Source of the DNA: Candidatus Methanomethylicia archaeon
GTDB taxonomy: Archaea > Thermoproteota > Methanomethylicia > Nezhaarchaeales > B40-G2
Reading direction: 5' to 3'
Assembly: GCA_029259155.1 (NCBI GenBank)
Contig: JAPDJI010000001.1
Span: 32,001 to 96,000 of the forward strand
Length of the DNA: 64,000 nucleotides
Part shown: positions 1 to 64,000 of the stretch, one piece after another
How the letters are laid out: each line of letters begins with the position of its first letter
How positions within the stretch are numbered: the stretch's first letter is position 1
Notes under the pieces: model-generated
Database searches by the model: none
What the model was told of the DNA's origin: nothing
The model's input: only the letters and a program-made list of their open reading frames with translations
Made by a program: the position numbers and the translations under genes

Positions 1-253
1 CTAGCTCCGTAGCTTCATAGACATACTTTCGATTCACCTTTCTTCTACTAAGAAGGCCTGTTTCTAAGAGTTCCTCTAAGTGCTCATCTACCGTGCTTCT
101 GGCTTTACTAACTCTCTCTGCTAACTCGCCTGCTGTGGCTGAGCCTTCTTCTATAAGGGATTTAGCGATGCGATACCTAGTTTCATCGCTGAGCGCTACA
201 ATAGCTCTCCTAACCAGCTCGCCTTTGCTCCTCTCCACGGAGCTCCCTTCCAT
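1..253 (-). CDS. ArsR-family winged-helix transcriptional regulator (runs off the window edge)
   Basis: Not in the ORF track. Manual translation from ATG 253 (GAGGGGAG RBS upstream): MEGSSVERSKGELVRRAIVALSDETRYRIAKSLIEEGSATAGELAERVSKARSTVDEHLEELLETGLLSRRKVNRKYVYEATEL. ArsR pattern ALSDETR..I...L....T..ELA......STV..HL..L...GL. Confidence 0.8.
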   Translation of the reverse strand, partial: MEGSSVERSKGELVRRAIVALSDETRYRIAKSLIEEGSATAGELAERVSKARSTVDEHLEELLETGLLSRRKVNRKYVYEATEL

Positions 254-427
254 GATAACTCCCCTCAACTCATAGGAAAAATCTTTCGGCTCCGGCCGGA
301 GTTTAGCCTCACTTAAGCCAAGTGCTTTTTCCGGCCTAAATCGTCAGTTCAGCTCCGGTGTAGACCTTAACAAAGTTTAACCTCGAGCCTTGCGCCACGC
401 CTCCTCGACGCGCTTGGAGGGAGCTGG

Positions 428-1111
428 TTGAGGAGGAGCGTAGTTGTCAAGGTGGTTAAGGATAAAGGGTTGTTGGGACAGGCCTTAGCGCTACTAATCC
501 TAGCTTTACTTATAACGATGATCCCAAGCCTCATAGCTCTACTGGTATTGCTCATAGCGTACAGGGTTATCAAAGCATTAAGGCTAAGGAGGAAAAACGT
601 AGGCTTCAAGGCTTTGAAGCTAAAGAATAGATGGCCTATCTTCACCGGGAGGATTAAGTCAAATGGGCTTAAGAAGGTGGGAAGTTTAGGTGGATGTGGG
701 CTCTACGTACCGGAAGGAGGATCTACATGTCTACTTTGCTTAAATGGCTTCACTTTGACTGGTAGTGGTTACCTATCTCTTAAGCCGTTAGAGCCCTTCT
801 CTATCGATGTTAAGCCTCTCATGCACGCTGCCTTAAAAATGAGGAGACAGCTAGTTGTAGCGTTCATCGTAGATCCTGGTCGTTATGGTCCTTTAAAGGT
901 CAAAGTAGCTACTTTGGTCGTGGTTAGGGCGGTAAGGAGGTGTTTAACGGTCGATGAAAGCCAAGTAGAGTCTCTCGTAAACGAGGTCGAACGCTGTCTT
1001 GATGGGGTAAGGGCGGTCCTGATGTCTCAGCCTTACCATCTAGAACTTGATGTCCTAAGCGGTGACGACCTCATCAACGCCAACCTGCTCTTGGTGGGGG
1101 GCTATGCGTAG
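428..1111 (+). CDS. Hypothetical membrane-anchored protein, first gene of the RadA operon
   Basis: 227-aa ORF with an N-terminal hydrophobic segment (LALLILALLITMIPSLIALLVLLIAY). GGAGGGAG RBS before TTG; stop overlaps the next gene. Confidence 0.65.
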   Translation: MRRSVVVKVVKDKGLLGQALALLILALLITMIPSLIALLVLLIAYRVIKALRLRRKNVGFKALKLKNRWPIFTGRIKSNGLKKVGSLGGCGLYVPEGGSTCLLCLNGFTLTGSGYLSLKPLEPFSIDVKPLMHAALKMRRQLVVAFIVDPGRYGPLKVKVATLVVVRAVRRCLTVDESQVESLVNEVERCLDGVRAVLMSQPYHLELDVLSGDDLINANLLLVGGYA

Positions 1112-2525
1112 GGACATTTATGAAGGTTCTGACGTGTTTTCGCCCTTCATTCCCACTCCTCTACCACCAATAGAGGGGGTGAGGGGCGAGTTATTCCATA
1201 TAGGCGATGTTAGAGGGGAGGATGGATGGCAGCCTTTCCTCGTGGACCTTAGAGACCTTAAGTTCATCATCCTTGCGGGCCCTAAGAAAGCCAGGGTTTC
1301 CATAGGAGCTTCCTTATTGTTCAAAGAGTTCTTGGCGAGTATAGGGTTCACGGTGCTGGATACTGGAAGAGGTTACCGAACACTGTTCAAGGCTCTCCCG
1401 AGAGCTAAGCTATATAGGCTTGGCCTCGACTCTACATTAAATCCTTTCTCGATACCTGAAACTTGGAGAGAGTTTGAGGCTTACAGCTACGCATCGTTGG
1501 TTTCGAAGAGCTATGCTATATGCTTCAACCTTACGAGGATCCATGCTTCATTGATGTGTCGGGCTCTATGCAAGCTATATGCCGAGAAATCCAATCCCAC
1601 ATTATTGGAGGTAATACAGGCTGTTGAGGGTGAAGTGGAGCCTCTAGCTAGGCTTCAAGGCTTTGCTGAAGAGTTGAAGTCGCTGTTGGCCTCCATGCAG
1701 GAAGGCTATGTAGGTGCCTGCCTACTAGGCGTAGAGGAGGTACCTTCACCTTCGGAGTTGGAGGAAGCGTGCATAGTGGAGCTTAGTTATCTACCTACCT
1801 CTGAGCTTAGGGCGTTTATCCAGGCCTGCTTCATGGCCAAGCTCTCCATTACAGCTAGGCTGAAAGGTTTAATGAGTCAATATACCTTGCTTATCGAGGA
1901 TGCTCAGCACCTCTTCCAGGAGACTAGGGGATGGAAGTTGGAAGAACTTATCTCAAATATGTTAGATGCTGGCTTAAACCTACATTTAAGCACCCCTAGC
2001 GCAGCAGCCTTACCCTCTACTTTGAGAGGAGAAGGCATTATCATACTAGAGGCTTTGGAGGGGGGCTTAGCTCACTTGGTTAAAGTTTCAACTTCTCGCG
2101 GGAAAATGGAAGCTAAATTAAGCACCTACTCATGGTTGGAGGATGACCTCACAGATTGTGACGTAGACCTCCTCGTGGAGTCGAGGACGGGAGTAAAGCC
2201 TAGAAGAGTTGGAGCTCCACGTAGACGTAGCTTAACGACTCTTGAGGAACTTTTCTTAAAGGAAGAAGTCAGAGCTGAAGCCTATAACATTCTATCTTAC
2301 CTGAGAGATAACTACTCGACGTTTAAAGGCCTCTTCGAGCTCATGAACTTGCCTAAGGAGCTTGCTAGGAAGACCCTCATTAAGCTTTATCGAAATAAAC
2401 TCATCGCCCAGAGCGAGGTGGGAGGAGTCAAGGTAGTTACGCTGACTGATCTTGGTAGGCTAGTACTTGAAGAGTATGAAAGCTCTCTGGAAGGTGAAGG
2501 AATTGATGGAGGTAAGGTGGCTTAG
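1104..2525 (+). CDS. HerA/VirB4-like P-loop protein with degenerate Walker A and a C-terminal winged helix
   Basis: Motifs IILAGPKKARVS (degenerate Walker A), VLDTGRGYRTL, LNPF, IVELSYL and LLIEDAQ (Walker B-like). C-terminal wHTH-like segment (LARKTLIKLYRNKLI...VTLTDLG). ATG 1104 overlaps the upstream stop. Confidence 0.6.
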   Translation: MRRDIYEGSDVFSPFIPTPLPPIEGVRGELFHIGDVRGEDGWQPFLVDLRDLKFIILAGPKKARVSIGASLLFKEFLASIGFTVLDTGRGYRTLFKALPRAKLYRLGLDSTLNPFSIPETWREFEAYSYASLVSKSYAICFNLTRIHASLMCRALCKLYAEKSNPTLLEVIQAVEGEVEPLARLQGFAEELKSLLASMQEGYVGACLLGVEEVPSPSELEEACIVELSYLPTSELRAFIQACFMAKLSITARLKGLMSQYTLLIEDAQHLFQETRGWKLEELISNMLDAGLNLHLSTPSAAALPSTLRGEGIIILEALEGGLAHLVKVSTSRGKMEAKLSTYSWLEDDLTDCDVDLLVESRTGVKPRRVGAPRRRSLTTLEELFLKEEVRAEAYNILSYLRDNYSTFKGLFELMNLPKELARKTLIKLYRNKLIAQSEVGGVKVVTLTDLGRLVLEEYESSLEGEGIDGGKVA

Positions 2526-2805
2526 CGGAAGTAGCTGCGAATGGTTGGTAAAGAGGCTAGGCTCATCTTTCATCTTTGTTAGGCTCGAGGTGGCTGATAA
2601 AGATGGCTCACCTTTACTTCGCCGAAGCCTCTTATTGAAGGGGAAGCGCGGTCGTGTGAAGCTAGTTTTCACGGAGGAGTACGAGCTGGAGGATGCGTTA
2701 AAGACGCTTAGGGCTCAAGGCCTCCTTGTCGGCAGGTTAAGGCTACGCTCCTCCAGGCCTCCTTCCAAGCTCATTCCTGAAAACCTGAAAGGGGGTGGTG
2801 GATAA
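2506..2805 (+). CDS. Small basic hypothetical protein
   Basis: ORF with GGTGA RBS; its stop is coupled to the radA start (TAATG). Confidence 0.55.
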   Translation: MEVRWLSGSSCEWLVKRLGSSFIFVRLEVADKDGSPLLRRSLLLKGKRGRVKLVFTEEYELEDALKTLRAQGLLVGRLRLRSSRPPSKLIPENLKGGGG

Positions 2806-3764
2806 TGAAAGAATTAACCCTAAAGGATATCACCGGTATAGGGGAGAAGACCGCTAAGAAGCTAGAGAAGGCTGGAGTTACTTCGCCTAGGCAACTAGCG
2901 TTAATGACAGCATCTGAGCTGGCAGCGCTAGCTGATATAGGCGAGGCTCACGCCCTGGCCATAACTGAAGCCGCTAGGAGGGAGCTTGAAAAAGTGCTGG
3001 GCATAGGTGTGGTGAAGGCTAAAGAACACTACGAACAGTTGCTGAGACAGCGAAAGCTCACCACTGGATGTAGTGGTCTCGACACCATTCTCGATGGAGG
3101 GTTAGAGCCCGCCGCTATAACAGAGTTCGTTGGAGTTTTCGGTAGTGGCAAGTCTCAGCTCATGCACCAGCTATGCGTAACAGTTCAGCTGCCTGAAGAA
3201 CAGGGTGGTTTACGTGGAAGGGCCTTCTACTTAGATACCGAGCGAGGTTTCTCGCCCAAGAGGCTGATAACCATAGCGTCAAGGTTCGGCCTGAACCCTG
3301 ACGAAGTATTGGATAACGTCTTCAGCGTCTACGTAGTCAACTCGGACCACCAAGTAGTGCTTCTCGATGAAGTTGAGAGGCTTGTTAGCAATGAAGGAGT
3401 GAAGTTGGTGGTTGTGGACAGCTTCACCTCGCATTTTAGGAAGGAATATCCTGGAAGGGACCACTTAGCGGAAAGGCAGCAGAGGCTCAACAGGTATTTG
3501 GGGCAACTCATGAGGATAGCGGTGACCTACAATGCAGTGGTAGCGGTTACTAACCAGGTAATGTCTTCACCTGATCCGAGGGATCCTCAAGAGAAGGCTG
3601 TAGGGGGCCATATCATGGGTCACGGGACCACCCACCGCATATGGTTCTGGAAACGTAAGGGACGTAAGAGACTAGCGCGCGTCATCGACTCTCCGAGACT
3701 TCCTGAAGCAGAGGCATGGTTTGAGATTCAGGATGGAGGTCTTTATGACGCTGAGCCGGAATAG
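2805..3764 (+). CDS. radA: RadA/Rad51-family recombinase (full length, possibly a divergent paralog)
   Basis: N-terminal HhH (LKDITGIGEKTAKKL), Walker A GVFGSGKSQ, YLDTE, Walker B LVVVDS, EYPGR..LAERQQ, TNQV, GGH, DSPRLPE. Confidence 0.9.
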   Translation: MKELTLKDITGIGEKTAKKLEKAGVTSPRQLALMTASELAALADIGEAHALAITEAARRELEKVLGIGVVKAKEHYEQLLRQRKLTTGCSGLDTILDGGLEPAAITEFVGVFGSGKSQLMHQLCVTVQLPEEQGGLRGRAFYLDTERGFSPKRLITIASRFGLNPDEVLDNVFSVYVVNSDHQVVLLDEVERLVSNEGVKLVVVDSFTSHFRKEYPGRDHLAERQQRLNRYLGQLMRIAVTYNAVVAVTNQVMSSPDPRDPQEKAVGGHIMGHGTTHRIWFWKRKGRKRLARVIDSPRLPEAEAWFEIQDGGLYDAEPE

Positions 3765-4071
3765 TGCTGAGCAGCTTTCTTGGGCGTTAACTAAGCTTAA
3801 GTCTAGGTTTACGGGTAAAAGCGAGTCTTGGGTACGTCGATGCCTTAAGAGGCTCAGAGACGTAGAGGAAATAGAAGTCGGTACTTGGAGGGTTAAGGGA
3901 AGATTTGAGCTCGGCGACCGTTATCCCAATTACCTCGTCAAGGTAGTGAACGGTAGATACCAGTGCTCCTGCCATGATCCTCATAAGCCTTACTCTAGGT
4001 TTCGTAGGAGGTCGGTGTGCAGCCACATAGGTGCTGTCATACTTTACAGGGCTTTGAGGAAGCTAAGGTGA
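3745..4071 (+). CDS. SWIM zinc-finger protein
   Basis: YLVKV...YQCSC...CSHIGAV matches CxC-xn-CxH. GGAGGT RBS before ATG 3745. Confidence 0.8.
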   Translation: MTLSRNSAEQLSWALTKLKSRFTGKSESWVRRCLKRLRDVEEIEVGTWRVKGRFELGDRYPNYLVKVVNGRYQCSCHDPHKPYSRFRRRSVCSHIGAVILYRALRKLR

Positions 4072-4613
4072 AGGATTTGAGCTACGAGAAGCTCCAACAG
4101 ATAGTAAAGGGAGGCTTGACGGCTCTGGTTTACGGTGGAAGTGCGCTTGAGAGGATCGAGTACCTCATGGAGGTGGCTAAGCTAGCCTTAAAGGAGGGCT
4201 CCTTCGCCCTCTACTTCTCTATCTATGAAGGATCCACGTTCCTCATAGTGGATGTCGCCTCGAGAAAGGGGTTGGAGAATTTACTCGACAAGATCTACGT
4301 TGCTATACTACCTCTAGATGTCGCGAAGCTTGGAAAGGTTATCGAAGCTCTCCGGGGCTTATTGAACGAGGAGAAGTTAACTCTAATCGTCTACGACCAG
4401 GTCTTTACAGCCATTTATTACACGTCGCTGGGCGATCCTGAGGTCAAGAGTAGGCTTAACACCTTGCTGTCAATGGTTAAGGCTCTTTCAAGGAAACATG
4501 GATTCTGCACCTTACTGCTAGACAGGGCTAAGGTGGATGGTTCTCCTCGAACTCCTCGTTTTATTTTAAGGTATGTAGACGAAAGCGTATCTTTACGCTC
4601 AGTCAACGTTTAG
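4068..4613 (+). CDS. Degenerate RecA-fold (RadB/KaiC-like) protein, probably catalytically inactive
   Basis: GGLTALVYGGSALERIEYL (Walker A position lacking GKT), ALYFS, LIVYDQV (Walker B position), LKALS-like helix and C-terminal YVDESVSL. GTG overlaps the SWIM stop (GTGA). Confidence 0.55.
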   Translation: MKDLSYEKLQQIVKGGLTALVYGGSALERIEYLMEVAKLALKEGSFALYFSIYEGSTFLIVDVASRKGLENLLDKIYVAILPLDVAKLGKVIEALRGLLNEEKLTLIVYDQVFTAIYYTSLGDPEVKSRLNTLLSMVKALSRKHGFCTLLLDRAKVDGSPRTPRFILRYVDESVSLRSVNV

Positions 4614-4991
4614 GGAGGAGGGCTTGGTTTCCATAAGTATGTTTTTTTCCTCCGTAAATGAAGGGGCACATATACACCAGAACTTGAGCTCCCTATTGCC
4701 ATTATTCACGGCATAGTGAACAGCTCCTTTAGGTATCAATACACAGTCTCCACGTGCAACTTTAAAGATCTCGCCGTCCACGTATACCTCTCCTTTCCCT
4801 TCAATGACTAGGTAGAGCTCCACGAAGTCGTGGTGGTGGCTTAAAGTGGCTTCACCTGGCTTAACGGTAGCTAGAGCTAAGCTGACCTCATAAGTGTTGG
4901 TCGGCCTAATACCTATGAGTTCTATTACTTCAGCCCCATCGGGAGCTTTCACTCTTAGCCCTTTGCGAAGGTTTCTCTTAACAGGCTTCAA
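4599..4991 (-). CDS. Cupin domain protein
   Basis: PGEATLSHHHDFVELYLVIEGKG...GDCVLIPKGAVH cupin motifs. Confidence 0.85.
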   Translation of the reverse strand: MKPVKRNLRKGLRVKAPDGAEVIELIGIRPTNTYEVSLALATVKPGEATLSHHHDFVELYLVIEGKGEVYVDGEIFKVARGDCVLIPKGAVHYAVNNGNRELKFWCICAPSFTEEKNILMETKPSSLNVD

Positions 4992-5637
4992 GCTTTTTCA
5001 GAACCTCCAAGAGCTTAAAAGGTGAGTCTATAACATAGTCTACCCATGGACTCACTACCTCTTGATTAGAGACGAGGACGGTTATCATACCAAGCTCCTT
5101 AGCTGGCTTAACCTCATCTTCCACCCTATCACCCATATAGACGGTTTCCTTCGCTGGTACGCCTAACAACTCTAAGCCTCTCAGGTACGGTTTGGGGCTA
5201 GTCTTAGGTTCTACTTCGCTACTAGTGATTAAAGCATCTACGGCATCGAGAGGTATCTTGAGCGCTCCCATGGTTCCTAGCGCGTGAGGTCTACCCGAGT
5301 TGGTTATGATAGCTACCTTATAGCCCATGCTACGTAACTGGCGTAGAAACTCAGCGATTTTAGGATCTGGTTTAAGCAGCTCTGTATACCTGAGCCTTTT
5401 AGATAACTCATCATAGAAGTAGTGTCGTGATACCCCTACATACTCGATGCTCCTCGTCAAGGTTACGCATATTTTCCTAGCTTCTGTCAATCGGTGCTGA
5501 GCTTCTTCAACGCTCACACCGAGTTTTTCCGATACGATCTCCAGCGTCAGCCTCTTAATCTCAGCCTCATACTTAGGACATCTATAGAGCGTGCCGTCGA
5601 GATCGGTTAGTATAGCTTTAATCTTAGTCAACTTCAT
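4978..5637 (-). CDS. HAD-superfamily hydrolase
   Basis: DLDGTLY motif I, ITNS motif II, K..PKPY motif III, MGDRVEDE motif IV. Confidence 0.9.
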   Translation of the reverse strand: MKLTKIKAILTDLDGTLYRCPKYEAEIKRLTLEIVSEKLGVSVEEAQHRLTEARKICVTLTRSIEYVGVSRHYFYDELSKRLRYTELLKPDPKIAEFLRQLRSMGYKVAIITNSGRPHALGTMGALKIPLDAVDALITSSEVEPKTSPKPYLRGLELLGVPAKETVYMGDRVEDEVKPAKELGMITVLVSNQEVVSPWVDYVIDSPFKLLEVLKKLEAC

Positions 5638-5698
5638 CCCTTTCCTTGTTCGAGCAACTTAGACTTATAACTTTCAGCTAGCTATTAGTCTAGCGTGA

Positions 5699-6136
5699 AT
5701 GGGAATGAAGCTTAAGACTGTTTTCTTAGCGGCAGGGGTTTTCATAGCAGCCTTGGGGGTAGGTGCCTTATATTACGCTCTTGAGGTGTATCCATACCTT
5801 GTGGCTGGCTATGGAGGCTCTGAGCCCTTTACGTTGAGTACGGTTAACGGCTATACTTTCATACTCCCTGTTTGGACCGGGTCTAAGGTAAATGTTCAAG
5901 TCTACGCTAACAACACGGTTCAGGTGTGGGTCGAAGGTGAGTTGATGGGAGAGGGGAATCAGGTTTTCTTTGACCTAGAGCCTGAGAAGCAACATCTAAT
6001 TATGGTTACTTCCGAGGTTCCCGTCGAGGGGAGAATTTCCTTCAGACAGCAGCCTCCGGAGGTGCTCTTGCTGGTAGCAGGTTTTATGGTTGTATTAGGG
6101 GTGTCTATTTTCATTGCCTCCTTTAAGCTACGCTAG
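5699..6136 (+). CDS. Hypothetical membrane protein with N- and C-terminal TM helices
   Basis: 145-aa ORF with two hydrophobic segments flanking a beta-rich region. Confidence 0.7.
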   Translation: MGMKLKTVFLAAGVFIAALGVGALYYALEVYPYLVAGYGGSEPFTLSTVNGYTFILPVWTGSKVNVQVYANNTVQVWVEGELMGEGNQVFFDLEPEKQHLIMVTSEVPVEGRISFRQQPPEVLLLVAGFMVVLGVSIFIASFKLR

Positions 6137-6195
6137 CCTTCCTGTAGCCTCAGTTTTATAGCATACTCCTCCTATCCACTTTTAGGGGCTTGAAC

Positions 6196-6977
6196 TTGTA
6201 TAATCCATTAGAATATGCTGAAAGGCTGAAGCAACTTGTAGTTAGAGGTATGGCAAGGAAGTATTATAGAGTAGCTAGAGGCGGTAGATGGTACGGCGGT
6301 AAGTAGGCTTACGCCTACCCGCATTCGCTACCGCAGACTGTGTAGGCTGTCCTCTAAAATGCGTGTTCTGCTGGAGTAACGTGTCTCGAGACTCTCCTGA
6401 AAGCGTGGGGCGTTTCTATACGCCATCACAGGTGTTTAAGGCTCTCGATGCTATTGCAAGTAAACGAGGCTACACTCAGCTTAGGGTGAGTGGTAATGAA
6501 CCTACTCTCGGCAGGGACCACCTTCTAAGCCTCTTAGACCTCGTTGAGGAGGCAGGGCGCTACACCTTCATTTTGGAAACTAACGGCATCCTAATAGGCC
6601 ATGACTCATCTTATGCACGCGATCTAGCCAAGTACAGGTGTATTCATGTTAGGGTGAGCTTGAAAGGAGCTTCACGTGAAGAGTTTACCAGGCTTACTGG
6701 AGCTATACCTGAAGCCTTTGACCTTCAATTAAAGGCACTTGAAAACCTCCTCAAGGAAGGTGTACCGTGTCATCCAGCTGTCATGTTATCCTTTAGCTCT
6801 AAGGACTCGCTCAAAGCGCTAACATCAAAGTTAAGGTCCATCGACCCCACCCTCGTCGAGGAACTTGAAGAAGAATACGTGTTCATGTACCCTCACGTAG
6901 CTGAGAGGCTTAAGAAGGCTGGAATACAACCTAAGATAGCCTACAGCCCCAACAGGATACCTGAAGAGCTTATATGA
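6196..6977 (+). CDS. Radical SAM protein, spliced gene: exon 1 6196-6301, exon 2 6325-6977 (252 aa)
   Basis: Exon 1 reads MYNPLEYAERLKQLVVRGMARKYYRVARGGRWYGG. Removing 6302-6324 gives ...WYGGIATADCVGCPLKCVFCWS (CxxxCxxC), then RVSGNEPT, LETNG and VRVSLKG. Start could also be TTG 6190. Confidence 0.85.
6302..6324 (+). other. 23-nt bulge-helix-bulge (BHB) intron in an mRNA
   Basis: Central 4-bp helix GCGG(6296-6299)/CCGC(6319-6322). 3-nt bulges UA|A (6300-6302) and AU|U (6323-6325). Inner stem GUAGGC/GCCUAC with UUAC loop; outer exon-exon stem GGUA-CG/CG-c-UACC. Canonical cleavage restores the frame. Confidence 0.85.
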
Positions 6978-7061
6978 ACAAAATACCCGCTAAGAGGTTA
7001 GCGGAAAGGTTTACGGTTTGCATCAAAGCTACGTAAGCTTCGCGTGGCAGCTTGCCTATAT

Positions 7062-7775
7062 TCATCCTTCTAGACCCATTAACCTAACCGCATTTCCCCC
7101 AAGCACTCTAGCCTTGTCCTCCTCGCTTAGTTGAAGAGAAAGCAGCTTCTCAACCTCATGCTTCATGTAGCCAAAAGGTATGTCAGAGCCGAACAATAAG
7201 CGATGGGAGCCAAGTTCCTCTAAAAACCTCTTTACGGTGCTGCTCGGAGCCAGCGAGGTGTCGAAGTAGACATTATCTTCATGCTTAAACTTCTCTAGGA
7301 AAGCTAGCGGAGAACCTCCGAGCATACCTAAATGAGGTATCACGAGCGTCACCTCTGGGAATAAGTTCACGAACCTAACCGTAAACTCAAGCTCCTCCTC
7401 AAAGATGACGGGTAAGCGTAACTTGGCAACTGTCCTTGCGAATCCCTCAAGCCTAGGGTCAGAGAGCACGCTGTAATTAGATTTTGTATCCGATATCCCT
7501 CTGACCCAATGCCACTTAACGCCTCGGAAACGTGGATTGCTAGGTGGCGTTAAGTCGTCTGGGGCGTAGTAAAACGGTATGAAACTACTATGGTGTTCGG
7601 CTTGCCCCAATACCCACTCAACTATGGATGGATCTGACACGGCTGTGGAAGGGAATGGAAACACTACGGCCCTATCTACCCCAGCCTCCGACATTTGCCT
7701 TAAAATCTCCTCTGAGGTTATAGAGATCCCGAGCACCAGCGACGGCCCCAAATGTGTATGGAAGTCTATAATCAC
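7062..7775 (-). CDS. Amidohydrolase-family metallo-hydrolase (amidohydro_2)
   Basis: IIDFHTHLG, GVKWH, IPHLG, NVYFDTS, LLFGSDIPF, VLGGNA. Confidence 0.9.
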   Translation of the reverse strand: MIIDFHTHLGPSLVLGISITSEEILRQMSEAGVDRAVVFPFPSTAVSDPSIVEWVLGQAEHHSSFIPFYYAPDDLTPPSNPRFRGVKWHWVRGISDTKSNYSVLSDPRLEGFARTVAKLRLPVIFEEELEFTVRFVNLFPEVTLVIPHLGMLGGSPLAFLEKFKHEDNVYFDTSLAPSSTVKRFLEELGSHRLLFGSDIPFGYMKHEVEKLLSLQLSEEDKARVLGGNAVRLMGLEG

Positions 7776-7886
7776 GTTTATCTGCCCCCTAGGGCTCAGC
7801 TGGTGATGGTTTTTGTAATTATAGTTCAGAGGAAACCTCCACTTTTAAGTATGTCGAGTTACGCTTCCTCTATAAGAGGGTCTACT

Positions 7887-8351
7887 TTGAAGCGTATTAA
7901 GCTAGATCACGTAGCTATCCTCGTAAAGAACTTTGACGAAGCGCTAAGCTGCTTTAAAAAGCTCTTAGAGCTGAGCGATGACGACGTCATCATTGCTAGG
8001 GGGCTGGAGGATGGAGAGGACGTGGTGGATGCAGCCTTCCTCGAACTAGGCGGGGCTTACATAGAGATATTTTCACCAGCAAAGCCCGATGGAGCCATGA
8101 GCAAGGCATTAGAGGAGCGAGGAGAAGGGCTACATCATATATGTTTCTCAACCACCGACCTAGAATCAGAGCTGGAAAGAGTTAAGGGACTAGGTTTAAC
8201 GTTGATAGACGAGAAACCGAGGGTGGATAAATTTGGCGTCAAGTACTTCTATATACATCCACGAGCTACGTATAGAACCCTGGTATGCTTCATCCAGGCA
8301 TGGAGAAGAACAGGCCCAAATTCATGGGAAGCTGAAACTAGAGCTAAATAA
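7887..8351 (+). CDS. VOC/glyoxalase family protein, methylmalonyl-CoA epimerase-like
   Basis: LDHVAILV, IEIFSP, RGEGLHHICF, YFYIHP. TTG 7887 chosen because the longer ORF overlaps the divergent gene. Confidence 0.8.
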   Translation: MKRIKLDHVAILVKNFDEALSCFKKLLELSDDDVIIARGLEDGEDVVDAAFLELGGAYIEIFSPAKPDGAMSKALEERGEGLHHICFSTTDLESELERVKGLGLTLIDEKPRVDKFGVKYFYIHPRATYRTLVCFIQAWRRTGPNSWEAETRAK

Positions 8352-8384
8352 CTGCCTCTGCCAGGTACCTTTAGGGAGCTTGAC

Positions 8385-9071
8385 ATGGCATTAAAGGATC
8401 TACTGGGCGTAGGTGAGGAAGCCTCTCCAGAACAGCTGGCTTCAAAGATACCTCAACACCTAAATGACCTTCTTAGAAAATATGGTGAACTGACAAGGGA
8501 AGAGAAGATAGCTATAGGTCGGAGTATCCCACTGCTTTACCCAAACCTATCTCAAGCTCCACCAGAGCTTCAAAGCTTAGAGTATGTAGGAGCCTATAGC
8601 GAAGGCCTCGTTGTGAGGGGTGGAAGCTACGGTAACTGGGCTCTCTACAGAGCTAGAAGACCTATAGTGCTTGGAGGGCGTTTTGGCTACGGTGCTCTTG
8701 GCGAGTCAGAGGAGGCGGTAGTGCTTGGAGGTTTCTTCACTACGTCAGCTTTCTGGGCTGCTAAAAAACCAATAGTGGTCGGAGGCCAGCTTGGCCAAGA
8801 CGCCTTCCTAAGAGCAGAGGGGGTGAAATGCTACGTAAACACTATAGGATCTCTATGTGAAACCCTTAGCGGAGTAATAGTTGCTAAGAAGCTTGGCAGC
8901 GTAGTGGCCCCAGCCTCAACCCTAACCATATACTGTGTAGAGGTAGACCATGGAAGTGAACACTGTATTAAGATAAACGAGGAGGACTTTGACGACCAGC
9001 TCACTCTCGATGGGCTGGAGAAGGCCTTAGAAAAGCTTAAACTTAAGTATGGTAACCAGTGCCGAAGGTAG
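8385..9071 (+). CDS. Hypothetical protein with four tandem 18-aa repeats
   Basis: 228-aa ORF with GGGAG RBS; repeat unit (I/V)VxGGx(F/Y/L)xxxA(L/F)xx(A/S)xxx. Confidence 0.7.
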   Translation: MALKDLLGVGEEASPEQLASKIPQHLNDLLRKYGELTREEKIAIGRSIPLLYPNLSQAPPELQSLEYVGAYSEGLVVRGGSYGNWALYRARRPIVLGGRFGYGALGESEEAVVLGGFFTTSAFWAAKKPIVVGGQLGQDAFLRAEGVKCYVNTIGSLCETLSGVIVAKKLGSVVAPASTLTIYCVEVDHGSEHCIKINEEDFDDQLTLDGLEKALEKLKLKYGNQCRR

Positions 9072-9579
9072 TGGAGGCTACGCCTTGGAGTACCTAGAGA
9101 TCAAGGCTGAACCCAATAAGACTAAGAGGATAAAAGTTGAATGCGGAGAGTATGAAGTCATCCTTGAGGTTAAGCCTAAAACTACACCTAAACCTCTCGA
9201 AGGAAAACTGGCCCTCGTCTTAGATCAAACCCATAAAGGCTACAGTCAAACCCTCGAAAGGTACACACCTAGCGGAGTCGAAATCCATGAAATAGCAGGT
9301 ATAGGCTTAACCGAGACCGTAAAGGTAGGGGAACGGACCTATAGACATCCAGCTGTCGACGACTACGACGTTCTAAGAGTCATAGAGAGCTTAACCAAAC
9401 GCTTCCCTGTAACGATTTTCGTCACTGGAGACAAAACCCTCAGTGAAGAAGCCAAGCTCTTAAGGACAGCTAAAGGTCTAAACGTCGAAGTCCGCTACAT
9501 GCCGCCCTCCGACTACATGGGAAAGGAAGCTATCATACAGGCCATCATAGACACCATTAAGCAGATACTTGAAGCCTAA
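9049..9579 (+). CDS. Hypothetical protein, possible PIN/NYN-like fold
   Basis: LALVLDQ...DDYDVL...IFVTGDKTL resembles the spacing of PIN/NYN acidic motifs (weak). Confidence 0.55.
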   Translation: MVTSAEGSGGYALEYLEIKAEPNKTKRIKVECGEYEVILEVKPKTTPKPLEGKLALVLDQTHKGYSQTLERYTPSGVEIHEIAGIGLTETVKVGERTYRHPAVDDYDVLRVIESLTKRFPVTIFVTGDKTLSEEAKLLRTAKGLNVEVRYMPPSDYMGKEAIIQAIIDTIKQILEA

Positions 9580-9609
9580 ACGGCCAACCAAGCCGCAATG
9601 GAGTAATCA

Positions 9610-9616
9610 TTTAAAA
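9610..9616 (+). promoter_or_regulatory. Probable TATA box of the tRNA-Gln promoter
   Basis: TTTAAAA about 25-30 nt upstream of the mature tRNA 5' end. Confidence 0.5.
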
Positions 9617-9640
9617 CCCCCTCTCTATAACACAGCCCGG

Positions 9641-9713
9641 AGCCGGGTGGTGTAGCGGCCAAGCATCACGGGCTTTGGCCCCGTGGACGGCGGTTCAAAT
9701 CCGCCCCCGGCTA
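9641..9713 (+). tRNA. tRNA-Gln(UUG), intronless, CCA not encoded
   Basis: Acceptor AGCCGGG/CCCGGCT+A, D-arm TGGTGTAGCGGCCAAGCA, anticodon stem ACGGG/CCCGT with loop CTTTGGC (TTG at 9675-9677), T-arm GGCGG-TTCAAAT-CCGCC. Confidence 0.95.
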
Positions 9714-9895
9714 TAATTGAATAACTAAAGTTTTGCTCTGATTTTGACCCTTGGCCCTTCGTTAGGGATTAAAAATTTTGGATGAACTCATGTAAATCTT
9801 CCATCAGTTTTCCTACTCAATCATACTAAGGTAGACTTGCATGGCGAATAGTCTTTATTAAGGGGGTTTGCTTTATCTGGGGCGCTGCTGGAGGT

Positions 9896-12217
9896 ATGGA
9901 GGGCTCCGAGGCCTCAGGTTACCATGACCGTTTCGTATGGATTTTAGATAGACTACGTGGGTTCAGAGGACCCTTCGTCTTAGCTGGGCTGCGCATGTAC
10001 CTTATGGGTCTTGAAAACGGAGGTTTTGAAGGCAGGTGGAATGGTGTATGGAACCTCCCGATAAAGGTGGCTGACTCTATAGACTTTGGCGTTAGCTTAA
10101 ATGGCGAGAGGATTCTGTGGCTGAAAGATCATTGTGTCAGGTGTGAGGCTCATGTATCACACGCTGAAAGGGTCTATGTTCTCCCTAACGGTTTAACGAT
10201 TAGGGAGAAGGTGTTTATACCAGACGTATACCGAGCGGTATGTTGGCTTTTCAGGTTTGAAGGGGTTAGAAATCTAGGCCTAAAGTTCATTGTTAGGCCT
10301 GTCATCAACCTCATGTGGGAGGTTAGGCAGGCTGGTGAACCGTGGCGTGAGAAAAGGATGCTGGCTGTCTATGACCGTGCCAGGAGAGCTTTGATATTTA
10401 GACATCACATGAGGCCTGAGTGGTTAGCTATCTTTGGAGGAAGCCTTGAACCTAGCGTGGTGAGCGTAGGACATCAAGAAGGTGTAGGGCTTCCAAGAGA
10501 GAATAGAATTCCAGGTCCTCGTGAACACATCTACGGCGAAGCGCTGATGGTTTACGACCTTCGCTTAGGCGATGAAGACTCATTGGAGCTCTCCTTCGTG
10601 CTTGTCGGAGGAGTAGCCTCCTTGATCTTTCTCCTAAGAGAGTATGACGAAGCAGCGAAGGGGGTTCAAGAACTTTTTGAGAGGAGCCGGAAGAGCGTAA
10701 TGGACTATCTGCTTAACACCGTCGATCTCTCTGTGGGGCATGCAGCTATCGATAAGGCTTTCACCTGGTCGAAAGTAAACTTACACCTCCTCAAGCATTA
10801 TCAGAGAGGCTATGGCTTGGGCTTTATGGCAGGCCTTCCTCACTTCCCAATCTACTTCGGTAGAGATACGGTGTGGACTCTTTTCGGCATAAATGCTATA
10901 GGTGACTTTGAGGCCTCTAAAGGATCTCTAAGTCTTCTTGCTAGGTTTCAGGCTAAGGAGGATGGCGAGGATCAACTCATGGTCCCCTACTATAAAGGGG
11001 AAGTACCTCATGAAGTGAGGACCGATGGCACGGTAATATACTACAGCATAGACTCCACTCCTCTCTTCGTAGTAGGGGTTTACGACTACTACTTATGGTC
11101 TGGTGACGAAGTCTTCCTAAGGTACATCTACGACAATGTCCATAAGGCGCTTGCCTGGTGTTTCGAGTCTGATAGGGATGGAGATGGCCTCGTAGATCAT
11201 GGACCTGAAGGCTTCCTACCCGATGTTACTTGGATGGACTCTACGTTTAGAGGTAAATCGGCTATTGACGTCCAAGCCATCTTCGCTTATGCTTTCAAGT
11301 GTGGAGCTGAGATCGCTAAAGTGGTCGGAGACGTGGACATGGAGAAGGTGGCTTATCGTAAATATGAGGAGCTAAAGGACCTCCTCATTAAACACTACTG
11401 GGATGAAGAGCGAGACTTTTTCTATGATGCCATCAAGCCTGACGGAGAGCCCAGCGCTGACATGACCGTTAACGCCGTGGTTCCGCTTCTCTTCAACCTT
11501 GTGGAGGAAGAGAAGGCTGACAAAGTGCTCTGTAAGCTTGAAAGCCCTGATTTCATGACTGACTGGGGTGTCAGGACGAGGGCTAAGAGCGATCCTGAGT
11601 ATGATGGTAGAAGTTACCAAAAAGGTGGGGTTTGGCCCTTCACCACGGGTTGGGTGGCGCTCGCTCAATTCAGGTATGGTAGGCTTAGTGAAGGCTACGA
11701 CATAATCTTGAGGATGGCTGAGGCTCAGCACTTCATTCCAGCTTACTTCAGAGAGGTGCTGCCTGGCGATGGATCGATCAAAGAGGCGTTGTCCCAGCAC
11801 CCACTTGGATGCTTTATTCAGGCCTGGTCTGCAGGTATTTATCTGTACTCTCTTATTACCGGATTAATGGAAGTAGAGCCTAGAGCCCACCTCGCCGAAG
11901 CTACGGTCTGTCCTTACATGCACAGCTTGTCAATACAGCTCTACCTCGACAAGCTGCGAGTGGGTTCAAGCATGCTTGACTTAAAACTGAAGCGTAACGG
12001 AAGGATGGTAGAAGCAAAGTTACATGTTGAAGGCCGAGACCTTGACCTTAACTTAGGATTCAGGTCGAAGGGATCGAGCATGGACTGCGATGTCAAGCTA
12101 GACGGCTCCGACGTGGAGAGCTATATCCAGCCGGTAGGCAAGGAGTGCTTCAAGGTGCTAGCTCGAGTTAAGGTGAAGGAAGGTCAAACAGTTAAACTGA
12201 CCTATAGACTGAAATGA
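9896..12217 (+). CDS. Amylo-alpha-1,6-glucosidase / glycogen-debranching-like (alpha/alpha)6 glycoside hydrolase
   Basis: AGLPHF..YFGRDT, GEVPHE, YYSIDSTPLF, TWMDS, DWGVRT, YQKGGVWPF, QAWS. Confidence 0.85.
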   Translation: MEGSEASGYHDRFVWILDRLRGFRGPFVLAGLRMYLMGLENGGFEGRWNGVWNLPIKVADSIDFGVSLNGERILWLKDHCVRCEAHVSHAERVYVLPNGLTIREKVFIPDVYRAVCWLFRFEGVRNLGLKFIVRPVINLMWEVRQAGEPWREKRMLAVYDRARRALIFRHHMRPEWLAIFGGSLEPSVVSVGHQEGVGLPRENRIPGPREHIYGEALMVYDLRLGDEDSLELSFVLVGGVASLIFLLREYDEAAKGVQELFERSRKSVMDYLLNTVDLSVGHAAIDKAFTWSKVNLHLLKHYQRGYGLGFMAGLPHFPIYFGRDTVWTLFGINAIGDFEASKGSLSLLARFQAKEDGEDQLMVPYYKGEVPHEVRTDGTVIYYSIDSTPLFVVGVYDYYLWSGDEVFLRYIYDNVHKALAWCFESDRDGDGLVDHGPEGFLPDVTWMDSTFRGKSAIDVQAIFAYAFKCGAEIAKVVGDVDMEKVAYRKYEELKDLLIKHYWDEERDFFYDAIKPDGEPSADMTVNAVVPLLFNLVEEEKADKVLCKLESPDFMTDWGVRTRAKSDPEYDGRSYQKGGVWPFTTGWVALAQFRYGRLSEGYDIILRMAEAQHFIPAYFREVLPGDGSIKEALSQHPLGCFIQAWSAGIYLYSLITGLMEVEPRAHLAEATVCPYMHSLSIQLYLDKLRVGSSMLDLKLKRNGRMVEAKLHVEGRDLDLNLGFRSKGSSMDCDVKLDGSDVESYIQPVGKECFKVLARVKVKEGQTVKLTYRLK

Positions 12218-12343
12218 CTCTTTGTTCATGAAGAGTTGGCTTCACGTCATTCATGTAACGAGCGCGCTACCGAAAGAAAAATTAACCCCCTTTACGGCGC
12301 CCCCTCCCCCTTATATATAATAATATTAAGTGGGGGGTTCAGC

Positions 12344-13438
12344 GTGGAGGCCCTAAACATCGGTTTACTAAGCACCTGCGTGTTAACTACTCCACCTGGA
12401 GGCTATGGGGGCACTGAAGCAGCGGTTGCTGACTTGGCAGTAGCTTTAGCGAAGCAGGGCCATAGAGTAACGGTGTATGGGGCTGAAGGTTCGAGAAAGC
12501 TCATGGCAGAGCACGTCGATGACCCTGATTTGATCGACGTGGTCGAGTGGTGCCCTCTTATCGAGGACTGGGTCGGGTCAGAAGCTTCGGTGAGGGTTAA
12601 GGAGGCTGAATATGTGAGTTTTGAGGAGTTTAAGGAACTAATAAGCATGCACGACGTAGTTAACGATCATACTTGGTTTAAGCCAGGATTAAAGCTTAGA
12701 GCTGAAGGCAAGGCTGCCTGTGCTACCTGTCACGGCTTCCACGTGGAACTCCCTGATATAAATGTGGATAAGAAATGTATTATAGGCGTGTCCAAGTGGC
12801 ATGCCAACTACTTGTCACATACCCTCAACTTGAAGGCTGAGTGGGCCTACAACCCAGTTGACATCAGCAAGTATGAGGTTGAGAAGAACAAGGAAGATTT
12901 CATACTGTTCTTAGCTAGAATTTCACCCGAGAAGGGGGCCATGGAGTTCGTGGAGATCTGTAGGGAGCTTGGCGTTAAGGGTGTGGTAGCAGGGTCGATC
13001 TCGGTGGTGTCAGATAAAGACTATGTCAGGAGGGTTAAGGAGCTCTGTGAAGGTAGCCAGGGGCTGGTGAGGTTTATTGGTGAAGTAGACTTTAACGGTA
13101 AGGTTAACCTGCTCAAGAGAGCTAAGGCCCTGGTTATACCGTTGTCTCCTAGGTACTGGGAGGTCTTCGGAATAGTGTTCATTGAGGCTATGGCCTGTGG
13201 AACTCCTGTAATAACTACGGATAGAGGTGCCCCCAGAGAACTCATTATTCAGAGTAAGACAGGTTACGTATGCAGCGATCTAGAGGAGCTAAAAGGAGTG
13301 GTGGCTAGATTGATGAGGGGCGACCTGGTATTTGACTCTGACGACTGCAGGAGGAGAGCTGAAGAGTTTGATAGGATGAATGTAGTTAAAAGATACGTGG
13401 AGCTTTATAGAAGAGTTTTGAGCGGTGACGCTTGGTAA
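12344..13438 (+). CDS. Glycosyltransferase family 4 (GT-B)
   Basis: PPGGYGGTE, LFLARISPEKG, EVFGIVFIEAMACGTPVI. GTG 12344 follows a GGGGGG RBS. Confidence 0.9.
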   Translation: MEALNIGLLSTCVLTTPPGGYGGTEAAVADLAVALAKQGHRVTVYGAEGSRKLMAEHVDDPDLIDVVEWCPLIEDWVGSEASVRVKEAEYVSFEEFKELISMHDVVNDHTWFKPGLKLRAEGKAACATCHGFHVELPDINVDKKCIIGVSKWHANYLSHTLNLKAEWAYNPVDISKYEVEKNKEDFILFLARISPEKGAMEFVEICRELGVKGVVAGSISVVSDKDYVRRVKELCEGSQGLVRFIGEVDFNGKVNLLKRAKALVIPLSPRYWEVFGIVFIEAMACGTPVITTDRGAPRELIIQSKTGYVCSDLEELKGVVARLMRGDLVFDSDDCRRRAEEFDRMNVVKRYVELYRRVLSGDAW

Positions 13439-13686
13439 ATAGGCTATCTAAACAAGGTAAATGTAAGGTCAAAGGGTTAAGACACTACTATCATTATTTA
13501 GTTTTTTAATTCTTCTGCTTTTCTCTTCTATCGGTGGACTAATGAGTTCTTTGACCGTCTTTTTCAAGGCTTCTAGCAATTAAGCCCTAAGTCTATGCTT
13601 AAACCTCCTTACCGCTATGTAGCCGTGGGAACCTAACATCCTTTAATTCGTGAGACTTTTTAGGCTGAAGGACCTCTAGGCTAAGC

Positions 13687-15084
13687 GTGATCCTCGAAGA
13701 GGTCCTCTCAAAGCTAATTGACCATGCTTTGAAGGCTGGAGCCTCCTATGCCGATGCTAGGGCAAGGAGAGTAGAGGGAACCAGAGTAGAGGTAGTGGAT
13801 GGTGGTTTAAGGGAGGTTCGCTGCGGGCTAGAGGAAGGTTTTAACGTTAGAGTCTTGGTTGAAGGTACGTGGGGCTTTGCTTCCTCCTCTTTTGTCAGCC
13901 CTGAGGAAAGCCTAAGGTTGGTCAAAAAGGCTATCAGTGCAGCTAAGGCTCTGGCTGGAAGAGTGAAGCAACGAGCGGAGGTTTACCCTCAGTCTACGTT
14001 GAGGAGTAAGGCGAGGGTTAAGGTGAAAGTTCCTCTAAACTCCGTGGACTTGGAAGAGAAGGTTGAATTAGCCTTTAAACTGAATAAGGAGTCTTTGAGC
14101 TTAGATGAGAAGGTGAAGAGCGCCACCACTGTATATAGTGATGCTGTGGAGGCGAGGGCTGTTTACACTTCTCATGGCAGATACGTAGAGGTGGAGACTA
14201 GCTACCTATACTTATCATCTCTTGCCTACGCCTTTGAGGCTGGGTTGAGGCAGAGAGGCTTTAAGGTTCATGGCGGTGTCGGGGGCTTTGAGCTGACTCG
14301 GAGCACAGAGGCTTTAGAGTTGGGGGTTGAGGCTGCATCCATGGCTCTACGTCTCCTTAAAGCTCCTCCTTCGCCCTCAGGTAGGTTTACCTGTGTACTT
14401 GACCCTGAAATTGCGGGTACGTTTATCCATGAGGCTTTCGGCCATGCTTGTGAAGCTGATCTTGTTCTGAGCAACTCCTCTATCCTTGAGGGAAAGCTGG
14501 GTACTAGAGTAGGTAGTGAGGAGGTGACGGTGGTAGATGATCCGATGCTTGAAGGACTTTACGGCTGGTATCCCTTCGACGATGAAGCTTCTGAGGGTAG
14601 GAGGACGGTGATCGTGGAGGAAGGCATACTTAAGAGTTTTCTGCACAGCCTCGAGACGGCTATTTCACTTAGAGCTAAGCCTACCGGCAACGCGAGGGCG
14701 CAGGGATACAGTAGTAGGCCCATAGTACGCATGACCAATACCTTCATAGCCCCAGGTACCTGGAAACCTGAAGAACTATTAGGAGAGACGAAGACGGGCC
14801 TCTACGTTAAAGGCAGTAACTATGGCTACGTGGACACGGCTAAAGGCTTGTTCTCCTTTAAATGTAAGGAAGCCTACCTCCTAGAGAACGGTGAGCCTTC
14901 CAAGCTCCTTAGAGACGTGGCTCTCTCAGGCTTAACTCTAGAAGTGTTAATAAATGTGGATGGTGTAGCCAACGATCTTAAATTCAACCCAGGCATATGC
15001 GGTAAAGAAGGGCAATACGTGCCTGTCACTGACGGTTCTCCTCACATAAGGGTGAAAGGAGTGCTAGTAGGAGGAGGTTCTTGA
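13687..15084 (+). CDS. tldD: TldD metalloprotease subunit
   Basis: YADAR, G.WGFAS, HEAFGHACEAD (HExxxH), GNARAQ, PIVRMTNT, CGKEGQ.VPV. Confidence 0.92.
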   Translation: MILEEVLSKLIDHALKAGASYADARARRVEGTRVEVVDGGLREVRCGLEEGFNVRVLVEGTWGFASSSFVSPEESLRLVKKAISAAKALAGRVKQRAEVYPQSTLRSKARVKVKVPLNSVDLEEKVELAFKLNKESLSLDEKVKSATTVYSDAVEARAVYTSHGRYVEVETSYLYLSSLAYAFEAGLRQRGFKVHGGVGGFELTRSTEALELGVEAASMALRLLKAPPSPSGRFTCVLDPEIAGTFIHEAFGHACEADLVLSNSSILEGKLGTRVGSEEVTVVDDPMLEGLYGWYPFDDEASEGRRTVIVEEGILKSFLHSLETAISLRAKPTGNARAQGYSSRPIVRMTNTFIAPGTWKPEELLGETKTGLYVKGSNYGYVDTAKGLFSFKCKEAYLLENGEPSKLLRDVALSGLTLEVLINVDGVANDLKFNPGICGKEGQYVPVTDGSPHIRVKGVLVGGGS

Positions 15085-16439
15085 TGGAGCTGAACGCCGA
15101 GCTACCTCGCTTAGCGGTGGAGCAGGCCTTAAAAATGGGCGTTGAGCAGGCAGAAGCTTTCGCTACGGTAGCTCGGCGTGTGTCGGTAAACGCTGAAAAA
15201 TGGGATATTAAACAAGCCACAGTTTCCTTCACGGGCGGTTTAGCAGTTAGAGTAATTAAGCAACGACGTCTAGGGGCTAGCTACACCAGCAAGTTAACTC
15301 CTCAAAGCACTTATGAAGCGGTAAAGAAGGCTGTGAAGCAGGCTTCAATAAGCTTCCTTGAGGATGTTCGCTTACAAGGCCTACCTGGGCCATCCAAACC
15401 TACTGAGGTGGAGGGTATATGGGATCCTGGGCTTGCCGACCTTGAACCTGAAGACGCAGTTCGCTTCGTTTCCGAGAGCTTAGAAGCCTCCAGAATAGAT
15501 CCCCGCCTATCTTCCATAAACATCTCATTTTCCTCCGTGTCTAGAACCGTAGCTATAGCGAACTCGCTGGGTGTTGAAGGAGAGTTTAAGGATTCATGGG
15601 CTAGGATAGATGTGGAGGCAGTAGCTAAGGATGGAGTAGAACAGGCCTCAGGCTACTGTCCTGGCTGGCGTAGGAGGTTAAAGGAACTTAAAGGATGGAT
15701 GTTTGCTCAGGAAGCTGCTAGGGAGGCTTTGATGGGTCTTGGAGCTAGGAAGGTCAAGACTCAAGACCTGCCAGTCATACTGAGCGGTTTAGCACTACAC
15801 GCTACGATTTCTTCGATAAGCTATGCTCTCGACGCCGAGCTAGTGCAGCGAGGAAGATCCTTTATTTCAAACCTACTAGGTGTTAAAGCGGCGTCTCCTC
15901 TATTAACCATAATCGACGACGCCACTACGCCTGGAGGGGTCAGGAGCAGACCTTTCGATGCTGAAGGGTCTCCCTCGAAGAAGGTGGTGTTGGTAGAGTC
16001 AGGAGTGATCAAGTCTTGTTTACATAACTACTACACGGCCTCTTATGAAGGAGTAGAGAGTACAGGACATGCTGCTAGAAATGGAGGTTTCAGCTACAAT
16101 GGTAGGGTGGGAGTGGCGCCCACTAACCTTTTCGTTAAACCTAGCGGTAAGGGGGGAGCTGAAGACCTAGCGAGCGAAGCTGGCAGAGCGCTGTTGATGA
16201 AGACAACCTTCGATAAACCTAACTTGGCAACCGGTGATTTCTCAGCTGTGGTTGTCAGTGGCTTCATGGTTGAGGAGGGCTCCGTAACTTATCCTGTTAA
16301 ACAGGCGGTGGTACATTTCAACCTTTCAGACCTCATGAGAAACATCGATGCTGTAGGGGGTTCCCTGGAGGAAATATTAGATCTACGGTCTCCTCCTATC
16401 TTGGTCTCAAGAGCTAGAATCGCGGGATCAGCTATTTAG
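15081..16439 (+). CDS. pmbA: TldE/PmbA subunit
   Basis: PFDAEG, STGHA, N.ATGDFS, no HExxxH; coupled to tldD. Confidence 0.9.
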   Translation: MMELNAELPRLAVEQALKMGVEQAEAFATVARRVSVNAEKWDIKQATVSFTGGLAVRVIKQRRLGASYTSKLTPQSTYEAVKKAVKQASISFLEDVRLQGLPGPSKPTEVEGIWDPGLADLEPEDAVRFVSESLEASRIDPRLSSINISFSSVSRTVAIANSLGVEGEFKDSWARIDVEAVAKDGVEQASGYCPGWRRRLKELKGWMFAQEAAREALMGLGARKVKTQDLPVILSGLALHATISSISYALDAELVQRGRSFISNLLGVKAASPLLTIIDDATTPGGVRSRPFDAEGSPSKKVVLVESGVIKSCLHNYYTASYEGVESTGHAARNGGFSYNGRVGVAPTNLFVKPSGKGGAEDLASEAGRALLMKTTFDKPNLATGDFSAVVVSGFMVEEGSVTYPVKQAVVHFNLSDLMRNIDAVGGSLEEILDLRSPPILVSRARIAGSAI

Positions 16440-16544
16440 CTCTCTACATCATATTATTCTCCTACTCCATTAATATATAGAGATTAACTTTTTATGAAAG
16501 TTTAAATAAGATCAGTGGAAGACTAAATAATCTGGGAGAAGTTT

Positions 16545-17552
16545 ATGGAGAGTAGAAGGGTTCAACTTGTCGGTGGAGCGACCTACACTGTTTCTTTACC
16601 TAAAGCATGGGCTCAAAGGGCTGGTCTTAAACCTAGCAGCCAGGTATACATGCTTGAACAAAGCGATGGCTCACTTATCATTTATCCTAGTAGGGCTCCT
16701 GTGGGGAAACGTGAGCTAACCATTACCACTACTCCAGGCGAGAAAGCCAGTATACTTTCACGGAAGATTATAGCTGCCTATCTAGATGGCTATGACGTCA
16801 TAAAGATACAGTCAATGGGTAGATTGACCTATGAGCAATTGAAGGAGATAGACGACTTCGTGAAGAGAATGAGCGGCCTGGAAATCATAGAAGAGTCGGC
16901 GGAAGGAGTGACGATAAACGCTCTTGTAAGCATTACCGATTTCCCTGTGGAGCGAGGTTTCCAGAGGGCTCACCTAATAACTTCGCTAATGTTTCAGGAA
17001 ACCATGAATGCCTTAAGGAAAGGTGATGTAGAACTGGCTAAAAGCGTAACCTTGAGGGATGGGGACGTTGACCGCATTTACTTCCTAGTAACTCGTCAAC
17101 TTAGGGCTGCTATCTCCAACCCCAGCACCGCTAAAGCCTTAGGCATGGACTCTTCAGATGCCATAGACTATCTCATAGCTATTAAGCGTATCGAGGATGC
17201 TGCGGATAGCATTGAGAACGTGGCCAACATGATTGAAAGCCTTTACCATAGCAGGGTTGTCATACCTGAGCCTCTCCTTAACGACCTCCTAGACATAGGT
17301 TCAGCCTCCTTCAACGCCTACGAGAAAGGTGTTAAAGCCTTCCTCTCTAAGGACCCCGTAATGGCTGACGAAGCCCTAGACACAAGGGTTTCGGTGGAGC
17401 GCATGCGCTGCAGAGTGGAAGGTAGCTTAGCTGAACAAAACCAGCTACTAGTACTTCATGTAGGTGTCATTCTAATCAACCTCCGCAACATAGCTTACCA
17501 CGGAGGCGACATAGCTGAGGTAGCCATAAACCGAGCTGTGAGGTTAAAGTAG
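16545..17552 (+). CDS. phoU: Archaeal phosphate uptake regulator (AbrB-like N-terminus plus tandem PhoU domains)
   Basis: RRVQLVGGATYTVSLPKAWA, IIAAYLDGYD, DGDVDRIYFL, KRIEDAAD. TTTAAATA TATA box at 16501-16508. Confidence 0.85.
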   Translation: MESRRVQLVGGATYTVSLPKAWAQRAGLKPSSQVYMLEQSDGSLIIYPSRAPVGKRELTITTTPGEKASILSRKIIAAYLDGYDVIKIQSMGRLTYEQLKEIDDFVKRMSGLEIIEESAEGVTINALVSITDFPVERGFQRAHLITSLMFQETMNALRKGDVELAKSVTLRDGDVDRIYFLVTRQLRAAISNPSTAKALGMDSSDAIDYLIAIKRIEDAADSIENVANMIESLYHSRVVIPEPLLNDLLDIGSASFNAYEKGVKAFLSKDPVMADEALDTRVSVERMRCRVEGSLAEQNQLLVLHVGVILINLRNIAYHGGDIAEVAINRAVRLK

Positions 17553-17640
17553 CTTCCTCTCCACCCTTCTTTAGCTTCTCATAGAAAAACTTAAGATTAC
17601 TTCAGAGCGATCTTTCTATCCCCAGGAAAAGGGAAAAGCC

Positions 17641-20568
17641 ATGGCCACTACGCCATCTTCAGTTCAGTTAAACTGGCAGGAGATCGAGGAGAAATGGAGG
17701 AGACGCTGGGAGGAGGCTAAGGTATTTGAAGCGGACCCTGACCCATCGAAACCTAAATACTACTTAACGGTCGCCTACCCTTACCCCAATTCACCTCAAC
17801 ACATCGGTCACGGTAGAACCTACACGATTACGGACGTCTATGCTAGGTTCTTGAGGATGAAGGGGTTCAACGTTCTCCTCCCTATGGCTTTCCATTACAC
17901 CGGTACACCTATCTTAGCCATGGCTAGAAGGCTAGCTTCGGGGGATGAGGAGCTCAGTGAAACCTTCCTCAAGATTTACAAGGTACCGGAAGAGCTATTA
18001 TCAGAGTTTACAGACCCCTTGAAGATTGCTAGGTATTTTCATGAGGAGATCAAGGCCGGAATGAGAGAGATTGGATACTCCATCGACTGGCGTAGGGAGT
18101 TCACCACGATAGACCCTGAATATAACCGGTTTATCGAGTGGCAGTTCCATAAGCTTCACGAGAGAGGCTTCATAACTAAGGGAAGCCACCCTGTAGGCTG
18201 GTGTCCTAAATGTCAGAACCCTGTTGGCCAACACGACACTAAAGGTGATGTAGAGCCTGAGATAGGCCAGTTTACCTTAATCAAGTTTAGGCTAAGCGAC
18301 TTCATATTGCCCACCGCTACGCTTAGGCCTGAGACGGTTTTCGGAGTAACCAACCTCTGGCTTAAGCCTAATTCGCGCTACGTTAAAGCGAAGGTGAATG
18401 GAGAGACCTGGCTCATAAGCCCTAAATGCGCGGAGAAGCTTATTTTCCTCAACTTTAAGGTAGAGGTTCTTGAAGAGGTTGATAGCGATCAAGTCATTGG
18501 TAAACAAGCCGTAAACCCCGCTACGGGACGAAGAGTACTGGTGCTTCCAGGAGACTTCGTAGACCTAGACAACGCTACAGGAGTAGTTATGTCAGTACCT
18601 GCCCACGCGCCTTACGACCTAGTGGCTTTAAGGCAGTTAAAGGGAGCCTCGGCCATACTTGAACGTCATGGTTTAAGCCCTGAAGAAGTTGTTAAGATTG
18701 AGCCCATACCGATTATCTCTACACCGGGCTATGGCGAAGTACCAGCAGCTACTGTTGTGGATAAGATGGGTATTAAAGATCAGCTCGACCCTAAGCTGGA
18801 AGATGCCACTAAGGAACTCTACAGGGTAGAGTTCCACTCAGGGTTAATGAAGGACAATACAGGGCCCTACGCAGGCTTATCGGTTGTTGAAGCGAGAGAC
18901 AAGGTCAAGGAAGATCTAGCTAAAGCAGGCGATGCAAGTTTCATGTATGAGCTCCTCAATCGCCCCGTGCACTGTAGGTGTGGAGCAGAGTGTGTGGTGA
19001 AGGTTTTTGAAGATCAGTGGTTCATAAACTACGGTGACCCTGTCTGGAAGAAATTAGCGCATGAATGCCTAGATAATATGAGCTTCATACCTGAGGAGCT
19101 CAGGGCAGAATTTAGTTATGTTCTGGATTGGCTGAAGGAGAAGGCTTGCGCCCGCCGGTCAGGGCTTGGAACGAAGCTCCCATGGGACCCTGAATGGATC
19201 ATTGAGAGCCTCTCAGACTCCACGATATACATGGCGTACTACACCATAGCTAGCGTGATAAAGAAAAAGGAAGTGAAGGCAGAGCAGCTTACCGACGAGG
19301 TCTTTGACTACGTTTTCTTAGGTAAGGGGACAGTCACGGATATTTCGATTAAGACTGGCATACCTGTAGATACTTTAGAGGAGATGCGGCGTCAGTTCAC
19401 TTATTTCTATCCATTGGATAGTAGGCATTCAGGTAGAGATCTTTTATGGAACCACCTGGCCTTTATGGTGTTTAACCACGTAGCTATCTTTCCGCGTGAA
19501 CACTGGCCTAAGCAGATCGTAGTTAATGGAAGTGTGTTGATGGAAGGCAAGAAAATGTCCAAGTCCATGGGAAACATCATTCCGCTGAGGGAAGGCATCA
19601 AGGTTTATGGAGCTGATCCTCTAAGACTGGCGCTCTTAATATCAGCTGAGTTGATGGCTGACGCTGACTTCAGCCCTGCTCTAGCTAAATCGATGGATGA
19701 GAGACTACGCCGCCTCTACGGCCTAGCTTCCTGGGTAATAAGTCTCGGAGGCTCGCCCAATAACTTAAAACTTATTGATAAATGGTTGCTCAGCCGTCTT
19801 CAAAGATATGTGAAGGCAGCTACTGAAGCCATGGAGAAGGTACGAGTCAGGGAGGCCTGTCACGTAGCCCTCTTCAACATCGACCGAGACCTTCAATGGT
19901 ATCTTAAGCGCTGCTCAAGAGACCTTGAAGACGGAGCTAGAAGAGGAACCGTGGCAGATGTACTAAAGAAAGCCCTAAACATTCAGGTCAGGCTGCTGGC
20001 ACCTATGGCACCACATCTCTGCGAGGAAATATGGGAGATGATGGGAGAGGAAGGTTTCATTTCTGTGGCTGCTTGGCCCAGCTTTGACGAAAGCCTAGTG
20101 GACGTAGAGGCCGAGCTTGCGGAGGAGCTAATTAAATCCACACTCGAGGACGTTAAAAGCATCTTAGAGGTATTGAAGACTAGGCCCGCATCAGCTCATT
20201 TCTATGTAGCCTCTGACTGGAAGTGGAAGGCTTACAGGATAGTGGCGGACGCTCTTTCTAGGGGCTTAGAGCTCGGGGTGGTCCTCAAGGAGACCATGGG
20301 TAAGGAGGAGTTTAGGAAGATAGGTGGAGCTGCAGCAAATTGTGTCAAACGTATTTACAGCTCTCTCCTCGAGCTACCACAGGAAGAGAGGTCGAAGAGA
20401 GCTTCTATTAAAATAGATGAATACGAGGTGCTTAATGAAGCCAAACCCTTCTTTGAGAAGGAGCTTGGCTTGAGGATCTATATCTACAGGGAGGATGAGT
20501 CTAAGTACGACCCAAAAGGAAAAGCGCAGCAAGCGCTTCCATACAGGCCAGCCATCTACCTAGAATAG
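17641..20568 (+). CDS. leuS: Leucine--tRNA ligase (archaeal/eukaryotic type)
   Basis: AYPYPN..HIGH, TLRPET, GVVMSVPAHAP, SLSDSTIY, KMSKS. Confidence 0.97.
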   Translation: MATTPSSVQLNWQEIEEKWRRRWEEAKVFEADPDPSKPKYYLTVAYPYPNSPQHIGHGRTYTITDVYARFLRMKGFNVLLPMAFHYTGTPILAMARRLASGDEELSETFLKIYKVPEELLSEFTDPLKIARYFHEEIKAGMREIGYSIDWRREFTTIDPEYNRFIEWQFHKLHERGFITKGSHPVGWCPKCQNPVGQHDTKGDVEPEIGQFTLIKFRLSDFILPTATLRPETVFGVTNLWLKPNSRYVKAKVNGETWLISPKCAEKLIFLNFKVEVLEEVDSDQVIGKQAVNPATGRRVLVLPGDFVDLDNATGVVMSVPAHAPYDLVALRQLKGASAILERHGLSPEEVVKIEPIPIISTPGYGEVPAATVVDKMGIKDQLDPKLEDATKELYRVEFHSGLMKDNTGPYAGLSVVEARDKVKEDLAKAGDASFMYELLNRPVHCRCGAECVVKVFEDQWFINYGDPVWKKLAHECLDNMSFIPEELRAEFSYVLDWLKEKACARRSGLGTKLPWDPEWIIESLSDSTIYMAYYTIASVIKKKEVKAEQLTDEVFDYVFLGKGTVTDISIKTGIPVDTLEEMRRQFTYFYPLDSRHSGRDLLWNHLAFMVFNHVAIFPREHWPKQIVVNGSVLMEGKKMSKSMGNIIPLREGIKVYGADPLRLALLISAELMADADFSPALAKSMDERLRRLYGLASWVISLGGSPNNLKLIDKWLLSRLQRYVKAATEAMEKVRVREACHVALFNIDRDLQWYLKRCSRDLEDGARRGTVADVLKKALNIQVRLLAPMAPHLCEEIWEMMGEEGFISVAAWPSFDESLVDVEAELAEELIKSTLEDVKSILEVLKTRPASAHFYVASDWKWKAYRIVADALSRGLELGVVLKETMGKEEFRKIGGAAANCVKRIYSSLLELPQEERSKRASIKIDEYEVLNEAKPFFEKELGLRIYIYREDESKYDPKGKAQQALPYRPAIYLE

Positions 20569-20579
20569 TAAAATGCGAA

Positions 20580-21734
20580 TTAAACCTCCTCTCTGAGGAT
20601 TTCTTTTAGATCTCTCATAAACCTGGTGATGTGTCTAAGTTTGACGTGAGGCATGACCACGATCCTTATGAAACCTCTAACTGTTGATATGGCCCATCCC
20701 CTCCTACGGAGCTTCTCAGCCACAGCTTCAACCTTTACTCCGTCGAAAGTTATCCCCACTACGTTCATTACAGGCTTTCTGACTAGCCTAGCCTTAGGGA
20801 TACGTTCAACCTCAATAGCGATTATCTCAGTGAGCTCCATGCATCTAGCCACTACTTTCCTGTAACCTTCTCTTCCGAGGTGTTTGAAGAGTGCCCAAAC
20901 AGCTATGGCTGAAGCCCCGGGCCTCGTGCCGGTAATGGTATATTGGAGAGCAGGCCCCCCACTCAGGTATGGTAGGTTAAAGCTTAAAGGTTTCAATGAT
21001 TCCTCATCCCTGAAAAGTATCCCTCCTGCCGGTATAGGTACCATACCCATCTTGTGAGGGTCTACAGTTATCGAAGCCACCCCCTGAAGCTTAAAGTCGA
21101 AGTCTGGAACCTTGTAGCCTAGTTCCTTCAGGAAAGGGATGACGAGACCTCCGAAGGCAGCATCGACGTGTAGGTGTATATCATAGCTTAAGGCAAGCTC
21201 GCTAAGTTCAGGAATAGGGTCTATGACGCCTAGATCGGTGGTTCCAGCTATGCTCACTATGGCTGCGGTATCATCATTAATGAGCCGTCTAACTGCGTCT
21301 ACGTCGACTTCACCCTCCTCAGTGACTGGTGCTTTAACTAACTTTAACCCCAATAAGGCAGCTGCTTTATCTATTGAAGCATGGCAGGAGGCGGAGGCCA
21401 CTACTTGTCTTTTGTTTAGTTTATCCCTAGCTGACCATAAGGCGAGGATGTTTGCTTCACTCCCCCCTGAGACGATGAAGCCAGGGGCGTCGGGTTTAGA
21501 CATTAATGAAGCGAGCATGCATATTGCTTCTCGCTCCACCTCTACGGTTCCTTGGAAGAGGCCTGGGTCTCCAAGGTTCTTTTCGAGGTGCTTCTGGAAT
21601 ACTTCTTTAGCGAAGGGGTGAGGCTTAGTACACATAGACCCTAATATGAGGCCTGAAGTGTAGGTTAAGTCGCGTTTAAGCTTCTCGCTTAATTGCTTCA
21701 AAACCTCCGCTTGATTCATCCCTCTTTCATCCAA
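20580..21734 (-). CDS. mfnA: PLP-dependent L-aspartate/L-tyrosine decarboxylase (MfnA/ADC)
   Basis: ILGSMCT.PH, NLGDPGLF, SGGSEAN, HVDAAFGG, VDPHKMG, GTRPG. Last gene of the CoA operon. Confidence 0.92.
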   Translation of the reverse strand: MDERGMNQAEVLKQLSEKLKRDLTYTSGLILGSMCTKPHPFAKEVFQKHLEKNLGDPGLFQGTVEVEREAICMLASLMSKPDAPGFIVSGGSEANILALWSARDKLNKRQVVASASCHASIDKAAALLGLKLVKAPVTEEGEVDVDAVRRLINDDTAAIVSIAGTTDLGVIDPIPELSELALSYDIHLHVDAAFGGLVIPFLKELGYKVPDFDFKLQGVASITVDPHKMGMVPIPAGGILFRDEESLKPLSFNLPYLSGGPALQYTITGTRPGASAIAVWALFKHLGREGYRKVVARCMELTEIIAIEVERIPKARLVRKPVMNVVGITFDGVKVEAVAEKLRRRGWAISTVRGFIRIVVMPHVKLRHITRFMRDLKEILREEV

Positions 21735-21755
21735 GCGAAAAAGCCTCCCTGCAGG

Positions 21756-22547
21756 CTAAAGGGATAAAAGCACGCCTTTCTCTGCTAGTTCAGCCAATCT
21801 TTCAAGGATGTGAGCTATTGCTTCGCTCAAGACCTGCTTGTTATCGTAGTTTTCAATGTTCTGCCTCAGCTCATCGATAGGTACTTTACGTAAAGCTCTA
21901 GCCTCCTCTACCATTCTAGGCAACGCCCTTACTACGTTGTCTACAATGGTCACCGAGGCGGTTTGCGCCGTCCTGCTTAAAGGGTTCAAGTCTATCGCTA
22001 TCACAGTTTTACCTAGACGTCTCAAAGCGTCTGTGCGATCTCCGTCTTCAAGGGGTACTAGGACAACATCGGCTTTAAAGATACCTTCTGGGTCAACTTT
22101 TCTACGCTCACTCTGTAGCTCAGGTATCTTAGCTGAGGCGGCTTCACCTACGCCCAACACTTGTGTAGCTCCAGCCTTCATTAATGCCTCGGCTATGAGC
22201 TCCTCTCTACGTTTAGACCTATAGAAGAGATTGACTTCAAGCTTAGCTTTTACTTCCTTAGCTAGCTCAACGAGACTTTCAGCAGCTAAGGCAGCTGTGT
22301 TACCGTTAACCGATATCACTGGGTATTTGGCAAGAAGTAGATGGGCTACTGCTGCTTTGATAGCCTTGAGCGCGTAAGGCTGGGTTTGTTCACCTATCAG
22401 GTAATCGAAGGCTTCACCTCTACCGTGAGCTATCAGCCCAGCCTCGACGACCAGCCCTTTCTTATAGCCTTCTGTTAACCTATGTCTAATCTTAAGCGAC
22501 TCTGCTCGTGGATGGTCTGGAGGTATGGTTTCTACTAATTCCTCCAC
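21756..22547 (-). CDS. pps: 4-phosphopantoate--beta-alanine ligase (phosphopantothenate synthetase)
   Basis: HPRAESL, GLIAHGRGEAFDYLIGE, SVNGN, EVNLFYR, VPLEDGDR, IDLNPLSRT. Confidence 0.95.
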   Translation of the reverse strand: MEELVETIPPDHPRAESLKIRHRLTEGYKKGLVVEAGLIAHGRGEAFDYLIGEQTQPYALKAIKAAVAHLLLAKYPVISVNGNTAALAAESLVELAKEVKAKLEVNLFYRSKRREELIAEALMKAGATQVLGVGEAASAKIPELQSERRKVDPEGIFKADVVLVPLEDGDRTDALRRLGKTVIAIDLNPLSRTAQTASVTIVDNVVRALPRMVEEARALRKVPIDELRQNIENYDNKQVLSEAIAHILERLAELAEKGVLLSL

Positions 22548-23440
22548 CTTACTCCCTCCATAGCTTTGACTAGTTTCGTTAAGGCCTCGTTTAATGGGGC
22601 CTCCATACCTACCTGTTGAGCTGACCTCACTATAGCTCCATTTATGTAGTCCACCTCCGTCCTCTTCTTCCTTTCAAGGTCCTGCAGCATGGAGTTCTTG
22701 TTATTAGCAGTATCCTTCGCTACCTTAAAGGTCAACTCGACAGGATCTATGCCTAGCTCAACCCCCATCTTTTTAGCTATACTCGCTCCTTCCTCCACGA
22801 CCGCCTTCATGAGGCTCCTTAGCCATCCAACCTCCAAAAGCTCTCCATTCCTAAGCCCAGTTATAGCTCCTAATGGGTTTATGCCTGCATTCACTAAGGT
22901 CTTTATCCACACCACTTCCGCTATGTTGTCTACCTTCCTAGCCGGCAAGCCCGAAGCGTTAAGCATGGTTACTAGTTTCTCCATGAGAACTCCACGTCCA
23001 CCGATCAGAGTTTCGCCTACGCCAGTATGAAGTACTGTTCCTGGCTGAGCTAACATTGCTCCATTGTTTGTCACCCCCCTAAACACCACTGTACCGAGTA
23101 CTCTGGAGGCCTCCTCTTCTACACCTAGCCCGTTCTGTAAACATAGAGGAACAGCTTGTTTCTCGACTAGTCTTTTAACTTGCTTGGCTGCTTCGGCCGT
23201 GTCGTAAGCCTTGACGGTTATCAACACCAGGTCGAAGTCTCCTTTAGCTTCTTCAGGTTTTTCGTGAGCATCCACCTTCACAGTGAAGCTGCCTAAAGGA
23301 CCCTCTACCCTAAGCCCTCGACTCCTTACAGCTTCTACATGAGCCCTCCTACCTACAAGCACCACCTCGGCTCCTGCTTTGGCTAAGAAGCCTCCCATGA
23401 GGCTTCCTATTGCCCCAGCCCCCATAATGAGGGCTTTCAA
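22535..23440 (-). CDS. panE: 2-dehydropantoate 2-reductase (ketopantoate reductase)
   Basis: GAGAIG, VKAYD, LQNGLG, W.K.LVNAGINPL, SMLQDLE...TEVDYING. Confidence 0.95.
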   Translation of the reverse strand: MKALIMGAGAIGSLMGGFLAKAGAEVVLVGRRAHVEAVRSRGLRVEGPLGSFTVKVDAHEKPEEAKGDFDLVLITVKAYDTAEAAKQVKRLVEKQAVPLCLQNGLGVEEEASRVLGTVVFRGVTNNGAMLAQPGTVLHTGVGETLIGGRGVLMEKLVTMLNASGLPARKVDNIAEVVWIKTLVNAGINPLGAITGLRNGELLEVGWLRSLMKAVVEEGASIAKKMGVELGIDPVELTFKVAKDTANNKNSMLQDLERKKRTEVDYINGAIVRSAQQVGMEAPLNEALTKLVKAMEGVRWRN

Positions 23441-23453
23441 GGTCTACCAACCT

Positions 23454-24767
23454 TTAACCGATGATTTTCTCCCATTTCTTTAACCGAAGTACTTGTGACA
23501 GCGTGCTTCCTCGCTTAATCTCCTCTCTGACTCTATTCTCTTTCTCCAAGACATCCATAGCTCTATTAGCCATCTCTACTGCTAGCTCTTGAGGTACTAC
23601 CACTACTCCGTTGTCATCACCTATTACCCAGTCCCCAGGCCTGATCTTCACTCCGCCGCATGTGATCTCCACGTTAAGCTCTCCGAAGCCTTTAGGGTCG
23701 CCGGCTGTTGGGTTGATGTGGCGGGCGAACGCTGGGAAACCCAGCGCCCTTATCTCATCAACGTCTCTAATCGCCCCGTCAATCACCACCCCTCTAATCC
23801 CCTTGACCACACAGCTCCACGTGGCCAGCTCGCCCCAGACAGCTTTTTCACCGCCTGAAGCGTCAATAACTATGACACTGCCTGGAGGAGCATGGTCTAT
23901 GGCCTCTACAGGCTTAGCCCAGTCGCCTGGATAGGTCCTAACGGTGAAGGCTCTCCCAGCCATTTTAGCTCCAGGCGTTATAGGCCTTATTTCCTTTAAC
24001 TCGCCTCTACGCTGCATCGCATCTGATACATTAGGGGTGGAGACCTTCATAAACACTTCATAGAGGTCCTCCTCGCCGTATTTCTTGTAAAGCTTGGTTT
24101 CTATTGGTTTCCTGGTCAACATGGCCTGCTTAACGACCTTGGCGGCTTCCTCGGCATTCTCGGCCTTTATTATAGCGCCTCCCACGATAATAATACTAGC
24201 TCCAAGCTCCACAGCTTTAGCCGCTGTTTCGCTATTGATCCCTCCGGCTATAGCCACGGGGCGTTGAACTACAGAGACCACTTGGGAAAGGAGCTGAAGC
24301 GGATCGGTACCTTTCATCTGTTGATCTATGCCTACATGTACACAGATGTAGTCTACCCCTAACTCCTCTACCTGTTTAGCTCTTTGCACAGGGTCTTCGG
24401 CGTTGATCAGGTCAACCATCACCCTGGCTCCATAACGCCTGGCAGCTTCCACAGCCTCGCGTATAGTAGAGTCATCGGCTACTCCTAGCACTATAACTAC
24501 ATCGGCTCCGGCCTTCGCGGCTATCTCTACCTCAGCGGCTCCGGTATCCATGGTTTTCATGTCAGCAACTATTACCTTGCCTGGGAAGCTTCTCTTAAGC
24601 CTCCTAACAGCCTCTAACCCCTCGCTCTTAATGAGCGGGGTTCCAGCCTCCACCCAGTCTACGCCGCCTCGAATAGCTTCTTCGGCTATTTCCAGCGCTC
24701 TATCTAGGTCAGGAAAGTCCAAAGCTAATTGAAGCGCAGGAGAGTGAGGAGACGGATTAAAGCTCAC
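23454..24767 (-). CDS. hxlA: 3-hexulose-6-phosphate synthase fused to an RraA/HMG-aldolase-like domain
   Basis: N-terminal HPS: LQLALD, EAGTPLIKSEG, ADMKTMDTG, HVGIDQQ. C-terminal RraA/MenG domain: NVSDAM, AVWGEL, VVIDGAIRDVDE, PGDWVIGDDNGVVVVP. Confidence 0.9.
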   Translation of the reverse strand: MSFNPSPHSPALQLALDFPDLDRALEIAEEAIRGGVDWVEAGTPLIKSEGLEAVRRLKRSFPGKVIVADMKTMDTGAAEVEIAAKAGADVVIVLGVADDSTIREAVEAARRYGARVMVDLINAEDPVQRAKQVEELGVDYICVHVGIDQQMKGTDPLQLLSQVVSVVQRPVAIAGGINSETAAKAVELGASIIIVGGAIIKAENAEEAAKVVKQAMLTRKPIETKLYKKYGEEDLYEVFMKVSTPNVSDAMQRRGELKEIRPITPGAKMAGRAFTVRTYPGDWAKPVEAIDHAPPGSVIVIDASGGEKAVWGELATWSCVVKGIRGVVIDGAIRDVDEIRALGFPAFARHINPTAGDPKGFGELNVEITCGGVKIRPGDWVIGDDNGVVVVPQELAVEMANRAMDVLEKENRVREEIKRGSTLSQVLRLKKWEKIIG

Positions 24768-25666
24768 TTCTCCACCACCCTTGCCCCATAGGGATCGATA
24801 CGTGAAGTGAAGTATCTTGTCTTAGGTAGAAAGGCGCCAAATACCTTCAATACCTCCTCTACGTCACGCTCTCTAACGAGAGCGAAGGCGACTCTCTTCT
24901 TGACAGAGAAGCCTAGGGCTCCAGCCTCGACCGAAGCGGCCATGAACTTTTTCAGAGCTGCGTCTACGAAGCCAACCTCCTCAGCGAAGCGAGCTGAAAG
25001 CTGGATAAACCTTGAAGGGGTGGGTTGAGCTAAGAAACTGCTTAGAGCCCACCTGCCAACTTTATTGATCTTCTCCTTCATGCTTGGGTTGGTGATCATG
25101 CTACTAGTTTTATAGATACCTAGTGGAGCACAAACCACGGTTATCTCAGAGCTCGGTACTTTCTCTACCAACCCTACGCCAGGAGCCCCTGGGCTCTTTC
25201 TAATCTCTAAGCCCCCTACGAGCTGGCCTGCTACGTCTCCTAAGCCTGTCCTATACTTCACCTCAGCTATGTGTGCTGCCTTTGCTGTCTCTACCTTTGT
25301 GAGCCCAAGCTTCAGTGCTTCGTTAACCGCTAAAGCCGTGCTTAAAGCTCCTGCGCCGCTAGAACCGAAGCCTGAACCTATGGGTACCTGGAACCTATGC
25401 GTTACCACCACTCTATAGGGTTTATCGGCTAGTTTAAGCAGCTCCTCTACGGTCCTCTTAGTCACCTTGAAGTCTACGACCTTTGAGCCTAGCTTAACCA
25501 CCACTATGTTCCTATGGCTTCGACGAACCTCTACCTCCGTAAGCACGCCTAGGTTAATGGAGACCCCTGCCCCCCTAGACCCTATTAAAAGGGGGTTGGA
25601 GCTTGTATCGCATATCTCGAAGAAGCCGGTTATGTGAGCTGGGCTAAAGGCATATGCCTTAGCCGT
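24764..25666 (-). CDS. pok: Pantoate kinase (GHMP family); start codon non-canonical (ACG proposed)
   Basis: Frame extends upstream of the listed ORF to the conserved AFSPAHITGFF...GSRGAG. Contains PIGSGFGSSGA and AHIAEV..TGLGDV. No ATG/GTG/TTG between the coaBC stop and the conserved N-terminus. Confidence 0.88.
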   Translation of the reverse strand, partial: TAKAYAFSPAHITGFFEICDTSSNPLLIGSRGAGVSINLGVLTEVEVRRSHRNIVVVKLGSKVVDFKVTKRTVEELLKLADKPYRVVVTHRFQVPIGSGFGSSGAGALSTALAVNEALKLGLTKVETAKAAHIAEVKYRTGLGDVAGQLVGGLEIRKSPGAPGVGLVEKVPSSEITVVCAPLGIYKTSSMITNPSMKEKINKVGRWALSSFLAQPTPSRFIQLSARFAEEVGFVDAALKKFMAASVEAGALGFSVKKRVAFALVRERDVEEVLKVFGAFLPKTRYFTSRIDPYGARVVEK

Positions 25667-25672
25667 GATCTT

Positions 25673-26926
25673 TCACCCCTTAAGCCTCATCCGCTCAGCA
25701 GCTATGTCTAATATCGCCTTAGCCACCTCCCTCTTCGAGGAGAGTGGCACGTGAACTATGCGACATTCCCTATCTATGATGAATACTTCGTTAGTATCAT
25801 GTCTGAACCCGCAACCCTTCCTGCTTAGGTCGTTAGCCACTATGAGGTCCATGTCGGCCTCCTCGAGCCTCTCGTAAGCCTTCTTGACCAGCTCTTCGTC
25901 TGAAACTCCATACTCTGCCTTAAACCCTATGAAGAAGGCTTTAGGAGCTAGCTTCCTGATGCTCATAGATATCTTAGGCCTAGGCTCAAGCTTAACTTCC
26001 AGAGTGGACGTGCCTGAAGGAATCTTATATGGGTAAGTGTGACTGAACCCATAATCTAGGGGCGCAGCGGCTAGGATGATGATATCGTAAGAGTTCTTAG
26101 AGATCTCCTCATCGACAGCATCATACATCTCCTTAGTGGTTACCACCTCTACTGCCTTGACCCCTGGAGGAGGGTTATATGTAGAGTTCGTGGGTCCTTT
26201 AATTAAGGTAACTTGTCCCCCTCTCCTCCAGGCTTCTTCGACTAGGGCAAACCCCATCTTTCCTGAACTGGGATTAGTTAAGTATCGGACCATATCCAGG
26301 GGCTCTAGCGTAGGGCCAGCGGTGACGAGGAACTTAAGTCCTTTAAACTGGTCTCTACGCTCCAAGAGATCTACAACCTTCTCCACGACCTCTGTGATGG
26401 GAGGTATCTTAGCCTTCCCCTCTTCCCACCTAGGTTCTACCACCTCCACACCCATCTCTTTAAGTAGAGCTAAGCTACGTTGAAACGCAGGGTTCTTGTA
26501 GAGAGAAGCGTGCATGGATGGAACGAGAACCACAGGTATACGTGAACCGAGGGCTGAAGCTACCACTGCTGTCACAGCGGTGTCACAGATGCCATGAGCT
26601 GCTTTACTGACCGTGTTAGCTGTAGCTGGAGCCACTAGGACTAGGTCGACCTTTCCCTCTCCTTCCCCAGCCAAGGCTATATGTTCAATGTTTCCCGTGA
26701 GCCTAGTAACCACGGGGTTACCAGTAGCCCACTCCATGAACTTGGGATGTATGAGCCTGCTTGCAGCTTTGCTCATAATGACGTAGACTTCTGCTCCAAG
26801 CCTCATTAACTCCCTAGCCAGCTCAGGACACTTATAGGCCGCAGCACTACCAGTAATACATAGAGCTATCTTTCGCCCTTTAAGGGTCTGTCCTTTAGTC
26901 CCTATGATATCCTTAGATGGGTGCAG
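25673..26926 (-). CDS. coaBC: Bifunctional phosphopantothenoylcysteine decarboxylase/synthetase; CTG start proposed
   Basis: N-terminus extends to (L)HPSKDIIGTKGQTLKGRKIALCITGSAAAYK. Contains APATANT, PSMH, VTAGPT.E..D.VRYLTNPSSGKMG, GFKAE, VANDL. Confidence 0.95.
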   Translation of the reverse strand: MHPSKDIIGTKGQTLKGRKIALCITGSAAAYKCPELARELMRLGAEVYVIMSKAASRLIHPKFMEWATGNPVVTRLTGNIEHIALAGEGEGKVDLVLVAPATANTVSKAAHGICDTAVTAVVASALGSRIPVVLVPSMHASLYKNPAFQRSLALLKEMGVEVVEPRWEEGKAKIPPITEVVEKVVDLLERRDQFKGLKFLVTAGPTLEPLDMVRYLTNPSSGKMGFALVEEAWRRGGQVTLIKGPTNSTYNPPPGVKAVEVVTTKEMYDAVDEEISKNSYDIIILAAAPLDYGFSHTYPYKIPSGTSTLEVKLEPRPKISMSIRKLAPKAFFIGFKAEYGVSDEELVKKAYERLEEADMDLIVANDLSRKGCGFRHDTNEVFIIDRECRIVHVPLSSKREVAKAILDIAAERMRLKG

Positions 26927-27309
26927 CGTTTAACACCGAGCCGCCGGGGCTCGTGCATAGTACGTTTGTATAGTGAAAAAACTTATGTAAGTAGGTTACC
27001 TACGATGTAGAAACCTATTATAACCTACGTAATCTTAGTAGATAAAAAGAAAACTAGACTAGTTCTAAGTTTTTTGATCGGCATAGAACCTTAAATGCTA
27101 CAAGTATAGTTTTTATAACTTTATAGTTGTTAATTAATCTCCATTTGGATCCCTTTTCTCCATTATAGATTAAGGAATTGCTGCCGATAAACTATACTTA
27201 CATTGCCTTGGCTGACAAAGCTCTTTGTAAGATGTAGACTATATCTTAGAATTTGAGTGTAAAAAGCTAATGGTGATGTGTTATTACGCCGTCTTTGTCC
27301 ACGAGCCGT

Positions 27310-28713
27310 CTACGTCACTATCTCAGGCAATAAGTTCTTCTTGCACGCTCTCCTAACTTCTAAGGCTATCCTGTCGCCCACGCTCATTCTGCGCTTATAC
27401 CTAGCTACAGCGTACTTACCGCCTACACCTAAGTGTACGTTTGCTCCTCCACCGTGGCGTAGAGCAACATCCTGGGTGTAGGGGACGTGCATATATGTTT
27501 CGGCTGCTTCAGGTACATCGTATAGGCCTAGCTTAACTCCCTCATAGACTTTTACCTTAGGTACCTTCGTCCAGGTGACGATCGTCTGAAGACACCAAGC
27601 TCCTATAATGCCTGGCGGCTCATAGAGCTGGGTAGCTTTAAGGAAAGCATTAGCAACTAAGTGGACGTCCTTCAACAACGACTCCCTTATCGAGAGGTCT
27701 CCATGGAAAGTTACCTCGAAGCTTAAGGGGTAGGGGGTTTTAGTCCAATCTATCTTGAGCTGGACGTCTGCTGGTAGCCTAATAACTCCGTCATGGGTGG
27801 TTTCACGCCTCTCATCTATGGAGAGCAGCTCGTTGGCTAGGTATGATCTAGCCTCCTCAATGGTTATACTGTATAGCTTGGAGTACCACTGCTCTACGTC
27901 ACCCCAGCTTTCCTTAGCGTTTATGGGTGAGTAGAAGAAGTTGAAGTTAGCGTGAGGTCCAGGTACGTATTCCTCGACACGGGCATATTGTAGGCCTTCT
28001 TCATCGAGGTGGCCTGCTTCAACCTCCTTTCTAACTTTTTCTTCTAAGTCGTCTGAGTTAGCGGCGAAGATGAAGCCTCTCTCGAACTTTCTATGGGCAA
28101 ACTCAGCCTTCAAGATTAAAGGCTGCTCTATCCTCTCCTCGAACTTTATCCCTGTCTTAACTACCTTGAACTTAAACGCTTTAGGATAAGGTATCCCAGC
28201 TTTCTCAGCGAACCAGTAGTAATCCTTCTCTATTTCACCGCGGTTCTCTATTTTAAGAAGTCTACGTGAGCCTACAATGGGCACGGCGAACTTATCCTCA
28301 ATAACGCTGCACTTCTCATCTCCACCTACGTATACGCTGAAGGCTCTGTTAGGTATTTGGAGGCACTGCAGTTCAAGGAGGTCATCCACGTACTTAACCA
28401 CGTCAGAATAGTGGTCGAAGATAACTATGCAGCTTCTCCATCCTTTCTTTTTCTTAGCGTCAGCTGGATCCTCCACCACTATCACATCTCTTCTCACTAG
28501 CTCAGGTAGATCTTCAACTTCCTCTTCAGATGAGCCAGCCATAGCGTTCTGTAGGTATATTCTGGCTCTATCCTTCGTGGTGTATATCAACGCCTTTAGC
28601 CCATAGTTCCTAGCTCCCTGCCAAGCATCGAGCGCGCTATGGGACCCTAGGATCAACAATGTTGGTTCTTTAAAGCGTGAAGCTACTTCCTGCATCTCTC
28701 TCCTATTAATCAC
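27310..28713 (-). CDS. purP: PurP-like ATP-grasp protein (formate-AICAR ligase family), long variant
   Basis: LGSHSALD, IPNRAF.VY, ERGFIFA, EEYVPG..NFNFFYS, E...HG..SIRESLL, PPGIIG.WCLQ, DVALR.GGG, G.RIALE. Confidence 0.8.
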   Translation of the reverse strand: MINRREMQEVASRFKEPTLLILGSHSALDAWQGARNYGLKALIYTTKDRARIYLQNAMAGSSEEEVEDLPELVRRDVIVVEDPADAKKKKGWRSCIVIFDHYSDVVKYVDDLLELQCLQIPNRAFSVYVGGDEKCSVIEDKFAVPIVGSRRLLKIENRGEIEKDYYWFAEKAGIPYPKAFKFKVVKTGIKFEERIEQPLILKAEFAHRKFERGFIFAANSDDLEEKVRKEVEAGHLDEEGLQYARVEEYVPGPHANFNFFYSPINAKESWGDVEQWYSKLYSITIEEARSYLANELLSIDERRETTHDGVIRLPADVQLKIDWTKTPYPLSFEVTFHGDLSIRESLLKDVHLVANAFLKATQLYEPPGIIGAWCLQTIVTWTKVPKVKVYEGVKLGLYDVPEAAETYMHVPYTQDVALRHGGGANVHLGVGGKYAVARYKRRMSVGDRIALEVRRACKKNLLPEIVT

Positions 28714-28916
28714 AGTCCTATCCCCAAAGTCACTACCATGCTACGCTTTAAAGAGGTTTCGAGGAGGGTGAATTTAGCTCCTTGGATGGTGCTGTTGAAT
28801 GTCAGCGAAGCGATAAAAGCTCTTATCCTCACATGTTCCCTGATGTTCTCTACCATTGAGGCAGAGCTTTTTTAATTACATATAGGAAAGATGGTTTCCA
28901 TTAAAGGTGAGGACAC

Positions 28917-29132
28917 ATGAAGTATGAGGTTGAAGTAGAGTTCCACAAGGATTTTATCAAGGTAGATGGAAGTAGAATCGTTGTCGGTTTAACCTCCAGG
29001 CCTGAAGGAGGTAAGGCCAACCTTGAACTAATTAAGAAGTTTGCTAAATACTTCAAAGTTTCCTCATCTCAAGTCAGGATACTGTCGGGTTTAAAGTCAA
29101 GGAGGAAGATAGTCGAGATAATCGAGAAGTAA
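28917..29132 (+). CDS. DUF167/UPF0235 family protein
   Basis: PEGGKANLELIKKFAKYF.V....V.ILSG.KSRRK; GGTGAGG RBS. Confidence 0.85.
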   Translation: MKYEVEVEFHKDFIKVDGSRIVVGLTSRPEGGKANLELIKKFAKYFKVSSSQVRILSGLKSRRKIVEIIEK

Positions 29133-29281
29133 AGTTTCCTCTAGCTCCCAGTCCAAAAGTTCAAGTTTCTTTACCTACGGGTTTAAAATGAGTAGCTCAT
29201 TTTAATGTCTATAGCTTGGGTAAGAAAAATTGGTTAACTTTAAAGAGAGCTACGAGTCAAAACTTTGACCGGCGAATAAGG

Positions 29282-29539
29282 ATGAAGCTTAAGGCTAGGG
29301 TAGAGATCAGGCTTAAACCAGGCTTAACCGATGCGGAAGGCCTAGCTACCCTTGAATCTCTACGGGACCTAGGCTTCAATGTCCTAGACGTGAAAGTGGG
29401 GAAGATCTTCTACATGGTGCTTGAAGCCCCCAACTTGGAGGAAGCGAGGCAGCAAGTGGACGTTATGTGTAAGAGGCTTCTGGCCAACCCTGAAGTCAAA
29501 GATGACTACACTTACACCGTGGAACCTGAGGAAGGTTAA
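29282..29539 (+). CDS. purS: FGAM synthase subunit PurS
   Basis: VEIRLKPGLTDAEG...VKVGKIF...MCKRLLANP..DDY. Confidence 0.92.
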   Translation: MKLKARVEIRLKPGLTDAEGLATLESLRDLGFNVLDVKVGKIFYMVLEAPNLEEARQQVDVMCKRLLANPEVKDDYTYTVEPEEG

Positions 29540-29690
29540 GCTAGATCTGCTATGACCATAACTGGCGGGCGAAAGTTTAAAGGAGTTCTCTAGGCCTCTC
29601 TTCTGCTTTTTATGGTAAAGTCCGGCGAAACCTTCGCTGCTCTCTTAAACCCTAAATCTAAAAAGCTCGAGATACATCTGCGGTAATGGT

Positions 29691-32075
29691 ATGCAGGGAC
29701 AAGGACAAAGCTACACATTGAAGGTTAAAGACGTACCCTTCGACCTTTATCTCATCGACCTCCTCAAGGCAGATGATGCGATGTTAATGAAGATCAGCGA
29801 CGAAATGGGGTTATCGTTAAGCCTAGAGGAAATGAAGGTTATTCAACGACACTATAAAGATCTCAAGCGACTACCAACCGACGTGGAGCTCCAGTCTCTG
29901 GGACAAGTATGGTCGGAGCATTGTTTTCACAAGACGTTTAAAGGTTATGTGATGGCAGGGCGTACGCGTGTGAAGAACATGCTTAGGCGCTTCATAGCTA
30001 AGGTCGTAGCGGAGCTTAAGCCTGAGTGGTGCGTGTCGGTCTTTGAGGATAATGCTGGGATCGTGGATTTTGGTGATGGTTACGCCGTAGCTATTAAGGT
30101 GGAGACTCATAACCATCCTTCAGCTATAGAGCCTTTTGGCGGCGCGGCTACGGGCGTAGGCGGAGTGATTAGGGATATCCTTGGAGTTTGGGGTGATCCG
30201 ATAGCTAATACGGATGTGCTGTGTTTTGGCCCGCTTGACTACAGTTACGAGAAGCTTCCTCGAGGGGTTAAGCATCCTCGCTACCTTTATAGGGGTGTTG
30301 TGGCTGGGATCGGCAATTACGGCAATAACATGGGCATTCCTACGGTGAACGGAGCAATCGTATTCGATGAGGGGTACGTGGGTAACGTCGTAGTTTACTG
30401 TGGCTGTGTGGGGATCTTACCTATTGATAGGTACTTGAAGTGGGCTAGAGAGGGTGATTGCTTGGTGCTTGCAGGCGGTAGGACTGGACGTGATGGGATA
30501 CATGGTGTAACTTTTGCTTCAGCCGAGCTTACTGAGGAGTCAGAGGAGGTTTCTAGGCCAGCAGTGCAGATACCTAATCCTATCGAGGAGGAGAGGCTTA
30601 AGAGAGCTATCTTAAGGATTAGGGATGAAGGATTAGCCACTGCTGTGACTGACCTAGGCGGTGGAGGGGTTTCCTGCGCTGTTAGCGAGACTGCTCACCG
30701 TTTCGGGCTTGGAGCTCAAGTATGGCTGGAGAAGATTCCGTTAAAGTATCCAGGACTGGCACCATGGGAGATCTGGCTGTCAGAATCTCAGGAGCGCATG
30801 TTACTGGTCTCGCCGCCTGATAAGGTAGACCGTTGCCTTGAAGCCTTCGAGGACGAAGAGGTTGAAGCCAACATCATAGGTAGGCTTACAGGTACCGGAG
30901 AGCTCTGCGTAGACTACCTTGGATACCGCGTAGCTACCTTGGACCTAGATTTCTTATTTAAGCCTCCCACTGTCACGAGAAGGGCTGAGTGGACTCCACC
31001 TGTCTTCGAAGAACCCTTCTTCAAGCCCCCTAAGGACTTAGGCGAGACCTTGCTTAAGCTCCTTTCCTCCCCTAACGTTTGTAGTAAGGAGGAGGCTGTT
31101 AGGACCTATGACCATGAAGTGAAAGGAGCCACTGCCGTTAAGCCATTCCAAGGGTTGAGGGCTGGTCCCAACGACGCAGCTGTGTTGAAGCCTATAGTAT
31201 CTTCTTGGAGAGGGATAGTGGTTTCCTGCGGCATTAAGCCTCGTTACGGTAAGATAGATCCCTACTGGATGGCGGCTTCGTCCATAGACGAAGCTATTAG
31301 GAATAACGTGGCGGTAGGCGGTAGACGAATAGCTTTGCTCGATAACTTTACGTGGGGCAACCCTGAGAAACCCGATAGGATGGGCGGCCTCTTAAGGGCT
31401 GTGAAGGCGTGCTACAGGCTCGCTAAGGCTTATGGTACGCCTTTCATATCAGGTAAGGATAGCCTATATAATGAATCCCCCCTAGGACCTGTTACCCCCA
31501 CGCTACTCATAACAGCTTTAGGCATAATACCTGACGTTAGGCTCGCCGTCACCTCAGACCTTAAGAGGCCAGGTAACCCATTATACCTCGTCGGCTTTAC
31601 GAAGGCTGAGCTGGGCGGCTCCGAGTACTATTCATTAATGAACATCCTCGGTAGGTCAGTGCCTAAGGTGTACATGCCTATGGCTAAGAGGCTGGTTGAG
31701 GCGATGGTTGAAGCTATCGACCAGCAGCTCGTTAAGGCTTGCCACGACCTCTCTGAAGGTGGTTTAGGCGTAGCGGCAGCTGAGATGGCTATAGGTGGAG
31801 GGTTAGGGATGGAACTATACCTAGCTCAGGTGCCTAGGCCTAAGTCTCTTAGACGCGATGACTTCATCCTATTCTCAGAATCGAATACCCGTTTCCTCGT
31901 GGAGGTTAAGGCAGATGCTGAGGAGGAGTTTGAGAAGGTTATGCGTGGTGTTCCACACGGTAAGGTGGGACAAGTTCTACGTGAGCCAACGTTAGTGGTT
32001 AGAGGCGTAAGTGGAAAGTTACTGATGGAAGTAGAGGTGAGCGAAGCTGAGAAGGCGTGGAAGAGGCGTCTTTAG
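29691..32075 (+). CDS. purL: FGAM synthase subunit PurL
   Basis: WSEHCFHK, DNAG, KVETHNHPSAIEPFGGAATGVGG, TGRDGIHG, DLGGGG, SESQERM, SGKDSLYN, HDLSEGG. Confidence 0.97.
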   Translation: MQGQGQSYTLKVKDVPFDLYLIDLLKADDAMLMKISDEMGLSLSLEEMKVIQRHYKDLKRLPTDVELQSLGQVWSEHCFHKTFKGYVMAGRTRVKNMLRRFIAKVVAELKPEWCVSVFEDNAGIVDFGDGYAVAIKVETHNHPSAIEPFGGAATGVGGVIRDILGVWGDPIANTDVLCFGPLDYSYEKLPRGVKHPRYLYRGVVAGIGNYGNNMGIPTVNGAIVFDEGYVGNVVVYCGCVGILPIDRYLKWAREGDCLVLAGGRTGRDGIHGVTFASAELTEESEEVSRPAVQIPNPIEEERLKRAILRIRDEGLATAVTDLGGGGVSCAVSETAHRFGLGAQVWLEKIPLKYPGLAPWEIWLSESQERMLLVSPPDKVDRCLEAFEDEEVEANIIGRLTGTGELCVDYLGYRVATLDLDFLFKPPTVTRRAEWTPPVFEEPFFKPPKDLGETLLKLLSSPNVCSKEEAVRTYDHEVKGATAVKPFQGLRAGPNDAAVLKPIVSSWRGIVVSCGIKPRYGKIDPYWMAASSIDEAIRNNVAVGGRRIALLDNFTWGNPEKPDRMGGLLRAVKACYRLAKAYGTPFISGKDSLYNESPLGPVTPTLLITALGIIPDVRLAVTSDLKRPGNPLYLVGFTKAELGGSEYYSLMNILGRSVPKVYMPMAKRLVEAMVEAIDQQLVKACHDLSEGGLGVAAAEMAIGGGLGMELYLAQVPRPKSLRRDDFILFSESNTRFLVEVKADAEEEFEKVMRGVPHGKVGQVLREPTLVVRGVSGKLLMEVEVSEAEKAWKRRL

Positions 32076-32659
32076 GCTTGGTCGATGATGCAGCGTTTAA
32101 GTTAACTGAGCTTATTGCCTCCTGCAAGGCGTGTAGCACTGTGGATAAACCCCTCATTAAGTATGGAGCATACACCAAGTGGCTCCCTGAACGTGTTAAG
32201 GTGTTAGCTATAGGCGAGTCTCCTCCGCCCGGCTGCAAGGAAACAGTTTTCTATAACTTAGGTCTGTTTGACCGCTTTAGGTTGTCGATGAAACTTGTAC
32301 TAGGCTTAAACGACGATGAAGGTATATTAAAGCTCTTTAAGTCGAAGGGAGTTTTCGTCACCGGCGCAGTTAAATGTAGACCTCCTAGCAGGGATTTTCT
32401 TGAAGAAATGAGGAAACGCTGTGTCTCTCTTCTCAGGGCGGAGCTGGAGCTTCTTAAGCCAAATAGAGTGGTAGCTATGGGTAAAACTGCAGCTGCCTCT
32501 ATTTCAGAGCTGCTCGGGGTTAAAAGGTCCTTCAAGGTTGATGAGCTGTTTGAGCTTAAACAGGGCAATCTCCACGTTGTCTTTACTCCGCATCCTAACT
32601 ATATCTTCAGGTTTAGGAGGGATCTTGCACCTAAGCTTAAAGCTCTACTCACTTCCTAG
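32057..32659 (+). CDS. Uracil-DNA glycosylase superfamily protein
   Basis: CxxC, IGESPP, AVKCRPP, C...L..EL, VAMGK.A, TPHPNY. Confidence 0.8.
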   Translation: MEEASLGLVDDAAFKLTELIASCKACSTVDKPLIKYGAYTKWLPERVKVLAIGESPPPGCKETVFYNLGLFDRFRLSMKLVLGLNDDEGILKLFKSKGVFVTGAVKCRPPSRDFLEEMRKRCVSLLRAELELLKPNRVVAMGKTAAASISELLGVKRSFKVDELFELKQGNLHVVFTPHPNYIFRFRRDLAPKLKALLTS

Positions 32660-33898
32660 GACCTCGCCTTTCATCATCTTCTCTAACGTTTTCAGTTTGA
32701 CTTCCTCCAATACTTCCCTTAAGGGCCTACGCTGCTCAATGGCTATGCGTTTCAGGTCCTCGAACTCAGGCTTCACGTTAAGCAGTCTTCCTGAAGGGTC
32801 TCTAGATACCTTTACCTTAACCTTCTGTTGTTCGCCGCCGACCTCTACTCTTAACTCAACTTCCTCCCTCTCTGCGATCACTCTAGGCTCCTCACGGACC
32901 CTGACGCCTAGCGTGCCGGTCTCGTTCATTAAAGTCTCCACCAGGTCTAAGTAACCCTCAGGCTTAGCTAGGACTTTAACTTGAAAGCTGGGCCTACCTT
33001 TCTTTCCTAAAGCTGGGATGACGTATACGTCGAGGGCACCCGTCTTCATAAGCTTCTCCGCTAAGTAACCAACTACCTCTCCTGTTACATCGTCTAAGCC
33101 TGTTTCAAGCACCATAACCCTATCCATGGAAATAGCGTGAGCGGACCCTTCCACCATCCTTAAGACGTTGGGTATCCCTCCCAGCTCTTTTACCCCAGCT
33201 CCATAGCCGACCTTCTCCACTTTCATTGGTGGATAAAGGTCCACCACTTTTTCTGCTAGGTTGGTTAAGATAGCTATCCCTGTAGGGGTCGTCAACTCTT
33301 CGTCGATGGAGACCTGTACGAAGGGGTAACGATGTTTTCTAAGGATCTCAAGGGTAGCTGGGGCAGGTCCTCTAAGCTCTGCATGAGGCAACTTGATGAC
33401 ACCTCCGCCCAACACCGGGGGTGTAGCATAAACCTCAACTTGGCCTAGGAAGCCTGCCTCGTCGAGAAGGATGGCAGAGCCCACTACGTCTATGAAAGTG
33501 TCTGGGGAAGAAAGCTGGTGTAGCTCTACGTCACCCTCCGTACCGTGGACTCGCTGCTCAGCCTCCGCTAGGTCCTCCATCACTTTAAGGGCATATCTGG
33601 AGGCCCGCTCAGAAGCTCTAGCTTCCCTACAAACTTTACGCGTAGTCTCCAACGCTTCAGAAGCCTTCAGAGAATAATGCCTAGGCTCTACATCAACCTT
33701 AACCAGCTTAGCCCTCAATCCACCTCTCGAGGTCTCCGAAACTTCCACCTTTAACTCTCCGTGAAGGTTTAATGAAACCTCCACGGCCTCAACAACCCTA
33801 TGTAGCGGCTCTGTCTTACCTAATAGGTCTATGAGGGCTGCGAGGAACATGTCTCCAGCCACACCAGCTATTCTCGCATCTATTACTAATACTCGCAT
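32645..33898 (-). CDS. larC: Nickel insertion protein LarC (nickel-pincer cofactor)
   Basis: GVAGDMFLAAL, AE..VHG...LH, PAPATLEIL, ELTTPTG, GYGAG, PNVLR, LETGLDD, KKGRP, ETGTLGVR, KPEFED. Confidence 0.9.
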   Translation of the reverse strand: MRVLVIDARIAGVAGDMFLAALIDLLGKTEPLHRVVEAVEVSLNLHGELKVEVSETSRGGLRAKLVKVDVEPRHYSLKASEALETTRKVCREARASERASRYALKVMEDLAEAEQRVHGTEGDVELHQLSSPDTFIDVVGSAILLDEAGFLGQVEVYATPPVLGGGVIKLPHAELRGPAPATLEILRKHRYPFVQVSIDEELTTPTGIAILTNLAEKVVDLYPPMKVEKVGYGAGVKELGGIPNVLRMVEGSAHAISMDRVMVLETGLDDVTGEVVGYLAEKLMKTGALDVYVIPALGKKGRPSFQVKVLAKPEGYLDLVETLMNETGTLGVRVREEPRVIAEREEVELRVEVGGEQQKVKVKVSRDPSGRLLNVKPEFEDLKRIAIEQRRPLREVLEEVKLKTLEKMMKGEVLGSE

Positions 33899-33956
33899 CT
33901 ACCTCGCCTCAAATCACTAATCAACCTTAAAGCTAATTAACGCTGCTTACCCTTTC

Positions 33957-34787
33957 TTGGCTGGCGGAGCAGACTTGAAGAAGGTTAAGACCTGTGTTCT
34001 TAGGGTTGGAGGTACTAACTGCGACTGGGAGACGAAGGTGGCTTTTGAGGAGGCTGGTGCCGAGGCTGAAGTGTTACATATGAAGAAGATCTTAGAGAAG
34101 GGGATCGACAGCTATCATATACTAGTTATACCTGGAGGTTTCTCCTACGGAGACTATGTTAGAGCGGGTGCTATATGGGCGAAGAAACTTGCCTCTAAGC
34201 TGGGAGATCGCTTAACCAAGTTCGTAGAGGAAGGTCGCTTAGTACTAGGTATATGTAACGGTTTTCAGGTGTTGGTGGAGTCAGGTTTTCTCCCTGGATT
34301 TGAAGGGACAAGCGAGGTGCCTCAAGCCTCGTTAACAGTTAACGCATCGGCTAAATTTGAGTGTCGCTGGGTGCATCTTAAACATGTCAACAATGGCCGA
34401 TGCGTATTCACCAAGCTTATCCCTAAGGAGGCGGTCTTGAGAATGCCTGTGGCTCATGCGGAGGGTCGTTTCATCCTGTCCAAAGATAAGGAGGAGGAGT
34501 ACCTTGCAAAACTTTATGGAGGGGATCAGGTGGTCTTCAGGTACTGCGATGAGAATGGTAAACCCGCTGAAGGTAGATATCCCTATAACCCTAATGGAAG
34601 CCTCCACGATATCGCCGGTATCTGTAACCCTCAAGGAAACGTGTTTGGCTTGATGCCACATCCTGAGAGGGCCTACTTCGGCTGGCAGCTACCTGACTGG
34701 ACACGTTTCGACGAGCCACCTACTTATGGTGACGGCATGCTTATCTTTAAGGCCGCTGTTGAGTATGCTCAAAGAAACCTTGCTTAA
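33957..34787 (+). CDS. purQ: FGAM synthase glutaminase subunit PurQ
   Basis: GTNCD, PGGFSYGDY, GICNGFQ, AHAEG, NPNGS, GLMPHPER. Confidence 0.96.
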   Translation: MAGGADLKKVKTCVLRVGGTNCDWETKVAFEEAGAEAEVLHMKKILEKGIDSYHILVIPGGFSYGDYVRAGAIWAKKLASKLGDRLTKFVEEGRLVLGICNGFQVLVESGFLPGFEGTSEVPQASLTVNASAKFECRWVHLKHVNNGRCVFTKLIPKEAVLRMPVAHAEGRFILSKDKEEEYLAKLYGGDQVVFRYCDENGKPAEGRYPYNPNGSLHDIAGICNPQGNVFGLMPHPERAYFGWQLPDWTRFDEPPTYGDGMLIFKAAVEYAQRNLA

Positions 34788-34881
34788 CTGATCGTAGCCC
34801 TAGGTCCTTTAAATACAGTCTTCGCTCAACCAGAGACGCTTCCGTGAAAGCTTATAAGCTACGTAGGCAAAAGCAAGGTAC

Positions 34882-35163
34882 ATGCCTTCAGCCTGTGGGA
34901 TTGCATGTGAGGTTTGTGGTGGTCGTGCTAAAGGTACTTGTCCTATAGGAGGTTGCGTACCTGGTACTCAAGCTGCTGATAAACTAGAAGCTCAAAGAAA
35001 GATACTGGGCTTCACGTGCCCTATCCTTGAATGCGCCCTTAAACATGGCGTAGATCATTGTTCGAGAGACTGCCCAGATTTTCCTTGCGAGAAGTATTAT
35101 CAGATGGAGATACCTTATAGCAAGAAGTTCTTGGACATCTTAAAGAAGGTGCTTAAGCATTAG
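34882..35163 (+). CDS. Small Cys-rich protein (DUF3795-like)
   Basis: ACGIACEVC...CPIGGC...CPILECA....DHCSRDCPDFPC. Confidence 0.75.
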   Translation: MPSACGIACEVCGGRAKGTCPIGGCVPGTQAADKLEAQRKILGFTCPILECALKHGVDHCSRDCPDFPCEKYYQMEIPYSKKFLDILKKVLKH

Positions 35164-35272
35164 AGAAGAGCTAAGGCTTTCAGTAAACCTGATACTATGA
35201 GGATGGCTCTGTAAGCCCTTTAAATGGGCTTTAAAGCCCATGTCCTTTACTCTAATCTCTTTCCTTGACGTT

Positions 35273-35902
35273 TTAGTCTTCAATCTCTGTTTTTAGTTCT
35301 TTCAAGAAGGCTTTAAGGAACCTTGTTCTTCTCTCGGCCTCTTTTCTCCCCCTCTTCGTTTTCATAGCCTTCTTTAACTTTAAGAGTTTAGTGTAGAAGT
35401 GATCTAATGTATATTTATCGTCGTCGAGCTCCCTTTTCTCAGCGAAGGGGTCTTCAAAGTGGTACAATGACCTGCCTCTTGTTGCCCCAAAAGCTATGGC
35501 CCTTAGTACACCTATTGCGCCCAGAGCATCGAGCATGTCTGCATCCTTAAGCACAGCGGCTTCCGGGCTTCTAGGAGCCATATTAGCTGTGTAGCGATGT
35601 CCCTTTATAGCTTCGATTACCTTGTTCATCTTGGCTTCTGGGAAACCTACCTCTTCTAAGAGTTGATGGGCAAGCTCTGCGGAGACCTCGGCATGGTCGC
35701 CCTCTAGCCTGAGAGCTCTAGCTAAGTCATGAAGCAGCGCAGCAGCTTCAACCACCTCTACATCGATTTCCTCATCTTCAGCCAGCTTCCTAGCCAGTTT
35801 TCTAACTCTCAGAGCATGTGTGAGCCCATGTCCATCCACGTCAACATCCTTCAGCAGCTCCTTTATCTTCCTCTCTAACATCGTTATCGGATGGGTCTTC
35901 AA
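35273..35902 (-). CDS. HD-domain phosphohydrolase
   Basis: H...HALRV, AALLHDL, H.Y, DADMLDALGAIG, HFYTKLLKL. Confidence 0.9.
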   Translation of the reverse strand: MKTHPITMLERKIKELLKDVDVDGHGLTHALRVRKLARKLAEDEEIDVEVVEAAALLHDLARALRLEGDHAEVSAELAHQLLEEVGFPEAKMNKVIEAIKGHRYTANMAPRSPEAAVLKDADMLDALGAIGVLRAIAFGATRGRSLYHFEDPFAEKRELDDDKYTLDHFYTKLLKLKKAMKTKRGRKEAERRTRFLKAFLKELKTEIED

Positions 35903-35930
35903 GCGGCGTCCTCCGGATAATATTGAACCT

Positions 35931-36956
35931 TCAAGAATTAACTTTATTGCGGCGCAGATTCCCAACCCCTTCCTCCTTCACCTTGATTATGTCCTCTCTA
36001 CTCACCTCTCCTTTTTCAAGGTACACTCTGTATAGATCTTCTTCTAAGTCGAGCTCTGTATACACCCCGAGCTCATGTAGTTTTTCATTTGCTTCTCTCA
36101 GGTCTTTTGCGTTGGCAAGGGCTTTTGCCATAGGGGAAGCCTTGTAGAGCTTTAACGGATCTAGGAAAAAGGTTATGGCGTTTATTATGGTTAACCTTAC
36201 GCCTCGAGTAGCTGCTCTAAGCGACTTATATCCATATGAACCTTTAAACGCCTCTAGCGGTAAAACACTGGATTCTGTTTTTACTTGTTTCACTACTTTT
36301 TCAAGCACTTCAGCTCCTTCCTTACCCATCCCAATGGCTCCAAGGTAACCTCCTCTTGAAGCAACTGAACTAATTCTCTTGGCTAACCGCTGAACCTTAA
36401 GCTCTCCATCAACCCCCAGTCCATGTACAGCTAGGATGGTCTTAAAACCCTTCATTTCAAGCTTTGCAAGGCAAGCTAGCATAACTTGATCTGCCAAAGG
36501 GCTCCATAGATCTTTCTCGAGGCCTGTTGCTAATACGTCTCCTCCTACATCAACGCCGAGTATGGCTTCAAATCGGCTTTTCACGAAGGTGTGTAGGGAC
36601 TCTATTAGCCTCATAGGCCCTGGCCATAGATCGATAGCTAAGGCTTCTTCATTTAGAAGATCAGCTACTTGAGCTAGCTGAGGCTTAAAGACTCCACATC
36701 CTCTTAGAGCTCTGGTTTCCCCTGTAGCCCATCCTAGGCCAACATCTACTTGTCTTAGCGGCTCCAACTCATTTAAAGCGATAGGGCCAGGAATAGGATC
36801 TATAGGAAAACGCTCCCACACAACGCCTCCTATAATAGGTTTTGCTTTAAGAAGCTGTAACCAGAAGTGGATTAAAGAAGCAGTAGCTACGTCCCCTCCA
36901 CCGCCTATGCCTAAAACAAGGACCCGTTTCCATCTCAGCTTTAGTAGCTCCTCCAA
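35931..36956 (-). CDS. DUF1152 family protein
   Basis: GIGGGGDV, WERF..DP.PGP, GVDVGGDVLA, SPLAD, G.DGEL. Confidence 0.8.
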   Translation of the reverse strand: MEELLKLRWKRVLVLGIGGGGDVATASLIHFWLQLLKAKPIIGGVVWERFPIDPIPGPIALNELEPLRQVDVGLGWATGETRALRGCGVFKPQLAQVADLLNEEALAIDLWPGPMRLIESLHTFVKSRFEAILGVDVGGDVLATGLEKDLWSPLADQVMLACLAKLEMKGFKTILAVHGLGVDGELKVQRLAKRISSVASRGGYLGAIGMGKEGAEVLEKVVKQVKTESSVLPLEAFKGSYGYKSLRAATRGVRLTIINAITFFLDPLKLYKASPMAKALANAKDLREANEKLHELGVYTELDLEEDLYRVYLEKGEVSREDIIKVKEEGVGNLRRNKVNS

Positions 36957-36973
36957 CCTTTCCCCCTTTATCT

Positions 36974-38482
36974 TTAATAATGCTTTAGACCATGTTTCCT
37001 GGCTTCCTCCATCCTTGCGTTAAACTCCTCCCACGTCATAGCGAAACGTCTTTCGATGGAGGGGCGATGGATGGTGTTCATGGAGCAGAATGGTATTATC
37101 CTGCCGTCAGGGATGCCGTAGTGTATTACACAGCGCTGTACGCGTTCGAGGTCAAAGTTATAAGCGTCCATGAAATGCATGGACGCTATCAAGATAGCGT
37201 TGAAGTGGAAGTCCCGTAGTGACTCGTAGGTCCCGGTCTTCAGTATAGGCCATATAAGCCTTCTCAACAACCCCCACTTTACGTGTCGGAGGGAGGATAG
37301 GAGCCTCATCTTAGCCCTAAGTTTATGTCCCTGCTTAGCCTGCTCGTAGGCTTGCTCCATCTTCTTCATAAAAGCCTCCACGTTGACCTTCCTGGTGATG
37401 GGAATCATCTTTTCTCCGCTCTCCTCGATGAATATATACGTGGCCATACCGCAGTGGGGATGCGCTGTGAACTCGGCGCCGTAACGATGGTTTTTGAGGG
37501 CGCCTATTGCTTTAGGTATGGGGACAACGAAGGGGACGGGGTACCAGTCACTAGTTTTTATCTGTCCGCCGGTCTGCTCTTCGGCCAGCTTCATGAGGTC
37601 TGGTATGGTTATGCGCATTTGTCTTAATTGCATCTTATCTATCCTGCCACATATTGAGACCGGCTGGAAGTTTACGCATCTAATTACATCGGCGTTCTTG
37701 GCTGCGAACTTTATGATATCCCCTACCTGGTGGTCGTTGACCCCTCTCACTAGCGTTGGCACCAATACGACAGCGTCGAAGCCTATTTTCCTACAGTTCT
37801 CTATAACCTTCTTCTTCACCTCTAAGAGGTCTACCCCTCTTGTCTTAATGTAGACGTCGCTAGTCACGCCGTCAAACTGGAGGTATATGGCATTAGCTCC
37901 AGCGTCCACCAGTTCACGGCAGTAGTCTAGGCTTTGAGCAAGTTTGATTCCATTGGTGTTGACTTCGATGTGATGAAAACCTGCTTTATCGGCGTACTCT
38001 ATGAGTTCAGGAAGGTCTTCACGAACGGTGGGTTCTCCACCGCTAAATTGAAGTCCTGGAGGCTTAGCGGGTTCATTGGAGCGCAGATTATCTATTATCT
38101 GCTTTATTTCTTCTGAGGAGGGTTCATACACATAGCCAGCCGCTCCAGCGTTAGCGAAGCAGATGGGGCACCTCAAGTTACATCTATTAGTCACATCTAT
38201 GATCGCCAACACGGTGAAGGACTTATGCTCATTACATATCCCACAGTCGAAGGGGCAACCCTTCTCTCGCTTAGTTCTCGGATTGGCCAGCCCATCCCCC
38301 ACATGCTCGAATTGGAGTACCCTCATGTATTCCTCATAGCTTGACCAATAAACATCCTCGAACTCTCCGTGTTCCGGACACGTCTTAGAGATGTAGACGA
38401 CTCCTCCCTTCTCGTATACCTTAGCGTCTATGACTCTAAGGCACTCAGGACATAAGCTCTTAGTGTCCTTTAGGTGTTTCAA
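36974..38482 (-). CDS. tes: Tetraether lipid synthase (radical SAM, Tes/GDGT-MAS family)
   Basis: N-terminal SLCPEC...CPEHG, GCPFDCGIC..H, TNRCNLRCPICFA, QFSGGEPT, FTAHPHCG.ATY, MHFMD.YN.D..RV.RC.IHY..PDGRIIPFC. Confidence 0.85.
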   Translation of the reverse strand: MKHLKDTKSLCPECLRVIDAKVYEKGGVVYISKTCPEHGEFEDVYWSSYEEYMRVLQFEHVGDGLANPRTKREKGCPFDCGICNEHKSFTVLAIIDVTNRCNLRCPICFANAGAAGYVYEPSSEEIKQIIDNLRSNEPAKPPGLQFSGGEPTVREDLPELIEYADKAGFHHIEVNTNGIKLAQSLDYCRELVDAGANAIYLQFDGVTSDVYIKTRGVDLLEVKKKVIENCRKIGFDAVVLVPTLVRGVNDHQVGDIIKFAAKNADVIRCVNFQPVSICGRIDKMQLRQMRITIPDLMKLAEEQTGGQIKTSDWYPVPFVVPIPKAIGALKNHRYGAEFTAHPHCGMATYIFIEESGEKMIPITRKVNVEAFMKKMEQAYEQAKQGHKLRAKMRLLSSLRHVKWGLLRRLIWPILKTGTYESLRDFHFNAILIASMHFMDAYNFDLERVQRCVIHYGIPDGRIIPFCSMNTIHRPSIERRFAMTWEEFNARMEEARKHGLKHY

Positions 38483-38604
38483 GGCACATCGCCGTTGTCG
38501 ACTGAACGTTATATCCCTTCACGCCTCGTTATAACGCTTACCCCAAGCTCGCCTTCCCTTAACCTTTTAAAGCCTCTCTACCTCTATGATTAAATGGTGC
38601 AACT

Positions 38605-39045
38605 ATGAGCATAAATTTGCGGTATATGTCAAAGAAAGGCGTGGAGAAGAGCGTTAGAGCCCCCATTGAAACCTACGAGTACTTGTTGAGCAATAGAGGT
38701 CGCTGGGAAGTGTTGATAGCGGACGAGGAAAAAGAAGTAAGAGCTGGGCTTTGTCATCTAGTAAAGATTAAGCCTATTGAGCTACATCCGGAAGAAATAG
38801 TGTTACCATGCCCAACAAATAGACATGTATTGGGATCGGTGATTTCGGTAGGTAGGAGTGCTGGTAGGGTTCAACGTGTTGAAGAGAGGAGGAAGTTCGA
38901 CGTAGCTATTTTCGCTGCGGTGAGAGATGGCACCATTTACGCGGGGGATAATATAGGGGTACTTAACGTGTTCCCGCAGGCTACGTTAATCTCGAGGGTT
39001 GTTCCGCCTCCAGGCTTCCGTAGCCCTCCTCCGCCTTATAGGTAA
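38605..39045 (+). CDS. DUF22 family protein
   Basis: GRWE.LIADE...V.AG....VKIKPI, RH.LGSVI, VEE.R, DG.I..GD.IGVLNVF. Confidence 0.7.
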   Translation: MSINLRYMSKKGVEKSVRAPIETYEYLLSNRGRWEVLIADEEKEVRAGLCHLVKIKPIELHPEEIVLPCPTNRHVLGSVISVGRSAGRVQRVEERRKFDVAIFAAVRDGTIYAGDNIGVLNVFPQATLISRVVPPPGFRSPPPPYR

Positions 39046-39051
39046 ACGTTA

Positions 39052-39363
39052 CTAAATACTGCTTCTTTTTACCCCTATCGCGAGGCCTATTAAGAAATTG
39101 ATAGACCCTAAGAGCAGCCCGATTCCATAGAGATCAGCGCCTAAAGGATTCATTAGTGACGACTGTATCAGCTGAACTAGTTCTGTTAGTCTCTCGCTTC
39201 TCAACTCGAAGATGCCAATGCTTAATGATAGGTAAGTTAAAAGGATGGTTAGAGATAGAGCAGTGATGACTGACCCTAGTTTTCTCTTAAAAAGGAATCC
39301 TAAGGTAAAGCCCACCGCTCCAGCCACGATAACGTAAATTACCGGCGTAATGGAGGCATCCAT
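39052..39363 (-). CDS. Small integral membrane protein (FUN14-like)
   Basis: Three hydrophobic segments, GAVGFTLGFLFKR, C-terminal GLAIG.K. Confidence 0.6.
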   Translation of the reverse strand: MDASITPVIYVIVAGAVGFTLGFLFKRKLGSVITALSLTILLTYLSLSIGIFELRSERLTELVQLIQSSLMNPLGADLYGIGLLLGSINFLIGLAIGVKRSSI

Positions 39364-39884
39364 TCATAACACCTCCAGCTTACTGCATCTTCAACTCGAC
39401 GCTCGTGCACGGGTTCATGGCTGGGCTTAAGCTTATCAAGGAGATCGCTATACTTTGACTTTAACTTCACTATTTCCTTAAGGTCCTTAAAGGTGAGGAG
39501 CCATATCTGATCGTCAACTTCATGAAAGCTTCCCTTTAAAAGCCTTGAAGCTTCTTCAACCTCCTTAACATCAGAAATGTAAAAACCCTTGGCTTTCCAA
39601 AGATCAAAGGCGTGCTTAAGCCCAGCCATGGCCTCTAAAGGTTCTCCTTTGCGTACGATGAACACATGTGTAGGTTTTCCATCGATCTCTCTCCTCCAGG
39701 CAATATCGTATTGAAAACCATCATTCTTTAATCCTTCACTAACAGCTAGGCCCTGCTCTTCTCCTAGCTTTCTTATGAATCCAAGCAGCTTTCTTCGCTC
39801 ACTTTTGCGTAAAACTTCTCCTAGTAGAATTATCGACGCTACTGAGGTTACGAACGCTGCTATGAGAGATACTAGATCAGGCAA
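39339..39884 (-). CDS. Hypothetical protein: N-terminal TM plus degenerate PD-(D/E)XK-like domain
   Basis: YDIAWRR...PTHVFIV...L..LKHAFDLW. Confidence 0.55.
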   Translation of the reverse strand: MPDLVSLIAAFVTSVASIILLGEVLRKSERRKLLGFIRKLGEEQGLAVSEGLKNDGFQYDIAWRREIDGKPTHVFIVRKGEPLEAMAGLKHAFDLWKAKGFYISDVKEVEEASRLLKGSFHEVDDQIWLLTFKDLKEIVKLKSKYSDLLDKLKPSHEPVHERRVEDAVSWRCYEWMPPLRR

Positions 39885-40040
39885 GCCTAGCCCTCGCTAA
39901 GGACTGGCGTCGCTCTTAGCCTATTACACCTTGTAGTCTCCAAGTATTCTCTAGCTCTTCCAGGAATATTCCTAGACCTTCCCGGCGCTTATTCTTATTT
40001 ACAATTTTGTTTAAAATTAAACCTCTTTTTCTAGAAGTTT

Positions 40041-41102
40041 TTAAGTTAATTTTTTTAAAAGAGGCTTGATGTAATCGTAACCCTTAGCTTCAGGTGAGCC
40101 TACTAACACCCTAAAGTAGCTTCCACCTGCTCTATCTTCAACTCTCTCTAGCTTTCCTCTAACCATTATTCTCTCTCTAGGCTCAGCTATGTCAATGTAT
40201 AAACCCTCGTAGCTGACAACTTCAACGATGTCCTCAGCCTCTCTTGGGCCATTTGTTACTTCCACGTCCTTCACGGTGTAGACTGCTGGCATGAAAAGAG
40301 CTTCCTGGTTATCAGCTACTGTAGCTTTCAACTCTACTACTCCAAGCCCCTTGAAAACTCTGTCCTCAAACCTACCTTTTACCTCTTCCTCGACTTTAAC
40401 TGGATGAACGGAGAAATCTCTTCCCCTAAACATCCCCCTATTCCATTTCCTCATCGTAAGCTCGAACGCCTCTTCCCTGGTAAGGTGAAAGATCTTAACG
40501 CGTCTCTCTAATAATGCTTCAAGCTTAGCTCCTTCAACCCTCTTTAGGACATCTCCCTCCCTGTAGAGCTCCCTTAAAGTCTCCTTCACCCTCAGGGCGT
40601 TATTCCTTCCATAAACCACAAGGTCCACATCGGAGAACTCAGGCCTATGTATGTCCACTAGTATAGAACCTGTTACTCCGAAGTTATTAAGAGAGATACC
40701 TGCTTGACCAGCTATGTATTCGGCTAGCTCTAAAGCTAGGCTTTCCAGCTCGTCTCTGCTCTCCTCTCTAAGATTAGCTAGCCTCTCCTCAGGCTTGAAG
40801 TGTTGTTTAATGTAATTTAACGGTACTGCTGAGATCTTGATCCCCATGAAGGGACAGTCGTAGACGTAGTGGGGGTATTGCTGTTCAAGTAGCTGGATGG
40901 TGTTTAAAAGGGATGGTATGTCGTAGTAGGGCATCATCCTGCTATACTTGACCTTGTTACCCCAGAGCCCTGAACTACTCGGGGCATACTTCAAGTATGC
41001 TATGACCCTATCTTGGGGATGTAGGTTAGAGACTACCGTGAAGAACAATCCTTCCACTGTCTCCACATAGTCTCTATCCCTAAACCACCTCACGGCCTTC
41101 AC
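40041..41102 (-). CDS. Predicted nucleotidyltransferase (COG1665-like), copy A
   Basis: D.VET.EGL.F.V...HP..R..AYLKY.P, GVTGSIL......SDVDLVVYG, E.I.VRGKLE.V. Confidence 0.8.
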   Translation of the reverse strand: MKAVRWFRDRDYVETVEGLFFTVVSNLHPQDRVIAYLKYAPSSSGLWGNKVKYSRMMPYYDIPSLLNTIQLLEQQYPHYVYDCPFMGIKISAVPLNYIKQHFKPEERLANLREESRDELESLALELAEYIAGQAGISLNNFGVTGSILVDIHRPEFSDVDLVVYGRNNALRVKETLRELYREGDVLKRVEGAKLEALLERRVKIFHLTREEAFELTMRKWNRGMFRGRDFSVHPVKVEEEVKGRFEDRVFKGLGVVELKATVADNQEALFMPAVYTVKDVEVTNGPREAEDIVEVVSYEGLYIDIAEPRERIMVRGKLERVEDRAGGSYFRVLVGSPEAKGYDYIKPLLKKLT

Positions 41103-41174
41103 CTTAGGGTAGCCTTAATAGCTTCTCGAGGGTAGAAATAGTCAGCGGTTATAAAGGATGTGTGGATGGCGCTC

Positions 41175-41879
41175 ATGTCTAGGAGAGGGATTAGTAGTGA
41201 GCGTATCGCGCGCGGTGTATTGGAGAGAATGGGCTTCAAGGTTCTAAGCTCAAGGCAGAGGATAATCACTCAAGGGATTGAAGTGGGTGAAGTTGATTTA
41301 GTGGCTGAAAGTCCTGAAGGAGAGAAGTACTCTGTAGAGGTGAAGGCTGGTAGAGCTAGTGTAACAGATGTCCGTCAAGCATACTCTAACGCTAAGCTAC
41401 TAGGCTTAAAACCTATGTTAATATGTAAGGGCTATAGCGACGCGGCAGCTGAGGTGGTTGCTAAAGAGCTAGGCGTTGAGGTCATAGAACTACCTCAATT
41501 TTACTTGCTTCTTGAAGCTGAAGATTTGGAGACCGTGGTTAGGCAGGCGGTGATGGATGCGTTGGAGGACTACGAAGCGCCTATGGTACATATCAAGGTG
41601 GAGGCCGATGAGCTTAAAGCGTTAAAGGCGCTTGCTTCGGCCTCCTCTTGGGAGGAAGCAGCTAACCTCGTAGGCGGTCATGAGAAGCTTGAAGTTTGCG
41701 TCTCAAGGCTTAAGTCTAAAGGTGTGCTTAAACCTGCAAGAGGGTTTAAGGGGATTAGACGCCAAGCATCGAGAGCACTAAGCTACTTAATGCTGAATTA
41801 TAGGCTTAAGAGGGTGGAGAAGGCTCTAAAGCGTCTGTTAAGATCCCTTAATCATCCACAGCCAACAAGTAATCGTTAG
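41175..41879 (+). CDS. PD-(D/E)XK restriction-endonuclease-like protein (Mrr/YraN-like)
   Basis: SERIA..VLE..GF, GEVDLVAE, YSVEVKAG, VRQAY. Confidence 0.75.
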   Translation: MSRRGISSERIARGVLERMGFKVLSSRQRIITQGIEVGEVDLVAESPEGEKYSVEVKAGRASVTDVRQAYSNAKLLGLKPMLICKGYSDAAAEVVAKELGVEVIELPQFYLLLEAEDLETVVRQAVMDALEDYEAPMVHIKVEADELKALKALASASSWEEAANLVGGHEKLEVCVSRLKSKGVLKPARGFKGIRRQASRALSYLMLNYRLKRVEKALKRLLRSLNHPQPTSNR

Positions 41880-42864
41880 GATCTCCTCCAAGCAGTAGCC
41901 TATAATGTGTCTCACCGTTTCTATCTGTAACCATCTCTAACTTGCCTCTCGCGGCGACTAAATCTCCTTCGTAAGCTTGTTCACAGAACCTTCCCCTGAA
42001 AGAGGTTATCTCGGTGAGCTTTTCTACACTTCGGCCTTCAAGGAACCTGACTTCGTTAACTATGTAGGTGCAAGGAGTAAAGATAGCGTCGCTAGCATCC
42101 ACCACCCTTGCCACGATCTCTGCTCTACCCATTGGTTTGTATCTTCTATCTCCGTAGCGCTCCTCTACTTCTTCAGGATCCTTAATGAACCTTACGAAGA
42201 ACTCTCTATCTTTAAACTTGGCTTGGATAACCTTCCTACCTTCTTGTTCTATAAACTTCTCAAGCGATACCTTCGCTTCACGTTCCCCATAAAGTCTCTT
42301 GAGCTCCTCTACGCTTAGTCTAGCTAGTCCTGCCTCCTGTTTCTCTAGGAGCTCCTGTAAGACGCCATGTACCCTGAAGCAGTTCTTTGAGCCGTATACC
42401 ACGAAATCTATATCAGAGTTTTCAGTGGTCAACTGCACTAGAATAGACCCTGAGATACCTAAGCTACTTGAAGGGACATTGGCTCTATCCCTTAATAGCT
42501 CGATTAGCTCTAAGGCGTCTCTCTCAAGCGGATTAAGCTCTTCTCTCTGCTTAACCATCCTGGCGACAGCTTCGCGAGGGCTATATACTTTAGCTATGTT
42601 ACGATACGGTACGCCCTGCACCACCTCGTTGAATACTTCATCATAGAATATGTACTGTGGATAACGTTCCTTGAGCGCGTTGAACTGTTCCTCAAACTTG
42701 TACACCCTGGTATACCTAATTCCTCCTCTCTGTCTTTCTCCTTGAGGTGTAGGTAAGTAGCGTAAGTAAGCTATCACTGCCTGAGGTGGATGAAGGTATC
42801 CTTTCACTGTGAAGATGAGGCTTTCAAAAGTCTCGACGTAGTATCCTTCAATCAACCTCTCCAT
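41848..42864 (-). CDS. Predicted nucleotidyltransferase (COG1665-like), copy B
   Basis: YVET...IFTVKG.LHP....AYLRY.P, GISGSIL......SDIDFVVYG, SFRGRFCEQA..GD.V.ARGKLE. Confidence 0.8.
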   Translation of the reverse strand: MERLIEGYYVETFESLIFTVKGYLHPPQAVIAYLRYLPTPQGERQRGGIRYTRVYKFEEQFNALKERYPQYIFYDEVFNEVVQGVPYRNIAKVYSPREAVARMVKQREELNPLERDALELIELLRDRANVPSSSLGISGSILVQLTTENSDIDFVVYGSKNCFRVHGVLQELLEKQEAGLARLSVEELKRLYGEREAKVSLEKFIEQEGRKVIQAKFKDREFFVRFIKDPEEVEERYGDRRYKPMGRAEIVARVVDASDAIFTPCTYIVNEVRFLEGRSVEKLTEITSFRGRFCEQAYEGDLVAARGKLEMVTDRNGETHYRLLLGGDPNDYLLAVDD

Positions 42865-42885
42865 CGCAATTGACCTCCTCCCTAC

Positions 42886-43893
42886 TTAAGGCCTAATACC
42901 GCATAATATGGCCACAAATAAGCATGTGGCTGTTAAATCGGCTGTAGACCCTGGATTTAGGATTCCTCCGGCTTTCTTCAGTTCTCTATCCATTCTCTTC
43001 AGCTCTCTTCTCCCCTCCTCCGATAAGGCTCCGCCCAGCTTCAAGACCTCCTGCGCTCTCCTCATCACCTCCTCCGCCTTTACCATCCCTACCTCCACTG
43101 CCTCCGGGAGTTTGAGGTTTAAGGAAGCTCCGACGTTCCTAGCTATGAAGGTGTCTGGTTTAGAAGCCAGTAGCTTAAGGTAGGTTTGAACCGTTGCCAA
43201 GTTTATGTCCTTAGCCTCTCCGTACACTTTGAGGAACTCAGGTAGCGCTATTGTGAAGGTGGCTTCAAAGCCTCTTGAAAGCTCCCAAGCTACGTTATCC
43301 CATCTCTCCGCCTCCTTCATAACGTCTAGGAGGGTTAACCCCTCATTGATTATGGAGTCTCGGTAGCTTGGATCTTTAATGTCGGGGGCCTTAGTTGAAG
43401 ATACTTCACTAAGTCCTGAAGGATTAGCTATGATTATGGCTTCATAGACCTCGACGGCGTCTAAGCTCGTGGTGTTCTTCATAACCTCAGCTGCGCTATT
43501 TCTAAGCCTCTCGGGCGTCAACGTACCGTACCTTGCATAAGTAAAGCCAGCAGCGACGGCTAAAGGTATAAAGAGGAGAGCTATTCCTAAGTGAGTGTTT
43601 CCTCCTCTATGCCATGATTTCACGTCTAAGACTGCCTTTTTAATTAGCCTTCCAACCTTAACCTCATCTTCTCTTATCTGGAAGAGGCCCAAAGAGCCTC
43701 CTAGAACTGCGGCCTCTCTAAGGGCTGGTCCCATAGCTATGGATCCTGCTATGAAATGTTCAAAGTGTTTATGAGGGTAGTCAGAGAATCTATGAACGTT
43801 GCCTGGCTTAGGCCAAGCTGAGACCTCTAAAGCTGCGGCAAGCTGCCCTGCCCTCATAACTTCATCAGCGTAGGCAGCAACGCTATGTTCCAA
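42886..43893 (-). CDS. citG: CitG-family triphosphoribosyl-dephospho-CoA synthase homolog
   Basis: LEVSAWPKPGNVHR, NTHLGI.LL..PL, PDTFIAR, NPGSTADL. Confidence 0.88.
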   Translation of the reverse strand: MEHSVAAYADEVMRAGQLAAALEVSAWPKPGNVHRFSDYPHKHFEHFIAGSIAMGPALREAAVLGGSLGLFQIREDEVKVGRLIKKAVLDVKSWHRGGNTHLGIALLFIPLAVAAGFTYARYGTLTPERLRNSAAEVMKNTTSLDAVEVYEAIIIANPSGLSEVSSTKAPDIKDPSYRDSIINEGLTLLDVMKEAERWDNVAWELSRGFEATFTIALPEFLKVYGEAKDINLATVQTYLKLLASKPDTFIARNVGASLNLKLPEAVEVGMVKAEEVMRRAQEVLKLGGALSEEGRRELKRMDRELKKAGGILNPGSTADLTATCLFVAILCGIRP

Positions 43894-43938
43894 GCCCTAT
43901 ACCCTCCACCTGGACCTTCTCTTCCCCCTAATATCAGG

Positions 43939-44574
43939 CTATGCCTTAAAGTACCAGGCCTCAACTTTCCGCTTAATTTCCTCTGCTAATAGCGTGTACG
44001 TGGAGCTTGGGGCAACTCGTTTAACGAGGTTTACATAGTAATCTACTAACTCCAGGAGCGTTTCCGCCTTGTTCTTTAAGCCCTTAGCTGTGAACTCTTT
44101 GACCCTAGTGGCGTGAATAAGGGCCTCTATAACTGCTGGCTTAGCTCTACAATAGGCTGAAGGATAGATAAGATTAGCCTCTACATGTATTGGTTTACAT
44201 TCTACTCGTGCTCTATCATTATCTTCTGCCAGGTGGGTTACCTTAGCCTCTACGTAGGCTTGAGCCCCCTTGATCCTTGGGGGCTTAACTGTCCTAGCCT
44301 CCTCAAAGATGAGCTTAGGCTCTTCGAGCTTGAGGGCGGTAATGGCGAAGATAGCTGGGTCATCGGTCACGTTAAGCACTACCTCCATGGTTGAAGCCAG
44401 GTTACGGTAGGTCCTAGAGGTTTTAAAGGGTCTAAGCACCATCAGACCTCCCTCTACCGTCACACCCATGGGTGCAGCGTTAGGCCTCCCTTCACGGTCA
44501 ACGGTTGAGGCTACCACCTCGACTATTACCCCTTCAATGAACCCCAGCGAGCTTAATTCGACCAAGCTACCCAA
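43939..44574 (-). CDS. DUF447 family protein
   Basis: EVVAST......NAAPMGV, F..S.TY.NL, NVTDDP..F, RA..AVIEA.IHATR. Confidence 0.85.
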   Translation of the reverse strand: MGSLVELSSLGFIEGVIVEVVASTVDREGRPNAAPMGVTVEGGLMVLRPFKTSRTYRNLASTMEVVLNVTDDPAIFAITALKLEEPKLIFEEARTVKPPRIKGAQAYVEAKVTHLAEDNDRARVECKPIHVEANLIYPSAYCRAKPAVIEALIHATRVKEFTAKGLKNKAETLLELVDYYVNLVKRVAPSSTYTLLAEEIKRKVEAWYFKA

Positions 44575-44623
44575 CCATTCACATATATAGGGCTCCTGCC
44601 TTTAAAGCGCCAGGGGTCTTTAT

Positions 44624-45565
44624 TTGCCTCTACCTGACATCCACCGTACTAGGCCTGCTGTAGCGATGCCTTTGAGGAAGGTGGGGATAAAGGGCATTAG
44701 AATGCCCATAAGCTTCACGAGGCTAGGTTCTAAGCGTGTTCTGTTAGTGCCTTCGTTTGACGTGTTTATAGACCTCCCTCCGGACCGCAAAGGTATAGAT
44801 GCTTCTAGGAGCTATGAAGCAGTGGCGGACGTTTTCAGCATGTTTGCGAAGAGGACTTATAGGCTTGAGGATCTATGCGCCCTGATAGCTAATGAACTGT
44901 TGAATAGACATGAATACGCCACGAGGGCAGAGGTAAAGGCTAGGGCAGGGGCTGTAGTGGAGCGTACAACACCTAAAAGCAGTATTTCTACCTTTGAACC
45001 TTACAAGGTTTATGCTAAGGCTGTGTCTAGGCTTATTGAAGGCTCTGTTCATACCTACAGAATGGTGGGGGTTAAGGTAGTAGGCGTAACTGCTTGTCCA
45101 TGTGTCATGGAGGGTATTAAGGAGCTTTCAAAGACGGAACTAGCTGAGGCCTTAGGAATCCACGGCTTAGACCCTAAGCTACTAGATGTTCTCCCCATAG
45201 CTACACACATGCAAAGAAGCGAAGGGTTCTTGTTAATGGATTCTCCTGAAGGATATGATGTGGACGTCTCTAAGCTAATAGATATCGTGGAGGGGGCCAT
45301 GAGCGCCCCTACCTACGAGTTGCTTAAGAGAGTGGATGAGGTAGAAATAGTGTTAAGGGCGGTGAGCAACGCTAGGTTTGTGGAGGACTCCATTAGGTTC
45401 ATGGCCAAGGGCTTAGTGGAGACCTTCAAGGAATTACCGGATGAAACCAAGGTTCTACTGGCTCAGCGTAGCGAGGAGAGCATACATAAGCATGATATGG
45501 TGGCTATAAGGAAGGCTACGCTGGGGGGTCTTCGGAGAGAGCTCTTCTCACTCAACGAGGAGTAG
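44624..45565 (+). CDS. mptA: GTP cyclohydrolase MptA (FolE2 family)
   Basis: LPDIH, KVGI, DLP..RKGI..SR, TACPC, THMQRS, LLKR.DE, FVED.IR, ESIHKHD. Confidence 0.9.
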   Translation: MPLPDIHRTRPAVAMPLRKVGIKGIRMPISFTRLGSKRVLLVPSFDVFIDLPPDRKGIDASRSYEAVADVFSMFAKRTYRLEDLCALIANELLNRHEYATRAEVKARAGAVVERTTPKSSISTFEPYKVYAKAVSRLIEGSVHTYRMVGVKVVGVTACPCVMEGIKELSKTELAEALGIHGLDPKLLDVLPIATHMQRSEGFLLMDSPEGYDVDVSKLIDIVEGAMSAPTYELLKRVDEVEIVLRAVSNARFVEDSIRFMAKGLVETFKELPDETKVLLAQRSEESIHKHDMVAIRKATLGGLRRELFSLNEE

Positions 45566-45571
45566 CTGACC

Positions 45572-46357
45572 TTGTTCAGGGTCGGCTTGGAAGAATGGCT
45601 TCCCGTCTATCGAGACATAGCTGAAAAGCTAAGGATAGATACAGGCCGTGACCGTTACGCTACAAGGCTTCTAAGCGAGCTCTTAGCTGGTAAGAGTGCG
45701 AAGGTGGAGGAGTTAGAAGCTAAGCTTCTAGGTAAACCTGTAGTAGTTTTCGGTGCTGGTCCTTCGCTTGAGAAATATTTAAGGGAGGAGGCCTTAGATT
45801 TCCTTCGCTCAAAGTGCATTTTCATAGCTGCTGATGGCGCTACCACCGCCCTTATGGAACGTGGTTTTAACCCTGACGTTATATGCACCGATCTCGACGG
45901 TAGGGTTGAGGACCAGCTGGAGGCTAATATAAGGGGGGCATTGCTAGTGGTTCATGCTCATGGTGATAACATCAACGCCCTACTCAACTATGTTCCCCTC
46001 TTTCACGCTCCTGTCCTGGGCTCTACGCAGGTTGAACCGGCTTTAAGGGTCTATAACTTCGGCGGCTTTACTGACGGCGATCGCTGCGCTTTTCTAGCTG
46101 AGTGGTGCGGGGCTAGCTTAATAGCGATGATAGGCATGGACCTTGGACGTATAGTAGGTAAATATTCTAAGCCCTGGCTTCAGGCCTCGGCGGAAGCAAG
46201 CCAAAGCAAGGCGTTGAAGCTATCCATTGCGGGTCAGCTTCTAGAGTGGTTAGCCTCTAAGGCTGAAGCCCCCCTAGTGCTGGTTGGGGGGGATAGAGAG
46301 CTTAGAGGAATAAGTAAGGTAAGCCTTGAGGAACTAGCCAGCATCGTGGAAGGCTAA
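45572..46357 (+). CDS. mptE: 6-hydroxymethyl-7,8-dihydropterin pyrophosphokinase
   Basis: GAGPSL, IAADGAT, TDLDG, VHAHGDN, NFGGFTDGDR, GKYSK. Confidence 0.92.
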   Translation: MFRVGLEEWLPVYRDIAEKLRIDTGRDRYATRLLSELLAGKSAKVEELEAKLLGKPVVVFGAGPSLEKYLREEALDFLRSKCIFIAADGATTALMERGFNPDVICTDLDGRVEDQLEANIRGALLVVHAHGDNINALLNYVPLFHAPVLGSTQVEPALRVYNFGGFTDGDRCAFLAEWCGASLIAMIGMDLGRIVGKYSKPWLQASAEASQSKALKLSIAGQLLEWLASKAEAPLVLVGGDRELRGISKVSLEELASIVEG

Positions 46358-46386
46358 ATTTAAGACTTCTCTCCTTCAGCAGTAGC

Positions 46387-46791
46387 TTGGAGCTGAGGAG
46401 CTTGGAGGATCCTGCTAAGCCCTACTTTTATCAAGGACTAACCGATAGGGAAAGAGCGGTCTTCGAGGGAGCTATAGCTTTAGCCACCATATACCATCAA
46501 TTCGTGGGCACTCCCGTATCGAGGAGTCGCAAGGTTATAAGGTCCTTGGAGAGGGCTATCGAACGTTCCATCTTGTTGCAGCCTTTTAAGGAAAAGGTGG
46601 AAGTTAGAATTATCCCTAAAAGACCGAAGAGCGGCAAGGGCCCTTATGCTTATTTCTCTTTAACGGGAGAGATGTTGGAGGTTAAAGTCGTAGCTAAGTA
46701 TGGTAAAGCCAGAGCATACGTGGCTATGCGTTTTATCCCTGAGCTGGGCTACCCATTAATGTACGTGGAAAAGGTGGAGGAGAACGAATGA
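46387..46791 (+). CDS. mptD: Archaeal dihydroneopterin aldolase
   Basis: TDRERAVFE.AI.L..IYHQFVGTPV, LERAIE.SI..QP, Y.SL.G.ML, ELGYPLMYV. Confidence 0.92.
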   Translation: MELRSLEDPAKPYFYQGLTDRERAVFEGAIALATIYHQFVGTPVSRSRKVIRSLERAIERSILLQPFKEKVEVRIIPKRPKSGKGPYAYFSLTGEMLEVKVVAKYGKARAYVAMRFIPELGYPLMYVEKVEENE

Positions 46792-47510
46792 ATATCATGT
46801 GGGGGATAACGGGGGCAGGATGCTTTTTACGGGAGTCTTTTGAGGCGGTGGAGGAATCTAAGAGGAATTTTAACGTAAAGGTGACCATAGCCTTAACTAG
46901 AGCAGGAGAGGAGTTGGTGAGGATTTATGGTCTCGAAGATAGGCTGAAAAACATCTCTCCTGGTAGATACTATGAAGAAGTATTAACCGAGGGCACTGAA
47001 GGGCGAAGCGGATATAGGATAGGTAGATTAGCAGCAGGCCTCTACGACGCGCTCTTTGTTTCCCCTGCGACGGCCAATACTGTGGCTAAAATAGTGATGG
47101 GTATAGCCGACACCTTAGTTACTAATGCTGTGGCTCAAGCTGTAAAAGGAGGGGTACCTGTCCTAATCGTTCCTACCGATCAGAAGGAGCTCATCGAAAC
47201 CCCTCTACCCCACAGAGTTGACCGTGAAGCCTGTGTTGGCTGTTCTCCCTGTCCGGCTGTTGAGGCCTGCCCCTATGGGGCTTTAAAGATGGTGGCGGGA
47301 AAGGCGTGGATCGACCTGGCTACGTGCCACGGTTGCGGAGCCTGTGTTGAGGCTTGTCCCTACTCAGCGGTGAAGGGGGGGGAGAGAGTGATGGTTAGGG
47401 TCAGGAGGGTGGACCTAGAAAACGTTGAGAGATTAAAGCGTATGGAGGGGATCTCTGTACTAAGCTCCCCTTCAGAGCTAAGCTCTATGCTACGAAGACT
47501 TGAAGGCTAG
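46788..47510 (+). CDS. dmrX: Dihydromethanopterin reductase (flavoprotein with two 4Fe-4S clusters)
   Basis: WGITGAG, PATANTVAKIV.GIADTLVTN, VPTD, CVGCSPC..VEACP and CHGCGACVEACP, R.VD.EN. Confidence 0.85.
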   Translation: MNIMWGITGAGCFLRESFEAVEESKRNFNVKVTIALTRAGEELVRIYGLEDRLKNISPGRYYEEVLTEGTEGRSGYRIGRLAAGLYDALFVSPATANTVAKIVMGIADTLVTNAVAQAVKGGVPVLIVPTDQKELIETPLPHRVDREACVGCSPCPAVEACPYGALKMVAGKAWIDLATCHGCGACVEACPYSAVKGGERVMVRVRRVDLENVERLKRMEGISVLSSPSELSSMLRRLEG

Positions 47511-49093
47511 GGGAGGTATGAGATTCCATAAGCCAGCTCCTCAGCGGGATTCACGGTTACAATAGGTTCTATCGGGGCAAACTTTCTACCATATATGGGT
47601 TTAAACGGCTCTACGGCAATCCATCCTAGGTCCTCAACTCCTGAAGCTAAGTTTTCATCCTCGATTAAGACGCTAAACTGATCTATAGACACGTCTTCGA
47701 TCCTTTCTTCTCTTAGAGGTCCTGTATCGGTCATTATCTTAGCCATTACCGCGGGCTGGGTGGTAAAGGAGGACTCGAAGTCTACGTCGAGGCTACTCCC
47801 TACAGCCACATCCTCTTCTATACCTGTCTGGATCAGTAATCCTCCTGTAAACGTGGTATTAGCAATGCCCTCCTCGATGGCTATGTAGCCTACTTCGCCG
47901 TCGGTTACCGTTTCCTCGGCCTCCACATGCATATTCTCGATGCCTGTAGTGGTGACGTCCTCTATCCTGGCGTGGGCGGCACGGGCATATACGTAATCCC
48001 TTCCTTGAAGTTGAGTTAGCGTTACCGGCTTGGAGCTAAAGTAGGAGGAGAAGGTTACATCGGTCGGCGTTTCTTCCAAACCGACCTCGACGTATAGTTC
48101 TCCTATCCTCCACTGCCCTCTTCTGAGAGCTAGCCAACAAACGGTCTCGTAACCATGGGTTTCGTATTCGTATTCTTCGAAACAAGCTTGAAACCCTGCA
48201 AGCGTAACGTTCCAAATTCTAACAACTCCTTCCGAATCAGAGGTCGTGTTTAGACGTGAAGGAGATGCCACCACTACTGGTGGTTCAGAATCTGGATAAG
48301 CGTATAGAAAGCGCGTCTCAGTCCACCTGCTATCTACGCTTAGTAAACCTGCTTCTCCCACTATATCGAAGACATCATTAAAGCTGCTTTCACTAGCTGC
48401 GTCTTTATCTCCATAGAACATATAGATGTCCACTTCACCTCCGCTAGGCAGCGAAGGCACCTTAACCCACACGATACTTGTACCTTGTGTGTTCCAAGAC
48501 TCTATCCAGTAACTAAGCTTACCAGTTGCGTTGGAGTAAAGATAGAACCTTAAATCTCCTCCATTCCACCTGGCCCTGGAATAATTGAAGTTATCGGGAG
48601 TTAGCTGGATTTCAACTTGAAAGTCGTGTAGTTCACCGTTTCCTGGAGGATTTTCTATGGTTATCCTTTTCACGTAGTACCCTTCATATTCTCCTTCAAA
48701 GATCCTCCTCCTTGTAACAACAAAAACTTCTGAGTCTGGGTTTATCTGGGAACCATTAAGAACTAGGACTACAGAGTTGCCTCCTGGGCTTAAGCCTAGA
48801 TCAAGGCTGAAGACCTTATCTCCCACCCAGACGTGGTCGACGACCGTGAAGACTTGTCCTTTATTCACTATCGTGAGCTCCACTGCGGTGGAATTTAAGG
48901 CCTTAAACTTTACTTCGAGGTCTTCACTAAGCCTTTCTGCTTCCTCGTTTAGTGTTTCCCTAACGCTATTGATGTACTTAGCGTACCTATCTTGCATGTA
49001 GAGGAGGGAAGCGAATGCTGCGCCGAAGATCACTATGAATATCATAGCTCCTACGATGGAGCTAAGAGCTCTATGGCTCGACCTCGACCTCAT
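47507..49093 (-). CDS. Class III signal-peptide surface protein with DUF2341 domain and H-type-lectin-like repeats
   Basis: RALSSIVG plus hydrophobic helix; GGDLRFY....KLSYWIESW.....VWVKVP..IYMFYG; three repeats F....P.V........RI..V....F....E. Confidence 0.75.
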   Translation of the reverse strand: MRSRSSHRALSSIVGAMIFIVIFGAAFASLLYMQDRYAKYINSVRETLNEEAERLSEDLEVKFKALNSTAVELTIVNKGQVFTVVDHVWVGDKVFSLDLGLSPGGNSVVLVLNGSQINPDSEVFVVTRRRIFEGEYEGYYVKRITIENPPGNGELHDFQVEIQLTPDNFNYSRARWNGGDLRFYLYSNATGKLSYWIESWNTQGTSIVWVKVPSLPSGGEVDIYMFYGDKDAASESSFNDVFDIVGEAGLLSVDSRWTETRFLYAYPDSEPPVVVASPSRLNTTSDSEGVVRIWNVTLAGFQACFEEYEYETHGYETVCWLALRRGQWRIGELYVEVGLEETPTDVTFSSYFSSKPVTLTQLQGRDYVYARAAHARIEDVTTTGIENMHVEAEETVTDGEVGYIAIEEGIANTTFTGGLLIQTGIEEDVAVGSSLDVDFESSFTTQPAVMAKIMTDTGPLREERIEDVSIDQFSVLIEDENLASGVEDLGWIAVEPFKPIYGRKFAPIEPIVTVNPAEELAYGISYLP

Positions 49094-49508
49094 ACCTAGT
49101 CCCCGTAGACGACACTACTAAGATCCTATAACTCTCCTCTGCCCACTCTGAGTAAGGTACATTAATGCTCCGCCATTCTCCGGACGGTATGTGTTCGTCT
49201 ACTTGGTTTAGGATACCATTTATGAATACTCCTCTAATGTCTGTGTCGATGCCTCCGTAGTTGTATACCACGACGGTTATGGTGTCGTTATGAGTGTTGA
49301 GAAATACCTTAGTTATAATGAACTTCTCTAGAAGCTCTCTTTCATGACTCTGAATAAGTCTATCCATAGCTCCGGACATGGTCTGAAACTGAGTAGTACT
49401 ATACATATACACTGATAGGCCGACTGAGAGAACGACCACAGCCATTAGGAGGTTCGTTATTATATCGCTAACTCCTCGTCTCCTTGTTATAAACGCCATG
49501 TCCAACAC
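49071..49508 (-). CDS. Archaeal type IV pilin-like protein
   Basis: RRGVSDII plus hydrophobic helix; E.F.I, VYNYG..D..I..VFING. Confidence 0.8.
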   Translation of the reverse strand: MLDMAFITRRRGVSDIITNLLMAVVVLSVGLSVYMYSTTQFQTMSGAMDRLIQSHERELLEKFIITKVFLNTHNDTITVVVYNYGGIDTDIRGVFINGILNQVDEHIPSGEWRSINVPYSEWAEESYRILVVSSTGTRYEVEVEP

Positions 49509-49584
49509 GTCTCATAAAACAAGTTTTTTATAGCTCGGTAAAAACCTTTACTTCCAGTAATATAACTGGAGGCCTCAGTCAATC

Positions 49585-52500
49585 TTGCGGTCTAGGCCAA
49601 TTAGAGCAAGGAGGGGTATCTCTCCTATCATCGCAACCGTTCTTCTCATAACTATCGGCGTAGCAGCGGCAGCAGCTGTCTATACTTGGGCTCCTACAAC
49701 CCTTTCTCCCTTAACGAGGCCTGAAGCGGCTGAGGAGTACCTTGAGAGGATCTCGATTGTCGAAGTGATCGTTAGCGAAAGTAACTTTACTGTGTTTTTC
49801 ATGAATATAGGTGACATACCTGTTGAAGTGAATGCTATCTATGTTATTGACCCTGAGACGGATGTTCCCATGAAGGCCTACACCTTCAACCCTGTCGAAG
49901 CTCTCCCTGGCTATCTTGTGAACATAACGCTTCCTCTCCAAGAGGAAGACTCAGCTTTCATCAACTCGGAAAGAACTGTAACCTTTAAGCTCACAACTAC
50001 CTTGGGAACGGCCGCAACGCGTACTTTGACACCCATGTACAGCGAGCTTATAACATATCCTTACATTGTTTACCCTTCTTCGTACAATTTAATCCATGGC
50101 ACATATGTAGGTGGCACGCTGCCCGATAGTGTCAGGTGGATCGACGGTAACTACTTCTCAATAGCCTCGGAGCCTACTTCGACCGACACTGTTACTTCTC
50201 ACCCTTCAAGTTATGCTCTTCTAAATGAAACTTCCCTAATAGGAGGAGATGTCGAAGACCTTTCCGCTAACGACGCTGAATACATGGTGTTTGAGAGTTA
50301 CAGGGAAATCTCTGAAGTAGATTACCATCCTTCAAGCTATGAAACCCTTGGAGGCACCTCTCATGTAGCGGGAGGAGTTGAAAATTTGGTAGATAGCGAT
50401 GATGACTATATGGTGTTCGAGAGTTATCCTTCCATGTACTCGGTAAGAGCCTTTACGGCTTATCGAAGTGATACAGGCAGTGGTAGCGATTACCCTAAAG
50501 TTAGGTGGTGGAATGGTACAGGGTGGGAAGCGGAAGAGGAGCTAATTAGTGCCGGGACCATCTATTGGGTGCGTGTAGCGTCTAACCCTAGTGAAGACGA
50601 GAAAATCGTCGCCGCTATGACGTGGTCTGCTCCCACTTCATCCTTATACGCCTATGTTTGGAATGGTACAAATTGGCAATCCACTTTGATAGCTCAAGGC
50701 TTGGAAGGAAGCACTTACCGGACAAGGTGCTTCGATGTAGCCTATGAACAATCTAGCGGAGAAGCGTTGATAGTCTATGCTAAATTATCCTCTTACTCCA
50801 GCCAAGACTTTGCCGACCGCATCTGGAATGGTAATAGCTGGAGCGAAGAAAACTGGGTGGACGATCCCGATATAACGATCACACGTAAAATATACTGGAT
50901 GCATCTTGCCTCTAAGCTTGGAAGCAATGAAATAGGATTAATCTACGTCTACTATGACCAAGCTTCTCATGAAAGCTATGTGAGGGCATGTATTTGGAAT
51001 GGTAGTGCATGGGGGAACTGGCAGACAATTTCTGGTAGTGGCGGGATATCTTATAACCCGTTAACAGAGATCTGTGGACTAGCTTATGAGTCACAGTCAA
51101 AGGACCTCGTAGCTGCCTCAATATACTACCAGAGCCAGTATCAAATAATTACTTATGAATGGACAGGCTCTTCTTGGGTATATAGGGGCGTTCACGACCC
51201 AAACCCAAACGCTGATGGTGACATACGATGGATCATGTTGAAGCCTGACCCCTCATCCGACAGGGTGATGTTAATGTGCTCTGATAGCTCATCAGATCTC
51301 TCAACTTCGCTGTGGACGGGGACCTCATGGTCTACGGGCGACAATATTAGGCACGATACACAGATAGAAACATATAGTAGGAGATGCTTTGATGGAGACT
51401 GGGAGCCTAGTGATAGCCGCTTCCTACTTGTTTAGGGGCATAGCAAGTACGACGGGTTCTACTATAAGGTATGGACGACCTCAGGTTGGAGTAGCCTCAA
51501 TACCTACAAACCTTCAGGAGTAACAGACCTACAATGGGTCAGGGCAGAGGGTTGTCCGTTGAGTGAAGGAGACGTAAGGGTTATGGTTGAGGTGATGGAT
51601 GACAGACACGACATAACCGCAGCGACCTGGAATGGCTCACAGTTCACATCCGTAGAAGAGTTGACTGCGTCGTCGCTACGAGATTATGAGTGTTTCGACT
51701 TGTGTTTCGAAGCCTTTAATTCACCTATAAAACAAACTGTTGAACTTGAGTTTACAGGAAGTAGCGACTCAGAGTTATGGTCATCACTGAGTTGGGGTGT
51801 TGAGATAGGATTGAATATAGACTATGCTAATGTGCAGCTTCAACTTTACGATTACGACAGTGAGAGCTATCCCTCTTCAGGCGACGGTTTCCAGGAGTTT
51901 ACTGCTTATAGTGATGACACGGAGCACTTTCAGGACGTTTTAAGTAACTTTGATCGTTTTAGGGCTGACGATGGTTCATGGAAGATGAAGGTGAAGGTTA
52001 CTAAGTTCAGCAGAAGTTCCTTCAGAGTTAGGCTTGACTTAGTCTCGTATAATAGATGTTACGATGTGTATAAGGCTGAAGTGGAGTTTACAGGATCAGT
52101 AGATGTAGCTGACTATGAGTGGGTGAACATTACATGGAAGCTCGATCTCTCCTTTAACGTCTCAGGTGTTACCACGACTTTACGACTTTATAACTACGAG
52201 GACGGGACTTACGCCTCCTCCGGGGACGGCTTTGATTCATTTACCGCTAGCTCAGCGGGAGTTGATTATACACGCGTAAATAATGTCACAACAGATCCTG
52301 AAAGATTTAGGTCAAACGTTGGTGGATGGAAGGTTAAAGTTAGTGCCTCGATCCTTAATACCCCATCTCAAACCTACCCCTTCACCATGAATATTGACCT
52401 TGTTGAGTACGAACCTAGCTACTACTCTGAGCAAGGCCTTGACGTAAGCTTTAACTTCACCGACGTAAATCCACCCTACGATCCTGAAAACTATAAGTTT

Positions 52501-52743
52501 ACGGTGACCCTCAGTAGTACACGTAGCATTGAGTTATCTTTCTACTTCTGGAATTATACTGAGGGTGGTTGGAGCCTTCTAGGCAGTTATGTTTGGGATG
52601 GATCAGGAAGTATTAGCTTCACCGTAAACGCCACGCAGTGTGTAGAAGGAGGAATAGCAAAGCTCAGGATAGTTGGCTCAAGGAGTGGCTCAAATTTTCA
52701 GCTAAACATCGATAGGCTTAGATTACTAGCTTTACAAAGCTAA
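49585..52743 (+). pseudogene. Large pilin-anchored adhesin-like protein (1052 aa if read through), interrupted by one in-frame TAG at 51433-51435
   Basis: RRGISPII class III signal peptide. ORFs 49585-51435 and 51559-52743 are in the same frame with no other stop (FLLV*GHSKYDGFYYKVWTTSGWS...). Could be a pseudogene, a recoded gene or a sequencing error. Confidence 0.7.
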
Positions 52744-52985
52744 CTTTTCTTCTTTATGACTTCTTTGCTGCCTAGAGCTTACATATGATCGTGGCCTTCT
52801 TGGTTAGGGTGTCAGTTGAGCATTGCTGGCTTGTTTTTCGATGATTACCAATAGGGTTGCAGCTATGACTATCGCTACTAGGGCTAGGTGTTCTATGAGC
52901 ATGGTGAGATGGGTACTGGTAGCCTCGACGTGGTGAGTAAGCCGCAGGTTAGGGGGGTGATGGAAGCGTTACGTGGATCGCTCTC

Positions 52986-54026
52986 TCAGCTAGCTAGGGG
53001 TGGAACAGCAGCCCATAAAAGAACCCTAAGCTCCTCCACGTCCCCCTCTACTTGATTGAGGGCCTCTTCAGCCTCCTTCATGAACTCCCTCAAGATATGG
53101 AGGGTCCTATCTATTCCTCCGCTTTTCTCAGCAAGCTCTAATATCATTTCAAGCTCTTCTAAGGTCAACTCCTTCTTGGTCAATAAATCGTATAACTTTT
53201 TTCCATGTCTCTTAGACTTAAGCGTATAGTAGAGTGGTAGTGGAAGGCTTTCGTGCTTGACCCTTGATTTCAACTCAACTTTGTAGTTTATGAGGTCTTC
53301 TAGGTCATCGCGTAATATAGCTATCGCGCCGAGTTTTCTACCGAATGTTCCAAGGGCGTCTACCTGCTTGTCGCTACCTCCTCCTATTAAGGCCCCCACT
53401 CTTGCGTAGGCTTCCACGTCCGCCGCTTTCATCTCAACGACCTTCAAGTAGGCTTCCGGCGTAACCTTTAGGTTACCAATGAACCTTAGCTCACAAGCTT
53501 CAGCATTTCCCAGCTCGAAAATTAAATCTAAGACCTTCTCGACCTCAGCTTCAGGTATTTTCAGCTCTCTTAGAGCAGAGGCCAGCATCCATAACCCCTT
53601 AATTAAAAGGGCATCTCCTAAGAGAAGAGTTACGTTCACCCCGTATCGTCCAAGAATCGTTCTACGACCTCTAGCCCCCTTTATGTAAGACCTATCAATG
53701 ATATCGTCGTGTAGGTCGAAAGCCCCACTAATTAGTATAAGTGGCGCGGCCACTGAAGCGACATTTTCTCTTCTTCCCCCTATAGCTTTACACGACAGCG
53801 AGATTATCGCAGGCCTTGTGTAATCTCTCCACTTCTTGATAAAATCCATTAACGCTCTCCTAACCTCGGCAGACTCTATCTTCCAGCTTCTTGCAACTCT
53901 TCCAGCTTCCTCAAGTGCTCTTCCACCCTCCTCCATAACAATGGAGCGTGCTCTCTCTACGATCTCATTAAACCCTCTCAACTGACATCGCCATAAGACA
54001 TAATCCCTGCGAGTAAAATATATCAT
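52986..54026 (-). CDS. Polyprenyl diphosphate synthase family protein
   Basis: RP..I, LHDDIID (first Asp-rich motif), LLGD.L, MKAA, LRDDLED (second motif). True start may be TTG 53981. Confidence 0.85.
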   Translation of the reverse strand: MIYFTRRDYVLWRCQLRGFNEIVERARSIVMEEGGRALEEAGRVARSWKIESAEVRRALMDFIKKWRDYTRPAIISLSCKAIGGRRENVASVAAPLILISGAFDLHDDIIDRSYIKGARGRRTILGRYGVNVTLLLGDALLIKGLWMLASALRELKIPEAEVEKVLDLIFELGNAEACELRFIGNLKVTPEAYLKVVEMKAADVEAYARVGALIGGGSDKQVDALGTFGRKLGAIAILRDDLEDLINYKVELKSRVKHESLPLPLYYTLKSKRHGKKLYDLLTKKELTLEELEMILELAEKSGGIDRTLHILREFMKEAEEALNQVEGDVEELRVLLWAAVPPLAS

Positions 54027-54072
54027 ATGGAGGAGTAAAGGTTACAAGCTCTGAAAAAGGAGGTTTAAACAG

Positions 54073-55050
54073 TTGGCTGCTATACCCCCTGATGCCTCCA
54101 TCGCCGTTCTAAAGTCTCTAAGCCAAGAGGAGATTAATTTTCTCCTCGCGGCGGTGGAGGAAGAGGGGGGTACACTTAGACCTCACTTTGACTTTACTAA
54201 AGACCTTCACTTTCCACAAATTGAAGGGAAGATGGTAAGTGAGCTTAAACACGTTATTGAGAACTTGATAGCTAAAGGGCTCATAGACCAAAAGCTGTCG
54301 GATAGGTTGATAGCTTGTCCAGAATGTGGTTCTCACTTAATACTCACATACTATACTTGCCCGTTCTGTGGTAGCCGAAACGTGCTAAAGGAAAATCTAC
54401 ACGAACATTTCATCTGTGGAGCTATAAGTAGGGAGAGTACAGTTAAACAAGGCGATAAGCTGGTTTGCCCTGTATGTAAGAGGGAATTTAAGGCGTTAGG
54501 CAAGGATTACTCCATCGTAGGCGCCTGGTTTGAATGTGAGGACTGCAAAAAGACCTTTGAAGCTCCTGTAATAATGCATAAATGCTTGAATTGCGGCCTA
54601 GAGTTTGATGTAAGAGGAGCTAGATATGACCACGTGGTTGCCTATTCTCCTACACCTCTTGGATTAGAGGTTGCCAATAGGCTGAAGTTGATGAAGGCTA
54701 TAAGCGAGGTCGGGGCTTCATCGGGCTTTGAGGTAGAGTGGTTTGGAACCATGAAGGGTGTATCGGGCATAATCCATGAATTTTCGCTTCTAATGAAGAA
54801 ACAAGACCTCACCATAGCCGTGGATATAGCCTCTAACGGCAATCGAGGTCTAATTGGGCTTACTGCTACGTTAGCCAAAGTATACGACACGCCCACGGTT
54901 AAACCTGTCGTAGCGATTATCCCTAAAGCTCCTGCTGAGACTGCAGCACTAGCTGCCAGGTATAATATAGTGGTTGTGGAGGGGGACACCGCTGAGGTCA
55001 TTAAGGAGCGCTTCGCTGATGTATTGAAGAGGTGGACAGGTAGCTCTTAA
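54073..55050 (+). CDS. Multi-zinc-ribbon protein (TackOD1-like) with a C-terminal nuclease-like fold
   Basis: CPECGS...CPFCGS..EHFICG...CPVC....GKDY...CEDC..F..P...CLNCG..F; C-terminal GVSGIIHEFSL...AVDI. Confidence 0.7.
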   Translation: MAAIPPDASIAVLKSLSQEEINFLLAAVEEEGGTLRPHFDFTKDLHFPQIEGKMVSELKHVIENLIAKGLIDQKLSDRLIACPECGSHLILTYYTCPFCGSRNVLKENLHEHFICGAISRESTVKQGDKLVCPVCKREFKALGKDYSIVGAWFECEDCKKTFEAPVIMHKCLNCGLEFDVRGARYDHVVAYSPTPLGLEVANRLKLMKAISEVGASSGFEVEWFGTMKGVSGIIHEFSLLMKKQDLTIAVDIASNGNRGLIGLTATLAKVYDTPTVKPVVAIIPKAPAETAALAARYNIVVVEGDTAEVIKERFADVLKRWTGSS

Positions 55051-55103
55051 CCGCATAAACGCATATATCCTGCTTGAAGTCCTCCTATAGGACGGTGGTG
55101 TGC

Positions 55104-56093
55104 ATGGTAAAGTTCGGGATAGAGCTAGTTCCTGACAGGCCTGTGAGCAAAGTAGTGGAGTTGGCTGTTGCAGCTGAAGAGAAGGGCTTAGACTACGTAT
55201 GGGTCACTGACCACTACAATAACCGCAATGTCTACATAACGTTAACCTTGATGGCAACGTCCACCAAGAAGATAATGCTCGGGACAGGTGTAACTAACCC
55301 CTACGTCATCCACCCTGTGTGGACCGCATCTGCCATAGCAACTCTCGATGAGATAAGCGGAGGACGAGCAATACTAGGGATTGGTGCGGGTGATAGAGCT
55401 ACCTTAGAGGGCGTAGGCATAAAATGGGAAAAACCTTTGACCTCGGTTAAGGAAGCCGTAGAGATTATGAGGAAGCTACTTGCTGGCGAGAAGATTAAGT
55501 TAGAGGGTGAAGCTTTCATGGTGGCTAAAGCTAGATTAAACTATAAACCTTCGAGAGTCCCGCCCATTTACGTAGGAGCTCAAGGACCTAAGATGCTAGA
55601 GGTGGCTGGCATGGTGGGCGACGGCGTCCTCATCAACGCTTCGAATCCCAAAGACTTTGAGGATGCTGTCAAATATATTAAGGCAGGGGCGGAGAAGGCT
55701 GGGAAGGACCCCTCAAAGATAGACGTAGTAGCTTATACCTGCTTCTCCGTTGATGAGGACTCTGCAGCAGCCAAGGAAGCGGCCAAGCCTATAGTGGCTT
55801 TCATAGTGGCTGGCTCACCTAGTCAAGTACTTTCCAAATACGGAATAACTGATGAAGCCGCTAATAAGGTGAGGGAAGCTATAGGGAAAGGAGATATTAA
55901 GGGAGCTATTGGCCTCGTGGACGATACCATGCTAAACGCCTTCTCGATCGCTGGTACCCCCAGTGAAGTTACCTCCAAGATAAATGAACTACTAAAGGCT
56001 GGCGTAACTCAAGTGGTCATGGGCTCTCCTCTCGGACCCAAGAAAAAGGCCGCCATAGACTTAATGAGCGGGATAGCCAGCAAATTCAAATAA
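55104..56093 (+). CDS. mer: F420-dependent 5,10-methylenetetrahydromethanopterin reductase
   Basis: KFGIELVP, WVTDHYNNRNVY, GVTNPY, SGGRAILGIGAGD, GAQGPKML, DGVLINASNPKDF, GSPLGP. Confidence 0.92.
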   Translation: MVKFGIELVPDRPVSKVVELAVAAEEKGLDYVWVTDHYNNRNVYITLTLMATSTKKIMLGTGVTNPYVIHPVWTASAIATLDEISGGRAILGIGAGDRATLEGVGIKWEKPLTSVKEAVEIMRKLLAGEKIKLEGEAFMVAKARLNYKPSRVPPIYVGAQGPKMLEVAGMVGDGVLINASNPKDFEDAVKYIKAGAEKAGKDPSKIDVVAYTCFSVDEDSAAAKEAAKPIVAFIVAGSPSQVLSKYGITDEAANKVREAIGKGDIKGAIGLVDDTMLNAFSIAGTPSEVTSKINELLKAGVTQVVMGSPLGPKKKAAIDLMSGIASKFK

Positions 56094-56125
56094 TCGCGTC
56101 CTTTTTTTGTTGATGGTGGCCCTTT

Positions 56126-56656
56126 TTGGGCCTACCAAGCAAGCTTAAGGCTGGCGCATTCACGGTTATAGCGGTAGTAGTTCTCGTAGTCCTAGCTACG
56201 ACTTTATCGAACTTTATATCTTCGCCCTGGTACGTTGTAGAATCAAGGAGCATGGAACCAGTTCTCCACGTAGGCGACCTTGTAATGGCGGTTCCTGTTA
56301 GTCCTGAAGAAATCAGTGCTGGGCCTCAAGGAGACATTATTATCTACCAGCCTCCGGTAGGTAAACCCATCATTCACCGGGTTATCGATAAAGCATACAT
56401 AGATGGAACATGGTTTTTCTTAACTAAGGGGGATAACAACCTCTTTCCTGATCAAGATCCTTACAACCCATATACCTGGGTCAGTGAGGATCACGTGATA
56501 GCTAAAATGCTGTTCTCGATCCCCCTAGTAGGTTTCCCTTTCCTAGAATCTGTGAAGCCCTTCACAGAAACCGTACTGATAGTGGCGTTGGCTTACTTGA
56601 TTTTTACCTCGTTATCTCCTTCGAGGAGCAGGAGCGCTAAGAAGAGTAGAAGATGA
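56126..56656 (+). CDS. sec11: Signal peptidase I (Sec11 type)
   Basis: VVESRSMEP...GDLV, GDIIIY, PIIHRV, TKGDNN..PD, IP.VG. Confidence 0.9.
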   Translation: MGLPSKLKAGAFTVIAVVVLVVLATTLSNFISSPWYVVESRSMEPVLHVGDLVMAVPVSPEEISAGPQGDIIIYQPPVGKPIIHRVIDKAYIDGTWFFLTKGDNNLFPDQDPYNPYTWVSEDHVIAKMLFSIPLVGFPFLESVKPFTETVLIVALAYLIFTSLSPSRSRSAKKSRR

Positions 56657-56707
56657 AAAATTTATTAAAGGAGATGATCATTCATCCACTTAAGAGGGCT
56701 GGATGAA

Positions 56708-57262
56708 TTGTTCTCTAAGCCTAAGTACCGTATAGAGAACGTGGTAGCTTCCGTCACTCTCGATCAGACTCTAGACCTTAACGTGATAGCTAGCGTAATA
56801 CCTACCGCTGAGTATAACCCTGAACAGTTCCCTGGCTTAATATACAGGATTGATAGGCCTAAGACAGCCACGCTCATCTTTAGCTCAGGCAAAATGGTCT
56901 GTACAGGAGCTAAAAGCGAGAAAGAGGTTTACAAGGCGGTGAAGAAAATCATTCAGGAGCTTAAGTCACATAAAATCGTGATTCTAAAGGAACCGAAGAT
57001 ACAGATACAGAACATAGTTGCCTCCGCTAATCTTAATGCGGAGATAAACCTTGAGAAGGCAGCTTACTTGCTGGAGGACGCTATGTATGAACCTGAACAG
57101 TTCCCTGGCTTAATATACAGGATGGAGGATCTAGGCGTCGTTCTCCTCCTCTTTAGCTCAGGCAAAATGGTCTGTACAGGAGCTAAAAAGGAGGACGATG
57201 TCAAGACCGCGGTCAATAGAATATATGAGAAGCTCAAGGAATTAGGCGTGCTTTACATCTAG
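56708..57262 (+). CDS. tbp: TATA-box-binding protein
   Basis: Two repeats: [50 protein letters not shown] twice. Confidence 0.97.
56819..57188 (+). repeat. Two pairs of nucleotide-identical direct repeats inside tbp (32 nt: 56819-56850 = 57092-57123; 39 nt: 56877-56915 = 57150-57188)
   Basis: CCTGAACAGTTCCCTGGCTTAATATACAGGAT and TCTTTAGCTCAGGCAAAATGGTCTGTACAGGAGCTAAAA each occur twice, both at a 273-nt offset. Confidence 0.9.
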
Positions 57263-57406
57263 CTACATCTTTCTGCCGGCTTCTCTTTGATGTAGAGAGA
57301 TATGGATCGCTACTCTCTGGTATTCTTCAGATAGTCCGAGTATATTCTTAATTTAGTAAAATCCGGCTTTTTGTCGTGGTTGACCGATAATTTAACGGTG
57401 AATAAA

Positions 57407-57553
57407 TTGACCTTTAAGGAGTCTTTCAAGGGCTTCTGCCATTTCTGCGGCAGAGATATTGTTGAGAAGATACATTGACTAGAACATCAAGGCAAAGCTC
57501 TAGTGTTCTGTAGTGAAAAATGTCTTGAAGATTACTTAAAGCAACAGAGCTAG
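57407..57553 (+). pseudogene. Small TRASH/YHS-like metal-binding protein with an in-frame TGA (57476-57478)
   Basis: Manual translation MTFKESFKGFCHFCGRDIVEKIH*LEHQGKALVFCSEKCLEDYLKQQS; CxxCG...G...FCSxxC signature; GGTGA RBS upstream. Confidence 0.65.
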
Positions 57554-57565
57554 TCCTTTTTTCTC

Positions 57566-58489
57566 TTAAACTCTTCCTGTGATTAAAGATAAGAGCGCCA
57601 TCCTAACAGGTACACCGAAGCGAGCTTGTTTAAAGTAAGCTGCGTGTTTAGTGGCATCGATCTCTACAGGTAGCTCTTCCCTTCTAGGCAGGGGGTGTAA
57701 TATGATAAGGGTATCTTTTACTCCTCTCAGCATAGACGTGGTTAATTTATAAATTCCCTTTACCTTTATGTATTCTTCCTTGGAGGGAAATCTTTCCTGT
57801 TGAATCCTAGTCATGTAGAGGACGTCTGCTTCCCTCAACGCTTCCTCGATGTTTGAGGTTTCTTTCATCCTCAGCCCTCTACCCACCAGCAATTCTTCAA
57901 TTTCTGATCGAAGCTTCAGCTGAGGTGGAGATGCTAAGTATACCTCGACGTCGTTATACAATGTTAGTGCTAAAAGCAATGAGTTTACGGTCCTAGCATA
58001 CTTGAGGTCTGCCATGAAAGCCACCTTGATACCATCAATTTTTCCCAATAGTCTCCAGATCGTGTAGAGGTCTACAAGAGCTTGGGTTGGGTGTTCTCTT
58101 GATCCATCACCTCCATTGATGACCGGGGCTTCAGCCACCTCAGCTGCCAGCTTAGCTGTGCCTTCAGAAGGGTGTCTTATCACCATGACATCGCAGTAGC
58201 CGTCGATGGTTCTTATGGTATCCTCGAAGCTTTCACCTTTCATCAACGAAGTGCTTTCAACCCCAGAGAACCCGATGATAGAGCCTCCTAGCCTGAGCAT
58301 TGCAGCTTCAAAGCTAAGTCTAGTTCTTGTGCTTGGTTCAAAGAAAAGCGTGGCTAAGATCGTGCCCTTTAAGAGATTTCCGAAGTCACTTGGCCGCTCC
58401 TCCATAGAACGCGCCACGGTGAAAATTAAATCGAGCTCTTTTCTCGAAAGGTCTAGAATAGAAACTAGGTCTCTGCCTGTTAATGACAT
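57566..58489 (-). CDS. pyrB: Aspartate carbamoyltransferase catalytic subunit
   Basis: FFEPSTRTRLSF, KGES..DT, RH, INGGDG..EHPTQAL.D, DLKYARTV.SL, TRIQ.ER, HPLPR. Confidence 0.97.
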   Translation of the reverse strand: MSLTGRDLVSILDLSRKELDLIFTVARSMEERPSDFGNLLKGTILATLFFEPSTRTRLSFEAAMLRLGGSIIGFSGVESTSLMKGESFEDTIRTIDGYCDVMVIRHPSEGTAKLAAEVAEAPVINGGDGSREHPTQALVDLYTIWRLLGKIDGIKVAFMADLKYARTVNSLLLALTLYNDVEVYLASPPQLKLRSEIEELLVGRGLRMKETSNIEEALREADVLYMTRIQQERFPSKEEYIKVKGIYKLTTSMLRGVKDTLIILHPLPRREELPVEIDATKHAAYFKQARFGVPVRMALLSLITGRV

Positions 58490-59844
58490 TATCTTCGCCT
58501 CATCGCCCTCAACATTAAGCCAAACCCCAACTTACCTTTAACTTCTCCCTCCTCGGCTATAACCTCCCCCCTGAGTATGGTTATCCTAGGTATGCCCTTG
58601 ATCAACCTTCCTTCAAAAGGTGTTTGAGGATGCTTAGAATGCATTTTTTCTGCCTTTATCCTCTCCTCTCTTTTCATGGAGACTATGACTAGATCTGCGT
58701 CAGCCCTCTCCTTTAAAACACCTTTTCTAGGGTATAGGTTAAGGATCATAGCAGGGTTGGTGGAGTATAGGTTTACGAGCTGTTTAAGCGTAAGCAATCC
58801 TTTATTGACGCTATCCAGCATTAAACGTAAAGTGATCTCTACACCTGCAAAACCTGATGGGGCTTTGAGAAGGTCTTTCCAACCTTCTAGGCGTTCTTCA
58901 AGCCCGTGAGGTGCGTGGTCACTCGCTAAAACATCTATTAAGCCCTTCTGTATAGCCAACCATAGCGCTTTCCTATGACGTCCCCCTTTTACTGGTGGAT
59001 CTACCTTAGCTAAAGGTCCTGCTTTTTTAAGATCTTTACCAGTCAAGAGTAGATAGTGGGGACATGTTTCGGCGGTTACCTTAAGGCCTTGTTCCTTAGC
59101 TTTCCTTAAAGCTACAACTGATCCTTCTGCGGAGAGGTGGCACAGGTGTATCTTAGCTAAGGTTCTATGAGCCGCGTTTAAGGCTTTGCGAACCCCACTC
59201 CACTCTAGCCTTGCATCTCTAACTTTAGCGTAGGTCGTAGGGTCCGTTAAAGTATACTTTAAGTCTTTTAGCTTCTTGCGCAAAGCTTCGAAGTTTTCGG
59301 CATGAATCAAACACAAGGTATCGTGCTTAGCGGTTTCCTTAAGTATATTGATGATTTTATTGCTAGGTATAAGGAGTTCCTCGAAGTTAGTGGCCATGTA
59401 TAGCTTCACGCCGATTGCTCCTAGTCTCAGTAATTCTCTTAGACGATGAACTGTGTGTAGCGAGGATCCGGCATAAAGGACGTAGTCGATTAAGGCCTTA
59501 TCCTTGACAGTCTCGAGCTTTTCCTTAAAGGCTTCAGGAGTAATTGCCGGAGGGTTATTATTAGGCATATCAGCTATAGTAGTAACCCCGCCACAGGCAG
59601 CGGCCATTGTGCCTGTGGCGAAGTCTTCTTTGTACGTATAGCCAGGGTCTCTAAAATGGACGTGCATGTCTATCATGCCTGGCAGTACCAGGTCTCCATC
59701 AACGTCTAGGTATGCTTCAGCTTTAGGCATGAGGACATCTTTGGATATCTTAACTATTCTTCCTTGATTAATACCTAAGGCTGCCTCAACCACTTCGCCG
59801 TTGAGAAGAAGTTTGCCGCGCTTTACTACTAAGTCCAGGGTCAA
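58489..59844 (-). CDS. pyrC: Dihydroorotase
   Basis: PGMIDMHVHFRDPG, GGVTT..DMPN, HAE, H.CHLS, ETCPHYL, SDHAPH; located in the pyr cluster. Confidence 0.88.
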   Translation of the reverse strand: MTLDLVVKRGKLLLNGEVVEAALGINQGRIVKISKDVLMPKAEAYLDVDGDLVLPGMIDMHVHFRDPGYTYKEDFATGTMAAACGGVTTIADMPNNNPPAITPEAFKEKLETVKDKALIDYVLYAGSSLHTVHRLRELLRLGAIGVKLYMATNFEELLIPSNKIINILKETAKHDTLCLIHAENFEALRKKLKDLKYTLTDPTTYAKVRDARLEWSGVRKALNAAHRTLAKIHLCHLSAEGSVVALRKAKEQGLKVTAETCPHYLLLTGKDLKKAGPLAKVDPPVKGGRHRKALWLAIQKGLIDVLASDHAPHGLEERLEGWKDLLKAPSGFAGVEITLRLMLDSVNKGLLTLKQLVNLYSTNPAMILNLYPRKGVLKERADADLVIVSMKREERIKAEKMHSKHPQTPFEGRLIKGIPRITILRGEVIAEEGEVKGKLGFGLMLRAMRRR

Positions 59845-59847
59845 GTA

Positions 59848-60504
59848 TTAGCCCCTTGCCTTAACGTAGTTGATGACGATATCGTAGGCCTGCCGGCTTA
59901 ACAGCCCTTTCTTGAGGAGGATGTCGATTGCTTCAGTGACCTTCATTAGTGCATGGAGCCTTACTCCAGCTTTACTTAGAAGCTCCTCTGCTCCTTGTTC
60001 TCGGTCTACTAAGACCACTACATCATTAACTACTCCTCCAGCTTCCCTTACAGCCTCTACTGTCTTCAGAGCGCTATCACCTGTTGAAACTAAGTCATCG
60101 ACGAGCAGGACTTTCTCTCCTCTTCTCAGCACGCCTTCTATGGTTTTAAGCTGGCCGTGGACTCTAAGACGTTTCCTAACGTAGATGAAAGGCTTCTTTA
60201 ACTTAAATGCTACTAAAGTCGCGAAAGGTATCCCTGCTGTGGGGACACCTGCTACCTTATCGAAGTCCTCTACTTCCTCCTTGATGAGCTTGCAATAGAT
60301 TTCACAGATCTTATTGAACTTTTCAGGGTAACTTGGAATTAACCGCATATCTATGTAGTAAGGACTATTGAGCCCAGAGGTTAGCTTAAAGGAACCGAAG
60401 GATATAGCGGAGCTTTCATGAAGTATTAAGGCAGCTTCTTCAGCTAGTTTAGCCTTAACTTGAGCCCAGCTAGCCGCTGAGCTGTAGATGGCTGAAACCC
60501 ACAA
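59848..60504 (-). CDS. pyrE: Orotate phosphoribosyltransferase
   Basis: FGSFKLTSG..SPYYIDMR, YVRK....HG, LLVDDLVSTGDS, VDREQG. Start approximate. Confidence 0.93.
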   Translation of the reverse strand: MWVSAIYSSAASWAQVKAKLAEEAALILHESSAISFGSFKLTSGLNSPYYIDMRLIPSYPEKFNKICEIYCKLIKEEVEDFDKVAGVPTAGIPFATLVAFKLKKPFIYVRKRLRVHGQLKTIEGVLRRGEKVLLVDDLVSTGDSALKTVEAVREAGGVVNDVVVLVDREQGAEELLSKAGVRLHALMKVTEAIDILLKKGLLSRQAYDIVINYVKARG

Positions 60505-60554
60505 CAACCTAGCCTTCAGGGGGGATTTAACATTTCCCCTAAGCAAAGAGAGGT

Positions 60555-61673
60555 CTAAAGCCACAACATTAGCGGGACTGGCAGTGACGCAATCCACATC
60601 ACGAAGAGTAAAATGAGCCCCAGTTTCCTAAGATTGCTAAGGGGAGATACGTCATTGAGGGCTCCTGGATGTCCTCTTAAAGCTATAAAGGCAGCTAGTA
60701 TGGCCATTACCACGAAGCCTATCACCATCATAATGACTATGAACACAACTGACAGGATTAGGTGAAGCTTTTCATTGACAGCAGCCCTCAACACGTGTCC
60801 TCCATCGAGTTGCCCTACAGGGAAGGTGTTGAGGAAAGTTATCAAGAACCCAACCCATCCAGCCCAAGCTACAGGATGAAGGTATATGAGAGAAGCTTCA
60901 GTTAGATCAGGGCGTACGAGAGGTATGAGGACTTCATAGATTAAGGGTGTAGGTAAAAACTGTGGGGAGACCCCTCCTTGCTCCATTTCCTCTATTAACT
61001 GAGTTGGGATTGGATAAGAGAGGCTTAAGCCTATAGCTGAGACGATTATGGAGATTAGAAAACCGAAAAGAGGACCTGAAATACCTATATCGAATAGATC
61101 ATTTCTACTTAGAGGAGGGCTTTCCTGCATTATCAAGGCTCCTAAGGTGCCTATGGGGAACCAAGGTATGGGAGGGAAAGGGATGAACAGTGGAGGCGAG
61201 GCTTTAACACCATGTACTTTGCAGGCTATTTTGTGCCCTAGTTCATGGATGCCGACTATGCTAACCATAGCGACGGCGTAGCCTAAAAGATGAGGAAGAG
61301 GGTTTAAAGCCACGGTGGGGTCCAGGCGTTGAAGAACCTCGTCAAGAACAGTTATGAGGTAGCCTGCGGCGAGAATAGTTCCCAGCGTAGCTATGAAAAG
61401 GCTGAGCGCCAAGAGTCTGCCGCGATGCTTACGTCTAGGTAAAGGTATGATCCTTAACGCAACTCTCCCCCTCACTCTCCTAAGCGTAGGTGTTAAGCCC
61501 AGTGGCTGAAGTTTCTCGCATAAGGCCTTGAAGGAGGAATCAAGGTTCTTCTCAGGCTTGATAAAGTAGACGGGCCAGCCTAGATCCAATATCCAGTCTT
61601 CTACCTGAAAGTAAGCTCTAACTAAGCTGTCGAGCTCAGCTATGTGTAGTGCTTGCGTATACAAGTAAGGCAC
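60555..61673 (-). CDS. Site-2 protease (M50 family membrane metalloprotease)
   Basis: HELGH, P.FIP...IGTLGA.I, DIGISGP, LNTFPVGQLDGGH. Confidence 0.92.
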   Translation of the reverse strand: MPYLYTQALHIAELDSLVRAYFQVEDWILDLGWPVYFIKPEKNLDSSFKALCEKLQPLGLTPTLRRVRGRVALRIIPLPRRKHRGRLLALSLFIATLGTILAAGYLITVLDEVLQRLDPTVALNPLPHLLGYAVAMVSIVGIHELGHKIACKVHGVKASPPLFIPFPPIPWFPIGTLGALIMQESPPLSRNDLFDIGISGPLFGFLISIIVSAIGLSLSYPIPTQLIEEMEQGGVSPQFLPTPLIYEVLIPLVRPDLTEASLIYLHPVAWAGWVGFLITFLNTFPVGQLDGGHVLRAAVNEKLHLILSVVFIVIMMVIGFVVMAILAAFIALRGHPGALNDVSPLSNLRKLGLILLFVMWIASLPVPLMLWL

Positions 61674-61732
61674 CTTAAAGGCAGCGCTAATGCTATTAAG
61701 GCCTGCTTTAAATCCTTTTTGCGGAAGGTGGG

Positions 61733-62221
61733 GTGGGGGGCTCGCAGAGTATATTCTTTAAGCTGCGGGTCTTTGAGCCAAGAGACCTAGATAGTGTCAT
61801 ATATATCAACAGGACTTGTCTACCTGAAAACTACCCACCTGACTTCTTCCTAATGCACCATCGAGAACACCCTGAGGCTTTCCTCGTGGCTGAACTTGAT
61901 GGTGAGGTTATAGGCTACAGCATGAGCCGCGTAGAACATGGTTTCTCCAATTTTAGAAGAGTTTTCGCTAAGAAGGGGCACGTCATCTCCATCGCTGTCC
62001 TGCCGCGCGCTAGGAGGATGGGGATAGCCACTTCGCTTATGACAAGGACCTTGGAGGCACTACGTAAATATGGAGCCTCAGAAGTATACTTGGAGGTTAG
62101 GGTGACCAACGAACCAGCCATAAACCTATACAGGAAGATGAACTTTGAAATAGTGAGGAGGCTCGTAGGCTACTACGTTGATGGCGAGGACGCCTGGTTG
62201 ATGGCTAGGCAGCTATGGTGA
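61733..62221 (+). CDS. N-terminal protein acetyltransferase (Ard1/RimI-like GNAT)
   Basis: IN..CLPENY, GY.M.RVE.G, KGHVISIAV...RR.GIA, LEVRV.N..AI.LY, YY.DGEDA.LM. Confidence 0.92.
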   Translation: MGGSQSIFFKLRVFEPRDLDSVIYINRTCLPENYPPDFFLMHHREHPEAFLVAELDGEVIGYSMSRVEHGFSNFRRVFAKKGHVISIAVLPRARRMGIATSLMTRTLEALRKYGASEVYLEVRVTNEPAINLYRKMNFEIVRRLVGYYVDGEDAWLMARQLW

Positions 62222-63330
62222 GGGCCAGCTCCTTGACCGAGTGTAAGCTATGTGGTGTTAAAGACCCCCTAATATCTTCCCAGCTGGGTCTTTGTCCTAG
62301 CTGCGCGAGGAATGGAGGGGCTGAGGCGGTTAAGATAGCACAAGAAGCTCATGCAAAGGTTAGGGCTCGCCTACACTTACCTGAAAGAATACCTAAAGAC
62401 CCTAAGGGTGTGAAGTGTAGTCTATGTAGTAATGAATGCTCCATACCTGAAGGTGGAACCGGTTACTGTGGCCTTAGAAGAAACGTTGAGGGCAAGCTTG
62501 AACACCTAGCAGGCATCGATGTAGGCCTTCTCTACGCTTATTATGACCCCTTGCCCACTAATTGCTGCGCAGCTTGGTTTTGTCCAGGCTCAAAGGAGAG
62601 CGGCTACAACTTAGCTGTATTCTTTTATGGCTGCAACTTTGACTGCCTTTTTTGCCAGAACGCTTCTCATAAGAACATTATCGAGGGCTTCACGGTCACT
62701 CCTAGGGAGCTAGCTGAAAGAGCTGGCTTCAGCGTAAGGTGTATATGCTACTTTGGCGGCTCACCTGAGCCTCAGCTACCCTTCGCCTTGAAGGCTAGCC
62801 AGGAAGCTTATCATAAGGCTATCAAGGAAGAGAGGTCCTTGAAAATATGCTGGGAGTGGAATGGTTGCGGCAATAAAGAGCTCGTTAAGAAAGCAGCTGA
62901 GCTTTCCTTGATCACTGGAGGCAACATTAAATTCGACCTTAAGGCGCGTAGCCCCACGCTCAGCATAGCGCTAAGCGGAGTAGATAACTCTAGAGCTTAC
63001 GAGAACTTTGCTATGATAGCCAAAGAGTTCTATGATAAACGCCCTCACGACCCTGTTTTGACCGCTACCACTCTCCTGGTTCCTGGTTATGTGGATGAAG
63101 ACGAGGTAGATTCTATTGCTAGCTTCATAGCTGACCTCGATGCCACGATCCCTTATAGCCTATTAATTTTCTATGGAGCATTTGCTATGAAAGACCTACC
63201 CGTGACCCCTGTAAGCCAGGTAGTCTCATGTTATCGCGCCGCTAAGAGGCACTTAGAGAATGTCCATATAGGGAACCTACACCTCATCGGCCTTAGCTGT
63301 ATGGCTGAGTTTAAGGCGAGGCTGCTTTAA
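62215..63330 (+). CDS. Radical SAM protein (PFL-activase-like) with N-terminal Zn ribbons
   Basis: CKLCG...CPSC, CSLCSNEC..GYCGLR, DPLPTNC, GCNFDCLFCQN, FGGSPEP, CWEWNG, TLLVPGY. Confidence 0.88.
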   Translation: MVRASSLTECKLCGVKDPLISSQLGLCPSCARNGGAEAVKIAQEAHAKVRARLHLPERIPKDPKGVKCSLCSNECSIPEGGTGYCGLRRNVEGKLEHLAGIDVGLLYAYYDPLPTNCCAAWFCPGSKESGYNLAVFFYGCNFDCLFCQNASHKNIIEGFTVTPRELAERAGFSVRCICYFGGSPEPQLPFALKASQEAYHKAIKEERSLKICWEWNGCGNKELVKKAAELSLITGGNIKFDLKARSPTLSIALSGVDNSRAYENFAMIAKEFYDKRPHDPVLTATTLLVPGYVDEDEVDSIASFIADLDATIPYSLLIFYGAFAMKDLPVTPVSQVVSCYRAAKRHLENVHIGNLHLIGLSCMAEFKARLL

Positions 63331-63507
63331 CCTACACCTTAGCCAATCCGCTAGCAATAAGGCGGTAGGGATGTAGAGGACGAAGGCATAAAACGAGGCG
63401 TCAAGGTTTAACGGGGATTCTAGAGTTAGCTTAAGGTAGGTGAAAAGGAGAGCTAAGCCAAGCATCATTAAAACCGGGGTCGGTGAGTGTTTACTGTTTG
63501 TGTTCAC
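63277..63507 (-). CDS. Small hypothetical membrane protein
   Basis: Two hydrophobic segments and a GGTG RBS; 3' end overlaps the convergent radical SAM gene. Confidence 0.45.
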   Translation of the reverse strand: MNTNSKHSPTPVLMMLGLALLFTYLKLTLESPLNLDASFYAFVLYIPTALLLADWLRCRLKQPRLKLSHTAKADEV

Positions 63508-63596
63508 GGCACACCAGCTTATTCAAAACTTAAAAACCCCCTATAACTTCTTTACTGCCCGCTCTCGGCCAGTATAAGGATTAGCGGCGAAGAGTC

Positions 63597-63896
63597 TTGA
63601 GTAAAAAGCAATCTAGGAGTATAAAGGCTGAGGAGGTTAAAGTCTGGCTGCCTCGGCTGACAAGGTACGAGAAAGCTAGGATAATAGGGGCTAGGGCTTT
63701 ACAGATCTCCATGGGGGCTCCTGTCCTAATAGCTGTTCCTCCAGAGGGCATGGACCCTATCAAGATAGCTTCAATGGAGCTTGAGCTAGGCCTCCTACCC
63801 ATGACAATTAGGCGTAGACTGCCTAATGGGCGCTACCAGGATATCCCTCTTTCATGGCTTCTTAAAGGTCGCCCAGCGTCTAGGGGTAGTGGGTGA
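63597..63896 (+). CDS. rpoK: DNA-directed RNA polymerase subunit Rpo6 (K)
   Basis: RLTRYEKARIIGARALQISMGAP, DPI.IA..EL....LP..IRRRLP.G. Confidence 0.96.
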   Translation: MSKKQSRSIKAEEVKVWLPRLTRYEKARIIGARALQISMGAPVLIAVPPEGMDPIKIASMELELGLLPMTIRRRLPNGRYQDIPLSWLLKGRPASRGSG

Positions 63897-64000
63897 AGGC
63901 TCTAAGATCTCTTTAACAAAGTTTTCCTCACGCTCATATACGTGAAGGTTTTTGGAGAAGGCTACGCTAAAGCCCGGCTCTACGCCTATTTCTGCCGCCA
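63852..64000 (-). CDS. thyA: Thymidylate synthase (ThyA-like), C-terminal part only
   Basis: Manual translation ...AAEIGVEPGFSVAFSKNLHVYEREENFVKEIL... matches the ThyA C-terminal G.E.G......LH.YE pattern. Gene enters from outside the window. Confidence 0.6.
   Translation of the reverse strand, partial: AAEIGVEPGFSVAFSKNLHVYEREENFVKEILEPSPTTPRRWATFKKP

What the first reader, a model, noticed from the sequence alone, without database searches (positions are those of the whole stretch)
6290..6332. Bulge-helix-bulge intron interrupting a radical SAM protein gene
Seen: the reading frame breaks between ...RWYGG and ATADCVGCPLKCVFC, and the unspliced frame stops at TAG 6304-6306 after 36 aa. The break folds as GGUA-CG | GCGG | UAA | GUAGGC-UUAC-GCCUAC | CCGC | AUU | CG-c-UACC, a 4-bp helix between two 3-nt bulges. 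Cutting after the second nucleotide of each bulge removes exactly 23 nt (6302-6324) and creates the codon ATC, giving WYGG-I-ATADC. Established: the archaeal splicing endonuclease cuts BHB motifs in tRNA and rRNA at exactly these positions; mRNA cases are rare, crenarchaeal cbf5 being the classic one. Inference: a spliced mRNA in a family I do not know to carry introns, making this Fe-S enzyme dependent on EndA and the RNA ligase. Gene callers would truncate the protein, and more such introns may exist in this lineage.
Basis: partly seen in the sequence, partly recalled or inferred. Interest (0 to 1): 0.92.

Follow-up and report, generated by a model that had tools for sequence, protein, structure and literature searches.

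The report
Splicing-type intron inside radical SAM gene
A 23-base insert with the exact shape cut by the archaeal tRNA-splicing enzyme interrupts a radical SAM enzyme gene, and the same genome carries similar mini-introns in three core genes, so messenger RNA splicing of this kind seems much commoner in this archaeal group than the single textbook case.

Summary
Window 6302-6324 (23 nt) breaks a radical SAM gene. The minimum-energy fold is the proposed bulge-helix-bulge (BHB) motif. Cutting after the second base of each bulge makes an ATC codon and a 252-aa protein that reads WYGG-I-ATADC, as 37 of 38 inspected homologs do.

- **Real DNA:** contigs from 4 of 4 independent DNA runs span it without gaps.
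- **Same site elsewhere:** a 26-nt and a 30-nt BHB insert sit at the same codon phase in two other lineages, with compensatory pair changes.
- **Without splicing:** no product can keep all three cluster cysteines.
- **Machinery:** the genome has two EndA genes and RtcB.
- **Other introns:** the same kind of 23-29-nt intron lies in cbf5, aIF5B and ribosomal protein uS5. The uS5 and aIF5B frames are interrupted in 14 and 15 of 15 genomes of the order; a BHB was checked in 7 and 6 of them.

In the library searched, cbf5 is the only coding-region case in print. Verdict: a new member of a known kind, and a lineage rich in mRNA introns. Confidence 0.85.

The parts
6155..6162 (+). TATA-box-like element (TTTATAGC) in the 53-nt gap after the upstream gene (stop at 6134-6136), about 30-40 nt before the start codon; suggests a short-leader or leaderless transcript
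   Evidence: Read. The match to the archaeal TATA consensus is from my own knowledge; no tool tested it.
6196..6301 (+). Exon 1: TTG start (6196, or 6190) to the first base of the split Ile codon; encodes MYNPLEYAERL...RWYGG
   Evidence: ORF. The N-terminus from 6196 matches homolog P0004 (MYNPLEYAERL).
6290..6295 (+). Outer helix h, 5' strand (GGUACG, codons of W-Y-G); pairs with 6326-6332
   Evidence: MFE fold. In the three lineages 83% of cells in this helix pair.
6296..6299 (+). Central 4-bp helix H, 5' strand (GCGG, exonic Gly codons)
   Evidence: 100% paired in all three lineages; one pair varies C-G / U-G / U-A.
6300..6302 (+). Bulge 1 (UAA); predicted 5' cut between 6301 and 6302
   Evidence: The cut rule (between 2nd and 3rd bulge residue) is from passages of PMC2738675.
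6302..6324 (+). The 23-nt intron
   Evidence: It is a single copy in the genome. Strain contigs show no substitution or indel in it.
6303..6318 (+). Inner hairpin h': 6-bp stem (6303-6308 with 6313-6318), loop UUAC (6309-6312)
6319..6322 (+). Central helix H, 3' strand (CCGC, intronic)
6323..6325 (+). Bulge 2 (AUU); predicted 3' cut between 6324 and 6325
6326..6332 (+). Outer helix h, 3' strand (CG-c-UACC, codons of I-A-T)
   Evidence: 6329 is C in contigs of 4 of 4 other runs; the change is synonymous and weakens one outer pair.
6325..6977 (+). Exon 2: last two bases of the Ile codon, the radical SAM core with the cluster motif C-PLK-C-VF-C, and the stop at 6975-6977
   Evidence: There is no ATG/GTG/TTG in this frame between 6303 and GTG 6363 (read).

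Best explanation
Window 6196-6977 is one gene for a roughly 252-aa archaeal radical SAM protein of unknown substrate. It is interrupted after the first base of a conserved Ile codon by a 23-nt archaeal BHB intron.

In the pre-mRNA, exon codons for W-Y-G-G and I-A-T pair with each other and with the 3' end of the intron. This forms an outer helix, a 4-bp helix flanked by two 3-nt bulges, and an inner 6-bp hairpin. The organism's splicing endonuclease probably comes from two EndA genes acting as a heterotetramer of the crenarchaeal type. It cuts after the second base of each bulge, and RtcB joins the exons. The joined message reads WYGG-I-ATADC, which places exon 1 upstream of the Fe-S cluster motif. 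Without splicing, the first frame stops at 6304-6306, and any product started inside exon 2 lacks two of the three cluster cysteines.

Shown: the motif, the exact in-silico restoration, presence in DNA of independent samples, recurrence with covariation at the same site, the enzymes' genes, and sister introns in the same genome. Inferred: cleavage, ligation, the subunit make-up of EndA, and any regulatory role.
For: 1. **Fold.** The MFE fold equals a canonical BHB. Register-fixed shuffles reach it 7 times in 200,000.
2. **Homologs.** The search gave 3198 proteins at E <= 0.001, and those listed are mostly 245-264 aa, about 37 aa longer than exon 2. Of 38 N-termini inspected (P0003-P0040), 37 read YGG-I-(A/S)T across the junction. 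The exception, P0022, is the miscalled intron-bearing gene of G004.
3. **Relatives.** Of the 22 of 30 relatives' loci in which my motif search found the gene, 20 are contiguous. Two are interrupted: the window's own and G004.
4. **Same site, other lineages.** G004 (same order, other family) has a 26-nt insert. Metagenome contig L037 (protein 54% identical) has a 30-nt insert. Both lie at the same codon phase and both can form a BHB whose cuts give GG-I-AT. Over the three, 92.3% of pair cells pair. Four of 13 pairs change on both sides. Only 2 of 500 shuffles reach this, and slid controls give 20-59% paired with at most 1 such pair. All three spliced frames are open, at 252, 252 and 255 aa.
5. 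**Not an artefact.** Contigs of 4 of 4 DNA runs from 4 studies cover 6100-7000 (one only to 6984) with 0 gaps.
6. **Selection.** Of the 12 substitutions among those strains, 8 are synonymous in the spliced frames and 0 lie in the intron.
7. **Enzymes.** Two EndA-domain genes score 105.7 and 72.7 bits against a cut-off of 27; RtcB scores 593 bits.
8. **Sister introns in the same genome.**
   - cbf5: 23 nt, between the 1st and 2nd base of the catalytic Asp codon, the published position.
   - aIF5B: 29 nt.
   - uS5: 28 nt.
   - The aIF5B and uS5 exon ends map to adjacent residues of solved structures: 9fhl_F 69/70 and 5fg3_A 49/50.
9. **Long-term maintenance in essential genes.** The uS5 frame is interrupted at the same residue in 14 of 15 genomes of the order, and the aIF5B frame in 15 of 15. 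A strict BHB at the site was found in 7 of 7 interrupted uS5 loci and 6 of 6 aIF5B loci examined, with differing, compensated inner stems. Such genes cannot be pseudogenes in so many genomes, so mRNA BHB splicing must work in this lineage.
Against: - No RNA evidence exists: no listed run holding the stretch is on record as RNA.
- Folding energy is not exceptional (z = -1.84).
- The outer helix next to bulge 2 has only 2 bp before a bulged C. In the other strains and in G004 one further outer pair is an A-C mismatch.
- For G004 and L037 the MFE fold prefers a neighbouring register (5-bp helix; bulge AUC, or a 3x4 internal loop). The canonical register there is an alternative of similar energy, not the predicted optimum.
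- The intron is patchy: 2 of 62 genomes of the class and 2 of 401 sampled from the phylum match the site pattern, and the three same-family relatives lack it.
- The covariation rests on only three sequences.
Confidence: 0.85

Rival explanations
1. The gene is dead. A 23-bp insertion inactivated it and is never removed; the BHB-like fold is a coincidence.
For: The insert is absent from the three closest relatives (G001-G003). Folding z-score is only -1.84. No RNA data exist.
Against: - Both exons stay open and full length in three lineages.
- 8 of 12 strain substitutions are synonymous, and there are no indels in 4 independent assemblies.
- The exact register arises in 7 of 200,000 shuffles.
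- Three different inserts at one codon phase all keep the motif.
- The same motif interrupts essential genes across the order.
Confidence: 0.06
2. EndA cuts the motif, but mainly as a control or decay point. Only a small or condition-dependent fraction is ligated into a translatable message.
For: Nothing measured here speaks on efficiency. In Haloferax, removal of a BHB intron in the 5' UTR of HVO_1309 appeared important for that gene's expression (passages of PMC7714728).
Against: The precise restoration of the conserved codon and frame implies selection on the ligated product.
Confidence: 0.05
3. The ribosome, not RNA splicing, bridges the gap, by programmed frameshifting or bypassing.
For: The two frames overlap at 6303, so a shift there could in principle join them. 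PMC2738675 notes that other researchers confused cbf5 introns with translational frameshifting.
Against: - I see no slippery heptamer at 6297-6303 (read).
- A shift would put 8 foreign residues in place of the conserved Ile, which none of the 37 contiguous homologs shows.
- Bypassing does not explain the BHB geometry or its conservation.
Confidence: 0.02
4. Assembly or sequencing artefact.
For: The source is a 47-contig metagenome-type assembly.
Against: Contigs of 4 of 4 other DNA runs from 4 studies contain the 23 nt with 0 gaps. A relative's genome and an independent metagenome contig carry the 26-nt version (L006/L032 and L046).
Confidence: 0.01

Closest known systems
cbf5 pre-mRNA intron of Crenarchaeota (Watanabe 2002, seen only as a citation; Yokobori 2009, PMC2738675, passages read)
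   Same: It is a short BHB intron inside a protein-coding frame. The cut falls between the 2nd and 3rd bulge residues. It splits a codon after the first base, is linked to a hetero-oligomeric EndA, shows patchy gain and loss among relatives, and is miscalled by gene finders.
   Different: The host gene here is a radical SAM enzyme, not the pseudouridine synthase. The lineage lies outside Desulfurococcales and Sulfolobales, where that paper places the cbf5 intron. Splicing is experimentally shown for cbf5 in some species and not shown here.
BHB intron in the 5' UTR of Haloferax volcanii HVO_1309 (PMC7714728, passages read)
   Same: It is an mRNA substrate of the tRNA splicing endonuclease outside tRNA and rRNA.
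   Different: That intron is in an untranslated leader, so it does not rebuild a codon or a frame. It was confirmed in vivo and in vitro.
Archaeal tRNA and rRNA BHB introns
   Same: The motif and the predicted enzymes (EndA, RtcB) are the same. ARAGORN calls introns in 13 of 41 tRNA genes of this genome.
   Different: The substrate is a messenger, so excision must be exact to the base to keep the frame.
IRE1-dependent unconventional splicing of HAC1/XBP1 mRNA in eukaryotes (named in PMC13149111, passage read; the 26-nt frame-shifting XBP1 intron and the RtcB ligation are recalled)
   Same: It works alike: a protein endonuclease recognises stem-loops, a very short intron is removed, a tRNA-type ligase joins the exons, and the reading frame changes.
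   Different: The endonuclease and motif are unrelated. XBP1 splicing is a stress switch, and no such role is shown here.

Membership tests
Archaeal BHB (EndA-dependent) intron | Two 3-nt bulges on opposite strands separated by a 4-bp helix | tested here: met
   The MFE fold of 6285-6337 has bulges 6300-6302 and 6323-6325 around helix 6296-6299/6319-6322.
Archaeal BHB (EndA-dependent) intron | Flanking helices on both sides (hBHBh') | tested here: met
   The inner helix has 6 bp. The outer helix has 2 bp, a bulged C, then 4 bp. It is weaker in other strains, G004 and L037, so those are a relaxed form.
Archaeal BHB (EndA-dependent) intron | Cuts after the 2nd base of each bulge give a functional product | tested here: met
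   In-silico removal of 6302-6324 gives an Ile codon and a 252-aa frame matching homologs. The cut rule is from PMC2738675.
Archaeal BHB (EndA-dependent) intron | Structure kept by compensatory change in related introns | tested here: met
   In three same-site introns, 92.3% of cells pair and 4 of 13 pairs change on both sides. The sample is small.
Archaeal BHB (EndA-dependent) intron | Splicing endonuclease and RNA ligase encoded in the genome | tested here: met
   PF01974 is found at two places above its cut-off and PF01139 at one place. The heterotetramer make-up is inferred from there being two genes.
Archaeal BHB (EndA-dependent) intron | Excision and ligation seen in RNA, or cleavage by EndA in vitro | not testable with these tools
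   No listed holder of the stretch is on record as RNA.
cbf5-type pre-mRNA intron | Located in cbf5 at the catalytic Asp codon | tested here: not met
   The host gene here is a radical SAM gene. The genome's own cbf5 does carry such an intron at that codon.
Radical SAM superfamily (PF04055) | Profile match above the cut-off and a Cx3Cx2C cluster motif | tested here: met
   Score 74.2 bits against a cut-off of 29.5. The motif C-PLK-C-VF-C is read. No NCBIfam equivalog is reached: the best is 50.3 bits against a cut-off of 400.
Programmed ribosomal frameshift site | Slippery sequence at the frame overlap, and a product matching homologs | tested here: not met
   I read no slippery heptamer at 6297-6303. 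The shifted product would carry 8 residues that the 37 contiguous homologs lack.

The most novel reading that the evidence does not exclude
BHB mini-introns in this archaeal order may act as a mobile, recurrently inserting class of elements in protein-coding genes. Three lineages whose proteins are 51-67% identical each hold a different intron at the identical base of the same Ile codon, while close relatives of each lack it. This suggests repeated gain at a site whose exon codons already supply half of the motif, for example by reversal of the cut-and-join reaction followed by reverse transcription. Together with order-wide introns in uS5, aIF5B and cbf5, this would make synthesis of the translation machinery and of an Fe-S enzyme depend on, and perhaps be tuned by, tRNA-splicing capacity.
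Probability: 0.25. Interest if true: 0.92.

Novelty: new member of a known kind. Interest (0 to 1): 0.8.

Why it matters
In the library I could search, the only BHB intron reported inside an archaeal coding region is the cbf5 intron. A 2020 paper still says so (PMC7714728), and my other searches found no further case.

This window adds a metabolic enzyme gene. Following it up shows one genome with at least four spliced-type protein genes. Two of them, uS5 and aIF5B, are essential translation genes whose frames are interrupted in 14 and 15 of 15 genomes of the order.

If confirmed, three things follow:
- mRNA splicing by the tRNA machinery would be a regular part of gene expression in a whole archaeal order.
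- Gene callers systematically truncate these proteins. Here the called protein lacks the Fe-S cluster motif.
- The origin and spread of protein-gene introns in archaea becomes testable with many natural, covarying examples.

Tried and rejected
- **RNA evidence.** The look-up of sequencing runs listed 14 runs, and no listed holder is on record as RNA. Splicing could not be observed.
- **Rfam.** No family matches at the intron. The only hit, elsewhere in 5900-7100, is far below threshold.
- **Repeat element.** The 23 nt occur once in the genome at up to 4 mismatches, so it is not a repeated element.
- **tRNA comparison.** ARAGORN calls introns in 13 of 41 tRNAs. A strict BHB coincides with its boundaries in 2 of the 12 examined, and one with a 2523-nt call was skipped. 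This is inconclusive, because ARAGORN does not model BHB or non-canonical positions.
- **Pattern scans of the collections.**
  - Genome contigs gave 16 stretches: 0 real introns, 2 intronless homologs matched by accident (L059, L061) and 14 unrelated.
  - Metagenome contigs gave 14 stretches: 2 real (L037, L046), 1 accidental homolog (L042) and 11 unrelated.
  - The pattern allowed inserts of 12-42 nt only and fixed codons, so longer or diverged cases are missed.
- **Genome-wide scan.** After filters I rejected by inspection:
  - moaB/moaA, porD/porA, the ychF-like gene and polB (neighbours or a start codon inside the 'intron');
  - L14e (TTG start);
  - carB (continuous ORF);
  - window 62586-62611 (single ORF 62215-63330);
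  - the glycosyltransferase at C3:2057-2088, where about 10 profile positions are missing, so it looks like a frameshift rather than an intron.
  - C3:23669-23691 is left unresolved.
  - The scan needs 3-nt bulges, at most 2 G-U pairs and at least 20 open codons on each side, so relaxed introns are missed.
- **Literature.** Searches found no radical SAM, uS5 or aIF5B BHB intron. Subscription journals are not in the library. Two sources cited by PMC2738675 for predicted introns in other protein genes (its refs 39 and 50) were not seen.

Full report
**The observation**

On the + strand an ORF runs from TTG 6190 (or TTG 6196) to TAG 6304-6306 and ends ...RWYGGK. A second frame is open from 6303 to the stop at 6975-6977. 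It reads VGLRLPAF-ATADCVGCPLKCVFCW... and matches the radical SAM profile PF04055 (74.2 bits, cut-off 29.5).

- an outer helix, 6290-6295 with 6326-6332, with one bulged C;
- a 4-bp helix, 6296-6299 with 6319-6322;
- two 3-nt bulges, 6300-6302 and 6323-6325;
- a 6-bp hairpin with a 4-nt loop.

Its energy is ordinary: -20 kcal/mol, z = -1.84, and 9 of 200 shuffles fold as well. The register is not ordinary. I kept the exons and shuffled the 23 intron letters. Only 7 of 200,000 shuffles gave a paired central helix plus an inner helix of at least 6 bp at the required positions, and 315 of 200,000 gave an inner helix of at least 3 bp.

**Does excision restore the gene?**

Homologs of exon 2 are abundant: 3198 proteins at E <= 0.001 among 5972 candidates. 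Those listed are mostly 245-264 aa, about 37 aa longer than exon 2.

Removing 6302-6324 in a script joins A6301 to T6325-C6326 as an Ile codon. The result is an open frame of 252 aa from TTG 6196. Of 38 homolog N-termini inspected (P0003-P0040), 37 read ...YGG-I-(A/S)T... without a break, and the nearest are identical from RKYYRVARGGRWYGG-I-ATADCVGCPLKCVFCWSN. The one exception, P0022, turned out to be a miscalled intron-bearing relative (see below). Moving the 23-nt deletion by one base either way would give Phe or Asn instead of Ile (read).

Without removal there is no start codon in the exon-2 frame before GTG 6363 (read). Any unspliced product therefore loses two of the three cysteines of C-PLK-C-VF-C. 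The protein stored for this window (P0002, 198 aa) indeed starts after the motif.

**Is the insert real DNA?**

No listed sequencing run holding the stretch is on record as RNA. Contigs of 4 of 4 DNA runs from four different studies cover 6100-7000 (one only to 6984) with 5-11 substitutions and 0 gaps. The 23 nt are therefore in the DNA of independently sampled strains.

Of the 12 substituted positions, 8 are synonymous in the spliced frames, 4 change a residue, and none lies in the intron. Other short contigs in the same runs match 6255-6296 and then continue straight into the codons for GG-I-ATADCVGC. That is an intronless ortholog of another organism.

**Relatives**

All 41 of 41 related genomes searched have a match to exon 2. 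My motif search found the gene in 22 of the 30 loci fetched. In 20 of these it is contiguous, and in 2 it is interrupted: the window's own and G004, which is in the same order but another family.

G004 carries a 26-nt insert at the same base of the same Ile codon. It has helix GUGG/CCGC, bulges AAA and UAU, and a 5-bp inner stem of unrelated sequence.

A degenerate pattern for 'WYGG + 12-42 nt + I-A-T-x-D' gave the following:
- 2 of 62 genomes of the class matched, and 2 of 401 sampled from the phylum. These are the same two genomes, and the reversed-pattern controls gave 0.
- In metagenome contigs it hit 14 stretches. Two are real: L046, which is identical to the G004 form, and L037.

L037 is a more distant homolog, with 135 of 250 residues identical to the window's protein. 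Its 30-nt insert is again at the same phase, with helix GUGG/CUAC, bulges AAA and AAU, and a 9-bp inner stem.
- In genome contigs it hit 16 stretches, none real.

All three spliced frames are open.

On an alignment of the three motifs, 92.3% of pair cells pair. Four of 13 pairs change on both sides. The central helix pairs in all three, with C-G / U-G / U-A at one pair. Only 2 of 500 shuffles reach this, and partners slid by 1-3 columns give 20-59% paired with at most one such pair.

There are two caveats. Three sequences are few. For G004 and L037 the MFE fold prefers a neighbouring register, so these are relaxed motifs.

In the L037 lineage, four protein clusters of 196 aa (P0122, P0126-P0128) start just after the cluster motif, while near relatives (P0123-P0125) are full length and contiguous. 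This hints at more carriers. I could not read their DNA.

**Machinery and sister introns**

The genome is 1.55 Mb in 47 contigs with 49% G+C. Sources name the nearest homologs as Nezhaarchaeota or Nezhaarchaeales. It has two EndA-domain genes (105.7 and 72.7 bits, cut-off 27) and RtcB (593 bits). Two EndA genes suggest the heterotetrameric type, which the literature links to relaxed motifs and to cbf5 splicing (abstract of PMC5829648 in the listing; passages of PMC2738675).

A strict-BHB scan of the whole genome, combined with a test for joined open frames, recovered the target and three more cases:
- **cbf5:** 23 nt, at G000:C2:28850-28872. It lies between the first and second base of the catalytic Asp codon, giving GGTL-D-PKVTG. 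This is the published position.
- **aIF5B:** 29 nt, at C2:13183-13211.
- **Ribosomal protein uS5:** 28 nt, at C13:32002-32029.

For the last two, the exon ends align to adjacent residues of solved structures:
- uS5 exon 1 ends at residue 69 and exon 2 starts at residue 70 of 9fhl_F.
- aIF5B exon 1 reaches residue 49 (aligned to 48, plus one residue) and exon 2 starts at residue 50 of 5fg3_A (Pfam).

Among 25 genomes searched:
- The uS5 frame is cut at the same residue in 14 of the 15 genomes of the order and is contiguous in all 10 of the other orders.
- aIF5B has the short frame in 15 of 15 of the order and in 2 of 10 others.
- cbf5 has it in 14 of the 14 order genomes with a match and in 4 of 10 others.

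A strict BHB at the site was found in 7 of 7 interrupted uS5 loci, 6 of 6 aIF5B loci and 5 of 6 cbf5 loci examined. The central helix is conserved and the inner stems differ but stay compensated. Essential genes kept in this state across an order imply that mRNA BHB splicing works in this lineage. That is the strongest indirect support for the radical SAM intron.

**Rivals**

- **Dead gene.** This does not fit the open exons in three lineages, the synonymous bias, or the recurrence of the motif.
- **Ribosomal frameshift or bypass.** This would insert eight residues seen in no contiguous homolog, has no slippery site that I can read, and leaves the motif unexplained.
- **Assembly artefact.** One search excludes it.
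- **Cleavage mainly for control or decay.** Without RNA data this cannot be excluded.

**Known or new**

A 2009 paper states that splicing was confirmed for no protein gene other than cbf5, though others had been predicted (PMC2738675, passages). A 2020 paper states that cbf5 is the only additional BHB intron reported, and adds a 5'-UTR case in Haloferax (PMC7714728, passages). My five searches found no radical SAM, uS5 or aIF5B case. The library lacks most subscription journals.

I therefore file this as a new member of the known kind 'archaeal BHB intron in an mRNA', found in a lineage that appears unusually rich in them. The enzyme's own function stays unknown: no NCBIfam equivalog is reached (best 50.3 bits against a cut-off of 400).

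**Verdict**

Confidence is 0.85 that this is a spliced BHB intron. What remains is an RNA or enzyme experiment.

Noticed in passing
G000:C13:32002-32029 (+), outside the window; locus L069 1003-1030: A 28-nt BHB intron in the ribosomal protein uS5 gene (VQKQTD | AGELSRFK). The exon ends map to adjacent residues of solved uS5 chains. The frame is interrupted at the same residue in 14 of 15 genomes of the order, and a strict BHB was found in 7 of 7 interrupted loci examined.
   Followed up: yes
G000:C2:13183-13211 (-), outside the window; locus L068 2184-2212: A 29-nt BHB intron in the aIF5B (infB) gene inside the GTPase domain (REVGAM | TQHIGAS). The short frame occurs in 15 of 15 genomes of the order and 2 of 10 others, and a strict BHB was found in 6 of 6 loci examined.
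   Followed up: yes
G000:C2:28850-28872 (-), outside the window; locus L070 1351-1373: The cbf5 gene carries a 23-nt BHB intron at the catalytic Asp codon, the published crenarchaeal position, in a lineage outside Desulfurococcales and Sulfolobales. A strict BHB was found in 5 of 6 relatives' loci examined; G002 was not resolved.
   Followed up: partly
G017, G020, G024 cbf5 matches (table): The cbf5 matches in these three genomes of other families are long (325-331 aa) but contain one in-frame stop. They might be in-frame introns or recoding.
   Followed up: no
G008:C1:497011-497166 with 497162-497647; G017:C3:78717-78857 with 78379-78672; G014:C14:11630-11701: A paralog of this radical SAM family appears in two adjacent pieces in different frames in some relatives. 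These are possible further interruptions at another site.
   Followed up: no
G000:C3:2057-2088 (+), outside the window; locus L071 858-889: A family 4 glycosyltransferase gene is broken in an A/T-rich stretch. About 10 profile positions are missing between the two frames, so it looks like a frameshift (a pseudogene or an error at homopolymers), not an intron.
   Followed up: partly
G000:C3:23669-23691 (+), outside the window; locus L072 670-692: A 23-nt strict BHB (outer helix 3 bp, inner 6 bp) lies just upstream of a nucleotidyltransferase-domain ORF that also has its own ATG shortly after. It could be chance, a leader intron or a real coding intron.
   Followed up: partly
G000:C23:10617-13234: ARAGORN calls a tRNA-Ser with a 2523-nt intron. 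This is either an artefact of the program or a very large insertion in a tRNA gene.
   Followed up: no
proteins P0122, P0126-P0128 (relatives of L037): Four clusters of 196-aa gene calls start right after the Fe-S cluster motif, beside full-length, contiguous near relatives P0123-P0125. These are probably more carriers of the same-site intron in a Bathyarchaeia-like lineage.
   Followed up: partly

Follow-up and report, generated by a model that had tools for sequence, protein, structure and literature searches.

A fused hexulose-phosphate synthase and RraA-like aldolase as a probable folate-independent ketopantoate synthase encoded beside panE

The 437-residue protein in which HPS (3-hexulose-6-phosphate synthase) is fused to an RraA-like aldolase domain is probably a folate-independent ketopantoate synthase replacing PanB, a predicted function strongly supported by comparative genomics. 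Its gene lies in the window (the whole stretch of 64,000 nucleotides that was analysed), in a minus-strand set at 20580-26926 formed by coaBC, a pok-like gene, the fusion, panE, pps, and mfnA (Table 1). The sequence-only reading had proposed the fusion as a PanB replacement, and both the exclusion of panB and the linkage to panE support this proposal. In the literature searched, we found no paper linking an HPS-RraA fusion to ketopantoate synthesis, nor one that assayed any member of the fusion family, biochemically or genetically, for making ketopantoate.

Table 1. Genes of the minus-strand set and domains of the fusion protein, with window positions and profile matches.
Feature	Position	Strand	Evidence
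coaBC (phosphopantothenoylcysteine synthetase/decarboxylase)	25673..26926	minus	TIGR00521 365 bits (cut-off 220); PF02441 + PF04127
pok, pantoate-kinase-like GHMP kinase, 260 aa	24764..25546	minus	PF00288; best NCBIfam NF041122, NF040725
HPS-RraA-like fusion, 437 aa, proposed ketopantoate synthase	23454..24767	minus	NF005442 674 bits (cut-off 593); PF00215 + PF03737
HPS domain (3-hexulose-6-phosphate synthase, OMP-decarboxylase fold), residues 9-222	24102..24743	minus	TIGR03128 235.6 bits (cut-off 200); PF00215
RraA-like class II aldolase domain with C-terminal helix, residues 230-437	23457..24080	minus	PF03737 E 7e-52
panE (ketopantoate reductase)	22535..23440	minus	TIGR00745 277 bits (cut-off 141); PF02558 + PF08546
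pps (archaeal 4-phosphopantoate--beta-alanine ligase)	21756..22547	minus	NF041123 318 bits (cut-off 300); NF010324 373 bits; PF02006
mfnA-type PLP decarboxylase	20580..21734	minus	TIGR03812 472 bits (cut-off 299)

All six genes were found in the order and place given by the sequence-only reading, and each matched the family it had named. The pok and fusion genes overlap by 4 nt and panE and pps by 13 nt; gaps of 13 nt, 21 nt, and 126 nt separate fusion from panE, pps from mfnA, and coaBC from pok, respectively. The start position of coaBC is uncertain. The TIGR00521 match spans residues 15-408 of the 417-aa reading, which begins with a CTG codon at 26926 next to an in-frame TAA at 26930-26932. 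No ATG, GTG or TTG was present before 26806, i.e. upstream of the conserved N-terminal motif, and use of the first canonical start, the ATG at 26806, would remove that motif. The pok product was putatively assigned as pantoate kinase by best match only: NF041122 and NF040725, both pantoate kinase models, gave E values of 7e-35 and 5e-29, and the next-ranked family stood at 5e-9. The earlier pok call keeps its family, with both models below their cut-offs. The protein is 59% identical to the product of the syntenic gene of locus L002. MfnA-type enzymes decarboxylate aspartate, and the mfnA-type decarboxylase is the likely source of beta-alanine; the available part of PMC6650551 lists a decarboxylase, GDC, with the CoA genes that have been characterised in T. 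kodakarensis.

No panB (PF02548) match was detected in the window's own genome (94% complete, 47 contigs), which extends to this assembly the absence noted earlier for the operon. The genome also encodes 6-phospho-3-hexuloisomerase (PHI) and ilvD, so the substrates of the proposed reaction would be available. Its other HPS is fused to aldehyde:ferredoxin oxidoreductase (AOR-HPS), a likely consumer of formaldehyde, and this second case of HPS paired with such a partner speaks for the proposed reading.

The NF005442 match covers model positions 3-428 of 430, and the AlphaFold2 model of the fusion has a pLDDT of 93.2 and a pTM of 0.80. In Foldseek, the HPS domain matched 3ajx with a target TM-score of 0.92 and 42% identity, and its D69, K71, D74, E40, and H144 were invariant in 58 aligned sequences. 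The aldolase domain shares the long-form RraA-like fold of HMG/CHA aldolase (LigK/PcmE type, 3noj; target TM-score 0.81) and of the uncharacterised PSPTO_3204 (3k4i; 0.85-0.88), at an identity of about 29-35%. In the alignment with 3noj, R334-D335 corresponds to R123-D124, E313 to D102, and E408 to E199, residues which we take to be catalytic in 3noj. Among the same 58 sequences E313, R334, and D335 were invariant and E408 was at least 90% conserved. The E-x20-R-D-x2-E motif read earlier holds for these three invariant positions, whereas its last glutamate (E338) varies. HMG/CHA aldolase acts on 4-hydroxy-2-oxo acids, a class to which ketopantoate belongs, and together with the retained catalytic residues this makes the proposed chemistry fitting. 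The fusion would differ from HMG/CHA aldolase in using 2-oxoisovalerate as nucleophile and formaldehyde as electrophile, and in being joined to HPS; it also scored only 108 bits with TIGR02798 (cut-off 304).

A genome with the fusion hardly ever has panB as well. In the window's phylum (301 genomes), the fusion was present in 13 genomes (in one it is split across two contigs), panB in 137, both in none, and neither in 151. A second archaeal phylum, that of G010, gave 137, 50, 1, and 15 among 201 genomes, and the bacterial phylum of G074 gave 17, 166, 0, and 8 among 191, respectively. In the order of G074, 57 of 64 genomes held the fusion and one held panB, alongside the fusion, with neither gene in seven. 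All 80 genomes of the 80 best loci held the fusion by definition of the set, and three of these also had panB. One-sided Fisher tests for exclusion gave p values of 3e-4 (window's phylum), 4e-32 (phylum of G010), and 1e-18 (phylum of G074), which exaggerate the significance, since genomes that are related do not count as independent observations. Both genes occurred in G019, G024, and G055 of the 80-locus set (G024 being again the case in the phylum of G010) and in G408 of the order of G074. These counts show that panB does not routinely accompany the fusion; routine co-occurrence was the outcome that had been set beforehand as refuting the proposal. It had also been suggested that many panB-less users of methanopterin carry the fusion, which is borne out in part. 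Methanosarcina acetivorans, one of 14 control genomes, fits this (fusion above cut-off, panB absent), and M. hungatei has an HPS-MenG fusion. M. jannaschii lacks panB and shows an RraA-like match in place of a complete fusion. The fusion is therefore not the sole alternative route.

Linkage to panE was counted by hand from coordinates in the 301 genomes of the window's phylum, with panE defined by TIGR00745 at E<=1e-30. Among the 88 genomes with panE, the fusion was directly upstream on the same strand in 12, which are 12 of the 13 fusion holders, and panB was present in 71, at most 300 bp from panE in 59 of them. Five panE holders had neither gene and none had both; the fusion takes PanB's position beside panE. 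Six of the phylum's families show this adjacency, as do two Asgard loci and a Poribacteria chromosome. Among the 80 best loci (of at least 584) it was seen in six: L001-L003, L004 and L005 (Asgard), and L070 (Poribacteria). The CoA linkage is thus not confined to this genome. In genus g4, the fusion and panE adjoin in G234 and G325 and are both absent from G227, G265, and G301, with pps present in all five, i.e. the pair is gained or lost jointly while pps persists. The pps-bearing genomes G087, G095, G119, and G265 lack panB and the fusion, and no RraA-like gene or panE was found in them; they look like pantoate salvagers rather than users of a third route. G351, G010, and G076 have the fusion without a strong panE match.

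The fusion could instead be a reverse ribulose-monophosphate enzyme for pentose supply, whose aldolase domain disposes of formaldehyde onto pyruvate (giving 4-hydroxy-2-oxobutanoate) or some other plentiful 2-oxo acid; the neighbour of the PanE family would reduce the product and the tie to CoA would be indirect. Pyruvate is the nucleophile of characterised relatives of the aldolase domain such as 3noj. The partners in other HPS fusions are formaldehyde users or likely users, and E. coli KPR also reduces other 3-substituted 4-hydroxy-2-oxo acids, according to the available part of PMC10127515. CoA genes were not seen near most of the best loci: in 71 of the 80 the fetched flanks, many of them on short contigs, contained nothing homologous to the CoA genes of the window, and two had an mfnA-like match as the sole homologue. 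At 12 Thermoplasmata-type loci the downstream neighbour was a DUF362/4Fe-4S protein, and at several bacterial loci the fusion adjoined PHI, YjbQ or HisRS. However, this reading leaves unexplained the near-complete exclusion of panB in three phyla, the panB-like place beside panE, and the joint loss of fusion and panE with pps retained. It also gives no ketopantoate source to panB-less bacteria with panC, panD, and panE. In the profile search panB was not found in G074, G076, G070, and G053, which all have panC; in G074 and G076 panD comes after panC, and panE was present in G074, G070, and G053. Bacteria of this kind, with panC-panD and lacking panB, have an operon that joins PHI to the fusion. 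The missing ketopantoate step in such bacteria is a real gap. Moreover, AOR-HPS could already deal with bulk formaldehyde in the window's own genome. We consider formaldehyde disposal unlikely as the main role.

A ketopantoate synthase might also work uncoupled, the aldolase domain taking free formaldehyde or another donor while the HPS domain serves separately as formaldehyde buffer or sink, or as an ordinary enzyme of pentose synthesis. Metal-dependent 2-oxo-acid aldolases, including PanB and YfaU, accept free formaldehyde in vitro (PMC10127515, available part). Stand-alone RraA-like genes do occur, as in G093, where one lies 4 bp after panE, with panB also present and the HPS match separate, and M. 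jannaschii shows its RraA-like match without a full fusion. That the fusion has been retained in archaea and bacteria alike, with 55-87% identity (at least 584 loci), points instead to feeding by hexulose-6-P, as does PHI, which was the gene directly upstream, above cut-off, in all four loci tested of a six-locus bacterial cluster. Fusion partners usually share an intermediate, and we hold the uncoupled form to be rather improbable.

RraA regulator of RNase E, or 'MenG' (a historical misnomer naming the RraA family as a methyltransferase), shares Pfam PF03737 with the fusion, but a regulatory ('ribonuclease regulator') role taken from database names, or oxaloacetate decarboxylation, which the name of NF006731 ascribes to HMG/CHA aldolases, with panE adjacency as a historical accident, is very improbable given the scores far below the RraA equivalog cut-offs (NF006875, 71 bits vs 136; TIGR02998, 42 vs 241), the retention of the catalytic Arg-Asp pair and of the aldolase forms' long C-terminal helix, and the repeated adjacency described above.

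In the preferred ketopantoate-synthase reading, PHI, encoded elsewhere in the genome, would convert fructose-6-P to 3-hexulose-6-P, which the N-terminal HPS domain would cleave to ribulose-5-P and formaldehyde. As a class II aldolase of 2-oxo acids that uses a divalent metal, the C-terminal domain would enolise 2-oxoisovalerate and join it to this formaldehyde, giving 2-dehydropantoate (ketopantoate); its pocket would have to accommodate a gem-dimethyl enolate, unlike that of the pyruvate-using relatives. We infer 2-oxoisovalerate as the nucleophile, the fused HPS domain as the formaldehyde source, and a coupling of the two sites, between which formaldehyde may be passed. The HPS equilibrium lies toward hexulose-6-P, so the scheme would rely on PanE, which would reduce ketopantoate to pantoate and pull the reaction forward. 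Pantoate would then be taken to 4'-phosphopantetheine by POK, by PPS, for which the MfnA-type decarboxylase would provide beta-alanine, and by CoaBC.

PanB (EC 2.1.2.11, PF02548) enolises 2-oxoisovalerate with the assistance of a metal, as the fusion would. It would share its product with the fusion and has the same place directly beside panE, with a complementary genome distribution; its sequence is unrelated, its fold is different, and its C1 donor is 5,10-methylene-tetrahydrofolate, whereas that of the fusion would be hexulose-6-P or formaldehyde. The same two-domain architecture is found in Mhun0647 ('HPS-MenG') of Methanospirillum hungatei, with an HPS activity of 0.21 U/mg and a second domain described as of unknown function (Kono et al. 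2017, PMC5241800); the available part of that paper makes no link to pantoate. Fae-HPS, HPS-PHI (PDB 9LJ9), and AOR-HPS also join HPS to an enzyme for its substrate or product: Fae converts formaldehyde to methylene-H4MPT (PMC5241800, available part), PHI supplies hexulose-6-P, and the AOR partner presumably oxidises formaldehyde. Where other HPS fusions dispose of formaldehyde or feed the C1 pool, the partner in this fusion would build it into a cofactor precursor. The net reaction would be fructose-6-P + 2-oxoisovalerate + NAD(P)H to ribulose-5-P + pantoate, with hexulose-6-P as the C1 carrier in the role that methylene-tetrahydrofolate has for PanB.

The minus strand carried six genes arranged head to tail from 20580 to 26926, and their family matches bear out the order coaBC–pok–fusion–panE–pps–mfnA that had been proposed from the sequence alone. 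The junctions were tight (4-nt overlap, 13-nt gap, 13-nt overlap, and 21-nt gap), and only that between coaBC and pok was wider (126 nt). A convergent leucyl-tRNA synthetase gene and a PurP-like gene flank the operon, and neither is part of the gene set. The best matches of the proposed pok were indeed pantoate-kinase models, but the scores remained below the cut-offs and the assignment is by best match only. The lack of panB in the operon extended to the window's genome (1.55 Mb, 47 contigs, 94% complete), where PF02548 gave zero matches. As the same search gave panB in 11 of 14 control genomes, the observation of a panB-less CoA operon stands.

Features of the operon and of the related loci, with coordinates in the window unless a contig is named
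Feature	Coordinates	Strand	Evidence
coaBC	25673-26926	-	TIGR00521, 365 bits, cut-off 220
pok-like GHMP kinase	24764-25546	-	two pantoate-kinase models, E 7e-35 and 5e-29, both below cut-off
HPS-RraA fusion, 437 aa	23454-24767	-	NF005442, 674 bits, cut-off 593; PF00215 and PF03737
panE	22535-23440	-	TIGR00745, 277 bits, cut-off 141
pps	21756-22547	-	NF041123, 318 bits, cut-off 300
mfnA-type decarboxylase	20580-21734	-	TIGR03812, 472 bits, cut-off 299
PurP-like gene, 467 aa, upstream of operon	27310-28713	-	DUF1246 and DUF1297
AOR-HPS protein, 834 aa, window's genome (G000), contig 16	L092:356-2860	+	AFOR_N and AFOR_C; C-terminal HPS domain
panE homologue, genome G093, contig 10	L099:3194-4114
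Stand-alone RraA-like gene, 217 aa, genome G093, contig 10	L099:4118-4771		40% identical to window's aldolase domain

No ATG, GTG, or TTG was present 5' of the conserved N-terminal motif of coaBC (window 26806-26932, minus strand). With the in-frame stop at 26930-26932, the only candidate starts were CTG 26926, ATC 26908, ATA 26905, and ATA 26869, and a start at ATG 26806 loses the motif. If the conserved N-terminus is kept, the start must be a non-canonical codon. The PurP-like gene matched all NCBIfam PurP models piecemeal and far below cut-off (best 149 bits against 556), and its sequence suggests a form that is divergent or carries an insert. No Rfam families were found in 18000-30000, and promoter-like and terminator-like matches showed no excess over shuffled sequence.

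The fusion was a single ORF free of internal stops, with PF00215 (residues 11-210) and PF03737 (residues 244-390) in one polypeptide, and it matched NF005442/PRK07028, named 'bifunctional hexulose-6-phosphate synthase/ribonuclease regulator', with 674.3 bits (cut-off 593) over model positions 3-428 of 430. The AlphaFold2 model was confident, with a pLDDT of 93.2 and a pTM of 0.80. The N-terminal half was an HPS-family domain (3-hexulose-6-phosphate synthase), with 235.6 bits to TIGR03128 (cut-off 200) over residues 12-216 and a target TM-score of 0.92 for the model against PDB 3ajx. D69, K71, and D74 of the D-x-K-x-x-D motif, together with E40 and H144, were invariant across 58 archaeal and bacterial fusion sequences. 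This motif and a metal-binding Glu characterise the OMP-decarboxylase suprafamily.

The C-terminal half was a long-form RraA-like domain, for which the nearest solved relatives were 3k4i (uncharacterised; E 3e-29, target TM-scores 0.85-0.88) and the HMG/CHA aldolase 3noj (E 1e-27, 0.81). In the HMMER alignment to 3noj, R334-D335 fell on R123-D124, E313 on D102, and E408 on E199, which in 3noj are presumably the catalytic Arg (R123), the metal-binding Asp (D124), and the water-holding acids (D102 and E199). Across the same 58 sequences E313, R334, and D335 were invariant and E408 was at least 90% conserved. The suggested aldolase signature E-x20-R-D-x2-E was therefore retained at its first three residues, but its trailing Glu was variable. 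Source annotations name the family 'ribonuclease regulator', 'MenG', or 'orotidine 5'-phosphate decarboxylase'. The RNase-regulator reading of the domain is rejected on RraA equivalog scores below cut-off (NF006875, 71.3 bits against 136; TIGR02998, 41.9 against 241). HMG/CHA aldolase, a class II enzyme, shares the aligned Arg, Asp, and acidic residues with the fusion, but its equivalogs were not reached either (TIGR02798, 108.5 bits against 304.5; NF006731, 124.4 against 179). Since all these models stayed below cut-off, the domain forms a subfamily of its own and is no orthologue of HMG/CHA aldolase, while resembling a class II aldolase in predicted fold and conserved active-site residues. 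With PanB the likeness claimed is analogy and not membership, as the fusion does not belong to PF02548 by sequence. In the accessible part of Kono et al. 2017 (PMC5241800), the function of the second domain of the M. hungatei homologue was called unknown.

All 8000 scored candidates reached E ≤ 0.001, the best 120 of them being 63-100% identical, and the confirmed genome loci numbered at least 584, the best 80 of which were 55-79% identical. Judged by these matches, the fusion family is large and strongly conserved. The loci titles covered archaea (Nezhaarchaeales, Hecatellales, Bathyarchaeia, several Asgard groups, Thermoplasmata, Altiarchaeales, DHVE2, and Alkanophaga) and bacteria (Desulfobacterales, Omnitrophota, Thermoleophilia, Planctomycetia, Firestonebacteria, and Poribacteria).

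Fusion and panB in five genome samples (G010, member of a second archaeal phylum; G074, bacterial genome)
Sample	Genomes	Fusion	panB	Both	Neither
Genomes of 80 best loci	80	80	3	3	0
Window's phylum	301	12 above cut-off + 1 split over two contigs	137	0	151
Phylum of G010	201	137	50	1 (G024)	15
Order of G074 (bacteria)	64	57	1	1 (G408)	7
Phylum of G074	191	17	166	0	8

Routine co-occurrence with panB would have counted against a PanB substitute, and it was hardly ever seen in the five samples. Both genes were found together in G019, G024, G055, and G408. In the phylum of G074, 25 genomes lacked panB and 17 of these 25 held the fusion; ten of the 17 lay outside the order of G074, which was sampled separately (the class of G074 comprised the same genomes as the order sample). 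One-sided Fisher p values, which ignore kinship, were 3e-4 for the window's phylum, 4e-32 for the phylum of G010, and 1e-18 for the phylum of G074, and they overstate the case because related genomes are not independent. What carries real weight is the recurrence of this pattern in three phyla and across both domains. M. jannaschii had neither panB nor the full fusion, and showed only an RraA-like match.

Gene order gave a second line of evidence. Coordinates of panE (TIGR00745, E ≤ 1e-30), panB, and the fusion were compared by hand in the 301 genomes of the window's phylum, 88 of which held panE. panB was present in 71 of the 88 and lay within 300 bp of panE in 59 of the 71. In 12 (families f1, f2, f11, f14, and f38) the fusion lay immediately upstream of panE and shared its strand, and five panE holders had neither gene. 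As panE is adjoined by the fusion in 12 genomes and by panB in 59, its partner is one or the other, and the gene is displaced in place. These 12 adjacencies also mean that the CoA linkage is not unique to the window's genome. The only fusion holder of the sample without panE at this threshold was G351, where the neighbours were a glycosyltransferase and ribosomal protein S6e; strong panE was likewise missing from the fusion holders G010 and G076 (a bacterium). Six of the 80 best loci, L001-L005 and L070 (a Poribacteria chromosome), had panE after the fusion, and pps, pok, or coaBC was nearby in L002, L003, L004, and L032. Most Thermoplasmata and bacterial loci of this set had no CoA genes near the fusion. 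Clustering of the neighbours omits L022, L037, L049, L054, and L079, in which the fusion ORF was not called.

In genus g4, fusion and panE were adjacent in two genomes (G234 and G325) and both absent from three (G227, G301, and G265, the last with two contigs and 95% complete), while pps was present in all five. Five genomes with neither panB nor fusion were checked. G087, G095, G119, and G265, two of them single-contig, kept pps, and a search for an RraA-like gene and panE found none; the fifth, G159, had no pps either. Since four of the five retain pps without panE, panB, or an RraA-like gene, a third ketopantoate route in such genomes is unlikely. Most simply, PanE and the enzyme that forms ketopantoate can be read as a pantoate module, which was dropped by some lineages that salvage pantoate. 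In G093, which holds panB as well as a separate HPS match, the stand-alone RraA-like gene starts 4 bp after the panE homologue.

The bacterial holders were similar. panB (PF02548) was searched for and not found in G074, G076, and G070, all titled as complete chromosomes, or in G053. panC was present in all four, followed by panD in G074 and G076, and panE in G074, G070, and G053. In Desulfobacterales-type loci, 6-phospho-3-hexuloisomerase (PHI) was encoded directly upstream of the fusion, above cut-off in all four tested of a six-locus cluster. The HPS domain requires PHI for its supply of hexulose-6-P, and this position fits the proposed feed.

Other neighbours recurred. In 12 Thermoplasmata-type loci (L008, L013, L017, L018, L023, L026, L028, L033, L039, L043, L057, and L068), the gene directly after the fusion, on the same strand, encoded a product of about 334 aa that combines DUF362 with a 4Fe-4S dicluster insert. 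A YjbQ/UPF0047 gene preceded the fusion in loci titled Omnitrophota, Planctomycetia, Firestonebacteria, and Thermoleophilia, as gene -1 in L041, L045, L060, L062, and L075 and as gene -2 in L069. Gene +1 in L041, L045, L060, and L062 resembled the N-terminal half of Pta (AAA_26 and DRTGG).

The window's genome encodes PHI (189 bits, cut-off 160) and ilvD, so both proposed substrates can be made. It also holds a second HPS domain outside the window, as the C-terminal part of a protein of 834 aa. The N-terminal 610 residues of that protein form an aldehyde:ferredoxin oxidoreductase (AOR), which would presumably oxidise the formaldehyde released by HPS. Many relatives of the same class likewise showed HPS matches within open frames of about 836-910 aa; the domain make-up given here is that of the window's genome. 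Methanogens have a Fae-HPS fusion, according to the accessible part of PMC5241800. Together, AOR-HPS and Fae-HPS fit a picture of HPS joined to an enzyme for the uptake of the formaldehyde that it releases. AOR-HPS would also leave HPS-RraA free for a specialised, low-flux task, which fits the low activity of the M. hungatei homologue, the only family member for which we know of a measured HPS activity (0.21 U/mg, against 6.05 for Fae-HPS; PMC5241800).

In the proposed mechanism, the HPS domain would cleave hexulose-6-P to ribulose-5-P and formaldehyde, the aldolase domain would add the metal-stabilised enolate of 2-oxoisovalerate to formaldehyde to give ketopantoate, and PanE would reduce it. 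We infer 2-oxoisovalerate as the nucleophile, the fused HPS domain as the origin of the formaldehyde, and the coupling of the two sites. Ketopantoate is a 4-hydroxy-2-oxo acid, so the proposed step would use the chemistry known from relatives of the domain, run as a synthesis. Metal-dependent 2-oxo-acid aldolases, including PanB, add free formaldehyde in vitro, as stated in the accessible part of PMC10127515.

The sequence-only reading of a PanB substitute survived both computational tests, on panB co-occurrence and on uniqueness of the CoA linkage, and gained three supports: the in-place displacement, the loss shared with panE, and a bacterial replicate with PHI linkage. The genomes with both genes, the absent CoA neighbours, the missing panE, M. 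jannaschii, and G093 speak against it. On distribution and gene order, the fusion is probably a ketopantoate-forming enzyme and functional analogue of PanB; that hexulose-6-P is the direct C1 donor is somewhat less probable. We lean, with less assurance than for the enzyme itself, towards hexulose-6-P as a C1 carrier in cofactor synthesis, with a widespread HPS-aldolase fusion replacing PanB and its dependence on folate in most archaea of the Thermoplasmatota type, in many Thermoproteota, in Asgard archaea, in methanogens of the Methanosarcina type, and in entire orders of anaerobic bacteria.

The protein family is already known and catalogued, and its proposed function, as far as we searched, is not in print. 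The literature searched, with subscription journals mostly outside it, yielded no link of the fusion or of RraA-like proteins to pantoate and no paper closing the pantoate-synthesis gap of PanB-less prokaryotes. The accessible parts of two CoA-pathway papers (PMC6650551 and PMC7883664) do not mention the fusion.

Coenzyme A is universal, yet for archaea and bacteria that lack PanB we know of no gene for the first committed step towards pantoate, a long-standing gap. If true, the proposal would settle where these prokaryotes obtain pantoate, give a function to a mis-named family with thousands of members, and correct metabolic reconstructions in which these organisms now count as vitamin B5 auxotrophs. 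Each mole of vitamin B5 made would be tied to one mole of pentose phosphate. The fusion would be a natural case of folate-independent formaldehyde incorporation into a 2-oxo acid, of interest for C1 biocatalysis, and it would mean that a sugar phosphate can replace a pterin as C1 carrier.
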